A stretch of DNA of 64,000 bases from Aeromicrobium sp. (GCF_047607065.1 NZ_JASGDU010000054.1:135-64134), one strand, 5' to 3'; numbered from the stretch's first letter, positions 1-64,000 are shown. Notes: generated from the letters alone by a model not told the origin. Numbers and translations: made by a program.

Positions 1-1554
1 GGCCAGCACCTCGTCGGACTTGCTCGCGTGGAAGGAGTCGCGCGCGCCGGCGTTGACCAGCGCCATTGTCAGGACGTTGCCGTTCAGGCTCGTGACGTGG
101 GCGTTCTGGCTCAGCAGGATCCACGTGAAACGGCGCAGCGACTGCACGGCGTCGAGGATGTGGGGCCACAGCCGGCGGACGTCGGCGACCCCCAGCTGCC
201 CCGCAGCCGGAGCCGGGGACGCCGGCTCCGGTTCGGGTTCTGGGGTCGGTGCGGGAGCGGGTTCCGGGGTCGGCTCGGGAGCGGGTTCCGGGGTCGGCTC
301 GGGCTGCGGTTGCGGGGTAGGTTCCGGCGCGGGCCGAGGGGCCTCCGGTGCCGGGGCTGGCTCGGGCGTCGGCGCGCTCCCCCCGCTCGCGTCGAGGCGC
401 CGTTCGATACGGTCCAGGCGCGCGGCGAAGCCGTCGGAATCGTGGTCGGCACCGGGCACGAGGATGCGCGCGCACAGGAGTTCCAGCAGGAGCCGGGGTG
501 CCGTCGCGCCGCGGAAATCCGTCAGGGCGGTGTCGACCAGATCCGCGTTGCGCACCAGCTCGGCCGGACCGAAGGACTGCGCCTGCGCAGTCAACTGGTC
601 GGCGCGGTCGGCGGGTATGTCGAGCAGCCCGACGGCGAAGGCGTTCGGGACCGCGCGCACGACGACGAGGTCGCGCAGCCGCTGCAGCAGGTCTTCGGCG
701 AAGCGGCGCGGGTCTTGCCCCGATTCGATCACCTTGTCGACGACGCCGAAGGCCGTGGCCCCGTCGCGCGCGGCGAAGGCGTCGACGGCCTCGTCGAGTA
801 GCGAATCGGGCGTGTAGCCGAGCAGGGCGACCGCGAGCGCGTAGGTCACTCCGTCGTCGCTCGCGCCGGCGATGAGCTGGTCGAGCACGCTGAGCGTGTC
901 GCGGACCGAACCGCCGCCGGCGCGTACGACGAGCGGCAGCGCGGCCGGGTCGAGCGTGACGCCTTCGCTCGCGCACAGTTGGTTGAGGTAGTCGCCGAGC
1001 GCCTTGGGCGGTACCAGCCGGAACGGGTAGTGGTGGGTGCGCGAACGGATCGTGCCGATGACCTTGTCCGGCTCGGTTGTGGCGAAGATGAACTTCAGGT
1101 GCGGCGGCGGCTCCTCGACCAGCTTGAGCAGCGCGTTGAAGCCCTGCGGGCTGACCATGTGCGCCTCGTCGATGATGTAGACCTTGTAGCGGCTGCTGAC
1201 CGGCGCGAAGAAGGCGCGTTCGCGCAGGTCACGGGCGTCGTCGACGCCGCCGTGGCTGGCCGCGTCGATCTCGATGACGTCGACGCTGCCGGGGCCGCCC
1301 CGGGCCAGGTCGCGGCAAGACTGGCACTGTCCGCACGGGTCGGCGACGGGGGCGGCTTCGCAGTTGAGCGCGCGGGCGAGGATGCGGGCGCTGGTGGTCT
1401 TGCCGCAGCCGCGCGGGCCGCTGAACAGGTAGGCGTGGTTGACGCGATTGTTCGCCAGAGCGTGCCGCAGCGGATCGGTGACGTGCTCCTGACCGATGAC
1501 CTCGGCGAAGGTCTCGGGTCGGTATCGGCGATACAGGGCGAGGGGCGCGTCCAC
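1..1554 (-). CDS. dnaX: DNA polymerase III subunit gamma/tau, N-terminal 518 codons; C-terminus lies beyond the left edge
   Basis: Absent from the ORF track because it has no stop inside the window. Own minus-strand translation from GTG at 1554 (in-frame TAG 4 codons upstream) gives VDAPLALYRRYRPETFAEVIGQEHV. It has Walker A GPRGCGKTT, zinc module CGQCQSC, Walker B YIIDEAHM and SRTHHY, then a Pro/Thr/Glu-rich linker. Confidence 0.9.
   Translation of the reverse strand, partial: MDAPLALYRRYRPETFAEVIGQEHVTDPLRHALANNRVNHAYLFSGPRGCGKTTSARILARALNCEAAPVADPCGQCQSCRDLARGGPGSVDVIEIDAASHGGVDDARDLRERAFFAPVSSRYKVYIIDEAHMVSPQGFNALLKLVEEPPPHLKFIFATTEPDKVIGTIRSRTHHYPFRLVPPKALGDYLNQLCASEGVTLDPAALPLVVRAGGGSVRDTLSVLDQLIAGASDDGVTYALAVALLGYTPDSLLDEAVDAFAARDGATAFGVVDKVIESGQDPRRFAEDLLQRLRDLVVVRAVPNAFAVGLLDIPADRADQLTAQAQSFGPAELVRNADLVDTALTDFRGATAPRLLLELLCARILVPGADHDSDGFAARLDRIERRLDASGGSAPTPEPAPAPEAPRPAPEPTPQPQPEPTPEPAPEPTPEPAPAPTPEPEPEPASPAPAAGQLGVADVRRLWPHILDAVQSLRRFTWILLSQNAHVTSLNGNVLTMALVNAGARDSFHASKSDEVLA
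253..300. repeat. perfect 2 x 24-bp tandem duplication inside the dnaX linker
   Basis: gggagcgggttccggggtcggctc occurs at 253-276 and again at 277-300. In frame on the minus strand it encodes EPTPEPAP twice. Confidence 0.85.
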
Positions 1555-1609
1555 GCCGCCAGCCTAACGACGCCCGCCGACACCCGCGACCGCTGCGCGG
1601 GGGCGGGCC

Positions 1610-2593
1610 TCAGCGCTCGAGGATGAAGTCGTGCAGCCAGCGGTCTGTGGCGGCGTAGGCCTGCGCGCGGACCGCCGGTGCCGACAGGTACACGTCGTGC
1701 AGCGCCCCCGGAATCGCCAGCGAGGTCACCGCATCGCCCAGGCACCCGGCCCACCGCGCGATCTGCTTCACGTCGAGCACCGCGTCGCTCACATCGGTGC
1801 GTGGCCGGTGGGTCCGCGAGAAGTAGGTGGCGTCCGAGCGCAGCACCAGCGACGGCACGCCCACGTCGATCCCGCGATGGAAGGCCGCATGACCGCGCCG
1901 GATCGCGTTGATCCAGCCGTAGGTGATCGGGAATCCGCCGATGGGTTTCCAGTCGAGGTTGTAGTCCCACTCCCCGTGCGCGCTGACGTGCAGGCTAGAG
2001 CCGTAGGCCGAACTCTTGGGCAGGTTGAGCGCGCGATACGGCTGCACCTGGGCGACCAGCCGGATGACCTGCGTGCCGACCGACCGCAGCCACGCCGCAC
2101 CCTGCAGGTCGAACCACGGGCTGTCGAGCAGCAGTCCCTCGATGCCCTCCTTGCGGGCGCGGCCGGGTACCGAGTTGAGCCGGCCGGCCCACAGTGCCAG
2201 CACCAGTCCGCCGGTGGAATGCCCGCCCAGCAGGATCGGCAGGTCGCCGCTCTCCTCGCGTACGAGGTCCAGCGCCCGGCCGATCTCGGCGTCGTAGAGG
2301 CCGAGATCGGAGACGTAATGCGGGGTCTGCCCCGGCCGCCGCGACCGGCCGCACTTGTGCAGGTCGAGCGCGTAGAAGGCGAAGCCGCGCTCGACCAGGA
2401 AGTCGGCAAGCTCGGTCTGGAAGAAATAGTCGGTGAAGCCGTGGACCCAGACGAAGGCGTGCGTCGCCTTCACCGGCTCCGTGGCGCGGACGAGGGTGGC
2501 CACGATGTCGCCCTCGCCGTCGGGGTCGGCACCCAACTCGATGGTCCGCTGTTCGTAGCCGGAACCCAGGACATCCTCGACCCACGCAGACAT
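1610..2593 (-). CDS. alpha/beta hydrolase (lysophospholipase / monoacylglycerol lipase-like)
   Basis: ORF 1610..2680 carries the nucleophile elbow GHSTGG and the VWVHGFTDY oxyanion region. I prefer the internal ATG at 2593 (MSAWVEDV) because the longer N-terminus would overlap the SRP RNA. Confidence 0.75.
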   Translation of the reverse strand: MSAWVEDVLGSGYEQRTIELGADPDGEGDIVATLVRATEPVKATHAFVWVHGFTDYFFQTELADFLVERGFAFYALDLHKCGRSRRPGQTPHYVSDLGLYDAEIGRALDLVREESGDLPILLGGHSTGGLVLALWAGRLNSVPGRARKEGIEGLLLDSPWFDLQGAAWLRSVGTQVIRLVAQVQPYRALNLPKSSAYGSSLHVSAHGEWDYNLDWKPIGGFPITYGWINAIRRGHAAFHRGIDVGVPSLVLRSDATYFSRTHRPRTDVSDAVLDVKQIARWAGCLGDAVTSLAIPGALHDVYLSAPAVRAQAYAATDRWLHDFILER

Positions 2594-2649
2594 GCCGCGA
2601 GCATAGCCGCGCTCGGAGACCGCGATGGGATTTGACGGACCGGCGGGAT

Positions 2650-2745
2650 GCGAGGACCCCCCGCGTACCCGACAGAGCACACTGACCCTTGCTGCCTTCC
2701 GGCCCTGGGGGAGTTGGGTGAGATGTCGCCACGCGAGGGGCTGCG
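2650..2745 (-). ncRNA. ffs: signal recognition particle RNA (small bacterial 4.5S type); ends approximate
   Basis: The minus strand reads CCCCCAGGGCCGGAAGGCAGCAAGGGUCAG. This fits the conserved domain IV pattern CAGG-NCC-GGAA-GGN-AGCA (GGAA tetraloop at 2697-2700). A closing helix pairs CCCCUCGCG (2740-2732) with CGCGGGGGG (2665-2657), 9 bp including one G-U. Its position near dnaX and a tRNA-Ser fits the usual actinobacterial ffs neighbourhood. Confidence 0.7.
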
Positions 2746-2806
2746 CACACTGTACCGACCGGGACTGGCTCGCTCCAAGTCGAGGTGGCCCGGTAAGGTC
2801 TCTCGC

Positions 2807-2891
2807 GGAGGATTCGCATAGTGGCCTAGTGCGCTCGCTTGGAAAGCGGGTTGAGTGAAAGCTCTCAGGGGTTCGAATCCCCTATCCTCCG
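2807..2891 (+). tRNA. tRNA-Ser (anticodon GGA)
   Basis: Hand-folded cloverleaf. Acceptor GGAGGAT/ATCCTCC plus discriminator G. D arm GCAT-AGTGGCCTA-GTGC. Anticodon arm CTCGC-TTGGAAA-GCGGG. 16-nt variable arm. T arm AGGGG-TTCGAAT-CCCCT. CCA is not encoded. Confidence 0.95.
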
Positions 2892-2893
2892 CA

Positions 2894-2946
2894 GATGACT
2901 CTGGCCCCCGCAGCGCTCTTTGCTGCGGGGGCCAGAGTCATCTTTG
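2894..2946 (+). terminator. intrinsic terminator after tRNA-Ser
   Basis: Perfect 21-bp stem: GATGACTCTGGCCCCCGCAGC (2894-2914) pairs with GCTGCGGGGGCCAGAGTCATC (2922-2942). The loop is 7 nt and TTT follows. Confidence 0.8.
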
Positions 2947-2983
2947 AGCTAGTGATTCGAGGAGGAGGGAACTTGCGACCGAC

Positions 2984-3003
2984 GGAGTCCCCTATCCTCC
3001 GCA
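2984..3003 (+). repeat. direct copy of the tRNA-Ser 3' end (att-like)
   Basis: tcccctatcctccgcag (17 nt) is identical to the 3' end of the tRNA at 2877-2893. Confidence 0.7.
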
Positions 3004-3041
3004 GGTGGAAGTCCTGATCTATTCGGGTTGTGTGCTGTTGC

Positions 3042-3150
3042 CCGGTCCCTGAGGTGCGAGGCCGCTCGCGGCCGAGCCTCGAAGGGACTCAAACTGCAAC
3101 TCATTTCGCCCTTCGAGGCCGCTCCTTCGTCGCGGCACCTCAGGGGCCGG
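3042..3150. repeat. palindromic repeat family, inverted unit pair (cluster A)
   Basis: ccggtccctgaggtgcgag-gccgctcgcggcc-gagcctcgaagggac, then the inverted copy tcatttcgcccttcgaggccgctccttcgtcgcggcacctcaggggccgg. Confidence 0.85.
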
Positions 3151-3165
3151 ATTCTGCCGACCTGC

Positions 3166-3186
3166 GGAGTCCCCTATGGTCCGCAG
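3166..3186 (+). repeat. second, diverged direct copy of the tRNA-Ser 3' end
   Basis: ggagtcccctatggtccgcag versus ggagtcccctatcctccgcag at 2984-3004, 2 mismatches. The two copies bracket repeat cluster A. Confidence 0.6.
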
Positions 3187-3238
3187 ACCGAGAAGGGCAC
3201 CGAATCCCGTGGATCCGGTGCCCTTCAGGTGAGGAGGC

Positions 3239-4330
3239 TCAGCGCTCTTCTTCGCCGCGGATGAAGGCTTCGAGCTTGGCGCGACCGAGGTCGTCGGGGC
3301 GCTGCTCCGGCGGGGACTTCATCAGGTAGGACGAGGCGCTCAGCAGCGCGCCGCCGATGCCGCGGTCCTTGGCGATCTTCGCCGCACGGATCGCGTCGAT
3401 GATGATGCCGGCCGAGTTCGGCGAGTCCCAGACCTCGAGCTTGTACTCCAGGTTCAGGGGCACGTCGCCGAACGCGCGGCCCTCGAGGCGCACGTACGCC
3501 CACTTGCGGTCGTCGAGCCAGGCGACGTAGTCCGACGGGCCGATGTGAACATCCTTGTCGTGGACCTTGCCGGCCAGCGGGCCGGTGAGGTTCGACGTGA
3601 CGGCCTGCGTCTTGGAGACCTTCTTGGACTCCAGGCGCTCGCGCTCGAGCATGTTCTTGAAGTCCATGTTGCCGCCGACGTTGAGCTGGTAGGTGCGATC
3701 CAGCACCACGCCGCGGTCCTCGAACAGCTTGGCCATGACGCGGTGCGTGATGGTCGCGCCGACCTGGCTCTTGATGTCGTCGCCGATGATCGGCACGCCG
3801 GCTGCCTCGAACTTCGCCGCCCACTCCGGGTCCGACGCGATGAACACGGGCAGCGCGTTGACGAAGGCGACGCCTGCGTCGACGGCGCACTGCGCGTAGA
3901 ACTTGTCGGCGTCCTCCGAACCCACCGGCAGGTAGGACACGAGCACGTCGGCCTGGGTGTCCTTGAGTACCTGCACGACGTCGACGGGAGCGGCGTCGGA
4001 CTCCTCGATGGTCTCCAGGTAGTACTTGCCGAGGCCGTCGAGGGTGTGACCGCGCTGCACGGTCACACCGGTCGGCGGGACGTCGGTGATCTTGATGGTG
4101 TTGTTCTCGCTGCTGCGGATCGCATCGGCCAGGTCGAAGCCGACCTTCTTGGCATCGACGTCGAACGCCGCGACGAACTCCACGTCACTGACGTGATACT
4201 CGCCGAACTGGACGTGCATCAGGCCCGGCACGGTGCCGGCCGGGTCGGCGTTCTTGTAGTACTCGACGCCTTCGATGAGGGACGTGGCGCAGTTGCCCAC
4301 GCCCACAATTGCCACGCGTACCGAACCCAT
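3239..4330 (-). CDS. ino1: myo-inositol-1-phosphate synthase
   Basis: ORF 3239..4366. [25 protein letters not shown] and later NVGGNMDF and [13 protein letters not shown] are typical of actinobacterial Ino1. The ATG at 4330 is preceded by AAGGAG. Confidence 0.95.
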
Positions 4331-4362
4331 GGGTTCTCCTTTTGTAGTGCTCGTTCTCGGGG

Positions 4363-4962
4363 TCATGCTGATTGGCTGGTCGTATCGGAACCGTCGACGT
4401 CGTCGTCGACGGTCGTATACCCACCTGCACGCTCGCGGTCGATGAGCTCGGTCAACCAGGCGACCTCGCGCTCGACCGACTCCAGCCCGTGTCGCTGGAG
4501 TTCGCGCGTGTAGGAGTCCGCCCCACGCCGACCCCGAAGGGAAGCGTCGCGGACGTGCTCGAGTCGCTCCTGGAGCCGGCTGCGCCGGCCTTCGAGAATG
4601 CGGACCCGCGTCGGAGCGTCGGTCCGCGCGAAGAACGCGAATCGCACACCGAAGTTCTCGTCATCCCATGTCGCCGGGCCGGATTCCTCCATGACCTGCG
4701 CGAAGTACTCCTTGCCCTCGGCCGTCAGGCGGTAGGCGATCCGGTTGCGGCGGCCGCGGATGGCGGCACCGGGGTCGTCGTCGGCGACGATCAGCCCTTG
4801 GCGCACGAGGCTCTTCAGGCAGGGGTACAGCGTGCCGTAGGACAGCACCCGGCCCCAGCCGAGCAGCGCGATCAACTGCTTGCGCAACTCGTACCCGTGC
4901 ATGGGCGAGTCGTGCAGCAGTCCGAGGGTCGCGAGCTCCAGAGCCGCACCGCGCCGTGCCAT
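4363..4962 (-). CDS. PadR family transcriptional regulator
   Basis: The N-terminus [23 protein letters not shown]...[17 protein letters not shown] is a PadR winged helix. It sits upstream of ino1, as does the PadR-like gene next to ino1 in mycobacteria. Confidence 0.85.
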
Positions 4963-4981
4963 CGAAGAAAAACCTCAACCA

Positions 4982-5002
4982 GATATCAGGAGAATGGATA
5001 TA
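4982..5002. promoter_or_regulatory. candidate operator in the AT-rich padR/ponA1 divergent region
   Basis: GATATC-aggagaatg-GATATA lies in an unusually AT-rich stretch (4963-5050). No experimental or comparative support. Confidence 0.25.
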
Positions 5003-5161
5003 TCGGAACGATACATCGGTTCGTTGTCTCGAAACAAGTCTGGGTGCCACAACAACCCGATAGGTTTGGTGCCTGCATCACGAACAGGCACACTTGAGCA
5101 GATTGTCCGCGACCGGCCGGGTCCCTCTCGTCGGCCGAGATCACCAGAGGAGGTGCCCGCG

Positions 5162-7555
5162 ATGGCGCGCAACGGCACCAGGAGCGCATCCACGCGAAAG
5201 GCCGCCATTCGTGACGGCATCTTCAAGTTCGTTCGAGCCATCGGCGGTGAAGGTCGGCCCCGGTGGGTTCAGGTTCTGCGATGGATCGCCTTCCTGACCG
5301 TGACCGGATTCGTGAGCGGTGCGCTGGCGTTCTTCGTCCTGTACCAGATGATCGACATCCCCGACCCCAACGAGGAGTTCCAGACCCAGACCACGAAGGT
5401 CTACTTCTCCGACGGGACCACGCTCCTGGGCGAGTTCTCCGAGCAGCGCCGCGAGAACGTCACTCTCGATCAGGTGCCCGCCTCGATGCAGGCCGCCGTG
5501 ATCTCGGCCGAAGACCGGTCGTTCTACTCCAACCGCGGCATCGACTTCAAGGGCATCCTGCGCGCCCTGCGTGACAACACGGCCAGCGGCGAGATCAGTT
5601 CCGGTGGCTCGACGATCACCCAGCAGTACGTCAAGATCCTCTACCTGACCCAGGAGCGGACCTACACCCGCAAGTTCAAAGAAGCGATTCTGTCGCTCAA
5701 GATCGACAATCAGCTCAGCAAGTCCGAAATCCTCGAGGGCTACCTCAACACCGTCTACTACGGCAATGGTGCCTACGGCGTTCAGGTGGCGGCCAAGACC
5801 TACTTCGGCAAGGAGGCGGCCGATCTGACGGTGCCGGAGTCGGCCTATCTGGCGACGGTCATCAACAGCCCGTCCTTCTACGACCCCTATACCGCGAGTT
5901 GCCTGGCCGACGCCGCGAGCGCCGAGTGCCAGGCCGAGACCGCCGAGCGCGACGAGCGCATCCTGCCGCGCTACAACTACGTGATCGACGGCATGGAGAA
6001 GTCCGGGGCGATCACCGCCGAGGAGGCCACGCAGTACCGCGATACCCTCCCGGCCTTCTCGCCGCGCGTCGTCAGCAACCGCTACGCCGGCCCGAATGGC
6101 CACCTGCTGAAGATGGTCGAAGACGATATGGCCAAGAACGACTTCAGCGAGGCCCAAGTTCAGGGCGGCGGCCTGCGCATCACCACGACTATCGACGCCA
6201 CCTTGCAACAAGAGGCCATCGACGCGGTCAACGACGTCAGCCCGCAGGGCCTCGACGGCCTCCATCAGGCGCTGGCGTCGGTCGAACCGGGCACCGGTGC
6301 GGTCAAAGCGCTCTACGGCGGACCGGACTTCCTGACCAGCCAGATCAACTGGGCCACGGCTGGCACCCAGCCGGGATCGACCTTCAAAGCGTTCGCCGTG
6401 GTCGCGGCCTTGGAAGACGGGTTCAGCCTCAAGACCAAACTCAACGGCAATACGCCCTATCGGATCGGCGGCGGCGCGGTGAAGAACGCCGGAGACAGTG
6501 GCGGCTCTTCCTACGGCACGATCGACCTCGCCAAGGCGACGGCTAAATCGGTCAACACCGCGTTCATCGACTTGACGGTGCAGATGAGTGACGGCGGCGA
6601 TGTGAGTGTCGGTGCTCAGAAGATCCTCGATGCCGCCGTCGACCTGGGCATCCCCCAGGAGACGGTCGACCAGATCGACCCGGTAGCGGTGACCCCGCTC
6701 GGCTACGCGCCGGTGGCACCGATCGATATGGCCAACGCCTACGCGACGCTCGCGGCCGGTGGCAACCGCGCGGACTGGCACGTCGTGCAGAAGGTCGCCA
6801 GTGCGGAGGGATCGGTGTTGTACGAGCACTCCGACACCACCGACCAGGCCGTTCCGACCGATGTCGCGGCCGACACCTTGTCCGCACTGCAGGGGGTCAC
6901 CAGTTCCGGCGGCACGGGAACGGCAGGTAAGACGGTGTGCCCGACAGCCGGCAAGACTGGTACTGCCACCGCATCGGACGCCTCCGGTGATGTGCGCACG
7001 TCGGCGGTGTGGTTCGTCGGTGCGACGCCCAAACTGGTGACCGCAGTGATGTATAACCGCGGCGTCGGCAATGAACAACTCGACGGCTTCCTCAAGCCTG
7101 CCTACGGCGGTGCCTACCCGGCCCGCACGTTCAAGGCGTTCATGGACAAGGCGCTCGACGCGGACGACTGCGGCAGTTTCCCGGATGCCGCCAACATCTC
7201 CGGCGACAAGGGCGAGACCGTCTCGACTCCCGCCCCGTCGTGCGGCCCCACGCAGCAGTTCAACGCCGATCACACCGGCTGCGAAGAGCGAACCGTGCCG
7301 ACGTGCTCGAGCGACGAGAAACTCGACTCGTCCGGCTATGCCTGCGTGCCGAGGACGTGTGCCGACGACGGTAAGACCGGCACCTACCCGAACTGCACAG
7401 CGACAGCGACACCCACACCGACAGCCACGACAACCTCGACGGCGTACGGGTCGGTGCATCCGTCGAATCCGTCTTCAGCAGCCGCCTGTGCGGCCTACGC
7501 CTCCGAGGGCTACACCTGGTGGGGCAGTCCGGCGAGATGTCGTTATTCCGGGTAG
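5162..7555 (+). CDS. ponA1: class A penicillin-binding protein (transglycosylase + transpeptidase) with a Cys-rich C-terminal tail
   Basis: ORF 4880..7555. I prefer the ATG at 5162 (GGAGG 8 nt upstream): MARNG..., then a TM segment. GT51 motifs are AVISAEDRSFYSNRGID and GGSTITQQYVK. Transpeptidase motifs are STFK and KTGT. Confidence 0.9.
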   Translation: MARNGTRSASTRKAAIRDGIFKFVRAIGGEGRPRWVQVLRWIAFLTVTGFVSGALAFFVLYQMIDIPDPNEEFQTQTTKVYFSDGTTLLGEFSEQRRENVTLDQVPASMQAAVISAEDRSFYSNRGIDFKGILRALRDNTASGEISSGGSTITQQYVKILYLTQERTYTRKFKEAILSLKIDNQLSKSEILEGYLNTVYYGNGAYGVQVAAKTYFGKEAADLTVPESAYLATVINSPSFYDPYTASCLADAASAECQAETAERDERILPRYNYVIDGMEKSGAITAEEATQYRDTLPAFSPRVVSNRYAGPNGHLLKMVEDDMAKNDFSEAQVQGGGLRITTTIDATLQQEAIDAVNDVSPQGLDGLHQALASVEPGTGAVKALYGGPDFLTSQINWATAGTQPGSTFKAFAVVAALEDGFSLKTKLNGNTPYRIGGGAVKNAGDSGGSSYGTIDLAKATAKSVNTAFIDLTVQMSDGGDVSVGAQKILDAAVDLGIPQETVDQIDPVAVTPLGYAPVAPIDMANAYATLAAGGNRADWHVVQKVASAEGSVLYEHSDTTDQAVPTDVAADTLSALQGVTSSGGTGTAGKTVCPTAGKTGTATASDASGDVRTSAVWFVGATPKLVTAVMYNRGVGNEQLDGFLKPAYGGAYPARTFKAFMDKALDADDCGSFPDAANISGDKGETVSTPAPSCGPTQQFNADHTGCEERTVPTCSSDEKLDSSGYACVPRTCADDGKTGTYPNCTATATPTPTATTTSTAYGSVHPSNPSSAAACAAYASEGYTWWGSPARCRYSG

Positions 7556-7697
7556 CGCGCTCGCGGGCCGACCAGCGCAGACGCTTCGTACGCCGTGTGC
7601 CTCCGCGCTATAGCGCAAAGCCTCGTCCGAGGACGAAACATGGCTGACACGAAGGAGTCCTAGGGTGACCACGTGAACGAGCGAAGCGAGCGAAACG

Positions 7698-9301
<1,604 letters not shown>

Positions 9302-9302
<1 letters not shown>

Positions 9303-10228
9303 TGTTGAGCCGGATCGCCGAATCGCTGTTCTGGATCGGCCGCTATCTAGAGCGCGCCGACGACACCGCCCGCATCCTCGATGTCGAGTTGCAGGTGCTG
9401 GTGGAGGATCCCTCCGTCGACGAGGACCGCTCGTGCCGCCAGATCCTCACCATCATGGGCGTCGAGGACCTCCCCTCGACGGTCGACCGCTGGAGCGTGC
9501 TCGACCTGTTGGCGCACAATCCGGAGTCGGCCGGCTCCATCGCCTATGCCATCGACGCGGCGCGCGAGAACGCGCGGGGTGCCCGCGAGACACTCTCGAC
9601 CGACATGTGGGCGGCGATCAACACGATGTGGCGCGGCCAGCCCGCATCGCGTTCGATGCGACCGATCGACATGTTCGGCTGGGTGCGCGGCCGCACGGCG
9701 ATGATCGCCGGCATCGCCGATGCCACCATGACCCGCGACGAAGGCTGGCAGTTCTTCATCCTGGGGCGCAGTATCGAGCGGGTCGACATGACCGCGCGAC
9801 TCCTGTCGGCGGCCTCCCTCGCCTCCGAGGCACACCTGGCCTGGCCCACGACGCTGCGCGCGTGCGGGGCGTACGAGGCCTTCATCCGCGCCTACCGCGG
9901 AGTGGAGGCCGACCGGCTCGCGGCGGAGTTCCTGCTGCTGGATCGCTGGTATCCGCGTTCGGTCGTCTCGGCGCTGGTCGAGGCCGAACGGGCGCTGTCG
10001 ACGCTGGAGGCCGAGGGACGCCGTTCGGGCTTCACCGACGAGGCGCTGCGGTTGCTCGGGCGAGCGCGCACCGAGTTGGAGTACCGGCCGCTGAGCGAGA
10101 TCATGTTCGACCTGCCGACGGAGATGGAGGGCCTCCAGCGTCGGTGCGCGGAGGCCAGCGACGCGGTCACGGCGCGCTACTTCTCCCACGGTGAGGCCCA
10201 CGTCTGGAGTGAGGGGGCGCTGCTGTGA
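9302..10228 (+). CDS. alpha-E domain protein (DUF403)
   Basis: MLSRIAESLFWIGRYLERADDTARILDV is the characteristic alpha-E N-terminus. The gene is translationally coupled on both sides. Confidence 0.85.
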
Positions 10229-11088
10229 GCACCACCGACACGATGCAACTGCGCATCCGCCACACCACCGGTTACACCTACCCCGAGGGGGCCAGCGCCT
10301 CGCTCAACGAGGCCCGTATGACCCCGATGACCACCAGCGATCAGACGCTGCTGCGCTCGCGGCTGGAGATCTCGCCGAGTCCGTGGTCCTTCGAGTTCCG
10401 CGACTACTGGGGCACGACGGTCACCGCCTTCGAGGTGACCGAGGAGCACACGGACCTGCAGGTGGTCGCGACCTCGACGGTCGAGACGGTCGCGGGTAGC
10501 GAGGCGACGGCTGACCGGTCACGGGCGGCGTGGGAGGACCTGGCCGAGGTGGCCGACACCTGGTGCGAGTTCCTCATGCGTTCGACCTGGGTCGAGCCGC
10601 CGGACGACCTCGTTGCCGCCCTGGAGCCGATACGGCAGGCGGCCGCCCGGCCCGGCGATTACGTGCGCGCGGTCGGTGCGTTCCTCCACGAGCAGATCGC
10701 CTACCTGCCCGGCAGTACGACGGTCGACTCGACCGCAGCCGAGGCGTGGGCGGCGCGCGCGGGGGTCTGTCAGGACTTCGCACACCTCATGGTCGGTGCG
10801 CTGCGCTGGGCAGGCATCCCCGCGCGGTACGTCTCGGGCTACCTGCACCCCTCCCCCGATCCGCGTATCGGTGAGACGGTCAGTGGCGAGTCGCATGCGT
10901 GGATCGAGTGGTTCGACGGCGAGTGGACGGGTTGGGACCCGACCAATGCGGTCGCGCCGGCCGGGCGGCATGTCGTCGTCGCGCGGGGGCGGGACTACTC
11001 CGACAACCCGCCGCTGCGCGGCATCTACGCCACCACCGACACCTCAGCGTTGTTCGTCGTCTCCGTCGAGATCACCCGCCTGCGGTAG
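10225..11088 (+). CDS. transglutaminase-like cysteine peptidase (Bact_transglu_N + transglutaminase core)
   Basis: Cys-His-Asp triad context: GVCQDFAHLMVGALRWAGIPARYVSGYL, ESHAWIEWF, GWDPTN. GTGA overlap with the alpha-E gene. Confidence 0.85.
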   Translation: MSTTDTMQLRIRHTTGYTYPEGASASLNEARMTPMTTSDQTLLRSRLEISPSPWSFEFRDYWGTTVTAFEVTEEHTDLQVVATSTVETVAGSEATADRSRAAWEDLAEVADTWCEFLMRSTWVEPPDDLVAALEPIRQAAARPGDYVRAVGAFLHEQIAYLPGSTTVDSTAAEAWAARAGVCQDFAHLMVGALRWAGIPARYVSGYLHPSPDPRIGETVSGESHAWIEWFDGEWTGWDPTNAVAPAGRHVVVARGRDYSDNPPLRGIYATTDTSALFVVSVEITRLR

Positions 11089-11101
11089 GCAGCCACCACG
11101 G

Positions 11102-11142
11102 CCGGTGAGGTGCGACGAGGAACGAGAAGCCTCGAAACGACC
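11102..11142. repeat. palindromic repeat family, single 5'-shortened unit
   Basis: ccggtgaggtgcgacgaggaacgagaagcctcgaaacgacc. Compare 49967-50010, ccggtccctgaggtgcgacgaggaacgaggagcctcgaagggcg. It fills the 60-bp gap between convergent stops. Confidence 0.7.
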
Positions 11143-11148
11143 TCTCGC

Positions 11149-12684
11149 TCACGCCAGGACGGCGACGGGGGTGGGGTCGGGGCGCCCGCGCAGCACGACC
11201 GGCTCGGCCGGGGTCCAGCGTCCCGCCTCGGCCGCTGCGGCCGCATCGACGGAAGCCTGCATGACGAGCACCCGACCGGGGACGTCCTTGGCGAGATCGG
11301 TCAGCCGAGAGGCGGAGTTCACCGCGTCGCCGATGACGGTGTACTCGAAGCGTGACTCGTCGCCGATGTTGCCCGCGACGACCTCGCCGGTGGCCACGCC
11401 GATGCCGGCACCGACCTCGACGACCTCGGCCGCGAGCCGCCGCGCCATCGCCCGCGCCGCCGCGAGCGCCTGGGCCGCGTGGTCCGCGCGGGTGACGGGG
11501 GCACCGAAGATCGCCAGCACCGCATCGCCCATGAACTTGTTGACCAGCCCATGATACCGGTCGACCTCCTCGACCACGACCCCGAAGAAGCGATTGAGCA
11601 CTTCGACCACCTCGGTCGGTGAATGCTCGGTCGCGTAGGTCGTCGATGACACCAGATCGACGAACAGGACCGTGACGAAGCGCGTCTCGCCGCCGAGTTC
11701 GACAGCGCCCAACTCGGCCGCCTCGGCGACTTCGCGGCCCACATGGCGCCCGAACATGTCTCGTATCGCCTCGCGCTCGCGTAGGCCCTGCACCATGTCG
11801 TTGAAGCCCGCCTGCAGCGTGCCCAGCTCGGTGCCGTCGTAGACGACCACCTCGGCGTCGTAGTCGCCGTCGCGCACCCGGCTGAGCGCGTCGGTGACCG
11901 AGCGCAGCGGGTTGACGACCGACCGTGCGGTCAGGGCGGTCACGAGTAGGCCGAAGGCCAAGATGATCCCCGACAGTCCCAGCACGACGATGGCGAACTG
12001 TACTTTTGAGGACGCGGGGAAGACGAGTACCAGCATGGCGGCGACGACGAGTCCGAGGACGGGTGCGGCGGTGCCGAGTCCCCAGAAGACGAGCATGCGC
12101 CATTGCACGCCCATGCCGCGGGTGCGGGTCGGCTCGTGCCCGGCGAGCGCACGGGCCGCGACCGGCCGCAGCGCGAATTCGGCGAACAGGTAGGCGATGG
12201 TCGTAACCACCAGACCGGCGATGACGACCGACGCCACCGCCCCGAACACGGCCCGCGGCTGCAGGAAGAACGCGAGCGTCCCGTAGAAAATCGCGGCGAC
12301 ATCCCACAGTACCGCCTGCATGAGGCTCAGCCGCCAGGGCAGCCGTAGGGCCGCGTAGCGTTCGACGTCGGTCGGCTCACGTTCGAGGATGACCCAGCGC
12401 AGGCCGCGCAGGCCCATGATCGTGCCGAAGGTGGCACCGAAGATCACCGCGAGCAGGACGTAGGTCGGCGTGGTGATGGCGACGACGAGGCCGAAGCGGG
12501 CGTTGATGCCTTCGCCGGGGATGACGACGAAGGTGAGGGCCGCGACGATGACCGAACCGATGATGTTGGTGCCGACCAGCAGCACCGTGAGCATCGTCTG
12601 GATACGCACCCGCAACCGCAGAGGTCCTTGATCGGCGGACCCGAGCAGCAGCGAGCCGTACGCCGAGCTGCTTCTGCGTGCCAT
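11149..12684 (-). CDS. membrane-anchored class III adenylate/guanylate cyclase with HAMP domain
   Basis: Six predicted TM segments, then a HAMP region (NPLRSVTDALSRVRDGDY...). Cyclase core: VTVLFVDLVSST, FMGDAVLAIFGAP, GVATGEVVAGNIG, YTVIGDAVNSASRL. Confidence 0.85.
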   Translation of the reverse strand: MARRSSSAYGSLLLGSADQGPLRLRVRIQTMLTVLLVGTNIIGSVIVAALTFVVIPGEGINARFGLVVAITTPTYVLLAVIFGATFGTIMGLRGLRWVILEREPTDVERYAALRLPWRLSLMQAVLWDVAAIFYGTLAFFLQPRAVFGAVASVVIAGLVVTTIAYLFAEFALRPVAARALAGHEPTRTRGMGVQWRMLVFWGLGTAAPVLGLVVAAMLVLVFPASSKVQFAIVVLGLSGIILAFGLLVTALTARSVVNPLRSVTDALSRVRDGDYDAEVVVYDGTELGTLQAGFNDMVQGLREREAIRDMFGRHVGREVAEAAELGAVELGGETRFVTVLFVDLVSSTTYATEHSPTEVVEVLNRFFGVVVEEVDRYHGLVNKFMGDAVLAIFGAPVTRADHAAQALAAARAMARRLAAEVVEVGAGIGVATGEVVAGNIGDESRFEYTVIGDAVNSASRLTDLAKDVPGRVLVMQASVDAAAAAEAGRWTPAEPVVLRGRPDPTPVAVLA

Positions 12685-12767
12685 GGGGGTCCGTTCTCGT
12701 CTGCCGTCCCGCCCGATCCTAGAGGTTCGGCCGCCTGTTCTCCCGCCACCGGTCCTACAGTGGAGGC

Positions 12768-13319
12768 GTGTCCGAGACGAGTGCGGCCCCGTGGAGCCAC
12801 ATCGAGATCACCCGCCCGACGGCTTTGCTGATCGTCGACGTGCAGCACGGATTCGTCGGGCCGCATACCGCGCATGTCCCGGCCGCCGTGCGGTCGTTGC
12901 TCGTCGAGCGCCGCAGCGACTACGCGGCGGTGATCGCCACCCGTTTCCACAACCCGCCCGAATCCAACTTCCGCGAGCTGATCGACTGGCACCGGCTTGC
13001 CGAGCCGCCCGAGACGGACTTGGTCGACGGGCTGGAGTCCGTGATCGACACCGTCATCGACAAGGACACCTACGGTGCGGTCGAGGCCATCGCCGCCGTC
13101 CTGGATCACCTCGGCGTCCGCGATGTCCACCTGTGCGGCATCGACACCGACGTCTGCGTCCTGCAGAACGCCGCCGGCCTCTTCGACCGCGGATACCGTC
13201 CGGCCGTGCTGATCGACGGGTGCGCCACCAACGGCGGCCCGGATGCGCAGGCCTCGGCCATCCCGTTGCTCGGTCGCACCATTGGTGCTCGCCAGGTGAT
13301 CCGGCGTGATGACCAGTAG
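12768..13319 (+). CDS. isochorismatase-family cysteine hydrolase
   Basis: ALLIVDVQHGF..., HLCGIDTDVCVLQNA (catalytic Cys context). GTG start. Confidence 0.75.
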   Translation: MSETSAAPWSHIEITRPTALLIVDVQHGFVGPHTAHVPAAVRSLLVERRSDYAAVIATRFHNPPESNFRELIDWHRLAEPPETDLVDGLESVIDTVIDKDTYGAVEAIAAVLDHLGVRDVHLCGIDTDVCVLQNAAGLFDRGYRPAVLIDGCATNGGPDAQASAIPLLGRTIGARQVIRRDDQ

Positions 13320-14232
13320 CAGGGCCATGAGCGTCGCACCGCTCGATCTCGGTCCGACGGTCGAGACCTTCGCGCGCGCCACACCCACGAAGATGCGCCG
13401 CAGTTACGACGACAAGATCGTTCACTACGCGATGACCACCTACTTCCTGACCGCCACGACGAGCGATCCGCAGCGGCTCTCCGACGAGGCCTGCCGGCAT
13501 CTGACGGCCTGCCTCGACCCGTCGGTCATCGACTTGGACGACACCCCCTTCACTGCCGACCTCGTGACGACCGACGAGTCGCTGGCCGCGCATCTGGCGG
13601 ACTTCGATGACCGGATGGAGCGCGTTCAGGAGCGGATGTCGGACTATCCCGACTACGACACCTCCTCCGCGACGGCCGTGTTCGCGAGCTGGTCGAGTGT
13701 CGTCGTGCTCGGCGACACCGACGAGGAGACCACCTATCTCATGGCCGCGTTGCAGGCGCGGGTGCAGATCTCCTGGCTGGCCGCCTGGACGATCCAGGAT
13801 ATCTCCTCGCGCGTCCTGCACAGTTCGCGCAAGGGGATCAGCCGGGTGTCGCTGGACTGGCAGGCCGTGGAACTCAATCGCCTCAAGCGATACGCGCGCG
13901 CTCGGGTCGACTCTTCCGAATCGGACCGCATCGCCCGGCTGCTGGAGTGCTTCGAGACCACGAGCGGGCTGACGCGTGAGTGGAACCTGGCCGAAGAAGC
14001 CTTGGAGGATGCCCGGGAATACGCCGAGGTCGCCAATGCGAGGGGCGCCGAATCCCGCCAGCTCACCATCGAAGCGCTCCTGCTGCTGTTCTCCTTGGCG
14101 TCGTTCGCGCCGATGTTCCTCGAACTGCCGCTGACCGGGTGGTCTGATGTCCGCGAGCAGTGGCAGATGTGCGTGACGCTGTTGATCCTGCTCGGAATCG
14201 GCCTGGCCGCGGTCTTCCGCCGCGACCGCTGA
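13306..14232 (+). CDS. hypothetical protein with two C-terminal TM helices (CorA-like topology, no GMN motif)
   Basis: 308-aa ORF with good high-GC third-position bias. The C-terminus is LLLLFSLASFAPMFLELPL...VTLLILLGIGLAAVF. The start is uncertain (13306 or 13327). Confidence 0.5.
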   Translation: MMTSSRAMSVAPLDLGPTVETFARATPTKMRRSYDDKIVHYAMTTYFLTATTSDPQRLSDEACRHLTACLDPSVIDLDDTPFTADLVTTDESLAAHLADFDDRMERVQERMSDYPDYDTSSATAVFASWSSVVVLGDTDEETTYLMAALQARVQISWLAAWTIQDISSRVLHSSRKGISRVSLDWQAVELNRLKRYARARVDSSESDRIARLLECFETTSGLTREWNLAEEALEDAREYAEVANARGAESRQLTIEALLLLFSLASFAPMFLELPLTGWSDVREQWQMCVTLLILLGIGLAAVFRRDR

Positions 14233-14249
14233 GAACCTCAGCCGGCGGG

Positions 14250-14376
14250 CTTAGAACGCGCGCGGATAGGCGGAACCCGGTCCCTGAGGTGCGAGCTTGC
14301 GAGCCTCGAAGGGACCTCACCGCGACGGGCTTCGCCCTTCGAGGCTCCTCGTTCCTCGTCGCTCCTCAGGACCCGG
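14250..14376. repeat. palindromic repeat family, left TIR + inverted unit pair (cluster B)
   Basis: cttagaacgcgcgcggataggcggaac-ccggtccctgaggtgcgagcttgcgagcctcgaagggacc-spacer-cttcgcccttcgaggctcctcgttcctcgtcgctcctcaggacccgg. Confidence 0.85.
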
Positions 14377-14403
14377 CTCGGCCGCGGGCCTACCCCCGCG
14401 TTG

Positions 14404-15996
14404 TCAGAAGGTGCGGTGGCGGCGCAGGGCGGCGGGGCGGCCGTCGGGGTCGTGGAGGTAGCGGTACCACGGCGCCGCGAAGGCCTGACGGAACAGCGGC
14501 AGCGACGGCGCGGGCAGGCGGCGCAGCCGGCCGGCGGGCCGAGGCCCCTGCCGGCCGTCGCGGTGCCAGGCCTCCAGCCGCTCGGCCGCTCGCGCGAACT
14601 GGGCGAACATCGCGGCGGCCTCGACCGCCACCTCGCCCGGCTCGACATCCAGATGCTCCGCCGCCAGCGCCAGCCGCAACTCGCGCGCATAGGCGCTGTG
14701 ACCCTCGCCGGCCGGGTCGATCACCACGGCCGACAGCTCCGAGTCGTGGGTCCACGGCCGGCGGCAGAAATTGTCCGAGCCGATGGACGCCCACCAGTCG
14801 TCGAGCACGCACACCTTCGCGTGGACATAGACCGGTGTGCCCGCGTGATTCTCCAAGCCGTAGAAGGCCACCCGGTCCGGCGCCGCCGCGTACACCCGGC
14901 GCAGGGCGCGCAACCGACCGAGCACCTGCGGGTCGCGGGCGAACCAGCCGTCCTGGTCCGGGAATTGCGGCAGCACCCCGATCAGGTGCAGGCCCGGATG
15001 CGACTCCAGCGCGTCGACCAGGACCTCGCTCATCTGCCGGCCCCAGAGGAACTGGTCCTCCACGTAGATCAGCGACCGGGTCCGGCGCACCGCCTTGGCG
15101 TAGCCGCGCGCCACCGAGCGCTCCCCCTGCGGCGCGAAGTCGTACGCCCAGCCCAGGCCGAGCTTCGGGTAGGTGCGCAGCAGCTGCACCCGGTGGCCGG
15201 CGGGCCGCGGCGGCGGAGGGGGAGCCTGCGGCGGCAGCGGACGGCGTTCGCGGTGCAGCCCGCGCAGGGCGTCTCGCAGGCGGCGCAGCGGGTTGCGGGT
15301 CAGCGGCGTGGCGTCGTCCCACCGCTCGCGGAACACCGTCTCGACGTCGTGGACGACCGGCCCTTGCAAGGCGACCTGCACGTCGTGCCAGGGCGGTCGG
15401 TCGCCGTATTCGGACGCGAGGGCATCGGCCTGCGGATCGCCGAGGTGCCCGGCGTCGTCGCGCCGGCCGTGGCACAGGTCGATCCCGCCGACGAAGGCGA
15501 TGTCGCGGTCGGCGTCCCGGGCATGACGGATAACGACGAACTTCTGGTGATGTGCGCCGCCGGGCCGCACCCGCATGTCCAACTGCACGTCGGCGCCGCG
15601 ACGCTGGAGCAGGTCACCGAGCCGCCGGTGCTTCCCGGTCGCATAGCCCAAGGCGCCGCTGTGCGAGCGCCAGATGAGGGCGCGCATGTCGACACCGCGC
15701 TCCACCGCACGCCCGAACGTCTCGGCGACGCTGCTGCCCGGGTCGTCGGTCAGCCGCTGGTCGGGGTCGCCCTGCCAGTCGGTGAAGCAGATGAGGGCGC
15801 ACGGGCCGGTCGCCTCGATCCGGTCGTACAACTCGCGGAAGTAGGCGGCGCCGTGCAGGAGCGGCCGGGCCTCGTTGCCGTCGCGCCAGGCCCGGTCGAT
15901 CCCGTCGGGGCGGGTGTCGAGGCGCGTCGCGGGGTTGCCGCGCTCGGCGGCGGTGAGGAACCAGGCCGCCCGTTCGGTATGCCCGTCGATGCCCAT
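14404..15996 (-). CDS. phospholipase D superfamily protein with two HKD motifs
   Basis: HHQKFVVIRH...GGIDL and YVHAKVCVLDDWWASIGSDNF are the two HxK(x)4D(x)6G(S/G)xN motifs. No TM segments. Confidence 0.85.
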   Translation of the reverse strand: MGIDGHTERAAWFLTAAERGNPATRLDTRPDGIDRAWRDGNEARPLLHGAAYFRELYDRIEATGPCALICFTDWQGDPDQRLTDDPGSSVAETFGRAVERGVDMRALIWRSHSGALGYATGKHRRLGDLLQRRGADVQLDMRVRPGGAHHQKFVVIRHARDADRDIAFVGGIDLCHGRRDDAGHLGDPQADALASEYGDRPPWHDVQVALQGPVVHDVETVFRERWDDATPLTRNPLRRLRDALRGLHRERRPLPPQAPPPPPRPAGHRVQLLRTYPKLGLGWAYDFAPQGERSVARGYAKAVRRTRSLIYVEDQFLWGRQMSEVLVDALESHPGLHLIGVLPQFPDQDGWFARDPQVLGRLRALRRVYAAAPDRVAFYGLENHAGTPVYVHAKVCVLDDWWASIGSDNFCRRPWTHDSELSAVVIDPAGEGHSAYARELRLALAAEHLDVEPGEVAVEAAAMFAQFARAAERLEAWHRDGRQGPRPAGRLRRLPAPSLPLFRQAFAAPWYRYLHDPDGRPAALRRHRTF

Positions 15997-16170
15997 ACGC
16001 GTCCTCCCACCCGGTGCGGATCGACATTACGCCCGCACGGGTGCAGCGAGTTTTCCCCGGGCGCGCAGCACGGCTTGAGCGCACCTCGATGACCGGGGTC
16101 GCGCGGCGGCGGGACTCCGGGGTGCGGCGAACTACACTGGATCGCTCGCCCTGAACGCCCGAGGAGACCG

Positions 16171-18279
16171 GTGACCTCACCTGCCGCAGCCCAACGCGAG
16201 ATCGCGTCCGAGCAGTCCTACGTCGACACCGTCTACGAACGGCTCGATGCCTCTGCGGACGTCGCGCGCGCCCTCGTCCGGGAGGGTTTCGCGCGTGCTG
16301 ACGTCGGCCACGAGGGCGGACTCGTCGAGCGCGACGCGATGGTCTTCCAGGCCACCCGCCGGCTCACGGCGCTGAACGCCGCCCACGACGGCCTGGTCTT
16401 CGGCCGCCTCGACCTGACCGACGGACAGAAGCGCTACATCGGCCGGATCGGCGTGCGCGACGCGGAACGCGAGATCCTGCTCGTCGACTGGCGCGCGCCC
16501 GCCGCCTCGCTGTTCTACCAGGCCACCGCCGCCAACCCGTCCGGCGTCGTGCGGCGTCGCGTCCTGCGTTGTTCGGGCAGCACCGTCATCGGGGTCGAGG
16601 ACGACCTGCTCGACGCCGAGCATGCGCCGCCGGACATGGTGATCGTCGGCGATGGTGCCCTTCTGGCGAGCATGTCTCGTGCCCGTGACGCCCGCATGCA
16701 CTCGGTCGTCGCCACGATCCAGGCCGAGCAGGACGACGCGATCCGCGCCCCCAGTCGCGGGGCCACCATCATCGGCGGCGGCCCCGGCACCGGCAAGACG
16801 GTGGTGGCGCTGCATCGCGCGGCCTACCTGCTCTACACCGACCGGCGGCGCTTCGAGTCCGGCGGCGTGCTCGTGGTCGGCCCGTCGAACGTGTTCATGT
16901 CCTACATCGAGCGCGTGCTGCCCAGCCTCGGCGAGACGAGCGTGACCCTGCGTTCGCTCGGCGAGGTGGTCGACGGTCTCACGGCGTCGCGCCACGACGA
17001 GCCGGTCGCCGCAGCGGCCAAGGGGTCCTCGCGCATGGTGCGGGTGCTGCGCCGGCTCGCGGTCGAACCCGCTCCGGAGACGCCGGCGGAGTTCCGCTAC
17101 TTCTACAAGGACGACGTGCTGCGGCTCGACGCGGCGCGGCTGGCCGGCCTGCGCCGCCACCTTCTGCACCAGTCGACCTATAACCGCGCGGTGCCTCGCG
17201 TGCCCGCCGCCCTGGCCGACGCGCTGTGGCGGCAGGTCCGCGGGGAGCGGGCGCGCGAGGGGGGCCGGGCGGAGTTCCTCGACCGGATCGCCGACGACCG
17301 CCGGTTCGTCGACTTCGTCGAAGCCTGGTGGCCCGAGCGTGACGCCGTGCGGATGTGGCGCAGCCTGCGCGAGCGCGTCGCGGAGGTCGCGCAGGGGGCC
17401 TTCCGCCGCGCCGAGCTGGACGCCCTGCGGGCCTCGTGGGAGGCCGGCGGTGGCACCCCGAGCATCGAGGACATCCCGCTGATCGACGAGCTGCGCTACC
17501 TGCTCGGCGAGGTGCCTCCTCATGACGAGGCCGACGACGACCTACCGAAACAGTTGATGAGTTTCGAGCGCCGCGAGCGCGAGGAGGTCCGCACGACCAC
17601 CTCCATCGCCGACGACGGCTACGCGCATGTCCTCATCGACGAGGCGCAGGACCTCTCGCCGATGCAGTGGCGCATGGTCGGCCGTCGCGGGCGGCACGCG
17701 AGCTGGACCATCGTCGGCGACCCCGCGCAGTCGTCGTGGCCGGTGCCCGAGGAAGCCGAGCGCGCCCGGGTCGAGGCGCTGGACGGCAAGCCCGAGCACC
17801 GTTTCCGGCTGTCGACGAACTACCGCAACTCTGCGGAGATCTACGAACTGGCCGCCGGGGTGGCTCGCCGGGCGATCCCCGGTGCGGACCTGGCCGACGG
17901 GGTGCGGCGCACCGGCGAGCATCCGGCCCACCTGGAGGTTCCCGCCGGAGCCGTCGCGGCGGCCGTGCGCGAGGAGGCCGAGAAACTGCTCGCGCGGGTC
18001 GGGGAGGGCAGCGTCGCGGTGGTGACGCCGCTGGCGCTGCGGGCCGGCCTCGAACGCGAGCTGGCCCCGGTGCTGGCCGCGCACGAGCGGGTCCGGCTGC
18101 TCGACGCGCTCGACACGAAGGGCCTGGAGTTCGACGGGGTCGTGGTGGCCGAGCCGGACACGCTGATCGGCGAGTCCGAGGCCGGATGGCGTACGTTCTA
18201 TGTCGTTTTGACCCGCGCGACGCAACTGCTGACGACTGTCGGCTCGTCCGCGCGCTGGCGCACCGAGGAGCCCCGATGA
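16171..18279 (+). CDS. helD: HelD-like UvrD/Rep superfamily 1 helicase (RNA polymerase-associated type)
   Basis: The N-terminal region YVDTVYERLD and RIGV...LLVDWRAPAA is typical of HelD. Walker A GGPGTGKT, HVLIDEAQDLSPMQW, NYRNSAEI, KGLEFDGVVV. Confidence 0.8.
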   Translation: MTSPAAAQREIASEQSYVDTVYERLDASADVARALVREGFARADVGHEGGLVERDAMVFQATRRLTALNAAHDGLVFGRLDLTDGQKRYIGRIGVRDAEREILLVDWRAPAASLFYQATAANPSGVVRRRVLRCSGSTVIGVEDDLLDAEHAPPDMVIVGDGALLASMSRARDARMHSVVATIQAEQDDAIRAPSRGATIIGGGPGTGKTVVALHRAAYLLYTDRRRFESGGVLVVGPSNVFMSYIERVLPSLGETSVTLRSLGEVVDGLTASRHDEPVAAAAKGSSRMVRVLRRLAVEPAPETPAEFRYFYKDDVLRLDAARLAGLRRHLLHQSTYNRAVPRVPAALADALWRQVRGERAREGGRAEFLDRIADDRRFVDFVEAWWPERDAVRMWRSLRERVAEVAQGAFRRAELDALRASWEAGGGTPSIEDIPLIDELRYLLGEVPPHDEADDDLPKQLMSFERREREEVRTTTSIADDGYAHVLIDEAQDLSPMQWRMVGRRGRHASWTIVGDPAQSSWPVPEEAERARVEALDGKPEHRFRLSTNYRNSAEIYELAAGVARRAIPGADLADGVRRTGEHPAHLEVPAGAVAAAVREEAEKLLARVGEGSVAVVTPLALRAGLERELAPVLAAHERVRLLDALDTKGLEFDGVVVAEPDTLIGESEAGWRTFYVVLTRATQLLTTVGSSARWRTEEPR

Positions 18280-19832
18280 ACCTTCCCGCCCCGTTGCGTC
18301 GGCTGGCGGCGCGCGCCCTGCCCCCGCTCCTGCTTGCGGCCGTCGTGGTCCCGGTCGGTGTCGCCGTGGCGAGGACCACCTTCGAGACCTCCGAGCGGCC
18401 GATCTCCATCGGTGCCCACCAGGCGACGCTGCGCCCGGACTACAGCGGCGACATCGTGCTCGACTTCGGGCCGCTGCTGCCCCAGGTGAAGATGGACTTG
18501 GACGATCCGCGCTTCGGTATCGGCGCGACCATCCAGTTGGGCGACGCCGAGGTCACCTCGCTCGACGAGCTGATTTCCCGCGACGCGGTAATCGCCTCGC
18601 AGCCCGACGGCGAGGTCGCGGCGGTGGAGGCGGCGCTGCGCGATATGTGGATCGCGTCGGCCTGGCGCGGCGCGGGCGTGGCCGTGGCGCTCGCCGTGGT
18701 GCTGAGTGTGGCGTGGATCGCCGTCGGCCGCGAGCGGCGCGCCGCCCTGGTGGAGGGTCGCAAGCCCCTTCGGATCACGGCGGCGGTCGTCGCCCTCGCC
18801 GTGGCCGGCGGGGGCGTCGTCGCGGCCGTGCGCTCGGACCCGTCGCGCGACCCCGATCCGGTCTCGTGGGTCACCCTCGCGGAGGCCTTCCCGGACCTGC
18901 CGCTGCCCGACGACTCGCGACTCGGCGCACTGCAGCTGTCCGACGGTGCCGCGCTGCGCAGCGGGGAGTCGCTGATCGAGGGCGCCCTCAACACCTACAC
19001 CGCCTCGAATGCCTTCTTCGACCAGCTTGCCACGACCGCCGAGGACGTCAAGGTGCGGCGTCCGGGCGAGGGCCAGACCGTCGCCCTGGTCGTCACCGAC
19101 CGGCACGACAACGTCGCGATGGACCCGGTCGCCCGGCAGATCGCCGAGAACGCTGATGCCACGATGCTGCTCGACCTCGGTGACGACACCTCCAACGGTG
19201 CCGCGTGGGAGGAGTTCAGCATCAACTCCCTCGCGCGCGAGTTCACCGGCTTCGACATCGTCGCGGTCGCGGGCAACCACGACCAGGGCGCGCACATTGC
19301 CGACTACATGGCCGACAGCGGCTTCACCCTGCTCAAGGGCGAGCCGGTGACCGTCGACGGCATCCGGTTCATCGGTGACAGCGATCCGCGTTCCTCCGGT
19401 CTGACGAAGGGCTACACCGGCAACGAGGACGACAACATCGCCGCGATCAGCGAACAGGATCAGGAACTGACGGAGACCGCCTGCGACGACGGTGAAGTGG
19501 CGGTGGCGCTCGTTCACAGCATCGCGTCGGCCAAGCAGTTGGCCGAGTCCGGCTGCGTCGACCTGATCCTGTCGGGGCACCTGCACCGCCAGGTCGGCCC
19601 TGACGTGGTCCGCAGCGATGATGACGAGCCGACGGTGACGCTGGCGACCGGCAGTACCGGCGGCGCGGTGTATGCGTTCGCGCTGGGCACCGGGCTGCGG
19701 CGCGAGGCGCAGATGACGCTCGTGACCTTCGCCGACGGTCGTCCGGTGGGCCTGCAGCTGGTGGACATCGACACCGGGGGGCATATCGCCGCGCAGCCGT
19801 ACGTCACCCTCGACGACCTCATCGGCGACTGA
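18276..19832 (+). CDS. membrane-associated calcineurin-like metallophosphoesterase
   Basis: Track ORF 17667..19832 is over-extended. The ATG at 18276 overlaps the helD stop (ATGA) and gives MNLPAPLRRLAARALPPLLLAAVVV. Motifs: VTDRHDN, LGDDTSNG, VAGNHD, SGHLH. Confidence 0.75.
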   Translation: MNLPAPLRRLAARALPPLLLAAVVVPVGVAVARTTFETSERPISIGAHQATLRPDYSGDIVLDFGPLLPQVKMDLDDPRFGIGATIQLGDAEVTSLDELISRDAVIASQPDGEVAAVEAALRDMWIASAWRGAGVAVALAVVLSVAWIAVGRERRAALVEGRKPLRITAAVVALAVAGGGVVAAVRSDPSRDPDPVSWVTLAEAFPDLPLPDDSRLGALQLSDGAALRSGESLIEGALNTYTASNAFFDQLATTAEDVKVRRPGEGQTVALVVTDRHDNVAMDPVARQIAENADATMLLDLGDDTSNGAAWEEFSINSLAREFTGFDIVAVAGNHDQGAHIADYMADSGFTLLKGEPVTVDGIRFIGDSDPRSSGLTKGYTGNEDDNIAAISEQDQELTETACDDGEVAVALVHSIASAKQLAESGCVDLILSGHLHRQVGPDVVRSDDDEPTVTLATGSTGGAVYAFALGTGLRREAQMTLVTFADGRPVGLQLVDIDTGGHIAAQPYVTLDDLIGD

Positions 19833-19850
19833 GCGCCGGGCGGGGGCAAC

Positions 19851-20045
19851 CGGGTCCCTCAGGTGCGAGCGAGGAACGAAGGGACGTGGGCGGGTCATTT
19901 CGAGGCTCGGCCGCGAACGGCCTCGCACCTCAACGACCGGCTCCGTACGTCGGTCCCTGAGGTGCGAGCGAGGAACGAGCGAGCCTCGAAGGGACCTACC
20001 TCGCACCTCAACGACCGGGAGCCGCCGGGTCCCCGAGGTGCGGGC
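19851..20045. repeat. palindromic repeat family, array of about 3 full + 2 half units (cluster C)
   Basis: cgggtccctcaggtgcgag..gaagggac; gggtcatttcgaggctcggccgcgaacggcctcgcacctcaacgaccgg; cggtccctgaggtgcgagcgaggaacgagcgagcctcgaagggacc; ctcgcacctcaacgaccgg; ccgggtccccgaggtgcggg. Confidence 0.85.
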
Positions 20046-20075
20046 GGGGCGGACCGGCGCGCTAGGCTGCGTGTC

Positions 20076-20108
20076 ATGTCCGAGCGTCGCTGGTGGTCCC
20101 TCCCGTAG
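20076..20108 (+). CDS. trpL: trp leader peptide MSERRWWSLP (tandem Trp codons)
   Basis: ATG TCC GAG CGT CGC TGG TGG TCC CTC CCG TAG. It lies about 90 nt upstream of the anthranilate synthase start, and a U-tailed terminator follows directly. Confidence 0.6.
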   Translation: MSERRWWSLP

Positions 20109-20128
20109 AGGAGGACTGCCGTCGCACG

Positions 20129-20163
20129 CGCCCAGACCCCTCGCACCGGGGCTGGGCGTTTTT
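20129..20163 (+). terminator. attenuator terminator upstream of trpE(G)
   Basis: CGCCCAG(A)CCCC (20129-20140) pairs with GGGGCTGGGCG (20148-20158): 11 bp with one bulge. TTTTT follows (20159-20163). Confidence 0.7.
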
Positions 20164-20198
20164 CGCGTCGGGACCCGGGCGAACCCGTGAGGAAGCAT

Positions 20199-22094
20199 AT
20201 GAATCTGCTCGACACCGTTGTCCTGAAGGACGTGCTCGCCCAGCCGGCCTTCGCCCTGATCCGTTCGCGCGAGGCCGACACGGTCACGCTCATCGGCGGC
20301 CCGCGCATCGACGTGGCCTCCCTCGACGACATCCCGGTGGAGACGGCACCCACCGGCCGACCCGAATGGGACCACCTCGTCTTGATCCCGTTCGCGCAGG
20401 TCCGTGAGCGCGGCTACGAGGCGCACCAGGACGGCACCCCGCTCAGCGTCATCCGTGCCGAGGTGTGTGCCGAGGTGCCGCTGGCCGATCTCCTCGCGGA
20501 CCTCCCCGATGTGCCGGTGACCTTCGCCGACTCCGGCGGCTTCGCCATCGGTGACGACGAGTACGCCGGCGTGGTGCGCCGGATCATCGACGACGAGATC
20601 GGTCGCGGCGAGGGCGCCAACGTCGTCATCGGCCGCCGCTACACCGCCGAGCTGGAGGGGTGGGGCCACGACCAGGCGCTCACCGTCCTGCGCCGGCTGC
20701 TGGAGCGCGAGCGCGGCGCGTTCTGGACCTTCTGCATCTTCACCGGCGACCGGCATCTCATCGGCGCGAGTCCGGAGCGGCATGTCAGCGTCGAGCACGG
20801 CGAGGTCCGCATGAACCCGATCAGCGGCACCTTCCGCCTGCGAGGCCTGGAGACGCAAGGCGAGCGCACGGAGGCGCTGCTGGACTTCCTGCGCGACGAG
20901 AAGGAGATCTACGAGCTCTTCATGGTCGTCGACGAGGAGCTGAAACAGATGTGCCGCATCTGCCACGAGGGCGGCCTCGTGCTCGGCCCCTACCTCAAGG
21001 CGATGAGCCACCTCGTCCACACCGAATACCTGCTGTCGGGCCGCACCGACCTAGACGTGCGTGAAGTGCTGCGCGAGTCGATGTTCGCCGCGACGGTCAC
21101 CGGCAGCCCGGTGGAGAACGCCTGCCGGCTCATCGCGCGCTACGAGGACGAAGGGCGCGGCTACTACGCCTCGGTGGCGGCGCTCATCGGGCGTGACGCC
21201 GACGGGGGCGTGCGCGCCGACGCGCCGATCCTCATCCGCACGGCCGATGTCGATGCCTTCGGGCGGCTCTCGGTCACCGCAGGCGCGACGCTCGTGCGCG
21301 ATTCGGACCCGGTCAGCGAGACCGCCGAGACGTGGGCCAAGGCGAGCGGCATCCTCAGCGCCTTCGGCCTAGTCGACGCCGCACCGCCGGCGACCGACGG
21401 GTTCGCGGCGTTCACGCGGGCCGACGACGTGCTGGTGGCGCTCGGCGCGCGCAATCAGCGGCTGAGCCAGTTCTGGCTGACCGACCAGTCCGGTGCCGCG
21501 CCGGAGGCCTCGCTGACCGGCAAGCGGGTGGTGATCCTCGACGGCGAGGACGACTTCGTCAACATGCTCTCGCACGTGTTCGGCGTCCTCGGCATGACGA
21601 CCGACATCGTCCGCCACGATGCTTCCGACCTGTCTGCCGAGGGCGCGCTCGACGGTTACGACCTCATTGTGGTCGGCCCTGGTCCCGGTGACCCGCGCGA
21701 CACCGGCGACCCGAAGATCGCCACGATCCACGGCGTTGTCGACCGGCTGCTCGCCGCCGAACGCCCGTTCTTGGCGATCTGCCTCGGCCACCAGGTGCTC
21801 TCGCACCGTATCGGCCTCGACCTGGTGTTCAAGGACATCGTTTTCCAAGGCACGCAGAGCCGTCTGTCAGTGCTGGGCCGGACTGAGACGGTCGGCTTCT
21901 ACAACACCTTCGTCGCCCGTGTGCCCGAGGCGGGGCTGCCTGCGGGCGTGAGTGTCGAGGCCGACGAGGAGACCGGCGACATCCACCTTGTCGCCGGCCC
22001 CCACTACCGCGGCGTGCAGTTCCACCCCGAGTCGGTGCTGACCCAGAACGGCTTCGCCATTCTCCGCGATCTCACCCTCGACCTCCTGGGCTGA
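20199..22094 (+). CDS. trpE: anthranilate synthase, fused component I / glutamine amidotransferase (TrpE-TrpG; PhzE-like architecture)
   Basis: The N-terminal chorismate-binding domain has GASPERH, GTFR, ELKQM and TGSPVENA. The C-terminal GATase has FLAICLGHQVL and GVQFHPES. The ATG at 20199 has GAGGA 5 nt upstream; the track starts at the GTG at 20187. Confidence 0.85.
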   Translation: MNLLDTVVLKDVLAQPAFALIRSREADTVTLIGGPRIDVASLDDIPVETAPTGRPEWDHLVLIPFAQVRERGYEAHQDGTPLSVIRAEVCAEVPLADLLADLPDVPVTFADSGGFAIGDDEYAGVVRRIIDDEIGRGEGANVVIGRRYTAELEGWGHDQALTVLRRLLERERGAFWTFCIFTGDRHLIGASPERHVSVEHGEVRMNPISGTFRLRGLETQGERTEALLDFLRDEKEIYELFMVVDEELKQMCRICHEGGLVLGPYLKAMSHLVHTEYLLSGRTDLDVREVLRESMFAATVTGSPVENACRLIARYEDEGRGYYASVAALIGRDADGGVRADAPILIRTADVDAFGRLSVTAGATLVRDSDPVSETAETWAKASGILSAFGLVDAAPPATDGFAAFTRADDVLVALGARNQRLSQFWLTDQSGAAPEASLTGKRVVILDGEDDFVNMLSHVFGVLGMTTDIVRHDASDLSAEGALDGYDLIVVGPGPGDPRDTGDPKIATIHGVVDRLLAAERPFLAICLGHQVLSHRIGLDLVFKDIVFQGTQSRLSVLGRTETVGFYNTFVARVPEAGLPAGVSVEADEETGDIHLVAGPHYRGVQFHPESVLTQNGFAILRDLTLDLLG

Positions 22095-22102
22095 GACCAT
22101 CG

Positions 22103-22159
22103 CCGGTCCCTGAGGTGGGGGTCATTTCGAGGCTCGCAAGCTCGCACCTCAATGACCGG
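22103..22159. repeat. palindromic repeat family, truncated unit + full inverted unit (cluster D)
   Basis: ccggtccctgaggtg / ggggtcatttcgaggctcgcaagctcgcacctcaatgaccgg. Confidence 0.85.
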
Positions 22160-22176
22160 CTCGGCCTCGCACCGGC

Positions 22177-23550
22177 TCACTCCTGGGAGGAGGACAACTC
22201 GCCGCCGTCGGAGTCGAGCTTGACGTCGACGGTGTCGGACTTGCCGTCGCGCAGGTAGGTGATCTTCACCGTGTCGCCCGGCTGGTGGCCGCGCACGGCG
22301 GCGACCAGGGCGCTGGAACTGGCCACCGGGTGACCGTCGAGCGCGGTGATGATGTCGCCCGCTTTCAGTCCCGCATCGTCGCCCGCGCCGCCGGATTCGA
22401 CTTCGCGGATCTCCGCGCCGATGCCGGTCAACTCGTCCTTCTCGGTCGCCGGAGTGACCGTGACGCCGATCCGGGCGTGCTCGACCGTATCGCCCTTGAC
22501 CAGTTGCTCGGCGACATTGCGGGCCAGGTCGATGGGGATGGCGAAACCGAGGCCGATGGACCCCGACGCGCTCGAATCGGTACGGATCGCGGCGTTGATG
22601 CCGATGACGTTGCCGGCCAGGTCGACGAGCGGGCCGCCGGAGTTGCCGGGGTTGATCGCCGCATCGGTCTGGATGGCGGGGAAGACCGTGGCGTTGTCGC
22701 CGGAGGCGTCGCTGGATTCCACCGGACGGTTCAGCGCGCTGACGATGCCCTGGGTGACGGTGCTCTCCAGGCCGAAGGGTGAGCCGATGGCCACGACGTC
22801 CTGGCCGACGACGAGGTCCGCCGACGAGCCGAGTTTGGCCGGCGTCAGGCCCGAAACATCGTCGGCCTGGATGACCGCGATGTCGGTGACCGGGTCGCGG
22901 CCGAGGATCGAGGCCTGCGCGTTGGTGCCGTCACTGAAGGCGACCATGATGGTGCCGCCGTCGGCCGCCGTCTCGACGACATGGTTGTTGGTGAGGATCT
23001 GGCCGTCTCCGCTGAGGATGACCCCGGATCCGGAGCCGCCCTCCTCGCCGTTGCGGACGTTGATCTGCACGACCGACGGCATGACCTCGGCGGCGACGCT
23101 CTCGACCTCGCCCGAGGGGGCTTCGTCGGTGGAGGCGGGGCGATCGAGCGAGGAGGTGCTGTCGTCGGGCGTCGAGGAGGTGCTGTCGTCGTCGCCGCGA
23201 TTCTGCAGCCACGTGCCGCCGTACCCGGCTCCTGCGGCCAGCGCGATGATGACCGCGCCTGCCCCGACCCGACGAGCAACGGTACCGCCGCGCTTCGAGC
23301 CGGAGCCGGGAGCGGCAGCGGGCGGACCTGGCAGCGGCTCACCGGCGGCGGCCGCCGCTTCGGGCGGGGCGGGGACCACGGGGCTGGGCGGCAGGACCGT
23401 GGTCGGGGCGGCGTCGCTGGCCGGAGGCGGGGCGATCTCGGTCGTCGCCTCGATATCGGCGGAGGTCTCCGCAGGGGGTGCCGGATCGATGGGGGGAGCC
23501 GGGACCTCGTGGTCGCTGGTCTCGGCGAAGGGGTCGTGCGAATCGGTCAT
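22177..23550 (-). CDS. pepD: HtrA/PepD-like trypsin-fold serine protease with C-terminal PDZ domain
   Basis: Pro-rich N-terminus and a TM segment. Catalytic His (LTNNHVV), Asp (TDIAVIQ), Ser (NPGNSGGPLV). PDZ domain (GAEIREV...GLKAGDIITALDG). Immediately downstream of mprAB, as in mycobacteria. Confidence 0.9.
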   Translation of the reverse strand: MTDSHDPFAETSDHEVPAPPIDPAPPAETSADIEATTEIAPPPASDAAPTTVLPPSPVVPAPPEAAAAAGEPLPGPPAAAPGSGSKRGGTVARRVGAGAVIIALAAGAGYGGTWLQNRGDDDSTSSTPDDSTSSLDRPASTDEAPSGEVESVAAEVMPSVVQINVRNGEEGGSGSGVILSGDGQILTNNHVVETAADGGTIMVAFSDGTNAQASILGRDPVTDIAVIQADDVSGLTPAKLGSSADLVVGQDVVAIGSPFGLESTVTQGIVSALNRPVESSDASGDNATVFPAIQTDAAINPGNSGGPLVDLAGNVIGINAAIRTDSSASGSIGLGFAIPIDLARNVAEQLVKGDTVEHARIGVTVTPATEKDELTGIGAEIREVESGGAGDDAGLKAGDIITALDGHPVASSSALVAAVRGHQPGDTVKITYLRDGKSDTVDVKLDSDGGELSSSQE

Positions 23551-23569
23551 GGTGTCAGCATCTCCGAGG

Positions 23570-25030
23570 TCACTGAGACGGCTCTGAAGCCGTGGTGTGA
23601 GGGGGCGAAAAAGGGTGCGGGTCGGCCGGTGGGATGGTCATCGAGAACGTCGCTCCCTGGCCGCGGACCGACTCGACCTCGACCGTACCGCCGTGGCGTT
23701 CGGCGGCGCGGCGGACGATGGACAGCCCGAGACCCGATCCGGGCTGGGTGCGGGCCTCGGGCGAGCGGTAGAAGCGGTCGAACACGTGCGGCAGGTCCGC
23801 ATCGGCGATGCCCGGCCCGTGGTCGCGGACGGTGACGACGCCCTCGCGCAGGGCGATCTCGACCGTGCCGTCGACCGGACTCCACTTGGCCGCGTTGTCG
23901 AGCAGATTCGTGATGGCCCGTTCCAGCGAGCGCGGCTCGCCCACGACCCACCACGGAGCGAGGTCCGCCTCGAAGGTCACCGAGGGCGCGCGCAGGCGTA
24001 CCCGGTGCAGGGCGTGTTCGACCACCTCGGCGAGGTCGACAGGCTCGGGGTCATGGGCCAGCGGTTCGTCGCGGGCCAGTTCGACGAGATCGCCGATGAG
24101 CGTGGTCAACTCCTCGACCTGGGCGTGGATGTCGCCCATGACCTCGCTGACCTGTTCGTCGCCGAGCGGCCGGCCGGCTGCGCTGGCCTGGGTCAGGAAC
24201 TCGATGTTGGTGCGCAGGCTGGTCAACGGCGTACGTAGTTCGTGACCGGCGTCGGCGACGAGCTGGCGCTGTTGGGTCTGCGAGGCGTCCAGCGCGACAA
24301 GCATCTGGTTGAACGATGCAGTGAGCCGGGCCAGTTCGTCGCGGCCGATCACCTCGATGGGCTGCAGTTCCTCGGTCCGGGCGACGTGCTCGGCAGCGGC
24401 GGTCAGGCGGCGCACCGGGCGTAGGCCGTTGGTCGCCACAGCCCAGCCCGCGCCGCCGGCGACCGCCATGCCGACGAGCGTCGTGATCGCCAGGACCAGG
24501 CCGAGCCGGTCCAGGGTGCTCTGGATCGAATCCATGCGTTGCACCATGACGAGGGCAGCGCCGGGACCGGCCTGGATCGCCACCACGCGGTAGGCGGTGT
24601 TATCGATCACCGTCGTGCGCGCCGACGTCTGCTCGCGTCCCAGGGAGACAGCCAACTCAGTATCGGTCAGGCGGACTTCGGTGCTCCCGGTGAGGCTGGC
24701 GAACAGCCGGTCGCCCTCGACTCGGAAGATTTCCAGACCCGCGACGTCGAGCAATTCGGCGTCCTGTTTGTCCAGGGATCCGGGGGTGTAACCGGAGGCC
24801 ACAGCCTGATGTGCGCGCGCCCGGATCGAGGCGTCCAGGTTGGCGACCAGCTCGGCCCGAACAACGAGATAGATCGCCGAACTGACGCAGCCGAGGGTCA
24901 GTGCCACCGCGATGGTGGTGAGGGTGGCGACGCGCGCCGCAAGTGAGACGCGCAGCGTCCACTGGCGCAGTCGTGTCCAGAGCGGGCCGTCGTCGGAGTG
25001 GTTGCGGAGTCGGTCGAAAGGCCGGCTCAC
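23570..25030 (-). CDS. mprB: two-component sensor histidine kinase (HAMP-HisKA-HATPase)
   Basis: Track ORF 23570..25171 is over-extended. The GTG at 25030 overlaps the mprA stop (GTGA). H-box [15 protein letters not shown]-box DNAAKWSP, G-boxes DHGPGI and GSGLGLSIV. Confidence 0.85.
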
Positions 25031-25716
25031 GGCGGCGTCTCGCGCAGGACGTAGCCGACCCCGCGAACCGTGTGCAGCAGCCGGCTCTCGCCGTCGGCCT
25101 CCAGCTTGCGGCGCAGATAGCCGACGTAGACCTCCAGGGAGTTGGCCGTCGTCGGGAAGTCGAAGCCCCATACCTCTTGCAGAATGAAGGACCGCTCCAG
25201 GACTCGCTTCGGCCTGCGCAGGAACAACTCCAGCAGCGTGTACTCGGTGCGGGTCAGGGAGATCTGGCGCTCACCGCGCATGACCTCGCGGGTCACCGGG
25301 TTGAGTGACAGGTCGGCGAAGGAGACCGGTTCCTCGTCCGGTTCCTCGTCGGTGCGCGTAGCGCGGCGCAGCAGCGCGCGCAGGCGGGCGAGCAGTTCTT
25401 CGAGGGCAAAGGGCTTGGTCAGATAGTCGTCGGCTCCGGCGTCCAGGCCGTCAACCCGGTCGGTGACGGCGTCGCGGGCGGTCAGCACGAGGATCGGGAC
25501 GTCGTTGCCGGCCCCTCGTAGTGCGCGGGTGGTCTCCAGGCCGTCCAAGCGCGGCATCATCACGTCCATGACGAGGGCGTCGGGCTGGACCTGCGGTACT
25601 CGGGCGAGGGCGTCGATCCCGTCGGTGGCGACTTCGACGACATAACCGTTGAACTCCAGGGACCGCCGGATCGAATCACGGACGGCGCGATCATCGTCGA
25701 CCACCAGAATGCGCAT
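25027..25716 (-). CDS. mprA: OmpR-family response regulator
   Basis: MRILVVDDD...[14 protein letters not shown] receiver domain, then a winged-helix output domain ([12 protein letters not shown]...VRGVGYVL). Confidence 0.9.
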
Positions 25717-25887
25717 GGTGCCAGTGTGCCGCGCAGGCCTAAGACTGCGCTGAGACCCAGCGCGGGGGCCGCTGAGGAGTCCGCGATCACGGTTGCGGTG
25801 GTGTCAGGCGCGCCGAGCGGTGTGGAGCGGGTCGTTATCGTGGCAGCGGTTCGCCACAGAGCATCGACACAGGAGGCCGACAGCCCT

Positions 25888-26316
25888 ATGACCCCTCGCG
25901 CCGCCCTGGTCGGCTCCCTGCTCGCTGCGGCCCTGGTGTTGACCGCCGGATGCGGTGGCGGTGACGATTCGCCGTCGAAGACGCAGGTTAACCCTGAGAA
26001 CGTTTCCCCGCAGGATCTGCCCGACGTCCCCGACCTTCCCGGTGCCGAAGGGGCGATCGCCGATGCCACTTTCGGCGAGTGCGGTACCGACGCCGGATCG
26101 CAGACCGTCGAAGGCGAGGTCGAGAACTCCACCAAGGCTGCGGCGAACTACGTCGTTGCGATCAGTTGGATCAACGAGCGTTCGGACGTCCTGGCGCGTG
26201 GTGTGACCGAGATCCAGGACGTCAAGGCGGGCAAAACCGAGGGCTTCGAGGTCACCGCCGAGGTGCCCGAGGGTGTCGGGTCCTGCACCTACTACGTCCT
26301 GCGCGCCGCCGCGTAG
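25888..26316 (+). CDS. putative lipoprotein
   Basis: The in-frame ATG at 25888 has AGGAGG upstream. MTPRAALVGSLLAAALVLTAGCGGGDD contains the lipobox LTAGC. Confidence 0.6.
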   Translation: MTPRAALVGSLLAAALVLTAGCGGGDDSPSKTQVNPENVSPQDLPDVPDLPGAEGAIADATFGECGTDAGSQTVEGEVENSTKAAANYVVAISWINERSDVLARGVTEIQDVKAGKTEGFEVTAEVPEGVGSCTYYVLRAAA

Positions 26317-26380
26317 GGAGCGCGGGCTTGCGGCGCTACACTCGGGCCGTCAGACAGGGGAGCGCCGGGTCCACCGCAGA

Positions 26381-26459
26381 CGGACAGGGGCGCTGAGAGT
26401 GCGGGTGAAGCCGCAGACCCTCCGAACCTGCTCCGGTTAGTACCGGCGAAGGGAGTCCA
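26381..26459 (+). promoter_or_regulatory. TPP (THI-box) riboswitch
   Basis: ggacAGGGGCGCTGAGAGtgcgggtgaagccgcagACCCTccgAACCTGctCCGGttAGTACCGGCGaAGGGAgtcc matches the THI-box signature (CUGAGA, ACCC, AACCUG, CCGG..AUACCGGCG, AGGGA). The 3' strand of P1 (gtcc) and the AGGGAG Shine-Dalgarno end 2-6 nt before the ATG at 26461. Confidence 0.8.
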
Positions 26460-26460
26460 C

Positions 26461-27066
26461 ATGAGTTCTGCATCCCTGCGCGATCTCCTGCGCTACCGCA
26501 CCATCGACCTGGTGACCATCGCGACCCTAGGCGTCGCGTTCGGCGTCGTCTTCTGGGGGTGGGGCAAGCTGTACGCCCTGTTCGACATCGCCGCCAAGCT
26601 CGGCTTCCCGCCGGCGGCGGCTCTCATGGGCGGCGGTTGGCTGATCGCCGGCGTGGTCGGCGGACTTGTGGTTCGCAAGCCCGGTGCCGCGCTGGTGACC
26701 GAGCTGATCGCTGCCTGCGTCTCGGCGTTCATGCCGGGCAACGAGTGGGGCAGCTCGGTCCTGGTGTCCGGCTTGCTGGAGGGTCTCGGTGCCGAGCTGG
26801 TGCTGGCGGTCTTCGCCTACCGGCTGTTCGGGCCTGCCGTCGCTATGGCCGCCGGGGCGCTTGCGGGGGTCTTCGAGGCCGTTTACGAGTGGGGGTCCTG
26901 GTACGCGGACTGGGATTTCGACTACCGCCTGGCCCACCTCGTGCTGTTCGTCGTCTCCGGGGCGCTGATCGCCGGGGTCGGCGGCTGGTTGCTGGTGCGC
27001 GCGCTGGCCAGGGCGGGTGCGCTCGACGCCTTCCCGGCCGGGCGTGAGGCCGTCACCACCGTCTAG
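26461..27066 (+). CDS. ykoE: YkoE-family HMP/thiamine substrate-capture membrane component
   Basis: 201-aa protein with 5-6 TM segments, directly behind the TPP riboswitch and ahead of a duplicated ABC ATPase. This is the classical ykoEDC arrangement. Confidence 0.7.
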   Translation: MSSASLRDLLRYRTIDLVTIATLGVAFGVVFWGWGKLYALFDIAAKLGFPPAAALMGGGWLIAGVVGGLVVRKPGAALVTELIAACVSAFMPGNEWGSSVLVSGLLEGLGAELVLAVFAYRLFGPAVAMAAGALAGVFEAVYEWGSWYADWDFDYRLAHLVLFVVSGALIAGVGGWLLVRALARAGALDAFPAGREAVTTV

Positions 27067-28437
27067 ATGACGTCCGTGCTGCGCCGGGGCGAGGTGGTCG
27101 CCCGGTTCACCTGGCGACCCCTCGGCCGGCGTGAGCCGACGGTCCGCGACCTCGACCTGCGCGTCGAACCGGGCGAGCGGCTGCTGTTGGTCGGCCCGAG
27201 CGGCAGCGGCAAGTCGACGGTCCTGCAGGCGCTCGCCGGTGCGCTGGGGCCGACGGTGCCCGGCGACCTGGACGGCTCGGTCTGCGTCGGCGGGTTCCTC
27301 GGCTTCGTCCCGCAGAATCCGCTCGACGGTCTTGTGGCGGACCGCATCGACCGCGAGATCGCCTTCGGTCCGGAGAACCTGGGCCTGCCGCGCGAGCAGA
27401 TCCGGCGGCGTATCGCCGAATCCCTGGCGGCGGTGCGGCTGCCCTATGGCCTCGATCATCCGACTGCCGCGCTGTCCGGCGGCGAACAGCAGCGGCTGGT
27501 ACTCGCCGGCGTGCTGGCGATGCGGCCGGACGTGATGGCGCTGGACGAGCCGACGTCGATGCTTGACGAGGCGACCGCGCGGGAGGCGCGTTCGGCCGTG
27601 CTCGACGTGACCGGCGACCGGACACTGATCGTCGTCGAGCATCGCTTCGCCGGGTGGCTGGAGCACGTCGACCGGGTGGTGGTGCTCGATGCCGGGCGGA
27701 TCGTGTTCGACGGGTCGCCCGCCGCCCTGCTCGACGCGGCACCGGCGGGTTTGTGGCTGCCCGGTCGGCCAGTGCCGGAGCCGGTGGCGCTGCCCGCCGG
27801 CCTCGTCGGGGCCTCGGGCGAGCCGGTGGTGATCGAGTCCGTCTCGGCCGACCTGACCACCCGGACGCTGCGCGGGACCCGCCGGCACCGCGCGCTCGCC
27901 GGGGTGAGCGCGCGGTTCGATCCCGCCCGCGTCCACGCGGTGACCGGGCCGAGCGGATCGGGCAAGAGCACGCTGCTGCTGACGGCTGCGGGCCTGGTGC
28001 GGCCGGCATCGGGGCGGGTGCGGCCGGACCGGTCGCGACGCCGTCCGCGCGACCTGGCGGCTGGCCTCGGCTGGGTGCCGCAGAATCCCGAGCACGGCTT
28101 CGTCACGACCAGGGTCCGCGACGAGGTCGCGCGCACCTCCGGGGTCGTCGGTGCCTCGGTCGATGTCGGGGCCGTGCTGGAGGCGGTGGGGCTGTCGCGG
28201 CTGGCCGAGGCGCATCCCTTCCGGCTGTCCGGCGGCGAGCAGCGCCGGCTCGCGCTGGCCGCAGCGCTCGCACACCGGCCGGGCCTGGTCGTGCTGGACG
28301 AGCCGACCGTCGGCCAGGACCCCCAGGCGTGGGCGCTGGTCGCGGGGTGGATGACGAGCGCGGCTCGTCACGGCGCGACGGTGTTGGCGAGCACCCATGA
28401 TCCGGACCTGCCGCGCGATGCCGAGGTGCGGTTGTGA
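27067..28437 (+). CDS. ykoD: duplicated ABC ATPase (YkoD/EcfA-EcfA' fusion type)
   Basis: Two complete cassettes. Walker A GPSGSGKST occurs twice, signatures are LSGGEQQR and LSGGEQRR, Walker B ALDEPTS and VLDEPTV. Confidence 0.85.
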   Translation: MTSVLRRGEVVARFTWRPLGRREPTVRDLDLRVEPGERLLLVGPSGSGKSTVLQALAGALGPTVPGDLDGSVCVGGFLGFVPQNPLDGLVADRIDREIAFGPENLGLPREQIRRRIAESLAAVRLPYGLDHPTAALSGGEQQRLVLAGVLAMRPDVMALDEPTSMLDEATAREARSAVLDVTGDRTLIVVEHRFAGWLEHVDRVVVLDAGRIVFDGSPAALLDAAPAGLWLPGRPVPEPVALPAGLVGASGEPVVIESVSADLTTRTLRGTRRHRALAGVSARFDPARVHAVTGPSGSGKSTLLLTAAGLVRPASGRVRPDRSRRRPRDLAAGLGWVPQNPEHGFVTTRVRDEVARTSGVVGASVDVGAVLEAVGLSRLAEAHPFRLSGGEQRRLALAAALAHRPGLVVLDEPTVGQDPQAWALVAGWMTSAARHGATVLASTHDPDLPRDAEVRL

Positions 28438-29105
28438 CCGGTCTCATCGCACGGGTCAATCCGCTGGTGCTCGTCATCGTCGGCCTGTGCGCCCTGGCCG
28501 GGTCGCCGTTCGTGCGCAGCTGGCCGGTGGCGCTGGTGACCCTCGGCACCTACGGGCTGGCCGCGGCGCTGTTCGTGCCGTCGTGGCGGTATGTGCTCGT
28601 CTGCCTCGCCTTCACCCTCGTCGCCGGGGTGAGCGTCGCCTATTCGACGTGGCGGCTCGGTGGGCACGACCCGGCCCTGGCAGTGACGGCGGGCCTGCGG
28701 ATCGTCGTGCTCGCCTGGCCCGGATCAGTCGCCGCCGGCTACATCGATCCGGCGCGGCTTGCGGACTATGCCGGCCAGCGGCTGCGGCTGCCCGCGCGCG
28801 GGGTGGTCGCGTTCTCGGCGGCGTTGCAGCGCTTCTCCCACCTCGCGCAGACCTGGACGACGCTGCAGCGCACCCGCCGTGCCCGAGGCCTGCGGACCCG
28901 GCCCGGTCCGCTGGCCTTCGCGCTGCTGGTCGACGCGATGCGCGGCGCGACCCGCTCGGCGGTGGCGATGGACGCGCGGGGATTCGCCTCCGCGCGGCGG
29001 CGCACCTGGCTCGTGCCGGCACCGTGGACCGGCCTGGACTCGGCGGCCGTCGCCGTGGCCGTCACCCTCGCCGCCCTCCCCGCGCTCCTGTCCCGCCTCC
29101 TGTGA
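28434..29105 (+). CDS. ykoC: CbiQ/EcfT-family transmembrane component
   Basis: 223-aa polytopic membrane protein with GTGA overlap to the ATPase gene. The Arg-rich coupling region is RTRRARG...AMRGATRSAVAMDARGF. Confidence 0.7.
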   Translation: MTGLIARVNPLVLVIVGLCALAGSPFVRSWPVALVTLGTYGLAAALFVPSWRYVLVCLAFTLVAGVSVAYSTWRLGGHDPALAVTAGLRIVVLAWPGSVAAGYIDPARLADYAGQRLRLPARGVVAFSAALQRFSHLAQTWTTLQRTRRARGLRTRPGPLAFALLVDAMRGATRSAVAMDARGFASARRRTWLVPAPWTGLDSAAVAVAVTLAALPALLSRLL

Positions 29106-29165
29106 GGCCGCGTGTGGGCCTAGTCACTGAGCCGGGAAGCGACTAGGGTGCGAACTAAGCAAGCG

Positions 29166-29300
29166 CTTAGAACATGTGCGGATAGGCGCTGGCTGAGGTG
29201 CGAGCGAGGAACGAGCGAGCCTCGAAGCCTGCCACGGCTGGGTCATTTCGAGGCTCGCAAGCTCGCACCTCAATGACCGGCTCCGCCTATCTGCGGAATC
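29166..29300. repeat. palindromic repeat family, full-length composite with terminal inverted repeats (cluster E)
   Basis: Left end GCGGATAGGCG (29178-29188), right end CGCCTATCTGC (29284-29294), 1 mismatch. Inside: ctggctgaggtgcgagcgaggaacgagcgagcctcgaagcc, a spacer, then ggtcatttcgaggctcgcaagctcgcacctcaatgaccgg. Confidence 0.85.
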
Positions 29301-29325
29301 TCATAGTCACCGTGGAAGGAATCCC

Positions 29326-29784
29326 ATGCCCCGCGTCTTCTCCAGCCTCGACGATTTCAAGGCCGCCGCCGGCACCGAACTCGGCACCAGCGACTGGATC
29401 ACCGTCACCCAGGAACAGATCAACACCTTCGCCGACGCCACCGGCGATCACCAGTGGATCCACGTCGACCCCGAGGCCGCCGCGAAGGGTCCCTTCGGCA
29501 CCACCATCGCCCACGGCTACCTCACCTTGAGCCTGTTGCCGGTCTTCGCCGAGCAGATCTACGAGGTGCAGGGCCTGGCGATGGGCGTCAACTACGGTGC
29601 CAACAAGGTCCGCTTCCCCAACCCCGTGCCGGTCGGCTCCCGCCTGCGCGCCACCGCCACGCTCAAGGAGACCGCCGACATCGCCATCGGCACGCAGGCC
29701 ACCATCTCCTTCGTGGTCGAGCGCGAGGGTGCCGACAAGCCTGCCGTCGTCGCCGAGGTCGTCTACGTGATGGCGAGCGCCTGA
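29326..29784 (+). CDS. MaoC-like (R)-specific enoyl-CoA hydratase, hot-dog fold
   Basis: FADATGDHQWIHVDPEAAAKGPFGTTIAHGYL is the MaoC dehydratase motif. Confidence 0.85.
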   Translation: MPRVFSSLDDFKAAAGTELGTSDWITVTQEQINTFADATGDHQWIHVDPEAAAKGPFGTTIAHGYLTLSLLPVFAEQIYEVQGLAMGVNYGANKVRFPNPVPVGSRLRATATLKETADIAIGTQATISFVVEREGADKPAVVAEVVYVMASA

Positions 29785-29785
29785 C

Positions 29786-31018
29786 ATGCACTTCGGTTTC
29801 GACGACACCACGAACGCGCTGCTCGAACGGGTCGGTGCCTTCATGGACGAACACGTCTACCCGGCCGAGCCGGTGCTGGCGGCGCAACTACAGGAGCGGG
29901 TGCGCGCCGACGACTGGACGATCCCGGAGGTCATCGGCGACCTGCGCGAGAAGGGCAAGGCCGCAGGCCTGTGGAACTTCTTCATGCCGGGCGAGGGCAA
30001 CGGGGGTGCTGGTCTGACGAACCTCCAGTACGCGCCCATCGCCGAGCTGACCGGACGCAGCATCCAGCTCGCCCCGCAGGCGTTCAACTGTGCCGCGCCC
30101 GACACGGGCAACATGGAGGTCCTCCACATGTTCGGCACGCCCGAGCAGAAGGAGCGCTACCTCACGCCGCTGCTGGACGGCACGATCCGCTCGGCCTTCG
30201 CCATGACCGAGCCGGACGTCGCCAGTTCCGATGCCACCAACGTCGAGACGTCCATCGTGCGCGACGGCACCGACTACGTCATCAACGGCCGCAAGTTCTA
30301 CATCACCGGCGCGATGAACCCGAACTGCCGGGTCTTCATCGTCATGGGCAAGACCGATCTGTCGGCCGACCGCCATCGCCAGCAGTCGATGATCCTCGTC
30401 GACCGCGACACCCCGGGCGTCGAGATCGTGCGCGGTATGCACGTCTTCGGCTACCACGACCGCGACCACGGCGGTCATGCGGAGGTGATCTTCCGCGACG
30501 TGCGGGTGCCCGCCGCGAACCTCATCGGCGAGGAGGGTCAAGGGTTCGCCATCGCGCAGGCACGCCTCGGACCGGGCCGCATCCACCACTGCATGCGCTC
30601 CATCGGCATTGCCGAGCGGGTCGTCGAGATGCTGTGCCAGCGGGTGCAGAACCGGGTGGCTTTCGGCAAGCCGCTGGCACGGCAGGGCGTGATCCGCGAC
30701 TGGATCGCCGAGTCGCGGGTGCGGATCGAGCAGTTGCGGCTGCTGGTGCTCAAGACCGCCTGGCTCATGGACACCGTCGGCAACAAGGGTGCGCACACCG
30801 AGATCCAGGCGATCAAGATCGCGACGCCCGAGACGGTCAACTGGATCATCGACAGGGCGATCCAGGCGCACGGTGCGGCCGGGATCAGCCAGGACTTCCC
30901 GCTGGCCGAGATGTGGGCGGGCATCCGGACGCTGCGCTTCGCCGACGGTCCTGACGAGGTACACAAGAATTCGCTGGCCCGCGCGGAACTGCGCAAGCAC
31001 GCGAGTCCGCCGGTGTGA
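29786..31018 (+). CDS. fadE: acyl-CoA dehydrogenase
   Basis: 410 aa. AFAMTEPDVASSDATN, KFYITGA and the catalytic-base region ADGPDEVH are typical of the ACAD family. It begins 2 nt after the maoC stop. Confidence 0.9.
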   Translation: MHFGFDDTTNALLERVGAFMDEHVYPAEPVLAAQLQERVRADDWTIPEVIGDLREKGKAAGLWNFFMPGEGNGGAGLTNLQYAPIAELTGRSIQLAPQAFNCAAPDTGNMEVLHMFGTPEQKERYLTPLLDGTIRSAFAMTEPDVASSDATNVETSIVRDGTDYVINGRKFYITGAMNPNCRVFIVMGKTDLSADRHRQQSMILVDRDTPGVEIVRGMHVFGYHDRDHGGHAEVIFRDVRVPAANLIGEEGQGFAIAQARLGPGRIHHCMRSIGIAERVVEMLCQRVQNRVAFGKPLARQGVIRDWIAESRVRIEQLRLLVLKTAWLMDTVGNKGAHTEIQAIKIATPETVNWIIDRAIQAHGAAGISQDFPLAEMWAGIRTLRFADGPDEVHKNSLARAELRKHASPPV

Positions 31019-31032
31019 TCCCAGTCGTCACC

Positions 31033-31202
31033 GCGGTCCCTGAGGTGCACCCTTCGAGGCCGCTCGTTCCTCGCGGTACCTCAGGACCCGCGCAAGCACA
31101 CTGGTCCCTGAGGTGCGAGCTTGCGAGCCTCTAAGGGACCTACCACGGCGGGCTTCGTGGCTGAAAGCTCGCACCTCAATGACCGGTTCCGCCTATCTGC
31201 GG
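31033..31202. repeat. palindromic repeat family, two unit pairs + right TIR (cluster F)
   Basis: gcggtccctgaggtgcacccttcgaggccgctcgttcctcgcggtacctcaggaccc; ctggtccctgaggtgcgagcttgcgagcctctaagggacc; ...aaagctcgcacctcaatgaccggttCCGCCTATCTGCGG. Confidence 0.85.
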
Positions 31203-31221
31203 AGACCTCTAGGGTGTCGGC

Positions 31222-31587
31222 ATGGGTCGAGAGTCCAAGCGTGTCGTCGGCATGTGGCTGGCCGCTGTCGTCGTGACGGTCTCGTGGGCGATCTGGCTGG
31301 TCGACGGCTGGTCGTCCGACACCGTCACGGCAGCCCGGTTGGCGGTGATCGCCGCTGCGGTCGTCAGTGCAGTGATCGCCTATCAGACCTTCACGGTCGC
31401 GTCCTCGCGCGATCCCCTTCTCATCTCCTCGATGGCGGTCTCGTTGGTCGGCGGGGCCGCGCTGGTGTCGATGACGATGAACGCGCCGGCCGGGCAACTG
31501 CTCCCCCACGGCCCCTACGCGGTTGTGGGCGTGGTCGCCCTGATCTATGCCGCCGCAGCGATGACGTTCGCCGCGCGCCGCACCTGA
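31222..31587 (+). CDS. hypothetical small membrane protein (about 4 TM)
   Basis: 121-aa hydrophobic ORF (WLAAVVVTVSWAIWLV..., AVIAAAVVSAVIAY...). No recognisable motif. Confidence 0.45.
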   Translation: MGRESKRVVGMWLAAVVVTVSWAIWLVDGWSSDTVTAARLAVIAAAVVSAVIAYQTFTVASSRDPLLISSMAVSLVGGAALVSMTMNAPAGQLLPHGPYAVVGVVALIYAAAAMTFAARRT

Positions 31588-31642
31588 CTGCCCGGAGCCG
31601 TCAGCCTTCGCGGCCATGACGCTGACCTTCTAGGGTTGACGT

Positions 31643-32167
31643 GTGCGCCTGACCAACCCCCTGTGGTACCTCGCTGCGGTCCTCGTCGCCATCGCCGGAT
31701 CGATGGTGGGCACCGCCATCGCCGCGAGTGCCTGGGACGGCGTGCGCGATGCGGTCGTGGAGCCGGCCACCGAGCCGATCAACGCCGCCGGGCACTCGCT
31801 GGCGATCTTCACCGATCAGCTTCAGCCCGAGCGCGACATCGCCTGCCGATCCCGCCCGGCCGACCAGCCCGAGGCCGAGGGCACGGCGCTGAGCAAGGCC
31901 TCCATCGACATCGTCGTGGACCGCAACGGCAGCCAGTGGCACCTGATCGCCCTCGCCGCCGAGGGTCGCGACGGCGTCATCGTCAGCTGCCTGCCGGCCG
32001 ACGGAGCCGCCGACTCGGCCGCCTATGGCTATGCGGTCTTCGACGGCTCCGACAAGATCGACCGCGGCACGCAGGTCGGCGCTCTCTCGCTCGCTGCGGG
32101 CCTGGTGCTCGCCGGATTCGTATTCTGGTGTCGTTGGCAGGCCGGGCGCACTACTGAGGAGGACTGA
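31643..32167 (+). CDS. hypothetical membrane-anchored protein (N- and C-terminal TM)
   Basis: 174-aa ORF with GTG start. N-terminus WYLAAVLVAIAGSMVGTAIAA, C-terminus ALSLAAGLVLAGFVFW. No recognisable motif. Confidence 0.45.
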   Translation: MRLTNPLWYLAAVLVAIAGSMVGTAIAASAWDGVRDAVVEPATEPINAAGHSLAIFTDQLQPERDIACRSRPADQPEAEGTALSKASIDIVVDRNGSQWHLIALAAEGRDGVIVSCLPADGAADSAAYGYAVFDGSDKIDRGTQVGALSLAAGLVLAGFVFWCRWQAGRTTEED

Positions 32168-32168
32168 C

Positions 32169-33119
32169 ATGTCCCGCTGGAGTACCACCGACATCGGCGA
32201 CCAGACCGGACGGCGCTTCCTCGTCACCGGGGTCACTGGCGGCCTCGGCACGCAGATCGCGGGCGAACTGGCCCGGCACGGTGCCTCGCTCATCGTCACT
32301 GCCCGTGACGCCGCCAAGGCCGAGGCCACGCTCGAACGGGTGCGGCGGCTCGCGCCGGAGGCCGACATTCGGTTGGTCGACCTCGACCTGGCCGACCTGG
32401 CCTCGGTCGAGCGTGCTGCGGAGGCCGTGCACGGGCTGACCGACCGGATCGACGTGCTCGTCAACAACGCCGGGATCATGGTCCCGCCGCTGCGGCACAC
32501 CGCCGACGGCTTCGAGTTGCAGATCGGCACGAACCACCTGGGACATTTCGCCCTGACCGCCCGGCTGTGGCCGCTGCTGGCCGACGCGCCGGGCGCGCGC
32601 GTCGTGACCGTTTCGTCGCTGGCGCACACGGCGGCGCGCCGTGTCGATCTGCGCAGTCTGACGCCCGAGGGTGCGCCGCGCCGCTACCGCCGCTGGCCGG
32701 TGTACGCCGAGTCGAAGCTCGCCAATCTCCAGTTCGCTCAGGAGCTGCATCGTCGCGCCGGAGCGGCGGGACTCGACGTGGCGAGCGTCGCCGCGCATCC
32801 GGGATTCGCGGCGACCGAACTGACCAAGACCGGATGGGGCCTCGGCGGACTCGCGCCGGTCGGCTTCGTCATGCACCAGGGGACCAAGGTCATCGCGCAG
32901 TCGGCGCATGCGGGGGCGATGCCGATCCTCATGGCGGCCACAGACCCGGCCCTGACCGGCGGCGAATACCTCGGGCCGCAGGGGTTCCGCGGGCTTCGCG
33001 GTCGTCCCGGTCCCAGCCCGATGACGCGGGCCGCCCGTGACGCCGACCTCGGTGCCGCGCTGTGGGCGGCCTCCGAGAGCGCGGCGGGTCTGTCCTTCCC
33101 CGTCACCTCTGCGGGGTAG
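32169..33119 (+). CDS. short-chain dehydrogenase/reductase (retinol-dehydrogenase/WWOX-like subgroup)
   Basis: Track ORF 32025..33119 is over-extended. The ATG at 32169 has GAGGAGGA upstream. Motifs: LVTGVTGGLGTQIA, NNAG, YAESKLAN. Confidence 0.85.
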   Translation: MSRWSTTDIGDQTGRRFLVTGVTGGLGTQIAGELARHGASLIVTARDAAKAEATLERVRRLAPEADIRLVDLDLADLASVERAAEAVHGLTDRIDVLVNNAGIMVPPLRHTADGFELQIGTNHLGHFALTARLWPLLADAPGARVVTVSSLAHTAARRVDLRSLTPEGAPRRYRRWPVYAESKLANLQFAQELHRRAGAAGLDVASVAAHPGFAATELTKTGWGLGGLAPVGFVMHQGTKVIAQSAHAGAMPILMAATDPALTGGEYLGPQGFRGLRGRPGPSPMTRAARDADLGAALWAASESAAGLSFPVTSAG

Positions 33120-33183
33120 GGCTGCTGCTGGCTGTACCGCCCACCCGGAGGGCGGGCGACCTCAGGGAAGTGCTGGTTGAGAC

Positions 33184-33395
33184 GTGCCGAAGATAGGTCC
33201 GCTGGCTGAGGTGCGCCCTTCGAGGCCGCTCGTTCCTCGCGGTACCTCAGGACCCGCGAGGAACGAGCGAGCCGGGTCCTGAGGTGCGAGGAGCGGTCCC
33301 TGAGGTGTGAGGCCGCTCGCGGCCGAGCCTCGAAGGGTGAAGCCTGCCGTAGGTGGATCATTTCGAGGCTCGCAAGCTCGCACCTCAGGGACCGG
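33184..33395. repeat. palindromic repeat family, array of about 3 full + 3 partial units (cluster G)
   Basis: Degenerate left end gtgccgaagataggtccgctggctgaggtgcg. Then cccttcgaggccgctcgttcctcgcggtacctcaggaccc; gggtcctgaggtgcgaggagc; ggtccctgaggtgtgaggccgctcgcggccgagcctcgaagggtg; ggatcatttcgaggctcgcaagctcgcacctcagggaccgg. Confidence 0.85.
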
Positions 33396-33404
33396 CGGGT
33401 GGCC

Positions 33405-34154
33405 TCAGCGGTCGGTACGGCGGATGACGGTGAGCCGCTTCTGCTCGTCGACGGCCTCCTCGTAGGCGGTGACGAGTGCCTGTACGGTCAGCGGCTTGAA
33501 GCGCTCGACCATCGTCGTCAGCAGCTCGGGCGGGTAGTCGGACGCTTTGAGGTGCGGCCAGACGGCCACGCGGAACATCTCGGTGAGCTGCTGGGCGAGC
33601 TGGCTGCTGTGCTCGGTGATGATCTTGCGCGCGGCGAGCGCGGCCTCAATGGGCAGCGTCGCGTCGAGGAAACTGACGCCGATGGCCAGGTGCGCCGGGG
33701 CGAGCCGGAACTGATCCTCGACCGGCGTCGGCTCGACCACGCCGAGCGCCACCAGCACCTCGATGTCGTCGTCGGACAGCGCGCGGCCGCAGCGCGTCTC
33801 CAGCGCGGCCCGGTCGACGGTCTCGGGCATCTCCGGCGTCCACGGCGCCAGCAGCGTGCGGTGCAGCGCGACCTGCTCGGGCGTGGCGTCGGCCGGGATG
33901 CGTTCGAGGTAGCCCTCGATGGCCGACAGTGTGAAGCCGTGGGCCTGGAGTTCGCGGACGAGTTCGAGCCGGGCCAGGTGATCGGGGCCGTAATAGCCGT
34001 TGCGGCCCTCGCGCCGCGGCGGGGGGATGAGGCCGCGGCCGGCGTAGAACCGGACCGTCCGTACCGTCATGCCGACGCGCGCGGCCAGTTGCTCCACGGT
34101 CAGCGTCTGTTCGGCGTCGGGGTCGGCGGTCACGGTGCCGAGAGTAGCCCGCAT
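33405..34154 (-). CDS. MerR family transcriptional regulator
   Basis: LTVEQLAARVGMTVRTVRFYAGRGLIPPPRR...GYYGPDHLARLELVRELQAHGFTLSAIEGYL. Confidence 0.85.
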   Translation of the reverse strand: MRATLGTVTADPDAEQTLTVEQLAARVGMTVRTVRFYAGRGLIPPPRREGRNGYYGPDHLARLELVRELQAHGFTLSAIEGYLERIPADATPEQVALHRTLLAPWTPEMPETVDRAALETRCGRALSDDDIEVLVALGVVEPTPVEDQFRLAPAHLAIGVSFLDATLPIEAALAARKIITEHSSQLAQQLTEMFRVAVWPHLKASDYPPELLTTMVERFKPLTVQALVTAYEEAVDEQKRLTVIRRTDR

Positions 34155-34183
34155 CGGCGCGCCGACAGCCCCTGGTTGATGTT

Positions 34184-34199
34184 GACAGTAGTGGTGTCA
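34184..34199. promoter_or_regulatory. candidate operator / -35 region between merR and fadA
   Basis: gTTGACAgtagtggTGTCAc: TGACA-N6-TGTCA inverted repeat that includes a TTGACA hexamer. Speculative. Confidence 0.25.
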
Positions 34200-34296
34200 C
34201 AATGAAACGGCGCGGTGTCCCACCGTGCGCCCCTCCGTGCTGGCATCCTCAGCGAGTCAGCCGACATGACCCACTCGTCTGCGAGGACTCACACCC

Positions 34297-35511
<1,215 letters not shown>

Positions 35512-35541
35512 CCCGACCTCACCGAAGAAGAGAGAACTCAC

Positions 35542-37725
35542 ATGACTGAAGCAGTGCGTTACGAGGTCGACGGCGGCATCGTCAACCTCGTCATCGACGA
35601 CCCGACCCAGTCGGCCAACACGATGAACCCGATCTACTCCGCCTCGATGGCCAAGGCCGTCGACCGGCTCGCCGACGAGATCGCCGCCGACGGCGACGCG
35701 ATCAAGGGCGTCATCGTCTCCAGTGCGAAGAAGACCTTCTTCGCCGGCGGCGACCTCAAGCTGATGATGCAGTCCGGCCCCGAGGATGCTGCGCGCCTCT
35801 TCGAGGAGATCGAGGCGATCAAGGCCACGCTGCGCAAGCTGGAGACCATCGGCAAGCCGGTCGTCGCGGCGATCAACGGTGCCGCGCTCGGCGGCGGCCT
35901 GGAGATCGCCCTGGCCTGTCATCACCGCGTCGCGGCCGAGGGCCGCTACGAGATCGGCCTGCCCGAGGTCACCCTCGGCCTGCTGCCCGGCGGCGGAGGC
36001 GTCACCCGCACGGTGCGCATGTTCGGCATTCAGGACGCGCTGATGAACATCCTGCTGCAGGGTCCGCGCGTGAAGCCGGACAAGGCGCAGGCGCTCGGCC
36101 TGGTCGACGAGCTGGTCGCGCCCGAGGAGCTGCTGGGTGCGGCGAAGGCCTGGATCGAGTCGGTCCAGGGCGACGCGGACGCGGCCAGCCAGCCGTGGGA
36201 TCGCCGTGGTTACAAGATGCCCGGCGGCACCCCGTCGAACCCGAAGCTCGCCATGAACCTGCCCGGCTTCCCCTCGATGCTGCGCAAGCAGATCAAGGGC
36301 GCGGCCTACAAGGCGCCGCGCAGCATCCTGGCTGCGGCGGTCGAGGGCGCGCAGGTCGACTTCGACACCGCCAGCCGGATCGAGTCGCGCTACCTCGTCG
36401 ACCTCATCACCGGCCAGCAGTTCAAGAACATGACGCAGGCGTTCTTCTTCGATCTCGGGGCGATCAACGCCGGCGGCTCGCGTCCCGACGGCATCGAGGC
36501 GACGAAGGCGACCAAGCTGGCCATCCTCGGCGCGGGCATGATGGGCGCGGGCATCGCCTACGTCTCGGCGCGCAACGGCATCGAGTGCGTGCTCAAGGAC
36601 ATCTCTTTGGAGGCGGCCGAGAAGGGCAAGCAGTACTCGGTAAACCTGCTCGACAAGGCCGTCTCGCGCGGCAAGATCACGCAGGAGAAGGCCGACGAGA
36701 TCCTGGCCCGCATCACCCCGACGGCCGACTACGCCGACCTCGCGGGCTGCGACTTCGTCATCGAAGCGGTTTTCGAGTCCGTCGAGCTGAAGCATTCGGT
36801 CTTCGGCGAGCTGGAGCCGATCGTCAACGCCGACGCGCTGCTCGGCTCGAACACGTCGACGCTGCCCATCACCGACCTGGCCGAGGGCGTCAAGCGTCCC
36901 GAGGACTTCATCGGCATCCACTTCTTCTCCCCGGTCGACAAGATGCCGCTGGTGGAGATCATCGTGGGCGAGAAGACCTCCGATGCGGCCATCGCGCGAG
37001 CCATCGACTACACCAAGCAGATCAAGAAGACGCCCATCGTCGTCAACGACAGCCGCGGCTTCTTCACCTCGCGGGTGTTCGGCACGCTGGTCATGGAGGG
37101 CGCGCAGATGGTCGGCGAGGGCATCAACCCCATCACCATCGAGCGGGCGGCCTCGCTGGCCGGCTTCCCGGGTCAGCCGCTGGCGATGATCGACGAGGTG
37201 TCGCTGACGCTGCCGCAGAAGATCGCCGCAGAGGCCAAGAAGGCCGCCGAGGATGAGGGCAAGGTGTTCCCCGACAGCCTCGCGATGGACGTCGTCAACA
37301 AGCTGGTCGACCTGGACCGCAAGGGCAAGGCCGCCGGCGCGGGCTTCTACGAGTACCCCGAGGGTGGCAAGAAGTACCTGTGGCCGGGCCTGGCCGAACT
37401 CTTCGGCGGGGACAAGGAGATCCCGCTCGAGGACATCAAGGAGCGCCTGACGTTCATCATGTCCATCGAGACGATCCGCTGTGTCGAGGAGGGCGTGCTG
37501 CGCACCACCGCCGACGCCAACATCGGCTCGATCTTCGGCATCGGCTTCCCGCCGCTGCAGGGCGGTGCGCTGCAGTACGTCAACGGGTACGAGGCGGCTG
37601 ACGGCCGGATCGGCATCGAGGCGTTCACCGAGCGCGCGCAGGAGCTGGCTGCGGCCTACGGCGAGCGTTTCGCTCCGCCGCAGTTGCTGCTCGACAAGGC
37701 CGCGAAGGGCGAGAAGTTCGCCTGA
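35542..37725 (+). CDS. fadB: fatty-acid oxidation complex alpha subunit (enoyl-CoA hydratase + 3-hydroxyacyl-CoA dehydrogenase)
   Basis: 727 aa. Crotonase part FFAGGDL...AAINGAALGGGLEIALAC. Rossmann part LAILGAGMMGAGIAY. HFFSPV motif. Confidence 0.95.
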   Translation: MTEAVRYEVDGGIVNLVIDDPTQSANTMNPIYSASMAKAVDRLADEIAADGDAIKGVIVSSAKKTFFAGGDLKLMMQSGPEDAARLFEEIEAIKATLRKLETIGKPVVAAINGAALGGGLEIALACHHRVAAEGRYEIGLPEVTLGLLPGGGGVTRTVRMFGIQDALMNILLQGPRVKPDKAQALGLVDELVAPEELLGAAKAWIESVQGDADAASQPWDRRGYKMPGGTPSNPKLAMNLPGFPSMLRKQIKGAAYKAPRSILAAAVEGAQVDFDTASRIESRYLVDLITGQQFKNMTQAFFFDLGAINAGGSRPDGIEATKATKLAILGAGMMGAGIAYVSARNGIECVLKDISLEAAEKGKQYSVNLLDKAVSRGKITQEKADEILARITPTADYADLAGCDFVIEAVFESVELKHSVFGELEPIVNADALLGSNTSTLPITDLAEGVKRPEDFIGIHFFSPVDKMPLVEIIVGEKTSDAAIARAIDYTKQIKKTPIVVNDSRGFFTSRVFGTLVMEGAQMVGEGINPITIERAASLAGFPGQPLAMIDEVSLTLPQKIAAEAKKAAEDEGKVFPDSLAMDVVNKLVDLDRKGKAAGAGFYEYPEGGKKYLWPGLAELFGGDKEIPLEDIKERLTFIMSIETIRCVEEGVLRTTADANIGSIFGIGFPPLQGGALQYVNGYEAADGRIGIEAFTERAQELAAAYGERFAPPQLLLDKAAKGEKFA

Positions 37726-37746
37726 CGGGCCGGTCTGACAGCCGGT

Positions 37747-37782
37747 GAGGGGTTGTGGTCGCCACGGCGGCCACAACCCCTC
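37747..37782. terminator. hairpin between convergent fadB and SDR genes
   Basis: GAGGGGTTGTGG (37747-37758) pairs with CCACAACCCCTC (37771-37782), a 12-bp perfect stem. No clear U tract. Confidence 0.5.
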
Positions 37783-37816
37783 ATTGCCGTTCGGGGGAAC
37801 CGATGCTTCCTGACAC

Positions 37817-37846
37817 GGTTCCGCCAGCGGACCTATTGGCGGAACC
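37817..37846. repeat. solo palindrome built from repeat-family end sequences
   Basis: GGTTCCGCCA-gcggacctat-TGGCGGAACC. gccagcggacctat equals the reverse complement of 33192-33205, and ggcggaacc equals the left-end sequence at 14269-14277. Confidence 0.5.
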
Positions 37847-37873
37847 TCTTGCCCCCGATCAGTGGGACATGGC

Positions 37874-38731
37874 TCAGTGCAGCCGCAGGGCGGGGTTCAT
37901 CGGACCCTTCGGCTCGACCCAGAAGTCGAGCGCGAGGTCCTCTTCCTTCCCGCCGTTGAGGTAGACGCTGAAGTCGGTCACGCCAGCCTCGGCCAGCACA
38001 TCGTCGTCGATGAAGAAGTGTCCGGTGCACTCGCGGCTCGGGCGGGTGAGGATCTCGTAGGCGGCGTCGGCCATGATCGCGGGCGTGCGCGAGTTGGCGC
38101 TCAGACCGGGGCCGACCACATTGCGCACCGCAGCGGTGTCGATGGCGGTGCGCGGCCACAGTGAGTTCGCCGCGATGCCGTCCTCGCGCAACTCGCCGGA
38201 CAGGCCCAGCGTTACCAGGCTCATGCCGAACTTCGCGATGGTGTAACCGGTGAAGGTCGTGTGCCACTTCGGGTCGAGCTCCAGCGGCGGGCTGAGCGTG
38301 AGGATGTGCGCGTTGGCCGACTGCCGCAGCCACGGGATGCACGTCTTGGACAGCAAGAAGGTGCCGCGGCAGTTGATGTCGTTCATCAGGTCGTACTTCT
38401 TCATCGGCAGGTCTTCGGTGCGCGTCAGGTCGATGGCGCTGGCGTTGTTGACCACGATGTCGATACCGCCGAAGGTCTCGGCGGTCTGGGCGACGGCGTC
38501 GATGACGAAGGCGTCGTCGCGGACGTCGCCGACGAGCGGCAGGGCGCGGCCGCCGGCCTCCTCGATGGCCTTCGCTGCCGTGTAGATCGTGCCGGGCAGG
38601 TTCGGGTGCGGCTCGGACGACTTGGCCAGCAGCGCCACGTTGGCCCCGTCGCGCGCGGCACGGACGGCGATGGCCTCGCCGATGCCGCGGCTGCCGCCGG
38701 ACATGATGATCGTGACTTCGGACAGCGACAT
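37874..38731 (-). CDS. short-chain dehydrogenase/reductase (HSDL2-like)
   Basis: IIMSGGSRGIGEAIA, NNAS, YTIAKFGMS. Confidence 0.85.
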   Translation of the reverse strand: MSLSEVTIIMSGGSRGIGEAIAVRAARDGANVALLAKSSEPHPNLPGTIYTAAKAIEEAGGRALPLVGDVRDDAFVIDAVAQTAETFGGIDIVVNNASAIDLTRTEDLPMKKYDLMNDINCRGTFLLSKTCIPWLRQSANAHILTLSPPLELDPKWHTTFTGYTIAKFGMSLVTLGLSGELREDGIAANSLWPRTAIDTAAVRNVVGPGLSANSRTPAIMADAAYEILTRPSRECTGHFFIDDDVLAEAGVTDFSVYLNGGKEEDLALDFWVEPKGPMNPALRLH

Positions 38732-38788
38732 GGGTCCTCCTGAATGTGACTGCCGTCATCATGGCAGTGCCGGTGGGACGATGTCAGG

Positions 38789-39466
38789 GTGATGAACGAA
38801 AACTCCGATCTGCTGGTGCTGACCGACCAGATCGTGCGGGCGCGATGGAGCTGTCGCGGCTTCCGGCCCGATCCGGTGCCCCGGCCGCTGATCGAGCGCC
38901 TCCTCGAGACCGCGCAGGCGACGCCGTCATGGTGCAACGTCCAGCCGTGGCAGGTGGCGGTGGTGTCCGGGGAGGCTCTGGACGAGCTGCGCGCGGCGGT
39001 CGCGGCCGACGAGCGCTGGGGGTCCGACATCGACTTCCCGCCCGGCTACGACGGCGAGTACGCGGTGCGCCGCCGGGCGGTCGGCTGGCAGTTGTACGAG
39101 GCGGTCGGGGTGGCGCGCGATGATCGGGAGGCGTCCGCGCGGCAGATGATGCGCAACTTCGACTTCTTCGGCGCGCCGCATCTGGCGGTGATCTCGGCAC
39201 CGGCGAGCCTCGGCCCGTACGGCCTGGTCGACTGCGGCCTGTACGTGCAGTCCTTCCTGCTCGCGGCGCAGGCGGCGGGGGTGGCGACGTGCGCGCAGGC
39301 GGCAGTGGCGATGAAGTCGGTGCTGCTGCGCGAGCGGTTCGGCTGGGGTGAGGACCGCCGGGTGGTCTGCGGTGTGTCCTTCGGCTGGCCCGACCCCGAC
39401 CATCCGGTGAACTCCTTCCGCGCCCCGCGCGTCCCCGTAGCCGACGCCGTCACCTTCCACGACTGA
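38789..39466 (+). CDS. nitroreductase family protein
   Basis: [36 protein letters not shown] is a typical nitroreductase N-terminus. GTG start. Confidence 0.8.
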
Positions 39467-39566
39467 GGGGCGGTGTCGCGGGGCAGACGTCCCCGATCGC
39501 TCCTCAGGCGGCGTAACTATCGCGCACGATCGAGTCACAGCACGGCGATCTCTCCATCAGTGCCGC

Positions 39567-41454
<1,888 letters not shown>

Positions 41455-41461
41455 CACGGCG

Positions 41462-42874
41462 ATGACTGAGTTCGGCAAGGACCTCACCGTCACCGAGACC
41501 CCCATACCGGGACTGCTCGTGATCGAGCTGCCCGTGCACGGCGACAGCCGCGGCTGGTTCAAGGAGAACTGGCAGCGCGAGAAGCTGCGTGCCCTCGGCG
41601 TGCCCGACCTCGGTGTCGTGCAGAACAACATCTCCTTCAACGACGCCGTCGGCACGACCCGCGGCATCCACGCCGAGCCGTGGGACAAGTTCGTCTCGGT
41701 CGCCCACGGACGCATCTTCGGTGCCTGGGTCGACCTGCGCGCCGGCGACAGCTTCGGCACGGTCTTCACGGTCGAGCTGGACGCCTCCCGTGCGGTGCTC
41801 GTGCCGCGCGGGGTCGGCAACTCGTACCAGACCCTCGAGCCCGACACGGCCTACACGTACCTCGTCAACGACCACTGGTCGCCCGACGCCGCGTACACCT
41901 TCCTCAATCTGCGCGACGAGACGGCCGCGATCGACTGGCCCATCAGCCTCGACGACGTGGAGATCTCCGAGAAGGACCAGGCTCACCCGCGGCTGGCCGA
42001 CGTCACGCCCTTCGGACCACGCAAAGTCCTCGTCACCGGTGCCAACGGGCAACTCGGCCAGGCCCTGCGCACCCTGTTCGCCGGTCTCGACCACGTCGAG
42101 TTCACCGACGTCGACGAGCTCGACCTCACCGCCGACCTGAGCCGGGCACGGCCGTGGCGCCAGTACGACACGATTATCAACGCCGCCGCCTACACCGCAG
42201 TCGATCAGGCCGAGACGGCCGAGGGGCGCGTCGCCAGCTGGCGGGTCAACGTCGAGGCCGTCGCCAACCTCGCCCGCGTCGCCACGGCCCACCAGCTGAC
42301 CCTGGTCCACGTCTCCAGCGACTACGTCTTCGACGGCAGCCGTGAGGTTCACACCGAGGACGAATCGTTCAGCCCGCTCGGCGTCTACGGGCAGACCAAG
42401 GCTGCGGGAGACGCCCTCGCCGCTACCGTGCCCCGGCACTACGTGGTCCGCACGAGCTGGGTCATCGGCGAGGGCAGCAACTTCGTCCGTACTATGGCCT
42501 CCCTGGCCGAGCGCGGGATCGACCCGAGCGTCGTCGACGACCAGCACGGGCGGCTCACGTTCACGAGCGACCTGGCTGCCGGGATCGGCCACCTGCTCGA
42601 CACCGGTGCCCCGTACGGCACCTACAACCTGTCCAACGACGGGACTGTGCAGTCGTGGGCCGACATCGCCAAGCGCGTCTACGAGCTCACCGGACACGAC
42701 CCGGCACGAGTGACCCCGGTCAGCACCGCCGACTACTACGCCACGGCCGAGGGGCCGATCGCGCCACGACCGACGCACAGTGCGCTGGACCTCACGAAGG
42801 TCACGGCCGCAGGCTTCGTGCCACGTGACGCCGACGAGGCCCTGCGCAACTATCTCGCGGACACTGCGCAATAA
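41462..42874 (+). CDS. rmlCD: fused dTDP-4-dehydrorhamnose 3,5-epimerase / dTDP-4-dehydrorhamnose reductase
   Basis: The N-terminal ~190 aa form an RmlC-like cupin (GDSRGWFKENW, RGIHAEPWDKFVSV). The C-terminal ~280 aa form RmlD (KVLVTGANGQLGQAL, VHVSSDYVFDG, YGQTKAAGD). Confidence 0.9.
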   Translation: MTEFGKDLTVTETPIPGLLVIELPVHGDSRGWFKENWQREKLRALGVPDLGVVQNNISFNDAVGTTRGIHAEPWDKFVSVAHGRIFGAWVDLRAGDSFGTVFTVELDASRAVLVPRGVGNSYQTLEPDTAYTYLVNDHWSPDAAYTFLNLRDETAAIDWPISLDDVEISEKDQAHPRLADVTPFGPRKVLVTGANGQLGQALRTLFAGLDHVEFTDVDELDLTADLSRARPWRQYDTIINAAAYTAVDQAETAEGRVASWRVNVEAVANLARVATAHQLTLVHVSSDYVFDGSREVHTEDESFSPLGVYGQTKAAGDALAATVPRHYVVRTSWVIGEGSNFVRTMASLAERGIDPSVVDDQHGRLTFTSDLAAGIGHLLDTGAPYGTYNLSNDGTVQSWADIAKRVYELTGHDPARVTPVSTADYYATAEGPIAPRPTHSALDLTKVTAAGFVPRDADEALRNYLADTAQ

Positions 42875-42875
42875 A

Positions 42876-42980
42876 AACGTGCGCAGATACGTCCCGCTGG
42901 ATGAGTCGCGTAGGCCGCAAGCGGTCGAAGCCCCGAATCCTGCATCGGCGGGTCATTTCGAGGCTCGCTGTGCTCGCACG
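42876..42980. repeat. palindromic repeat family, degenerate copy (cluster H)
   Basis: aacgtgcgcagatacg (compare aacgtgcgcggatagg), cgtaggccgcaagcggtcgaagcc, gggtcatttcgaggctcgctgtgctcgcacgg. Confidence 0.45.
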
Positions 42981-42993
42981 GAGTAGCCCCGGC

Positions 42994-44235
42994 CTACGGC
43001 CGGCGACGTTCGCGGACGCGGCGGCGGGACCGCCAGATGTTCGCCAGGCCGAGGGTCCACAGCACGTACTGGCTCGCCATCGCCCAGCGGAAGGCCTGCG
43101 GCGTGTACTCCGACCCGGCGGGCGTCAGCCAGTCCAGCACGATCCCGATGGCGATCACGAGGATGAGGCTGGCGACGAATCCGCCTTGGTTGATGATGCC
43201 GATGGCCGCGCCGAGGCGGTCGTCGGGATTGAACTCCCTGCCGTACTCGAAACCGATCACCGAGGCCGGGCCGCCCACGCCGACGACGACCATGAGCAGG
43301 ACCAGCAGCCAGGTCGGCGCGTCGCCGGGCCACAGCAACACCGCCGCCCAGACGGCCATGATCGTTATCACGATGCCCATGACGAGGTCGGAGCGCCGGT
43401 ACGGATGGCGTGAGGTGATTCCGGCTAGTACCGGTCCGGCGGCGATGACCGCGATCACCAGCACGGTCAGCAGCGCCCCGGCTTGATCCGACGACCGGCC
43501 TTCGCCGCGCACGAAGAACGGATAGCCCCACAGCAGGCTGAGTGTCGTCGCGCTGAACTGGGTCGAGAAGTGCGTCCAGAAGCCGAGCCGGGTGCCGGGG
43601 TGGCGCCAGGAGTCGCCGAGGCTGGAGCGCACCAGGGGCCACGAGATCGGCTTGCCGCGGCGGTGCCACGCCCCCGGTTCGTCGCGCACGACGAGGGCCA
43701 GCAGGAGCGTCACGACGATGCCGGCCGAGGCCGAGACCAGGTAGGCGCGCGTCCAACCCCAGTGGGCGAAGGCCCAGGTCATCGGCAGCGCGGCGATGAT
43801 CGCGCCGAGCTGGCCGAGCACGCCGGTCAGCTGGGTCACCAGTGGGATGCGGGCCGAGGTGAACCAGGTGGCGATGAGCCGCAGGACGCAGGTGAAGGTC
43901 ATTGCGTCGCCGGCACCGACGAGCAGCCGCGCGCCGATGGCCTGCGGATAGGACTCGGCCAGCGCGAAGCACGCCTGGCCGAGGGTCATCGTCACCGCGC
44001 CGATGACGATGACGCGCCGCGGGCCGAAGCGGTCTAGGGCCAGGCCGACCGGCACCTGCAGACCCGCGTAGACGAGCAGCTGCACGGTGGCGAAGGTCGC
44101 CAGCTGGGCTGCGGAGATGCCGAAGCGGTCGGCCGCCTCCAGTCCGGCTACGGCCAGCGAGGAGCGGTGGAAGACCGCCAGGAGATAGGCCGAGAGGCCG
44201 ACCAGCCAGATGACGACCGCCGACTGCCTCCTCAC
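42994..44235 (-). CDS. MFS transporter
   Basis: 413 aa with about 12 TM segments and an MFS signature-like loop GLALDRFGPRRV. Confidence 0.85.
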   Translation of the reverse strand: MRRQSAVVIWLVGLSAYLLAVFHRSSLAVAGLEAADRFGISAAQLATFATVQLLVYAGLQVPVGLALDRFGPRRVIVIGAVTMTLGQACFALAESYPQAIGARLLVGAGDAMTFTCVLRLIATWFTSARIPLVTQLTGVLGQLGAIIAALPMTWAFAHWGWTRAYLVSASAGIVVTLLLALVVRDEPGAWHRRGKPISWPLVRSSLGDSWRHPGTRLGFWTHFSTQFSATTLSLLWGYPFFVRGEGRSSDQAGALLTVLVIAVIAAGPVLAGITSRHPYRRSDLVMGIVITIMAVWAAVLLWPGDAPTWLLVLLMVVVGVGGPASVIGFEYGREFNPDDRLGAAIGIINQGGFVASLILVIAIGIVLDWLTPAGSEYTPQAFRWAMASQYVLWTLGLANIWRSRRRVRERRRP

Positions 44236-44272
44236 ATCCTCACCCTAGGGAACGGTCGATGCCGCCCCGCAC

Positions 44273-44339
44273 CCGGTCGTTGAGGCGCGCCCTTCGAGGC
44301 AGGGACCGGACTCCCCGCGCCCGAGCCTCGAAGGGCGAA
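44273..44339. repeat. palindromic repeat family, diverged units (cluster I)
   Basis: ccggtcgttgaggcgcgcccttcgaggcagggaccgg ... cccgagcctcgaagggcgaa. Confidence 0.6.
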
Positions 44340-44342
44340 AGG

Positions 44343-44891
44343 TCAAGCGGCGTCGAGGGCTGCGCGCAGCAGGGCCTCGGTCAGTGCCAGTTCACCGGCC
44401 GAATCCAGGTCCGACCCCGGCGTCACCGTGACGGTGTAGAGCACGCCGTCCTCGTAGGCGGCACCGGTCGTCATGCTGAAACCCGACGCGGTGCCGGTGA
44501 GGATGCGCGCACCCTCGCCGAGGTCCGGCGTGCTCTCGTCCTCGACCTCCAGCGGTGCCTGCATGGCGGCGAGATAGTCGTCGAAGGAGCCGCCGAGGTC
44601 GGACTGCACCATCAGGTCCAGCGAGAAGCTGGTGGCCGTCGGGTCCTCCTGGTCGTACTCACACGCGCCGAGCGGCCCGCTCTCGGCGGTCACCGTGAAC
44701 CCCGCAGCCGCGCTGGCGTCGTCGGCCGAGAGCACGTCGCACGCCTCCGGAGCCTCGGTGGGGGCCTCGTCGGCCTGGCTGACGGAGTCGGAGGGATCGG
44801 GCGAATCGGCGGTCGTGTCGTCATCACCGCACCCGGCGAGCACCAGGGCGAGGGGCAGCAGGACGGCGGAGGCGAAACGGAGACGGCGCAC
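44343..44891 (-). CDS. putative lipoprotein
   Basis: MRRLRFASAVLLPLALVLAGCGDDD (lipobox LAGC), followed by an acidic mature domain. Confidence 0.6.
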   Translation of the reverse strand: MRRLRFASAVLLPLALVLAGCGDDDTTADSPDPSDSVSQADEAPTEAPEACDVLSADDASAAAGFTVTAESGPLGACEYDQEDPTATSFSLDLMVQSDLGGSFDDYLAAMQAPLEVEDESTPDLGEGARILTGTASGFSMTTGAAYEDGVLYTVTVTPGSDLDSAGELALTEALLRAALDAA

Positions 44892-45019
44892 GGAGACTCC
44901 CGGGGACGAAGGGACAGGGACGATCCGATCGTCACGCTAGGGCTGCGGCCTCCCCGGTGCCAAGGGGGTTTTCCCTCACCCTGGCCCCGCCGGCCGGCGT
45001 CCTCGCTAGGCTGCCTTCC

Positions 45020-45988
45020 GTGTCGTCCACCGCCTTGCATGTCGTGACCGGCAAGGGGGGCACCGGTAAGACCACGACTGCCGTGGCGCTGGCGCTCGCC
45101 CTCGCCGACCGGGGCCAGCGCGTCCTCGTGTGCGAAGTCGAGGGGCGCCAGGGCATCGCGCAACTGCTCGACGTGGCCCCGCTGCCGTACGAGGAGCGGC
45201 GCGTCGCCACCGGGCTGGGCGGCGGTGAGGTGTTCGCCCTGGCCATCGACGCCGAATCGGCGCTCCTGGAATACCTCGACATGTTCTACCGGCTCGGCCG
45301 CGCCGGCAAAGCGCTCGACCGGTTCGGCGTCATCGACTTCGCCACGACCATCGCGCCGGGGGTCCGTGATGTGCTGCTGACCGGGAAGATCTACGAGATC
45401 GCCCGCCGCCGCGGCCAACACCAGGACACCGGGCCGCTGTACGACGCCATCGTCATCGACGCGCCGCCGACCGGGCGGATCACGCGCTTCCTCAACGTCA
45501 GCGCCGAGGTGGCCGGCCTGGCCAAGGTGGGACCGATCCGCCGCCAATCCGACGCGATCACCGAGATGATGCGTTCGGAGGCGACCCGTGTCCACCTCGT
45601 CACGGTGCTGGAGGAGATGCCGGTGCAGGAGACGCTCGACGGCATCGCCGAACTGCACGCGGCCGGGCTGCCGGTGGGGCACGTGGTGGTCAACCTGGTC
45701 CGCGCGGCGCTGGTGTCGGACGAGACCGCCGCCGCGCTGGAGGACGGCATCCTGGATGCCGCTGCGGTCGCCGGCGTGCTCACCGGGGCCGGACTCGATC
45801 CCGACGTCGCCGCCGCGCTGCTGGCTGGGGGCCGCGGGCACCTGGAACGGCAGGCGCTCCAGCAGTCCCAGCGCGACCTGCTGGCCGCCGACGCCACGCC
45901 CACGGTCGAACTGCCCGTCGTGGAGCGGACCGACCTCGGCGGCCTGCTGGAACTGGCCGGGTTGCTGCGCGAGGGGAGCCTGGCATGA
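45020..45988 (+). CDS. ArsA/Get3-like P-loop ATPase
   Basis: The GTG at 45020 gives VSSTALHVVTGKGGTGKTTTAVALAL (deviant Walker A). Later IVIDAPPTG. The track ORF starts at 44957. Confidence 0.8.
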   Translation: MSSTALHVVTGKGGTGKTTTAVALALALADRGQRVLVCEVEGRQGIAQLLDVAPLPYEERRVATGLGGGEVFALAIDAESALLEYLDMFYRLGRAGKALDRFGVIDFATTIAPGVRDVLLTGKIYEIARRRGQHQDTGPLYDAIVIDAPPTGRITRFLNVSAEVAGLAKVGPIRRQSDAITEMMRSEATRVHLVTVLEEMPVQETLDGIAELHAAGLPVGHVVVNLVRAALVSDETAAALEDGILDAAAVAGVLTGAGLDPDVAAALLAGGRGHLERQALQQSQRDLLAADATPTVELPVVERTDLGGLLELAGLLREGSLA

Positions 45989-47169
45989 GTCCCCGCGCCC
46001 GCACGGCACCGGACGCCCGCCGCGCCCGCACCCGGCCCCGGGTGGTGGCCCGCGACGTGCGCGGCACGCTCGATGTCGATGCGCTGATCGCCGACAGGTC
46101 CGTCGAGATCGTCGTGTGCTGCGGATCGGGCGGGGTCGGCAAGACGACGACCTCGGCCGCGCTGGCCATGCGGGCCGCCGACGCCGGCCGCCGCGTGTGT
46201 GTCCTGACCATCGACCCGGCACGGCGGCTCGCGCAGTCGATGGGGCTGACCGAGCTGGACAACACGCCCCGCTCGGTCGCCGGCGCGGGCGCGAACGGCG
46301 GCTCGCTCGACGCGATGATGCTCGACATGAAGCGCACCTTCGACGAGGTGGTCGAGGCGCACGCGAGCGCGGAGAAGGCGCGGCAGATCCTCGCCAACCC
46401 GTTCTACCAGGCGCTGTCCAGTTCCTTTGCGGGCACGCAGGAGTACATGGCGATGGAGAAGCTGGGGCAGTTGCACGCGAGCGGTGCCTGGGACCTCATC
46501 GTCGTGGACACCCCACCGTCGCGCTCGGCGCTGGACTTCCTCGACGCGCCCGAGCGGCTGTCGTCGATGCTGGACGGGCGTTTCATCAAGCTGCTGCTCG
46601 CCCCGGCGAAGGGTCCGGCTCGCCTGCTCAGCGCGGGGTTCGGCCTGGTCACCGGGGCGATCAACAAGATCCTCGGTGCCCAGGTCCTCAGCGACGTGCA
46701 GACCTTCGTGGCGGCCTTCGACACGCTGTTCGGCGGTTTCCGGCAGCGCGCCGAGGCCACGTATGCGCTGCTCAAGGCGCCGGGGACGGCGTTCGTGGTG
46801 GTGGCCTCGCCCGAGCCGGCGGCGGTGCGCGAGGCGTCCTATTTCGTCGAACGACTCGCCGGCGATCAGATGCCGCTGGCCGGGCTGGTCGTCAACCGGG
46901 TTCACGACGACGTCGCCGATCAGATCGATCTGGCGGCGGCGCAGGCGGCCATCGCCCGGCTCGCCGAGGGTGACGCGCTGCAGCGGCAGGTGGCCGAGCT
47001 GCTGGCCGTCCATGCCGAGCGTCTGGCTCTGGCTGGTCGGGAGCGGCGCGAGCGGGAGAGTTTCGCCCGGTCGCATCCGGGGGTGGCGCAGGTGCCGGTC
47101 ACCGCGCTGTCGAGTGACGTCCACGACCTCGACGGCCTGCGCCGCGTCGGCGACCTCCTCGCCCGCTGA
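45985..47169 (+). CDS. ArsA/Get3-like P-loop ATPase (second paralogue)
   Basis: IVVCCGSGGVGKTTTSAALAM, IVVDTPPS. ATGA overlap with the preceding paralogue. Same pairing and neighbours as mycobacterial Rv3679/Rv3680. Confidence 0.8.
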   Translation: MSPRARTAPDARRARTRPRVVARDVRGTLDVDALIADRSVEIVVCCGSGGVGKTTTSAALAMRAADAGRRVCVLTIDPARRLAQSMGLTELDNTPRSVAGAGANGGSLDAMMLDMKRTFDEVVEAHASAEKARQILANPFYQALSSSFAGTQEYMAMEKLGQLHASGAWDLIVVDTPPSRSALDFLDAPERLSSMLDGRFIKLLLAPAKGPARLLSAGFGLVTGAINKILGAQVLSDVQTFVAAFDTLFGGFRQRAEATYALLKAPGTAFVVVASPEPAAVREASYFVERLAGDQMPLAGLVVNRVHDDVADQIDLAAAQAAIARLAEGDALQRQVAELLAVHAERLALAGRERRERESFARSHPGVAQVPVTALSSDVHDLDGLRRVGDLLAR

Positions 47170-47178
47170 GCGAGGCCT

Positions 47179-47222
47179 GGTCCCTGAGGTGCGAGGAGCT
47201 TGCGACGAGCCTCGAAGGGACC
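47179..47222. repeat. palindromic repeat family, single complete unit (cluster J)
   Basis: ggtccctgaggtgcgag-gagcttgcgac-gagcctcgaagggacc, sitting between two convergent stop codons (47169 and 47237). Confidence 0.85.
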
Positions 47223-47236
47223 TATCGGTACGTCTC

Positions 47237-47494
47237 TCAGGCGGGCTGGAGGACGCGACGCCACTGGGTCACGTGCGGGCGACGGCGCAGCAGCGCGCGG
47301 CGCTCTCGCTCGGTCATTCCGCCCCAGACGCCCCATTCGATCCGGTTGTCGAGTGCCTCGGCCAGGCATTCGGCGGCCACCGGACAGTGCGTGCAGACGA
47401 CCTTGGCACGGTTCTGCTCAGCGCCCTGGACGAATAACTCCTCGGTTCGCCCACGGCAGGCCGCATGGGCGGCCCAGTTCTCGTTCCACGTCAT
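47237..47494 (-). CDS. whiB4: WhiB-family Fe-S redox-sensing transcription factor, WhiB4-like
   Basis: ACRGRTEELFVQGAEQNRAKVVCTHCPVAAECLAEALDNRIEWGVWGGMTERERRALL has four Cys and GVWGG. It closely parallels M. tuberculosis WhiB4 as I recall it. Synteny with ponA2 also fits. Confidence 0.9.
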   Translation of the reverse strand: MTWNENWAAHAACRGRTEELFVQGAEQNRAKVVCTHCPVAAECLAEALDNRIEWGVWGGMTERERRALLRRRPHVTQWRRVLQPA

Positions 47495-47705
47495 CGATCA
47501 ACCTCCCGAGGTCACCCCGGCAGGGCGGGGCGAAGGTGTCTGGGACGACCGTACGAAAAACCTGAACGTTTCCGGCAGGGCCGCAGGGAGTGTTTCTGTC
47601 TAGTCCTTTCGGACTAGGAATGCCGTAGTCCGCAGCCGTCGTGGGAGGCTCCTTCAAGCGCATGGGTCGTCGCCTGCGTGGAAGCGCGTCCCGTACCCTA
47701 AGCGC

Positions 47706-49904
47706 ATGGAGTGGGACAAAGTCGCTGCGGCTACCGCCACCGCGACGAGCGGGCGCGTTGGCCGTCTGCGTCGCCGTGTCCGCGATGAGCACCGTCCGCC
47801 TTCGCCCGGCGCGGCTGTCATGTCGATCTTGCGGCTCTCGGGCATCGCGGGCCTGCTGGTGGCTTTTATCGTCACACCGGCTGCGGCCCTGACGACCTAC
47901 ACCTTCACCCGGGTCGTCGACGACGTGATGACGCTGCCGCTCGAGTTGCCCGAGACTCCGAATGCGCAGACCAGCCGTCTGTACGCCGCCGGCGGCGAGT
48001 TGATCGCGTACTTCTACCAGGAGAACCGCCAGGACGTTCCGCTCGACCAGATCGCGCCGGTCATGCGCGATGCGATCTTGGCCATCGAAGACCATCGCTT
48101 CTACGAGCACGGCGCGCTCGACCTCGAAGGCACCCTGCGCGCCGCGTTCAACAACGCCGCCGCCGGCTCCACCCAGGGCGGCTCCACGATCACCCAGCAG
48201 CTCGTCAAGATGACCCTGCTCCAGCAGGCCAGCACCGACGAGCAGAAGAAGGCCGCGACCGAGCAGACACTGGCGCGCAAGATGCGCGAGTTGCGCCTGG
48301 CCATCGATATGGAAGAGCGGTACACCAAGGACGAGATCCTGGCGAAGTACCTCAACATCGCCTACTTCGGTGACGGCGCGTACGGGGTGTTTGCCGCAGC
48401 CTCGCACTACTTCTCGGTGACGCCCGACCAGTTGACCACCGCGCAGGCGGCGATGCTTGCCGGTCTGGTCAAGAATCCCGTGGAGTTCGACCCGAACGTC
48501 TACCCCGAGCGCTCGCTGCAGCGCCGCAACACCGTCTTGTCGGTCATGGCCGATCAGGGAAAGATCAGCGCGTCGGAGTCCCAGGAGTTGCAGGCGACCG
48601 GCCTGGATCTCCACGTGACCGAGTTCCCGAACGGCTGCGTGTCCTCCACGGCTGCGTTCTCGTGCGACTACGCGCGCCGCTATCTGCTCGACGAGCCGGC
48701 CCTCGGCAGCACGGTCGAGGAGCGCCGCGAGCGGTTGGAGCGCGGCGGCCTGACGATCAAGTCCAACATCGACCTCAACATGCAGACCGCGATCAACGAC
48801 GCGGTCGCCGCCAGCGTGACGCCCACCGAGAACGCCATCGGTGCGCTGGCCCTCGTCGAACCGGGTTCGGGCAAAGTCCGCGGTGTCGCGCAGTCGCGAC
48901 CGATGGGCCGTGACAAGGCCGCCGGACAGTCCTACATCAATTTCGCCGTGCCCACGCAGTATGGCGATTCCGCCGGATTCCAGGCCGGATCGACGTTCAA
49001 GATGTTCACCCTCGCCGCCGCGCTCAACGCAGGGCTACCCGTGACAACGAGTTTCAACTCGCCCGCGACCATGACCCTGCCGTCGGGCACGTACTTCGAT
49101 TGCAACGGCGATGGCACCGGCAAGTGGACGGTCAGCAACTCCACTTCGTCGGGCACCATGAACATGTACACGGGTATGCGGCTGTCGGTGAACACCTACT
49201 TCGCGCAACTCGAGGCCAAGGTCGGCTTGTGCAAGACCATCCAGATGGCCGAGGCCATGGGCATTGAGGTGCCGGACGGGTCCGACGGGCGGCCGACCAG
49301 CCACGTCCCCTCGTTCACCCTGGGTGTCACCGACGTCAGCGCGCTCGACATGGCTGCGGCCTACGCCGTGCCCGCCTCGGGCGGCATGTACTGCAAGCCG
49401 CAGCCCATCGCCGAGATCCTCGACCACGAAGGTGACGTGCTCAAGACCTACCAGCCCGAATGCACGCGGGTGTTCTCCGAAGAGGTCGCCGCGCAGATCA
49501 ACGACATTACTCGCGGCCTGCAGGAACCGGGCGGCTTCGGCTACTCCCACGGCACCGGCCTGAACATTCCCTCGGCGGCCAAGACCGGTACGACGAGTTC
49601 GGCCAAGGCCGTCTGGTACGTCGGCTACACGCCGGAGTTGTCCACGGCGGCGATGATCGCCGGGGCCGACGCCGACGGCATCCCCATCGCCCTGCGCGGC
49701 GGTAACGCGGCTGGCAGTTCGGTGGCCGGTCCGATGTGGGCACGCGCGATGAAGGTGATCCAGAACTACCTGAGTCCGGTCGACTTCGCCGCGCCGCCGT
49801 CACGCCAACCGTCGGCAAACCCGTCGCCGACACCGACCACGACTCCCACCACGCCCCCGGCGAACCAGCAGACTGACCCGAACGTCACCGTCGTCACCCC
49901 GTAG
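47706..49904 (+). CDS. ponA2: class A penicillin-binding protein
   Basis: GT51 motifs AILAIEDHRFYEHGALD and GGSTITQQLVK. Transpeptidase motifs STFK and KTGT. Thr/Pro-rich tail. The start is uncertain (47706 or the ATG at 47820). Confidence 0.85.
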   Translation: MEWDKVAAATATATSGRVGRLRRRVRDEHRPPSPGAAVMSILRLSGIAGLLVAFIVTPAAALTTYTFTRVVDDVMTLPLELPETPNAQTSRLYAAGGELIAYFYQENRQDVPLDQIAPVMRDAILAIEDHRFYEHGALDLEGTLRAAFNNAAAGSTQGGSTITQQLVKMTLLQQASTDEQKKAATEQTLARKMRELRLAIDMEERYTKDEILAKYLNIAYFGDGAYGVFAAASHYFSVTPDQLTTAQAAMLAGLVKNPVEFDPNVYPERSLQRRNTVLSVMADQGKISASESQELQATGLDLHVTEFPNGCVSSTAAFSCDYARRYLLDEPALGSTVEERRERLERGGLTIKSNIDLNMQTAINDAVAASVTPTENAIGALALVEPGSGKVRGVAQSRPMGRDKAAGQSYINFAVPTQYGDSAGFQAGSTFKMFTLAAALNAGLPVTTSFNSPATMTLPSGTYFDCNGDGTGKWTVSNSTSSGTMNMYTGMRLSVNTYFAQLEAKVGLCKTIQMAEAMGIEVPDGSDGRPTSHVPSFTLGVTDVSALDMAAAYAVPASGGMYCKPQPIAEILDHEGDVLKTYQPECTRVFSEEVAAQINDITRGLQEPGGFGYSHGTGLNIPSAAKTGTTSSAKAVWYVGYTPELSTAAMIAGADADGIPIALRGGNAAGSSVAGPMWARAMKVIQNYLSPVDFAAPPSRQPSANPSPTPTTTPTTPPANQQTDPNVTVVTP

Positions 49905-49910
49905 GCACCC

Positions 49911-50084
49911 GGTGCCTGAGCCTCGAAGGGACCCACCTCAGCCAGCGGACCTCCCCGCGCGCCAGGCCGGTCCCTGAGGTGCGACGAGGAACGAGGAGCC
50001 TCGAAGGGCGAAGCCTGCGGTGGTGGTCATTTCGAGGCTCGCAAGCTCGCACCTCAACGACCGGCTCCGCCTATCTGCGGAATC
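49911..50084. repeat. palindromic repeat family, several units + right TIR (cluster K)
   Basis: gagcctcgaagggacccacctcagccagcggacc; ccggtccctgaggtgcgacgaggaacgaggagcctcgaagggcg; ggtcatttcgaggctcgcaagctcgcacctcaacgaccggctCCGCCTATCTGCGGaatc. Confidence 0.85.
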
Positions 50085-50099
50085 GCCTACCCGCGAACC

Positions 50100-50561
50100 T
50101 TATGCGCCGAGTTGGCGCTTGACCTCGGCGGCGACGACCCCGCCGTCGGCGCGGCCCTTGACCTGGGGCTGCACGACGCCCATGACCCGTCCCATGGCTT
50201 TCATCCCCTCGCCCGCCGCGCCGATGTCCTGCACCGCCGCCGTCACGATCGCGGCGATCTCCTCGGCACTCAGCGCCTCCGGCAGGTAGCCGGCCAGGAT
50301 CGCGGCCTCGTCGCGCTCCTTCTGGGCCAGCTCGGGGCGGCCGCCGGCCTCGAATGCCTCGGCCGACTCGCGGCGCTTCTTGGCCTCCTTGGCGATGACG
50401 TCGAGGACTTCGTCATCGGACAGATCGCGCGCCTCGGTGCCGGCGACCTCGGCGTTGCTGATCGCCGTGAGCACCAGGCGGATCGTCGAGGCGGTCAGTG
50501 CCTCACGGGCCTTGAGAGCGGTGGTCAGGTCGGCGCGCAGACGGTCCTTGAGTTCAGCCAT
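50100..50561 (-). CDS. GatB/YqeY domain protein
   Basis: MAELKDRLRADLTTALKAREALTASTIRLVLTAISNAEV is a typical YqeY N-terminus. Track ORF 50100..51629 is over-extended; the ATG is at 50561. Confidence 0.85.
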   Translation of the reverse strand: MAELKDRLRADLTTALKAREALTASTIRLVLTAISNAEVAGTEARDLSDDEVLDVIAKEAKKRRESAEAFEAGGRPELAQKERDEAAILAGYLPEALSAEEIAAIVTAAVQDIGAAGEGMKAMGRVMGVVQPQVKGRADGGVVAAEVKRQLGA

Positions 50562-50624
50562 ACCCCCAGTCTGACCCATGACGCCAGGTGCCGGCCCCGA
50601 GGCGTCGTGTGCAACGCTGGGGTC

Positions 50625-51527
50625 GTGAGAGTGCGTCACGTCCTGGGAGGGGCTGCGGCAGCGAGTGCCGCAGCAGTTGCTTGGGGGGCCTTGATCGAGG
50701 TGCGGGCGTTTACGCTGCGCGAGTTCGCCGTGCCGGTGCTCGCTCCGGGGTCGCGGCCGGTGCGCATCTTGCACCTGTCCGACGCGCACATGCTGCCCTC
50801 GCAGGGCCGCAAGCAGGCGTGGCTGCGGGCGCTGGCCGACCTCGAACCCGATCTCGTCGTCAACACGGGCGACAACCTCTCGCACGTCGACGCGCTGCCG
50901 GCCGTGCTCGACGCCTACGGACCGCTGCTCGACGTGCCCGGTGTGTTCGTGTTCGGCTCGAACGACTACTTCTCCCCCCGGCCGAAGAACCCCGTGCGCT
51001 ACCTGCTGGGCGGCACCGGCGTCGCCTCCGGCGGGGCCTGGCAGCGGGTGCCCGACCTGCCGTTCGAGCAGATGCGCGAGGCGTTCACCGGGCGCGGCTG
51101 GGTGGACCTGACCAACCGCCACGACGCGCTCACCGTCGGCGGCCAGCGGCTCGCGTTCGTCGGGGTCGACGATCCGCACCTGGAGTACGACGTGCTCGAC
51201 GACGCCCCCGCCGATCCGGGGGCGGACCTGGCCATCGGCGTCGCGCACGCCCCCTACCTGCGGGTGCTCGACCGATGGAACACGCTCGGCTACCGGCTGA
51301 TCCTCGCCGGGCACACTCACGGTGGTCAGTTGTGCCTGCCGTACGTCGGCGCGCTGGCCACCAACTGCGATCTCGACACCGCCCGCGCGAAGGGGCTGCA
51401 CACCCACCGGGTGCCGGGACACGAGCCGTCCTGGATGCACGTCTCGGCGGGCCTCGGCACTTCCCCGTACGCGCCGATCCGCTTCGCCTGCCGACCCGAG
51501 GCGACACTGCTCACGCTGACTGGGTAG
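50625..51527 (+). CDS. metallophosphoesterase (Rv3683-like)
   Basis: ILHLSDAHM, NTGDN, GSNDY, GHTHGGQ. The start is approximate (in-frame GTG at 50625 or 50631). Confidence 0.8.
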   Translation: MRVRHVLGGAAAASAAAVAWGALIEVRAFTLREFAVPVLAPGSRPVRILHLSDAHMLPSQGRKQAWLRALADLEPDLVVNTGDNLSHVDALPAVLDAYGPLLDVPGVFVFGSNDYFSPRPKNPVRYLLGGTGVASGGAWQRVPDLPFEQMREAFTGRGWVDLTNRHDALTVGGQRLAFVGVDDPHLEYDVLDDAPADPGADLAIGVAHAPYLRVLDRWNTLGYRLILAGHTHGGQLCLPYVGALATNCDLDTARAKGLHTHRVPGHEPSWMHVSAGLGTSPYAPIRFACRPEATLLTLTG

Positions 51528-51560
51528 ACTCGCCCCGGTCGTTGACGCTGACGACTGCCA

Positions 51561-51634
51561 CGGGGTGTGGCGCAGCTTGGTAGCGCGCATCGTTCGGGAC
51601 GATGAGGCCGCAGGTTCAAATCCTGTCACCCCGA
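51561..51634 (+). tRNA. tRNA-Pro (anticodon CGG)
   Basis: Hand-folded. Acceptor CGGGGTG/CACCCCG plus A. D arm GCGC-AGCTTGGTA-GCGC. Anticodon arm CATCG-TTCGGGA-CGATG. T arm GCAGG-TTCAAAT-CCTGT. CCA is not encoded. Confidence 0.95.
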
Positions 51635-51650
51635 CGTTGCCCTCAGGGGC

Positions 51651-51690
51651 GCGAAGACTCCCGGATCACACGCGATCCGGGAGTCTTCGC
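51651..51690 (+). terminator. hairpin after tRNA-Pro
   Basis: GCGAAGACTCCCGGATC (51651-51667) pairs with GATCCGGGAGTCTTCGC (51674-51690), a 17-bp perfect stem. GTTGTTG follows. Confidence 0.6.
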
Positions 51691-51786
51691 GTTGTTGCGC
51701 AGGTCCGCTCGCCTGATGCGCCGTCGCAGATGTCGGCTCCGGCCGGTAGACTTCGGCTACGACCCGATCCTCGACGGAAGGCGGCG

Positions 51787-53265
51787 GTGGACATCCACGA
51801 CCTCGACCAGTTCCTGCTGATCGGGTCTGCGGTGCTGATCGTTGCGGTGCTCGCCGTGCGGCTGTCGGTCACCGCCGGGCTTCCCTCGCTGCTGATGTAC
51901 CTGGCCCTCGGCCTGCTGCTCGGTTCCAGCGGCCTCGGCATCGAATTCGACAACGCCGACCTGGCCCTGTCGTTCGGCCTCTCGGCGCTCATGCTCATCC
52001 TCGCCGAGGGCGGTATCACGACCAACTGGTCGCATGTGCGCCCGTCTATCGGCTTCGGGCTGCTCCTGGCGACCCTCGGCTCGGTGGTCAGCGTGCTGGT
52101 CGTCTCGGTCGGGGTCCATGTGTTGTTGGACCTGAACTGGACACTCTCGATACTGCTCGCTGCGGTGCTCACTCCCACCGACGCCGCCGCCGTGTTCTCC
52201 GTGTTGCGCAGCGTGCCGTTGAAGCACCGGGTCAGCGGCACCCTCGAAGCCGAGTCGGGCCTCAACGACGCACCGATCGTCGTGCTGGTGCTGGCGATCA
52301 GCAGCGGCGACCTCGCCCACGGCGGCCTCGTCTCGTTCGCGGTGCTCATCGTTTACGAAGTGGTCGCCGGCATCGGCCTCGGCGCAGCCGTCGGCCTCCT
52401 CGGCGGTGCGCTGCTCAAGCGGGTGGCACTACCGGCCTCCGGTTTGTATCCGCTCGTCGTGGTGGCGTTCACGATCTTCGCGTACTCCTCGGCGGCTGCG
52501 GTACATGCGTCCGGATTCGCCGCGATCTACGTGGCCGCGCTCATCCTGGGCAACACCGAGCTGCCGCACCGTATGGCGACTCGGTCCTTCGTCGAGGGGG
52601 TGGGATGGCTCGCGCAGATTGCGCTATTCGTCATGCTGGGCCTGCTGGCCAGTCCCGGTGAGTTCTCGTGGTGGCACATCTGGATGGGCGTCGCCGTCGG
52701 TGCGATCCTCACCTTCGTCGCCCGGCCGCTGTCCATCGCCGTCTGCGGCGTGTGGTTCGGCATCCGCATGCGCGAGCAGCTGTTCCTCGGCTGGGCCGGG
52801 CTGCGGGGCGCAGTGCCGATCATCTTGGCGACGATCCCGCTGGCCCACGATGTACCCGGCTCGCACGACCTGTTCAACATCGTCTTCGTCGCGGTGGTGA
52901 TCTACACCCTCGCCCAGGCCGCGCCGCTCGGTGTGCTGGCGTCGTGGTGCGGCGTGCTGGGCGAGGTACGCCAGCTCGAGGTGGAGGCGGCACCACTCGA
53001 ACGCATTGCCGCCGACCTGCTGCAGGTGCGCGTGTCGAGTGGCTCGAAGTTCGTCGGCCTGGAGGTCGGGGAGCTGCGCCTGCCGCAGGGGGCGGTGGTG
53101 TCGCTGCTCGTGCGGGGCGAGGAGACGCTCGTCCCGTCCAGGAACACCCGCATCATGGTCGGCGACGAGATGCTCATCGTCAGCTCACGCCAGGTGCGCG
53201 ACCGGGTCGACCGGAGGCTGACGTCGGTGGCGCGCCACGGCCGGCTCGCCGACTGGGGCCGGTAG
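51787..53265 (+). CDS. nhaP: K+/H+ (cation/proton) antiporter, CPA1/NhaP2 type with C-terminal TrkA_C (RCK_C) domain
   Basis: Track ORF 51565..53265 runs through the tRNA. The in-frame GTG at 51787 gives VDIHDLDQFLLIGSAVLIVAVL. The protein has about 12 TM segments. The C-terminus FVGLEVGELRLPQGAVVSLLVRGEETLVP...GDEMLIV is TrkA_C-like. Confidence 0.85.
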   Translation: MDIHDLDQFLLIGSAVLIVAVLAVRLSVTAGLPSLLMYLALGLLLGSSGLGIEFDNADLALSFGLSALMLILAEGGITTNWSHVRPSIGFGLLLATLGSVVSVLVVSVGVHVLLDLNWTLSILLAAVLTPTDAAAVFSVLRSVPLKHRVSGTLEAESGLNDAPIVVLVLAISSGDLAHGGLVSFAVLIVYEVVAGIGLGAAVGLLGGALLKRVALPASGLYPLVVVAFTIFAYSSAAAVHASGFAAIYVAALILGNTELPHRMATRSFVEGVGWLAQIALFVMLGLLASPGEFSWWHIWMGVAVGAILTFVARPLSIAVCGVWFGIRMREQLFLGWAGLRGAVPIILATIPLAHDVPGSHDLFNIVFVAVVIYTLAQAAPLGVLASWCGVLGEVRQLEVEAAPLERIAADLLQVRVSSGSKFVGLEVGELRLPQGAVVSLLVRGEETLVPSRNTRIMVGDEMLIVSSRQVRDRVDRRLTSVARHGRLADWGR

Positions 53266-53274
53266 GAGGATCTC

Positions 53275-53400
53275 TGCCCCTGAGGTGCGAGGAGCTTGCG
53301 GCCTCGAAGGGCGAAGGGATCCCCTCGAAGGCCGAAGGGACCCAGACAGCGGGCCGTTGTTGGGGTCCGTTCGAGGCTCCTTCGTCGCACCTCAGGGACC
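53275..53400. repeat. palindromic repeat family, inverted unit pair (cluster L)
   Basis: gcccctgaggtgcgaggagcttgcggcctcgaagggcgaagggatcccctcgaaggccgaagggaccc ... ggggtccgttcgaggctccttcgtcgcacctcagggacc. Confidence 0.8.
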
Positions 53401-53414
53401 GCGGCGGAACGCTC

Positions 53415-53927
53415 TTACAGTTCGAGGTCGGGGACACACACGTCGACGTCGCGCGAGGCGGTGATCTCCGTCGGGGCGGCCTCGTTCAGATCGGTGTAGT
53501 TCGGTCCCACGACCACGGTGACGCCGTCGCCGATCTTCACATCGGGTGCGACGATCTGCGGCGTGACCTGGAACTGCTGCGCTACGAGTTGCACCAACGG
53601 GTCCTCGGGATCCTCGGTGAAGATCGCGACCTGATCGATGGGGATTTCGCTGGTGCTGTTGGCGATGGAGCCGGCGAGGAAGCCGTGCCTCTGCAGGTTG
53701 ATGCTGACCCGGTTGGCCAGGCCGCTGCGCCCGGAGGCGTTGAGCACGTCGACCTCGATGAGGTTCGCGGTGAGGTTTTCCCCTGCGGCGACGTGGTGGT
53801 CGGTGCAGCTTGGCCCGGGGTCGGTGGTCTCGGGCTTTTGGGTCAGCAGGTTCCAGCCGACCATCGCCCCGCCGACGAACATCACCCCAGCGGCGGCCGT
53901 GACCAACAGACTCGTCGATCGCGTCAT
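53415..53927 (-). CDS. LytR_C domain membrane protein
   Basis: N-terminal TM, then VDVLNASGRSGLANRVSINLQRHGF...VTVVVGPNY, typical of the LytR cell-envelope-related C-terminal domain. Confidence 0.8.
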   Translation of the reverse strand: MTRSTSLLVTAAAGVMFVGGAMVGWNLLTQKPETTDPGPSCTDHHVAAGENLTANLIEVDVLNASGRSGLANRVSINLQRHGFLAGSIANSTSEIPIDQVAIFTEDPEDPLVQLVAQQFQVTPQIVAPDVKIGDGVTVVVGPNYTDLNEAAPTEITASRDVDVCVPDLEL

Positions 53928-54073
53928 CGGCGCGCTCCCCTCGTGTGTGCCCGTGTGTGCCCGTGCAAGATCACTTCGACAGTCTAGGTGAGCCAGTCCG
54001 GGGGTTTGCGGTCGTAGGGGGTCGGCTGATCGGAGGACTCGGCTGGGTCACGTTCCGTAGTAGGCTCGCGGGC

Positions 54074-55201
54074 ATGCTCCGCCGCCGTCGTAGCCGCCCC
54101 GAGCGCTTGTACGTCATCGGCGTACCAGGTCACCCGAACTTCGGAGACGAAGCAATCGCTCGTGCGTGGCTTCGATGGTTGGCACGTCACCGGCCCGATG
54201 CTGAAATCTGGCTCGACACCCCCAATCCGTCGGGTGCCTCGGTCCTCCACCAGGGCATTCATCCGCGAGTAGTCTTCGTGGATACGATCTGCCGTCTTGG
54301 TGGTTGGGAGCGTGAGGGTACGCCGCAGGAGCGGGCCGCTGGGGTTGAACGGATCCTCGACAACCCCTCCTTGGCCCCTCGGTGGATGGCCGGCCTGGAA
54401 GCGTTCCATACTGCGGACCGTGTCCACCTCATCGGTGGCGGCTACCTGACCGGTGCCGATCCGGTCTTCTCTGGCCTTGTCGGTGCCGTGCGGTGGGCGC
54501 ATTATCGACGAGGCATCCCTGTGGCGGCTACAGGCCTCGGCATGATGCCGATGTCTGATGAGTTGATTCAACTCTGGCGAGATTCTGCCGATGCCTACAC
54601 GGTGCTGACGGTCCGCGACGAGTCGACACGGACGGCACTGAGAGGGGTCGCCGACTTGGCGCCCGATGACGTCTTCCTCGGCGGCACGGGGACCCACGTG
54701 TCTCATGGCGGTCACCATCCTCGGACCGTCGTCGTCGCGCAGGAGGATGGACATGATCGCTTCGATCTCCTCGAACAACAGGTCACCCGCCTCTTGGAGA
54801 TGTGGGGCGTCACCGACGATCTCTGCTTCGTCGAGGCCAATCCGCCGCTAGACCGCCGGATCTTCTCGGCCTTGCGTGATCGGTGGCCGACTGCCGGGTT
54901 CCTGTCGTTCACCGAACTCATGCGTCAGGGATTGCCCGTCGGCGGCCACCAACAGTGGATTTCGACCCGGTACCACCCGCACCTTTTGGCGGCCTCCCAG
55001 GGCGCTCGTGGGGTGGCCTTGAACGTCAGCGACGACTACTACGGTGTCAAGCATGCGGCCGTCGAAGCGTGGGGGTCGGCTTGGCCCATCATCGGGCTGC
55101 ATGATGACCCAGTTCTTCCGGGAGACCCGGGTGACCTTCCCGGTCGGTCGGCCGGCTATTCCGCACACCTGAGGCAGATCGCCGAGACGATCTACTCGTA
55201 G
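54074..55201 (+). CDS. polysaccharide pyruvyl transferase family protein
   Basis: YVIGVPGHPNFGDEAIARAWLRWL..., HLIGGGYL, ISTRYHPHLLAA resemble the CsaB/PS_pyruv_trans family. Lower-GC gene. The ATG at 54074 lies inside track ORF 53945..55201. Confidence 0.7.
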   Translation: MLRRRRSRPERLYVIGVPGHPNFGDEAIARAWLRWLARHRPDAEIWLDTPNPSGASVLHQGIHPRVVFVDTICRLGGWEREGTPQERAAGVERILDNPSLAPRWMAGLEAFHTADRVHLIGGGYLTGADPVFSGLVGAVRWAHYRRGIPVAATGLGMMPMSDELIQLWRDSADAYTVLTVRDESTRTALRGVADLAPDDVFLGGTGTHVSHGGHHPRTVVVAQEDGHDRFDLLEQQVTRLLEMWGVTDDLCFVEANPPLDRRIFSALRDRWPTAGFLSFTELMRQGLPVGGHQQWISTRYHPHLLAASQGARGVALNVSDDYYGVKHAAVEAWGSAWPIIGLHDDPVLPGDPGDLPGRSAGYSAHLRQIAETIYS

Positions 55202-55398
55202 TCTCCAGTGGGTTGTCATCCCTTTGGCCGACGGTCAACCTGTGTGACACCGCACAGACAGGGGGAACACAGTCGGGGAGAGGCGACGTCGGGGAGGCCA
55301 TCGCGAAATGGCTTGCCCTGTAGGCTCTGAGGGGTTTCTGCCGCAAGCGGCCTACGCGCTCTAGCCTGCGGCTCTAGATTCGTCCTTAGGATTCCACG

Positions 55399-57225
55399 GT
55401 GGACACTTCCCCCCGACCACAGCCGATGACACAGGTCATCCAACGTATGTTGTTCGCTCCGCTCGACGCTGTGCCGGAGGAGCTTTATGTCCTCACGTCG
55501 GGACAAGTCGCCTGCACCCGCACCACCGGATCTCTCGGCCCGTGGTCCAGTCTCAGCACATGTACGTATTTTGGCCGGGTGCCGGTGTCCTACGTGCAGC
55601 GGTGGACCACGGTGACGGCTGTCGATGTCGTCATGACCGTGAGCGGGCGAGGGCGAGTGCGAGTCATGGCCGACGATCACCTCTCAGGCAGCCGCATTGT
55701 GAGCCAGGAGGAGTTCGACAGTGAGGTTCCGCTCACGCTGCGTCTTCAGGCACCGGTGGACCGTTATCTCGAGGCCGGGCACATCTGGGTGGAGGCAAGT
55801 ACGACACATGGTCACCTGACCGTCGGTGACGTGCGCGTCGATGCGGTGGGCACGAGGAGGCCGCGATCAGCCTCCGTGGTGATCTGCACCTACAACCGGC
55901 CGACCTACTGCACTGCCACGCTCGCGCGGATCGCGTCGGACCCAGCCGTGTTGGACTTGATCGACCGAATCGTTGTCGTCGACCAAGGCAGCGCACTGGT
56001 TACCGACGCCCAGGGTTTCGGCGAAGTCGCGAGGGACCTGGGCGAGCGGTTGCATGTGGTGCAGCAGGGAAACTTCGGCGGTGCGGGCGGCTTCACTCGA
56101 GGGTTGATCGAGTTGCGCGGGTTGTCGCGGTCCGCAGACTTCGCGGCGATCCTCATGGATGATGACATCCAACTTGAACCTGAGTCGTTGCTCCGCTTGG
56201 TAGCTTTTGATGCCCAGCGGCGTGATCCGACGATCATCGGCGGTCAGATGCTCAAGTTGTTCCATCCATCGGTATTGCTGACGCACGGAGAGCAGACGGA
56301 CTTCTCCGATTTGCGTGGGGGCGTGCCCGTTGACCACGAGGTGCACGGCGTCGACCTGCTGGAGACGCTACCGGCTCGCCGGATTGACGTGGAGTACAAC
56401 GCATGGTGGTTGTGCCTGGTGCCCTCGGAGTTGCTCGACAAGGTGGGCCTCCCTCTGCCGATCTTCTTTCAAGGCGACGACATCGAACTTGGCCTGCGTG
56501 CTCGTGAGGTAGGCGTACAGACGGTGACGCTGCCCGGTGCTGCGGTGTGGCACGCGGACTTCGAGTTCAAGGACTGGGACAGCCCGATCGCGTTCTTCGC
56601 GATACGCAACGCACTCATCAACGCGGCCCTGCACACCGATCTCGTTCCTTCCGGGGTGGTGGAGAAGCTAGCTATTCGGTTACGACACCAATTGATCGAG
56701 TACCGCTACGGACTCACCGCGACCATTCTGTTCGCGATCGAACAGTTCCTTGCCGGTCCGGCGATCTTGGATGCGGGCGGCGCTGAGGATCTCGAGGCGG
56801 TCATGCGCTTACGAGCGAAATACCCGGACACCCATCGGTTGACTGCCGAGGAGGTGCGGGAGCGGGGTCTCGGCCATGTGCGGTTGCGTCAGGAGGACTG
56901 GGTCCCCGACGACGCGGATAAAGCATCACTGCGGCGGTTTATCGGTCAGTTGCGAGGGCGCGTCATGCCGGAGGTGGCTCTTCCGTCGTTGGCCCCGTGG
57001 TGGCAAGGGAGTTCCTTTCGGACGATCGTTGCCACCGACTGTTCGCAGGATGCTTTTCGCGTGCGCTCTCTTTCGCGGAGAGAGACTCTTCGGCAGGCGC
57101 GTGAGTGTCGACGGGTGTTGCGCAGGCTGCGTCGTGAAGGCCCGCGTGTCGTCGAAGCATGGCGGGCCGCGCGACCCGAACTCACCTCCGAAAAGTCGTG
57201 GCGAACGTTGCTCGGACTCGTCTGA
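55399..57225 (+). CDS. glfT2: GT2 galactofuranosyltransferase, GlfT2-like
   Basis: By eye it aligns along the M. tuberculosis GlfT2 sequence as I recall it: TYFGRVPVSYVQRWTTVTAVDVVMTVSGRGRVRV; VICTYNRP; GGAGGFTRG; LMDDDIQLEPES; RRIDVEYNAWWLCLVP; PIFFQGDDIELGLRA; TLPGAAVWH. The start may be the ATG at 55426. Confidence 0.85.
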   Translation: MDTSPRPQPMTQVIQRMLFAPLDAVPEELYVLTSGQVACTRTTGSLGPWSSLSTCTYFGRVPVSYVQRWTTVTAVDVVMTVSGRGRVRVMADDHLSGSRIVSQEEFDSEVPLTLRLQAPVDRYLEAGHIWVEASTTHGHLTVGDVRVDAVGTRRPRSASVVICTYNRPTYCTATLARIASDPAVLDLIDRIVVVDQGSALVTDAQGFGEVARDLGERLHVVQQGNFGGAGGFTRGLIELRGLSRSADFAAILMDDDIQLEPESLLRLVAFDAQRRDPTIIGGQMLKLFHPSVLLTHGEQTDFSDLRGGVPVDHEVHGVDLLETLPARRIDVEYNAWWLCLVPSELLDKVGLPLPIFFQGDDIELGLRAREVGVQTVTLPGAAVWHADFEFKDWDSPIAFFAIRNALINAALHTDLVPSGVVEKLAIRLRHQLIEYRYGLTATILFAIEQFLAGPAILDAGGAEDLEAVMRLRAKYPDTHRLTAEEVRERGLGHVRLRQEDWVPDDADKASLRRFIGQLRGRVMPEVALPSLAPWWQGSSFRTIVATDCSQDAFRVRSLSRRETLRQARECRRVLRRLRREGPRVVEAWRAARPELTSEKSWRTLLGLV

Positions 57226-57536
57226 CGGGTGCCGCACCGCGAAGGTCAGGGGGCATCCTTCCCACCGGGATTCATGCGGGTTACCTAGTGAGGCCGAGAC
57301 GCGGGCTTCAGGTCCGCCGATATCGCGTTTTGTCGCCGTAGAGTTGACCCATGGCACGCCGATCCTTGTACATGACGCTGTTGCAGCGCCATCTGTCCGA
57401 AGGCGAGCCGTGGACCGAGGCCTCCGAGCACGCGCTCAGTGGCGTGGCGCACGCCTACGACCTCATCAAGCAGGCCGTGATCGGTCCGCCGGCCCTCCGC
57501 CCAGGCCGGCGGTCCTCCTCCGCCGACCAGTGACGT

Positions 57537-58688
57537 TCACTCGGCTGTGGGATCGATGAGGATCTTCGCGTGCTTCTCGGGATCGCCGAGTTGATCGAAG
57601 GCCGCAGCGACGCCGTCCAGCCCCACGGTGCCGGTATGCAGGGGTGAGGGGTCGAGGGTGCCGTCGGCGAGCCACATGAGCACCTGGCGGAACTCGGCCG
57701 GGTCGTAGCCGAACGCGAAGCGGAACTCGTGTTCCTTGTTGACCGCCATGACCGGCCGGAAGGTGTCGGGTTCCATGCACACGCCGACGATGACGATGCG
57801 GCTCAGCATGGGTGCCTGCGTGCTGATCTGTTCGATGATGCCGGGCACGCCGACGCACTCGAAGACCACCGGACCCTTCGGCAGCGCGCCGGCCACCTCG
57901 GCGGCCTGGAAGGCACGCCACCAGGGCACCTTCGGCAGCCGGCGCAGCCGCTCCATCGTGGTCAGTCCTAGCCGCAGGTAGCTGACGGCATCGGTCAGGT
58001 ATCGCTTGTCGTCGACGAACTCGTGCCACGGCGATTCACGGGCCGGGTCGATGACGACATCGGCCCTGCAGCGCCGAGCCAGATTGCGGCGACCCGGCGA
58101 CGGGTCGCTGGCGATCACCCGCTTGACGCCGCTGGCCTTGAGCAGCAGGATCACGGCCAGCCCGATGGGACCGCAGCCGATGACGACGGCGGTGTCCTTG
58201 CGGCCGAGGTGGCCCTTGCGCACGGCGTGCCAGGCGACGGCCAGGGGTTCGGTCATGGCGGCATGGTCGAGGCTGACCCCGTCGGGTACCTCCATCGTCA
58301 TCGCCTCGGATACCAGGACGTATTCGGCGTAGCCGCCGCCGGCCTTGGGGGTGAGGCCGGTCATCTGCACGCCGCCGTCGGTGCCGAGGACGGGCAGCGA
58401 GACGACCCGGGTGCCGGCCTGCCAGCGGCTGCGGGTCTTGGGGCCGTAGGCGACCACTTCGCCGACGAACTCGTGACCGAGTACGACACGGTCGTCGGGG
58501 GTCATGAAGTCGTGATAGCCGACCTCACTGATGGTGTCGTGGGTGAGCTGGGCGTGGTGGCGCACGTGGAGGTCCGATCCGCAGATGCCCGACCGCAGCA
58601 CCCGCACGAGCACCTGGCCGCGGCCAGGCGTCAGCTCGGGCAGCTCTTCGACGGTCAGCTCGCTTCGATGGCAGACGACTGCACGCAT
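57537..58688 (-). CDS. zinc-dependent medium-chain alcohol dehydrogenase
   Basis: The ATG at 58688 gives MRAVVCHRSELTVEELPEL...GICGSDLH..LGHEFVGEV..VIGCGPIGL. Track ORF 57537..58916 is over-extended. Confidence 0.85.
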   Translation of the reverse strand: MRAVVCHRSELTVEELPELTPGRGQVLVRVLRSGICGSDLHVRHHAQLTHDTISEVGYHDFMTPDDRVVLGHEFVGEVVAYGPKTRSRWQAGTRVVSLPVLGTDGGVQMTGLTPKAGGGYAEYVLVSEAMTMEVPDGVSLDHAAMTEPLAVAWHAVRKGHLGRKDTAVVIGCGPIGLAVILLLKASGVKRVIASDPSPGRRNLARRCRADVVIDPARESPWHEFVDDKRYLTDAVSYLRLGLTTMERLRRLPKVPWWRAFQAAEVAGALPKGPVVFECVGVPGIIEQISTQAPMLSRIVIVGVCMEPDTFRPVMAVNKEHEFRFAFGYDPAEFRQVLMWLADGTLDPSPLHTGTVGLDGVAAAFDQLGDPEKHAKILIDPTAE

Positions 58689-58771
58689 GAGAACCCCTTC
58701 GTTCATCCTTGGTCCGACCCTAGGGCGGCCGTCTCGGGCGGCGACGCAGTGGTCATCGCCTAGAGTTCTCG

Positions 58772-59956
58772 GTGATGCTCTCCCCCTTGTTCGTGCGGAT
58801 CGCGCTCGCACTCGCCATCGTGGTGCTGACCGCGTTCTTTGTGGGCGGCGCGCCGGGGGGGGGTGCCGGTCCGGTGCCGCCGGCCAGCGCCTCCACCGCG
58901 AGGAACCCGGCGGCACCGGCTGAGCCGGCGTCGGTCGTCATCGGCGCATCGGGCGAGATTTTGCCCCATGCGCCGGTGATCCGTAGCGCTCACCAGCTCG
59001 CGGGCAATCGCTCGGGTGCCTACGACTTCGCGCCGCTGTTCGCGGAGGTCGCGCCGTTGTTGAGCGCGCCGCAGCTGTCGCTGTGTCATTTGGAGGCACC
59101 GATCAGCGATGATCCGCTCGATATCGACCGGCCGGCGGGCATGGTGTTCAACAGTCCGCCGCAATTGGCCGCAGCGCTGGCCGGAGCCGGGTTCGACGGC
59201 TGCGAGTTCGCGTCGAATCACACCCTGGATCAGGGCATGAGCGGCCTGCGGGACACGCAGGCGGTCGTGGAAGGTGCTGGGATGACCTATGCCGGGCCGT
59301 CGGCCGACGCGGCACGATCCGGGCAGCCGGCGATGCTGCGGGCCGGTGACCTGACCATTGCGCATCTGGCTTATAGCTACACAGCCTTCAACGACAGTAC
59401 CGAACCCAATGCGCGGGTGCCCGAGGCGGCTCCGTGGCTGTCCGGGACGCTGTGGGCCGCAGTCGGGGCCGCCGGCATTGCCGGCGATGCCGAGCGGGCG
59501 CGCGAGGCCGGGGCCGATCTGGTCGTGGTGAGCCTGCATTGGGGCGTCGAGTACCAGGCCGAGCCCACCGGGGATCAGCGTGAGGTCGCTCGCGAACTGC
59601 TGGAGGCCGGTGCCGTCGATCTGATCCTGGGCACGCACGCCCACGTGGTACAGCCGTGCGAGAAGATCAACGACCGCTATGTGCTGTACGGGATGGGCAA
59701 CTTCCTCTCGAATCAGTCGCCGAGTGCGGGCCTGCCGGTGCCGACACAGGACGGGATGATCGCGCAGGTGACGCTGGCGCTCGATGCGGACGGCGCTCTG
59801 ACCTCGTCGCTGGCCGTGCAGCCGGCGCAGGTACAGATTCCCGGGCATCGGATCCAGTTGGCGACGCCGCAGCGGAATGCCGCCAGCTACCAGCGGACGA
59901 TGGACACCCTCGGCTCGCTCGGCACCTGCGACGTCACTTCCCTCGCCGCCGCCTGA
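58772..59956 (+). CDS. capA: CapA-family (PGA_cap) metallophosphatase-fold protein
   Basis: N-terminal TM. Motifs ASNHTLDQG, VSLHWGVEYQ, ILGTHAHVVQP, YGMGNFLSNQ. Confidence 0.8.
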   Translation: MMLSPLFVRIALALAIVVLTAFFVGGAPGGGAGPVPPASASTARNPAAPAEPASVVIGASGEILPHAPVIRSAHQLAGNRSGAYDFAPLFAEVAPLLSAPQLSLCHLEAPISDDPLDIDRPAGMVFNSPPQLAAALAGAGFDGCEFASNHTLDQGMSGLRDTQAVVEGAGMTYAGPSADAARSGQPAMLRAGDLTIAHLAYSYTAFNDSTEPNARVPEAAPWLSGTLWAAVGAAGIAGDAERAREAGADLVVVSLHWGVEYQAEPTGDQREVARELLEAGAVDLILGTHAHVVQPCEKINDRYVLYGMGNFLSNQSPSAGLPVPTQDGMIAQVTLALDADGALTSSLAVQPAQVQIPGHRIQLATPQRNAASYQRTMDTLGSLGTCDVTSLAAA

Positions 59957-60112
59957 GTGCGCCCTTCGAGGCCGCTCGTTCCTCGCGGCACCTCAGGACC
60001 CGCTTGCGAGCCTCGAAGGGCGAAGGGACCCGCCGACGCTGGTGGCTTCGCGGCTCGGCCGCAAGCGGCCTCACACCTCAGCCACCGGAGGAGGGTCGCC
60101 GGTCCCTGAGGT
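59957..60112. repeat. palindromic repeat family, several units (cluster M)
   Basis: gtgcgcccttcgaggccgctcgttcctcgcggcacctcaggaccc; cttgcgagcctcgaagggcgaagggaccc; cttcgcggctcggccgcaagcggcctcacacctcagcc; ccggtccctgaggt. It starts at the base after the capA stop. Confidence 0.85.
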
Positions 60113-60142
60113 TGCCAGGGGATCGGTGGCCCGCTGCGGGCC

Positions 60143-60937
60143 TCAACTGCGGTCGGCGAGGGGCTTGGGGTCGTTGCCCGGCAGGCCGGCGAAGGTCTGG
60201 ACGACGTTCAGCCAGTCGTCGGCCGCCTCGCCCTCGGCGCGCACGTCGACATCGACGCGATGCCGGCGGCGGGTCGCCAGCAGGGCGAAATCCCACGCAC
60301 TGCCGGTGACCCGGTTCTCGGCGTCTTCCGGTCCCCACGTCCAGGCCTGGCCCGACGGCCCGACCAGCTCGACGCGGACCTCGGCCTCCGGGGCCTCCTT
60401 CCCGCGCATGAGATAGGCGAAGCTGCGGGTGCGGACCCCGAGATGGCAGACGTGCCGCACCCGGTCGCTGCGCGGCACGTCGATGCCGAGGGCGTCGGCG
60501 ATGTCGTACCCGTGCGCCCAGCTCTCCATGAGCCGCGCCGTCGCCATCGAGGCCGCGCTCATCGGCGGGCCGAACCAGGCGATCTTCGTGCCGCCCGGCA
60601 CAGCCGCCAGCGCCCCCGCGAGCCGGGTGCGCGAGTCGCGCCAATGGTGCAGCAGTGATTCCGGCGCGATCTCCACGAGCCGTTCGGTCTCGGTGTCGAC
60701 GAAGCCGAACGGATCCTGCTGGGCCAGATGCACCAGCTGGTCCCACTCCTCGCCGGCGGCGATGGCGGCCAGGCTGGCTCGGTCGGTCCACATCAGGTGC
60801 GCGATCTGGTGCCGCACGGTCCAGCCCTCGGGGGTGGTGACGGTATCCCAGCCGGCGTCGTCCAGGGTACTCACCCAGTCGTCGATCTGATCGCTCTCGG
60901 CGGCCAGGTCGGCCAGGACGGCAGTCGCAGTGCTCAT
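60143..60937 (-). CDS. mycothiol-dependent maleylpyruvate isomerase-like DinB-fold protein (TIGR03084-type)
   Basis: The ATG at 60937 gives MSTATAVLADLAAESDQIDDWV...WTVRHQIAHL. ATGA overlap with the tetR stop. Track ORF 60143..61468 is over-extended. Confidence 0.8.
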   Translation of the reverse strand: MSTATAVLADLAAESDQIDDWVSTLDDAGWDTVTTPEGWTVRHQIAHLMWTDRASLAAIAAGEEWDQLVHLAQQDPFGFVDTETERLVEIAPESLLHHWRDSRTRLAGALAAVPGGTKIAWFGPPMSAASMATARLMESWAHGYDIADALGIDVPRSDRVRHVCHLGVRTRSFAYLMRGKEAPEAEVRVELVGPSGQAWTWGPEDAENRVTGSAWDFALLATRRRHRVDVDVRAEGEAADDWLNVVQTFAGLPGNDPKPLADRS

Positions 60938-61554
60938 CGGGGGTCCTTGTCTAGTTCGTGGTCGAGGGTGATGGCCCAGGCGTCGAGGATCATGGCGCGT
61001 CGGGCGCTGTCGTCGCTGAGCGAGGCCGCCAGGGCCAGGCCGCGCGTCAGATCGAGGGTCGCCTGCACGAGCTGGCGATTGCGCCCCCGGCTCTCGTCGA
61101 TGTCCAGCAGGGACACGGTGTAGCGGTGCGCGTCGCGGCCGAAACGCCGTTCCAGGGGGGCGACGGCTTCGCGCAGCACGGGGTCGGTGCGCGCCGCGAC
61201 CCACAGTTCGAGCGCAGCGAAGAAGACCGGCGAGACGTACAGGTCGGCGATGAGGTTGAGCGCGGCACGGGTGCGGCCCCGTTCCGGAGGCAGCCGCGCG
61301 GCCGAAGCCGCGATCTCGGTGTGCCGCCGCTCGGACAGATGGTCGAGAGCGGCCATGACGAGGTCGGACTTGGTGGGGAAATGGTGCAACTGCGCCCCGC
61401 GGCTGACGCCGGCCCGTTTGCTGACGACGGTCGTGGTGGTGCCGGTCCACCCATACTCGACGAGGCATTCGACGGTGGCCTCCATCAGCCGCTGGCGCAT
61501 GGCTCGGGTGCGCTCTTCCTGCGGCACGCGCGCGGGCGGGATCGGGGTCGACAC
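60934..61554 (-). CDS. TetR/AcrR family transcriptional regulator
   Basis: RQRLMEATVECLVEYGWTGTTTTVVSKRAGVSRGAQLHHFPTKSDLV is the TetR HTH. Confidence 0.85.
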   Translation of the reverse strand: MSTPIPPARVPQEERTRAMRQRLMEATVECLVEYGWTGTTTTVVSKRAGVSRGAQLHHFPTKSDLVMAALDHLSERRHTEIAASAARLPPERGRTRAALNLIADLYVSPVFFAALELWVAARTDPVLREAVAPLERRFGRDAHRYTVSLLDIDESRGRNRQLVQATLDLTRGLALAASLSDDSARRAMILDAWAITLDHELDKDPR

Positions 61555-61647
61555 GCCTCCAGCATGGAGACAGCCGAAGAAACAGTCAAGGCTGCCGGTT
61601 TCTCGGTCGGCGAGTCCGGGGCAATGCGGTTATTCTGCGAGTACTTG

Positions 61648-61665
61648 CCGCAACACCGGTTGCGG
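61648..61665. promoter_or_regulatory. candidate TetR operator
   Basis: CCGCAAC-accg-GTTGCGG perfect 7-bp inverted repeat in the tetR / 61696 divergent region. Speculative. Confidence 0.25.
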
Positions 61666-61695
61666 TCACCGAATCACTGACGTGGGGATAAAACG

Positions 61696-63456
61696 ATGAG
61701 CGAATCGCTGCCACCGCCTCCTGGCCCGTCCGGCATGCTGCCGCCACCGCCGGTCGACACCGCGCCCGCCGCAGGCGGCGCTGCGGCGGCCGGTGGAGGC
61801 GGGGGTGCAGCCCTGAAGATCGGTGCCGGGGTCGTCGGCCTGGCTCTCGTCGGCGGAGGGGCTTTCGGCGCGAAGGTCCTGTGGGACAACACCCTCGGCG
61901 GCGGCGGTCCGCAGCCGGCTGACGCGCTGCCCGCGAGCACCGTGGCCTACGCGCGGATCGACCTCGACCCCTCGGCCAGCCAGAAGGTTGCACTGCTGGA
62001 CCTCATCGACCGGGTGCCCGAGGTCAAGGAGGAGTTCGGTCTGGAAGACGTCGACTCCCAGGCCGACCTGCGTGAGGTCGCTTTCACCGACTGGTTCGAC
62101 ATCGAGGGTTCCTGCGACGTCGACTACGACGCCGACGTCAAGCCGTGGATCGGCGAGCGGGCCGGCATCGCGCTGATCGGCGACTTCGAGATCAGCGACG
62201 ACGAGCAGGACACCGCGCAGTCCGTCGCGGAGAACACCGCCCTGGTCATTCAGGTGACCGACGAGGACAAGGCGCGCGAAGGCATCACCAAGCTGGCGAC
62301 CGAGTGCGGGGTCATGGACGACCTCGCCGACGGTCTCGACCTCGACAACGAGGAGCCGGGCATTGTCTTCCGGGACGGCTTCGCCGTGGTCGCGGTGAGC
62401 CAGGAGGCCGCCGACGCCATCGACCAGGCCACGTCCGACAAGGGCACCCTGGCCAGCAACGACCGGTTCTCGGCCGACATGGACGCCCTCGGCGAGGACG
62501 GCATCTTCTCGGCCTGGTACGACGAGCGCACGCTCATGGGCAAGGTCGACGAAGCGCTCGACGAGTTCGGCGACGATGTGCCCGATGATGTCCACGACAT
62601 GGTTCAGGCCTACTCGAAGGTCGAGTCGGCGGCGTTCACCATCCGCGCGAGCGAGGAGTCGCTGGAGGCTGCGGGCGTAACGACGCTTGAGGACGGCTTC
62701 GAGACGCCCGATGCCGACAGCCTCGCGGGCCTGCCGGCCGACACCCTGGTCGGCGTGTCCATCGTGGGCGGCGGTCAGTGGATCGAGGAGGGCTGGGATT
62801 CCTTCGCGCCGATGGCCGAGCTGTACCTGCTGGACTCGTATGCCTGCCCGTACTACGACGACTACGAGTACGGTTACGACTACACCTGCGAACCGCCGTC
62901 GTTCGACGACATGGTCGACGACTTCGAGAGCGAGACCGGCCTGAAGGTGCCCGACGACCTGGCGACGCTGCTGGGCACGGAGTTCAACCTCTACGTCGGT
63001 TCCGAGGGCGTGGAGGACCTCAAGAACGCCGATGATGAGGCCGAGGCGCTGGAGACCCTCAACGCGGGAATCGAGATCACCTCCGACGGTGATGTGGCGG
63101 GTGTGTTGGAAGACCTCATGGACTTCGCCGGGGCCGACCTGGACATCACCGAGACTGACGGCGGTGCCATCATCGCCACGAACGACGATGCCGCCGAGAC
63201 GCTGGAGAGTGACGACGGCCTGGGTGAGTCCGAGACGTTCTCCTCGGTTATCAGCCAGCAGGACAACCCGATGGGCGGTGTCTACGTTGACATCGCGGGT
63301 GTGATCGACGCGCTCAAGTCCTTCGACGCCATTGACACCGGTGATGCCGACGACCTGGCATTCCTCAAGGCCTTCGGTCTGACGACGTGGCAGGAGAGCG
63401 ACAACGTCATCGGATTCAGTGCGAAACTGAGCTTCAACCCCGCCGACAGCGAGTAG
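61696..63456 (+). CDS. hypothetical membrane-anchored, highly acidic extracytoplasmic protein (DUF3352-like)
   Basis: Pro/Gly/Ala-rich N-terminus, one TM (IGAGVVGLALVGGGAF), then a 500-aa Asp/Glu-rich domain. The family assignment is from memory only. Confidence 0.5.
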   Translation: MSESLPPPPGPSGMLPPPPVDTAPAAGGAAAAGGGGGAALKIGAGVVGLALVGGGAFGAKVLWDNTLGGGGPQPADALPASTVAYARIDLDPSASQKVALLDLIDRVPEVKEEFGLEDVDSQADLREVAFTDWFDIEGSCDVDYDADVKPWIGERAGIALIGDFEISDDEQDTAQSVAENTALVIQVTDEDKAREGITKLATECGVMDDLADGLDLDNEEPGIVFRDGFAVVAVSQEAADAIDQATSDKGTLASNDRFSADMDALGEDGIFSAWYDERTLMGKVDEALDEFGDDVPDDVHDMVQAYSKVESAAFTIRASEESLEAAGVTTLEDGFETPDADSLAGLPADTLVGVSIVGGGQWIEEGWDSFAPMAELYLLDSYACPYYDDYEYGYDYTCEPPSFDDMVDDFESETGLKVPDDLATLLGTEFNLYVGSEGVEDLKNADDEAEALETLNAGIEITSDGDVAGVLEDLMDFAGADLDITETDGGAIIATNDDAAETLESDDGLGESETFSSVISQQDNPMGGVYVDIAGVIDALKSFDAIDTGDADDLAFLKAFGLTTWQESDNVIGFSAKLSFNPADSE

Positions 63457-63470
63457 GAGTAGGCCCACCC

Positions 63471-63566
63471 GGTCCCTGAGGTGCTGCGACGAAGGAGCAG
63501 CCTCGAAGGGACTTGCCACGGCAGGCTTCGAGGCTCGGCCGCAGGCGGCCTCACACCTCAGCCAGC
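63471..63566. repeat. palindromic repeat family, inverted unit pair (cluster N1)
   Basis: ggtccctgaggtgctgcgacgaaggagcagcctcgaagggac-ttgccacggcagg-cttcgaggctcggccgcaggcggcctcacacctcagccagc. Confidence 0.85.
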
Positions 63567-63588
63567 GGGCTTCGTAGGCCGAACGCGA

Positions 63589-63624
63589 CAGGGGCCGCCG
63601 GGAAGTATTTCCCGGCGGCCCCTG
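63589..63624. terminator. 16-bp perfect hairpin between two repeat elements
   Basis: CAGGGGCCGCCGGGAA (63589-63604), loop gtat, TTCCCGGCGGCCCCTG (63609-63624). No U tract on either strand. Confidence 0.55.
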
Positions 63625-63641
63625 CCGTTCGTCGCGGCCCT

Positions 63642-63777
63642 CAGAACGTGCGCGGATAGGCGGAATCCGGTCATCGAGGTGCGAGCTTGCGAGCCTCGAA
63701 ATGACCTACCACCGCAGGCTTCGAGGCTCCGGCCGCAAGCGGCCTACGCACCTCAGCCAGCGCCTATCCGCGCATCC
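63642..63777. repeat. palindromic repeat family, best-preserved full-length composite (cluster N2)
   Basis: Perfect 13-bp TIR: GCGCGGATAGGCG (63650-63662) and CGCCTATCCGCGC (63761-63773). It encloses ggtcatcgaggtgcgagcttgcgagcctcgaaatgacc, the spacer taccaccgcagg, then cttcgaggctccggccgcaagcggcctacgcacctcagccag. Confidence 0.9.
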
Positions 63778-63779
63778 AC

Positions 63780-64000
63780 TCAGGCGGTACGGCGGCGCCA
63801 GCGGCTCCACCAGCGCTGCTTGCGCTTCGGCTGCGGCGCGGCGGGCTGGGCCTGGGGTCCGGGGGCGGTGGGTGCCTCGCCGACGACGTAGCCGTCGATG
63901 ACCGGCTGCTCGACCGGCTCTTCCGGCACCAACTCGCCGACGATGGGTTCGACCGAGACGCTGCCGGACTCCTCGCTGGCTTCGGGCTTGACCGGCTCGC
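63780..64000 (-). CDS. C-terminal end of an unidentified protein (5' part beyond the right edge)
   Basis: Own minus-strand translation gives ...EPVKPEASEESGSVSVEPIVGELVPEEPVEQPVIDGYVVGEAPTAPGPQAQPAAPQPKRKQRWWSRWRRRTA, with the stop at 63780-63782. It is open to the window edge and has a low-complexity acidic/Pro region followed by a basic Trp/Arg tail. No family recognised. Confidence 0.4.
   Translation of the reverse strand, partial: EPVKPEASEESGSVSVEPIVGELVPEEPVEQPVIDGYVVGEAPTAPGPQAQPAAPQPKRKQRWWSRWRRRTA

What the first reader, a model, noticed from the sequence alone, without database searches (positions are those of the whole stretch)
63642..63777. Full-length composite element with a perfect 13-bp terminal inverted repeat, suggesting a MITE-like mobilised unit
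The best-preserved copy is about 136 bp. Its outer TIR is GCGCGGATAGGCG (63650-63662) and CGCCTATCCGCGC (63761-63773), a perfect match. Inside are a forward unit (63669-63706), a 12-nt spacer and an inverted unit.

29166-29300 has the same layout with ends GCGGATAGGCG and CGCCTATCTGC (1 mismatch). Other loci keep only one end. The left end is at 14260-14273 and, degenerate, at 33184-33205. The right end CCGCCTATCTGCGG is at 31189-31202 and 50067-50080.

The entity that spreads therefore looks like TIR + unit + spacer + inverted unit + TIR, with later truncation or nesting. That is more elaborate than classical single-hairpin REPs.
Basis: seen in the sequence. Interest (0 to 1): 0.6.

Follow-up and report, generated by a model that had tools for sequence, protein, structure and literature searches.

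The report
IS5-type hairpin MITE at stop codon
The 135-bp element is a real miniature, gene-less transposon whose ends resemble those of IS5-family insertion sequences in the same Aeromicrobium genome; it sits on a gene's stop codon, and it is a new family of a well-known kind of selfish DNA.

Summary
A perfect 14-bp inverted repeat (63649-63662 / 63761-63774) brackets two inverted hairpin units. The same cap-unit-spacer-unit-cap composite recurs at 20 or more loci of this 2.18-Mb Aeromicrobium MAG with unrelated flanks.

The true ends lie 5 nt further out, so the element is 63644-63778. It is flanked by a CTCA direct repeat. The right copy contains the stop codon of the convergent gene.

Seven of about 30 two-ended copies have perfect 3-4-bp target duplications. 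The neighbouring element (63457-63573) has GTAG/GTAG on the other gene's stop codon. Two congeners have 16- and 69-nt intergenic regions at this locus and no composite.

The end caps are graded variants of IS5-family terminal repeats:
- One resident IS is intact, 1.2 kb and multi-copy, with YTAR flanks.
- The other is a single 904-bp IS427-like copy that shares the outer 11 nt of the cap.

Neither IS, nor the caps, occurs in 30 relatives. No RAYT gene exists in the genus.

Caveats:
- Most copies have discordant flanks.
- Caps are interchangeable.
- The roughly 40-nt hairpin unit (about 400-1000 copies) is older, and most units lie outside capped composites.

Verdict: MITE reading supported; ordinary kind, undescribed family.

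The parts
63640..63643 (+). Left copy of the target-site duplication, CTCA. It could also be read as a 3-bp TCA, or as an apparent 5-bp CTCAG because the element starts with G.
   Evidence: Sequence. The same tetramer recurs at 63779-63782.
63644..63662 (+). Left terminal inverted repeat ('cap A'), GAACGTGCGCGGATAGGCG. The perfect core is 63649-63662.
   Evidence: 14/14 complementary. Alignments A2, A3 and A6. The outer GAACGTG equals the terminus of the resident IS427-like IS.
63663..63668 (+). Linker GAATCC between the cap and unit 1. The consensus across copies is GAACCC.
63669..63706 (+). Hairpin unit 1 (GGTCAT subtype): GGTCATCGAGGTGCGAGCTTGCGAGCCTCGAAATGACC.
   Evidence: Member of the GAGGTGCG..GAGCCTCGAA family.
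63707..63716 (+). Spacer TACCACCGCA between the two units, which face tail to tail.
63717..63758 (-). Hairpin unit 2 (GGCTGAGG subtype), inverted. Its loop holds the palindrome GGCCGCTTGCGGCC.
63761..63778 (-). Right terminal inverted repeat (cap A'), CGCCTATCCGCGCATCCA. The perfect core is 63761-63774.
63779..63782 (+). Right copy of the target-site duplication, CTCA. TCA at 63780-63782 is the TGA stop codon of the convergent minus-strand gene.
   Evidence: ORF 63780..63998 on the minus strand.
63457..63573 (.). Neighbouring element of the same family with short caps (GAGTAGGCCCACC... / ...GGGCTTC). It is flanked by GTAG at 63453-63456 and 63574-63577. The left GTAG contains the TAG stop of the plus-strand gene 61696-63456.
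   Evidence: Direct repeats D1, D4 and D5 show its homology to the composite.
63586..63627 (.). Hairpin lying between the two insertions (19-bp stem, 95% complementary). I read it as a native terminator-like hairpin, part of the presumed original 62-nt spacer 63578-63639; this is inferred.
   Evidence: I2.
29170..29302 (-). Second full composite, in opposite orientation. Caps are GAACATGTGCGGATAGGCG and CGCCTATCTGCGGAATCTC. Its flanks CTTA and ATAG are discordant.
14254..14403 (+). Composite with cap A on the left, a degenerate cap on the right (GGGCCTACCCCCGCGTTG) and different unit subtypes inside. TCA at 14404-14406 is the stop codon of the minus-strand ORF 14404-15996 (called PLD-like in an earlier first-reader note, e1-4186849).
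31190..31207 (-). Right cap CGCCTATCTGCGGAGACC closing a multi-unit array (31033-31207).
50068..50099 (-). Two tandem right caps (CGCCTATCTGCGGAATC followed by GCCTACCCGCGAACC). They abut TTA at 50100-50102, the stop codon of the minus-strand gene 50100-51629.
33179..33201 (+). Degenerate left cap GAGACGTGCCGAAGATAGGTCCG opening a multi-unit array.

Best explanation
The element at 63644-63778 is a non-autonomous DNA transposon (MITE).

Structure: two roughly 19-nt terminal inverted repeats ('caps') of IS5-family type enclose a tail-to-tail doublet of a roughly 40-nt hairpin unit. As a result the whole element can fold into one long hairpin.

Inferred mechanism:
- An IS5-family DDE transposase supplied in trans binds the caps and excises or copies the element.
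- It inserts the element at a short T/A-containing target (C-T-N-A), making a 3-4-bp staggered cut that is repaired into a duplication.
- In a 69% G+C genome such targets are largely stop codons.
- The duplication keeps the stop codon intact, so insertions there are tolerated. This would explain why the ends so often abut stop codons.

Candidate transposase sources:
- IS-B: an intact, multi-copy, 1,195-bp IS at C40:62444-63638.
- IS-A: a single 904-bp IS427-like copy at C46:62314-63217, whose reading frame looks disrupted.

The hairpin unit is an older repeat family that these capped elements carry and have helped to amplify in this lineage.

Shown: anatomy, copy family, boundaries, duplications in a subset of copies, absence from orthologous sites, and similarity of the caps to the IS ends.

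Inferred: which transposase acts, the cause of the stop-codon bias, and any terminator role of the hairpin.
For: Anatomy and fold:
- The 14/14 inverted repeat is confirmed.
- The whole element folds as one hairpin: DNA -42 kcal/mol, z -5.6; RNA -73.6 kcal/mol, z -5.7.

The composite is copied as a whole:
- Ten trimmed copies share the same caps, the same two unit subtypes and the same spacer at 82% mean column identity.
- Their flanks are unrelated.
- The junction 24-mer occurs 31 times here and 0 times in 30 relatives.

Perfect duplications abutting the caps:
- CTCA at this copy and GTAG at the neighbouring element.
- CGTA, CTAG, CTGA and CTGA.
- TTTG.
- One-mismatch pairs: CTAG/CTAT and CTAA/CTCA.

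Orthologous sites:
- G007 has a 69-nt spacer with one degenerate unit and no cap.
- G017 has a 16-nt spacer.

IS-B:
- An IS5-family transposase (NF033581, 303 bits), with an open 341-aa ORF; the NCBIfam profile matched nearly end to end (1-283 of 285) on the 353-aa open frame.
- Terminal repeats GGAATCGCTGATCT / GGAAGTGCTGATCT.
- Five near-identical ends, each preceded by YTAR.
- Its relatives in other actinobacteria carry TTAG (three copies) and CTAG duplications.

Caps as variants of the IS ends:
- Cap B (GGGAAGTGCTGATTTATTCG) and cap-A variants (GGATCCGCTGAT|AGGCGG) form a graded series with these repeats.
- The motif occurs 41 times here against a control of 0, and at background level in relatives.

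IS-A:
- Perfect 17-nt terminal repeat CTGAGAACGTGTTGGGG.
- Its first 11 nt equal the outer end of canonical cap A.
- TNAGAACRYG occurs 41 times against a control of 3, and about 26 of these are caps.
- It is single-copy and absent from relatives.

Stop codons at ends: 63454-56, 63780-82, 14404-06 and 50100-02.

Literature:
- IS5 duplicates YTAR (PMC5009759).
- ISLxx6, an actinobacterial IS5-family element of the IS427 group, recognises 3 nt as its insertion site, a feature the paper associates with the IS1031 group (PMC2516522).
Against: - About 13 of 20 two-ended A-A' copies have discordant flanks. The central base matches in 7 of 18, where chance would give about 5.
- Inward-reading TGA (12) far outnumbers TCA (2) at cap-A ends. 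A simple duplication model does not predict this.
- Observed duplications (CTCA, CTGA, CGTA, GTAG, TTTG) mostly do not fit IS-B's YTAR preference.
- No IS is bounded by the exact cap-A sequence.
- IS-A's flanks (TGA / TCA) are not a direct repeat, and its reading frame carries two TAG codons and a frame change.
- Caps are more variable than the interior and are combinatorial: A-A', A-B' and B-B' all occur.
- Only about a third of the outer sides of type-I units carry a recognisable cap.
- In G007 the units occur as head-to-head doublets without any cap.
- No within-population filled/empty polymorphism could be tested.
Confidence: 0.72

Rival explanations
1. Modular origin. The hairpin doublet is an independent REP-like replicator moved by some unknown mechanism. 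The IS5-type caps are a separate small MITE or IS remnant. The composite arises repeatedly by nesting or recombination and is not itself the unit that transposes.
For: - About 400 strict and about 1,000 relaxed units exist, against only tens of caps.
- Units without caps exist in G007 and in a distant MAG.
- Caps are interchangeable and more variable than the interior.
- Most flanks are discordant.
- A solo cap without units lies at 37812-37856.
Against: - Ten or more loci share the identical combination of caps, two particular unit subtypes and spacer. That combination is unlikely to be assembled independently each time.
- Where duplications exist, they abut the caps and not the units.
- The junction 24-mer is specific to the one genome that also holds the ISs.
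Confidence: 0.15
2. REP/REPIN-type element mobilised by a REP-associated tyrosine transposase (RAYT) through single-stranded hairpin intermediates.
For: Short palindromic units occur in hundreds of extragenic copies, as inverted doublets that fold into a long hairpin, with stems that co-vary between subtypes.
Against: - No Y1_Tnp (PF01797) match in this genome (96% complete) or in 20 congeners, while the controls were detected.
- No conserved GTAG or CGTC tag at the foot of the unit.
- Target duplications exist, and RAYT/IS200-type transposition does not make them.
Confidence: 0.04
3. Non-mobile structural motif: a conserved bidirectional terminator or mRNA-stabilising hairpin kept at 3' ends by selection.
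For: The elements lie between convergent genes right after stop codons, and the predicted fold is strong.
Against: - The family is lineage-specific: 398 strict units here, against 32, 2, 1 and 0 in relatives.
- It is absent from the orthologous spacers.
- Flanking duplications are present.
- A separate terminator-like hairpin already sits in the same spacer (I2).
Confidence: 0.02

Closest known systems
MITEs derived from IS5-family insertion sequences (parents of the E. coli IS5 type with YTAR targets, and of the IS427/IS1031 type with 3-bp targets)
   Same: - Small and non-coding.
- Terminal repeats resemble those of a resident IS5-family IS.
- 3-4-bp duplications of a T/A-containing target.
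- Many dispersed copies and a long-hairpin fold.
   Different: - Caps exist in several interchangeable variants related to two different resident ISs.
- The interior is a doublet of a separately abundant hairpin unit.
- Observed targets are mostly C-T-N-A rather than YTAR.
- Most copies lack matching duplications.
REPINs / REP sequences with RAYT transposases (Pseudomonas, E. coli; PMC3116915, PMC3733652)
   Same: - Units of about 40 nt, palindromic, extragenic and in hundreds of copies.
- Inverted doublets that fold into one hairpin.
- Clustering into arrays.
   Different: - No RAYT in the genome or the genus.
- No GTAG or CGTC tag.
- Flanking duplications and IS5-like terminal repeats are present.
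BIMEs of E. coli (mosaic arrays of REPs and accessory motifs; recalled from general knowledge, not tested here)
   Same: Mosaic, combinatorial arrangement of hairpin units in alternating orientation with accessory flanking and linker motifs, located at the 3' ends of genes.
   Different: - Unrelated sequences.
- The accessory end motifs here are transposon terminal repeats with duplications, not host-factor binding motifs as far as is known.
Correia (NEMIS) elements of Neisseria (recalled from general knowledge; listed among MITEs in PMC3733652)
   Same: A MITE of about 100-150 bp with terminal repeats, abundant next to genes, co-transcribed and folding into a hairpin.
   Different: - Different transposase lineage and target (recalled as TA).
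- No internal REP-like doublet.
- No stop-codon overlap reported, to my knowledge.

Membership tests
Bacterial MITE | Small (about 70-300 bp), with no coding capacity | tested here: met
   The element is 135 bp (63644-63778). Only chance ORFs typical of high-GC DNA overlap it.
Bacterial MITE | Terminal inverted repeats of about 15-30 bp | tested here: met
   A 14/14 perfect core lies within roughly 19-nt caps.
Bacterial MITE | Target-site duplication flanking the element | tested here: met
   This copy has CTCA/CTCA. Six further perfect cases were found (GTAG, CGTA, CTAG, CTGA twice, TTTG). Caveat: the majority of two-ended copies are discordant.
Bacterial MITE | Multiple dispersed copies with unrelated flanks and consistent ends | tested here: met
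   Alignments A1-A3. There are 31 cap-unit junctions genome-wide.
Bacterial MITE | Terminal repeats related to those of an autonomous IS | tested here: met
   The caps form a graded series with the IS-B repeats. The outer 11 nt are identical to the IS-A repeat. No IS carries the exact cap-A sequence.
Bacterial MITE | Filled and empty sites | tested here: met
   This holds between species only. The orthologous spacer is 69 nt in G007 and 16 nt in G017, against 323 nt here.
Bacterial MITE | Mobilised in trans by the cognate transposase | not testable with these tools
   This needs a transposition or binding assay.
REP / REPIN-RAYT system | Short imperfect palindromes, hundreds of extragenic copies, inverted doublets | tested here: met
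REP / REPIN-RAYT system | Conserved GTAG (or CGTC) tag at one foot of the hairpin (PMC3733652) | tested here: not met
   Unit feet read GGTCCCT, GGTCATT, CTGGCT and similar. No conserved tag is present.
REP / REPIN-RAYT system | A RAYT (Y1 transposase) gene in the genome, flanked by REPs | tested here: not met
   PF01797 is absent from G000 and from 20 congeners, while the positive controls were detected.
REP / REPIN-RAYT system | No target-site duplication | tested here: not met
   Duplications are present at several copies.
IS5-family insertion sequence (autonomous) | Encodes a DDE transposase between the terminal repeats | tested here: not met
   The element has no transposase. The resident IS5-family ISs lie elsewhere, at C40:62444-63638 and C46:62314-63217.

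The most novel reading that the evidence does not exclude
The roughly 40-nt hairpin unit could be a free-standing REP-like replicator that has no RAYT, predates the caps, and spreads by hitch-hiking between IS5-type ends.

Observations this reading rests on:
- The unit is present without caps in a congener (G007) and in a distant actinomycete MAG.
- It has burst to about 400-1000 copies, roughly 2% of the genome.
- This genome is about 1 Mb smaller than its congeners.
- Insertions sit on stop codons.
- Many copies have mismatched flanks.

Together these would mean that the elements rewired 3' ends. They would also mean that recombination between copies contributed to the genome reduction.
Probability: 0.18. 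Interest if true: 0.6.

Novelty: new member of a known kind. Interest (0 to 1): 0.35.

Why it matters
- It gives a concrete, testable example of how a high-GC actinobacterial genome can be filled with hairpin repeats without a RAYT. IS5-type ends flank a REP-like doublet, and insertion on stop codons regenerates the stop.
- It explains why this MAG breaks into 63 contigs. A multi-copy IS and the composite itself lie at contig ends.
- It cautions annotators that many short 'terminator-like' hairpins next to stop codons in this lineage are transposon copies.
- The mismatch between the target preferences of the MITEs and of their most likely parent IS is a small open question about target choice in IS5-family transposases.

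Tried and rejected
Tools that failed:
- The Python box was lost. The genome-wide census after that point used pattern searches and manual tabulation of about 30 two-ended copies, so the counts are samples and not exhaustive.

Scans that found nothing:
- Genome contigs and metagenome contigs with the flanking DUF3352 protein.
- An exact-pattern scan of metagenome contigs with the cap-unit junction.

Other negative or uninformative results:
- Rfam gave no match on the element.
- A MAFFT alignment of the joined flanks against the G017 and G007 spacers was uninformative. The comparison was therefore made by reading.

Hypotheses rejected:
- RAYT involvement.
- The rve-type IS on C5 as parent. Its 47-nt terminal repeats are unrelated, and GATAGGCG is not enriched there.
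- A strict 5-bp or TNA duplication as a general rule. The central base matches in only 7 of 18 copies, and the inward TGA/TCA counts are asymmetric.
- My initial reading that the 'TIR' was merely a BIME-like accessory motif, once the IS ends were seen.

Claim withdrawn: G017 has the same CTCAGGC at its stop codon, but the C-terminal tails are too diverged to call that homology.

Full report
**Observation.**

The stretch 63642-63777 contains a perfect 14-nt inverted repeat, 63649-63662 TGCGCGGATAGGCG and 63761-63774 CGCCTATCCGCGCA. Between the arms lie:
- a 38-nt hairpin unit (63669-63706)
- a 10-nt spacer
- a second unit of a different subtype in inverted orientation (63717-63758)

The copy at 29166-29300 has the same parts in the opposite orientation.

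The motif is not a chance feature:
- GCGGATAGGCG with up to one mismatch occurs 10 times in the window, against 3.0 +/- 1.5 in shuffles.
- The 24-mer that joins the repeat to unit 1 occurs 31 times in the genome, 0 times in the reversed control and 0 times in 30 related genomes.

**Host and setting.**

The window is contig C54 of a MAG of 2.18 Mb, 63 contigs, 69% G+C and 96% completeness. A conserved FadB protein places it in Aeromicrobium (Nocardioidaceae), with the best relatives at 78% identity. Congeners have 1.8-3.9 Mb (3.0-3.9 Mb for the assemblies that are 94% or more complete).

The element lies in a 323-nt spacer between two convergent genes. One is a DUF3352 protein ending at 63456. 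The other is a minus-strand gene whose stop codon is TCA at 63780-63782.

**The composite is a copied entity with defined ends.**

BLAST made before the Python box failed found about 270 partial matches and about 10 near-full matches to the element. Twelve near-full copies aligned with their flanks share the order cap, linker, GGTCAT-type unit, spacer CACCACCGC, GGCTGAGG-type unit, cap. Their flanks are unrelated. Ten trimmed copies have 82% mean column identity, and the interior looks nearly identical between copies.

Similarity continues 5 nt outside the 14-nt repeat, with consensus G-ARNN-TGCGCGGATAGGCG, and then stops. The whole element folds into one long hairpin:
- DNA: -42 kcal/mol, z = -5.6
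- RNA: -73.6 kcal/mol, z = -5.7

**Target-site duplications.**

With the corrected ends (63644-63778), this copy is flanked by CTCA at 63640-63643 and 63779-63782. The right copy contains the stop codon of the convergent gene.

The other repeat in the same spacer (63457-63573) has shortened caps and is flanked by GTAG at 63453-63456 and 63574-63577. The left GTAG contains the TAG stop of the upstream gene.

If both elements and one copy of each repeat are removed, a 62-nt spacer with a 19-bp-stem terminator-like hairpin (63586-63627) is left between the two stop codons.

Among about 30 two-ended copies read by eye:
- Further perfect repeats abut the caps: CGTA, CTAG, CTGA and CTGA and TTTG.
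- One-mismatch pairs include CTAG/CTAT and CTAA/CTCA.

The length is 3-4 bp. Apparent 5-nt repeats arise because the caps begin with G and end with C.

The rule is far from universal:
- About 13 of 20 A-A' copies are discordant.
- Inward-reading TGA (12) greatly outnumbers TCA (2) at cap-A ends.

I therefore regard duplications as shown for a subset of copies, not for the family as a whole. Age, selection on stop codons or recombination between copies could explain the rest. This is inference.

**Orthologous sites.**

- In the nearest congener (G007; flanking protein 61% identical) the same two genes converge on a 69-nt spacer. It holds one degenerate unit and no cap.
- In G017 the two stop codons are 16 nt apart.
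- In G010 and G011 synteny is lost.

These are filled and empty states between species, not within a population.

**Which transposase?**

No RAYT-type Y1 transposase exists in this genome or in 20 congeners. A DDE_Tnp_1 search found two IS5-family elements.

IS-B (C40:62444-63638, 1,195 bp):
- It encodes an open 341-aa ORF; on the 353-aa open frame the NF033581 profile matched nearly end to end, with DUF772 and DDE_Tnp_1 domains.
- Its terminal repeats are GGAATCGCTGATCT and GGAAGTGCTGATCT.
- Five near-identical copies of one end lie at contig ends. Each is preceded by TTAG, TTAA, CTAA or CTAG. This is the YTAR target known for IS5 (PMC5009759).
- Its transposase is 80-90% identical to the 120 best-listed actinobacterial proteins, out of at least 8,000 with E <= 1e-30.
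- Three copies of a relative in one genome each show TTAG duplications, and another relative shows CTAG.

IS-A (C46:62314-63217, 904 bp):
- It is of the NF033580 type, with DUF4096 and DDE_Tnp_1 domains.
- It has a perfect 17-nt terminal repeat, CTGAGAACGTGTTGGGG.
- It is single-copy and absent from 30 relatives.
- Its reading frame carries two TAG codons and a frame change. The related actinobacterial IS1237 has similar features in all its copies (PMC2516522), so this is not proof that the element is dead.
- A Rhodococcus plasmid relative shows a 3-bp TCA duplication.

**Caps are IS5-type terminal repeats.**

- A second cap type, B (TNA|GGGAAGTGCTGATTTATTCGGGTTG...), precedes about 17% of type-I units. 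It matches the IS-B left repeat at 17 of 21 positions.
- A third cap (GGATCCGCTGATTTATAGG...) matches the IS-B right repeat.
- Intermediates exist. The shared motif occurs 41 times here against a control of 0, and at background level in relatives.
- Cap-A variants such as GGATCCGCTGAT|AGGCGG carry the same 12-nt core. The canonical cap of this copy keeps TGCGCGGAT, compared with TGCGCTGAT in an IS-B relative.
- The outer 11 nt of canonical cap A (CTNAGAACGTG) equal the IS-A terminus. TNAGAACRYG occurs 41 times against a control of 3, and about 26 of these are caps.
- Elements occur as A-A', A-B' and B-B'.
- The rve-type IS on C5 has unrelated ends.

**The hairpin units.**

- The core GAGGTGCG-N-GAGCCTCGAA occurs 398 times under a strict pattern and about 1,083 times under a relaxed one.
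- The outer stems co-vary between subtypes: GGTCCCT/AGGGACC, GGTCATT/AATGACC, CTCATT/AATGAG and others.
- G007 has 32 strict copies. Two other congeners have 2 and 1. The remaining relatives have none.
- In G007 the units form head-to-head doublets without caps, again between stop codons.
- One unit lies downstream of fadB in a distant actinomycete MAG.

The unit is therefore older than the caps, and most units lie outside capped composites. How uncapped units spread is unexplained.

**Interpretation.**

The best-supported reading is an IS5-type hairpin MITE mobilised in trans (confidence 0.72).
- IS-B is the more plausible source, being intact, multi-copy and a match to the cap core.
- IS-A matches the very terminus of the cap and the C-T-N-A style of target.
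- I cannot decide between them.

The main rival is that the doublet and the caps are independent modules joined repeatedly (0.15). RAYT-driven REPINs (0.04) and a purely structural motif (0.02) are contradicted by tested features.

The stop-codon association has two parts:
- Observed: in four cases in the window, an element end or its flanking repeat coincides with or directly abuts a flanking gene's stop codon.
- Inferred: it follows from an A/T-containing target in a 69% G+C genome, together with a duplication that regenerates the stop.

**Comparison and novelty.**

The element meets the defining features of bacterial MITEs that could be tested. It fails three defining features of REP/RAYT systems. 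MITEs with IS5-type ends and hairpin interiors are a known kind, and other agents in this scan have described similar ones in other phyla, one also landing on stop codons (unchecked notes). This family, in Aeromicrobium, with interchangeable caps around a REP-like doublet, appears undescribed. Literature searches found nothing on it. I rate it a new member of a known kind, with modest interest.

**Limits.**

- Counts after one search come from pattern searches capped at 100 listed rows, and from manual reading.
- The duplication statistics are from about 30 copies chosen because both ends were recognisable.
- No read-level or strain-level polymorphism data could be obtained.

Noticed in passing
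Outside the window: G000 C40:62444-63638, with further ends at C11:1-131, C21:1-128, C12:38756-38883, C42:22839-22926, C4:75-97, C28:3362-3384 and C11:21912-21934: An intact, multi-copy 1.2-kb IS5-family insertion sequence lies at many contig ends, with YTAR flanks. It probably causes much of the fragmentation of this assembly.
   Followed up: yes
Outside the window: G000 C46:62314-63217 (L132:1080-1983): A single 904-bp IS427-like IS5-family element with a perfect 17-nt terminal repeat. Its reading frame has two TAG codons in place of Tyr and a frame change. Next to it (C46:63296-63318) is a fragment resembling the left end of the other IS.
   Followed up: partly
window 37812-37856: A palindrome, GGTTCCGCCAGCGGACCTATTGGCGGAACC. 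It reads as a solo cap-A-like module (CCGCCAATAGGTCCGCTGGC on the minus strand) with no hairpin unit attached. It may be a remnant of an element.
   Followed up: partly
window 49905-49960: An internally deleted element. A left cap-like GTAGGCA, a unit lacking its loop (GGTGCCTGAGCCTCGAAGGGACC), half of a second unit and a degenerate right cap are packed into about 55 nt.
   Followed up: no
L053:3270-3315 (MAG 'Actinomycetes bacterium nzgw105', downstream of its fadB): One hairpin unit of the same family, CCCCTTGAGGTGCGAGTGAGGAACGAACGAGCCTCGAAAGGGG, in a genome whose FadB is only 68% identical. The unit family is therefore patchily distributed beyond this species.
   Followed up: partly
G007 loci L147-L150: In the nearest congener the units occur as head-to-head doublets without IS5-like caps, between stop codons of convergent genes. 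This is the opposite internal orientation to the capped composites here.
   Followed up: partly
Whole genome G000: The genome is 2.18 Mb at 96% completeness, against 3.0-3.9 Mb for the more complete congener assemblies, yet it carries roughly 400-1000 hairpin units. Whether recombination between repeats contributed to the size difference was not tested.
   Followed up: no
window 63717-63758 and other GGCTGAGG-type units: The loop of this unit subtype reads GTAGGCCGCTTGCGGCC. That is a GTAG tetranucleotide followed by a GC-rich palindrome, the signature of classical REPs, nested inside the larger hairpin. It could be coincidence.
   Followed up: no
L131:1349-1385 (sub-terminal region of the multi-copy IS): Just inside the IS terminal repeat lies GGTGGGTGAGCGAGCCTGGGGAGGGGCGTAGGGACC. 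It loosely resembles a hairpin unit with its loop deleted. This could hint that the units derive from sub-terminal IS sequence.
   Followed up: no
window 2649-2745, 2807-2891, 26346-26471, 51561-51634: Rfam matches: SRP RNA, two tRNAs and a TPP riboswitch. These are ordinary features unrelated to the finding.
   Followed up: no
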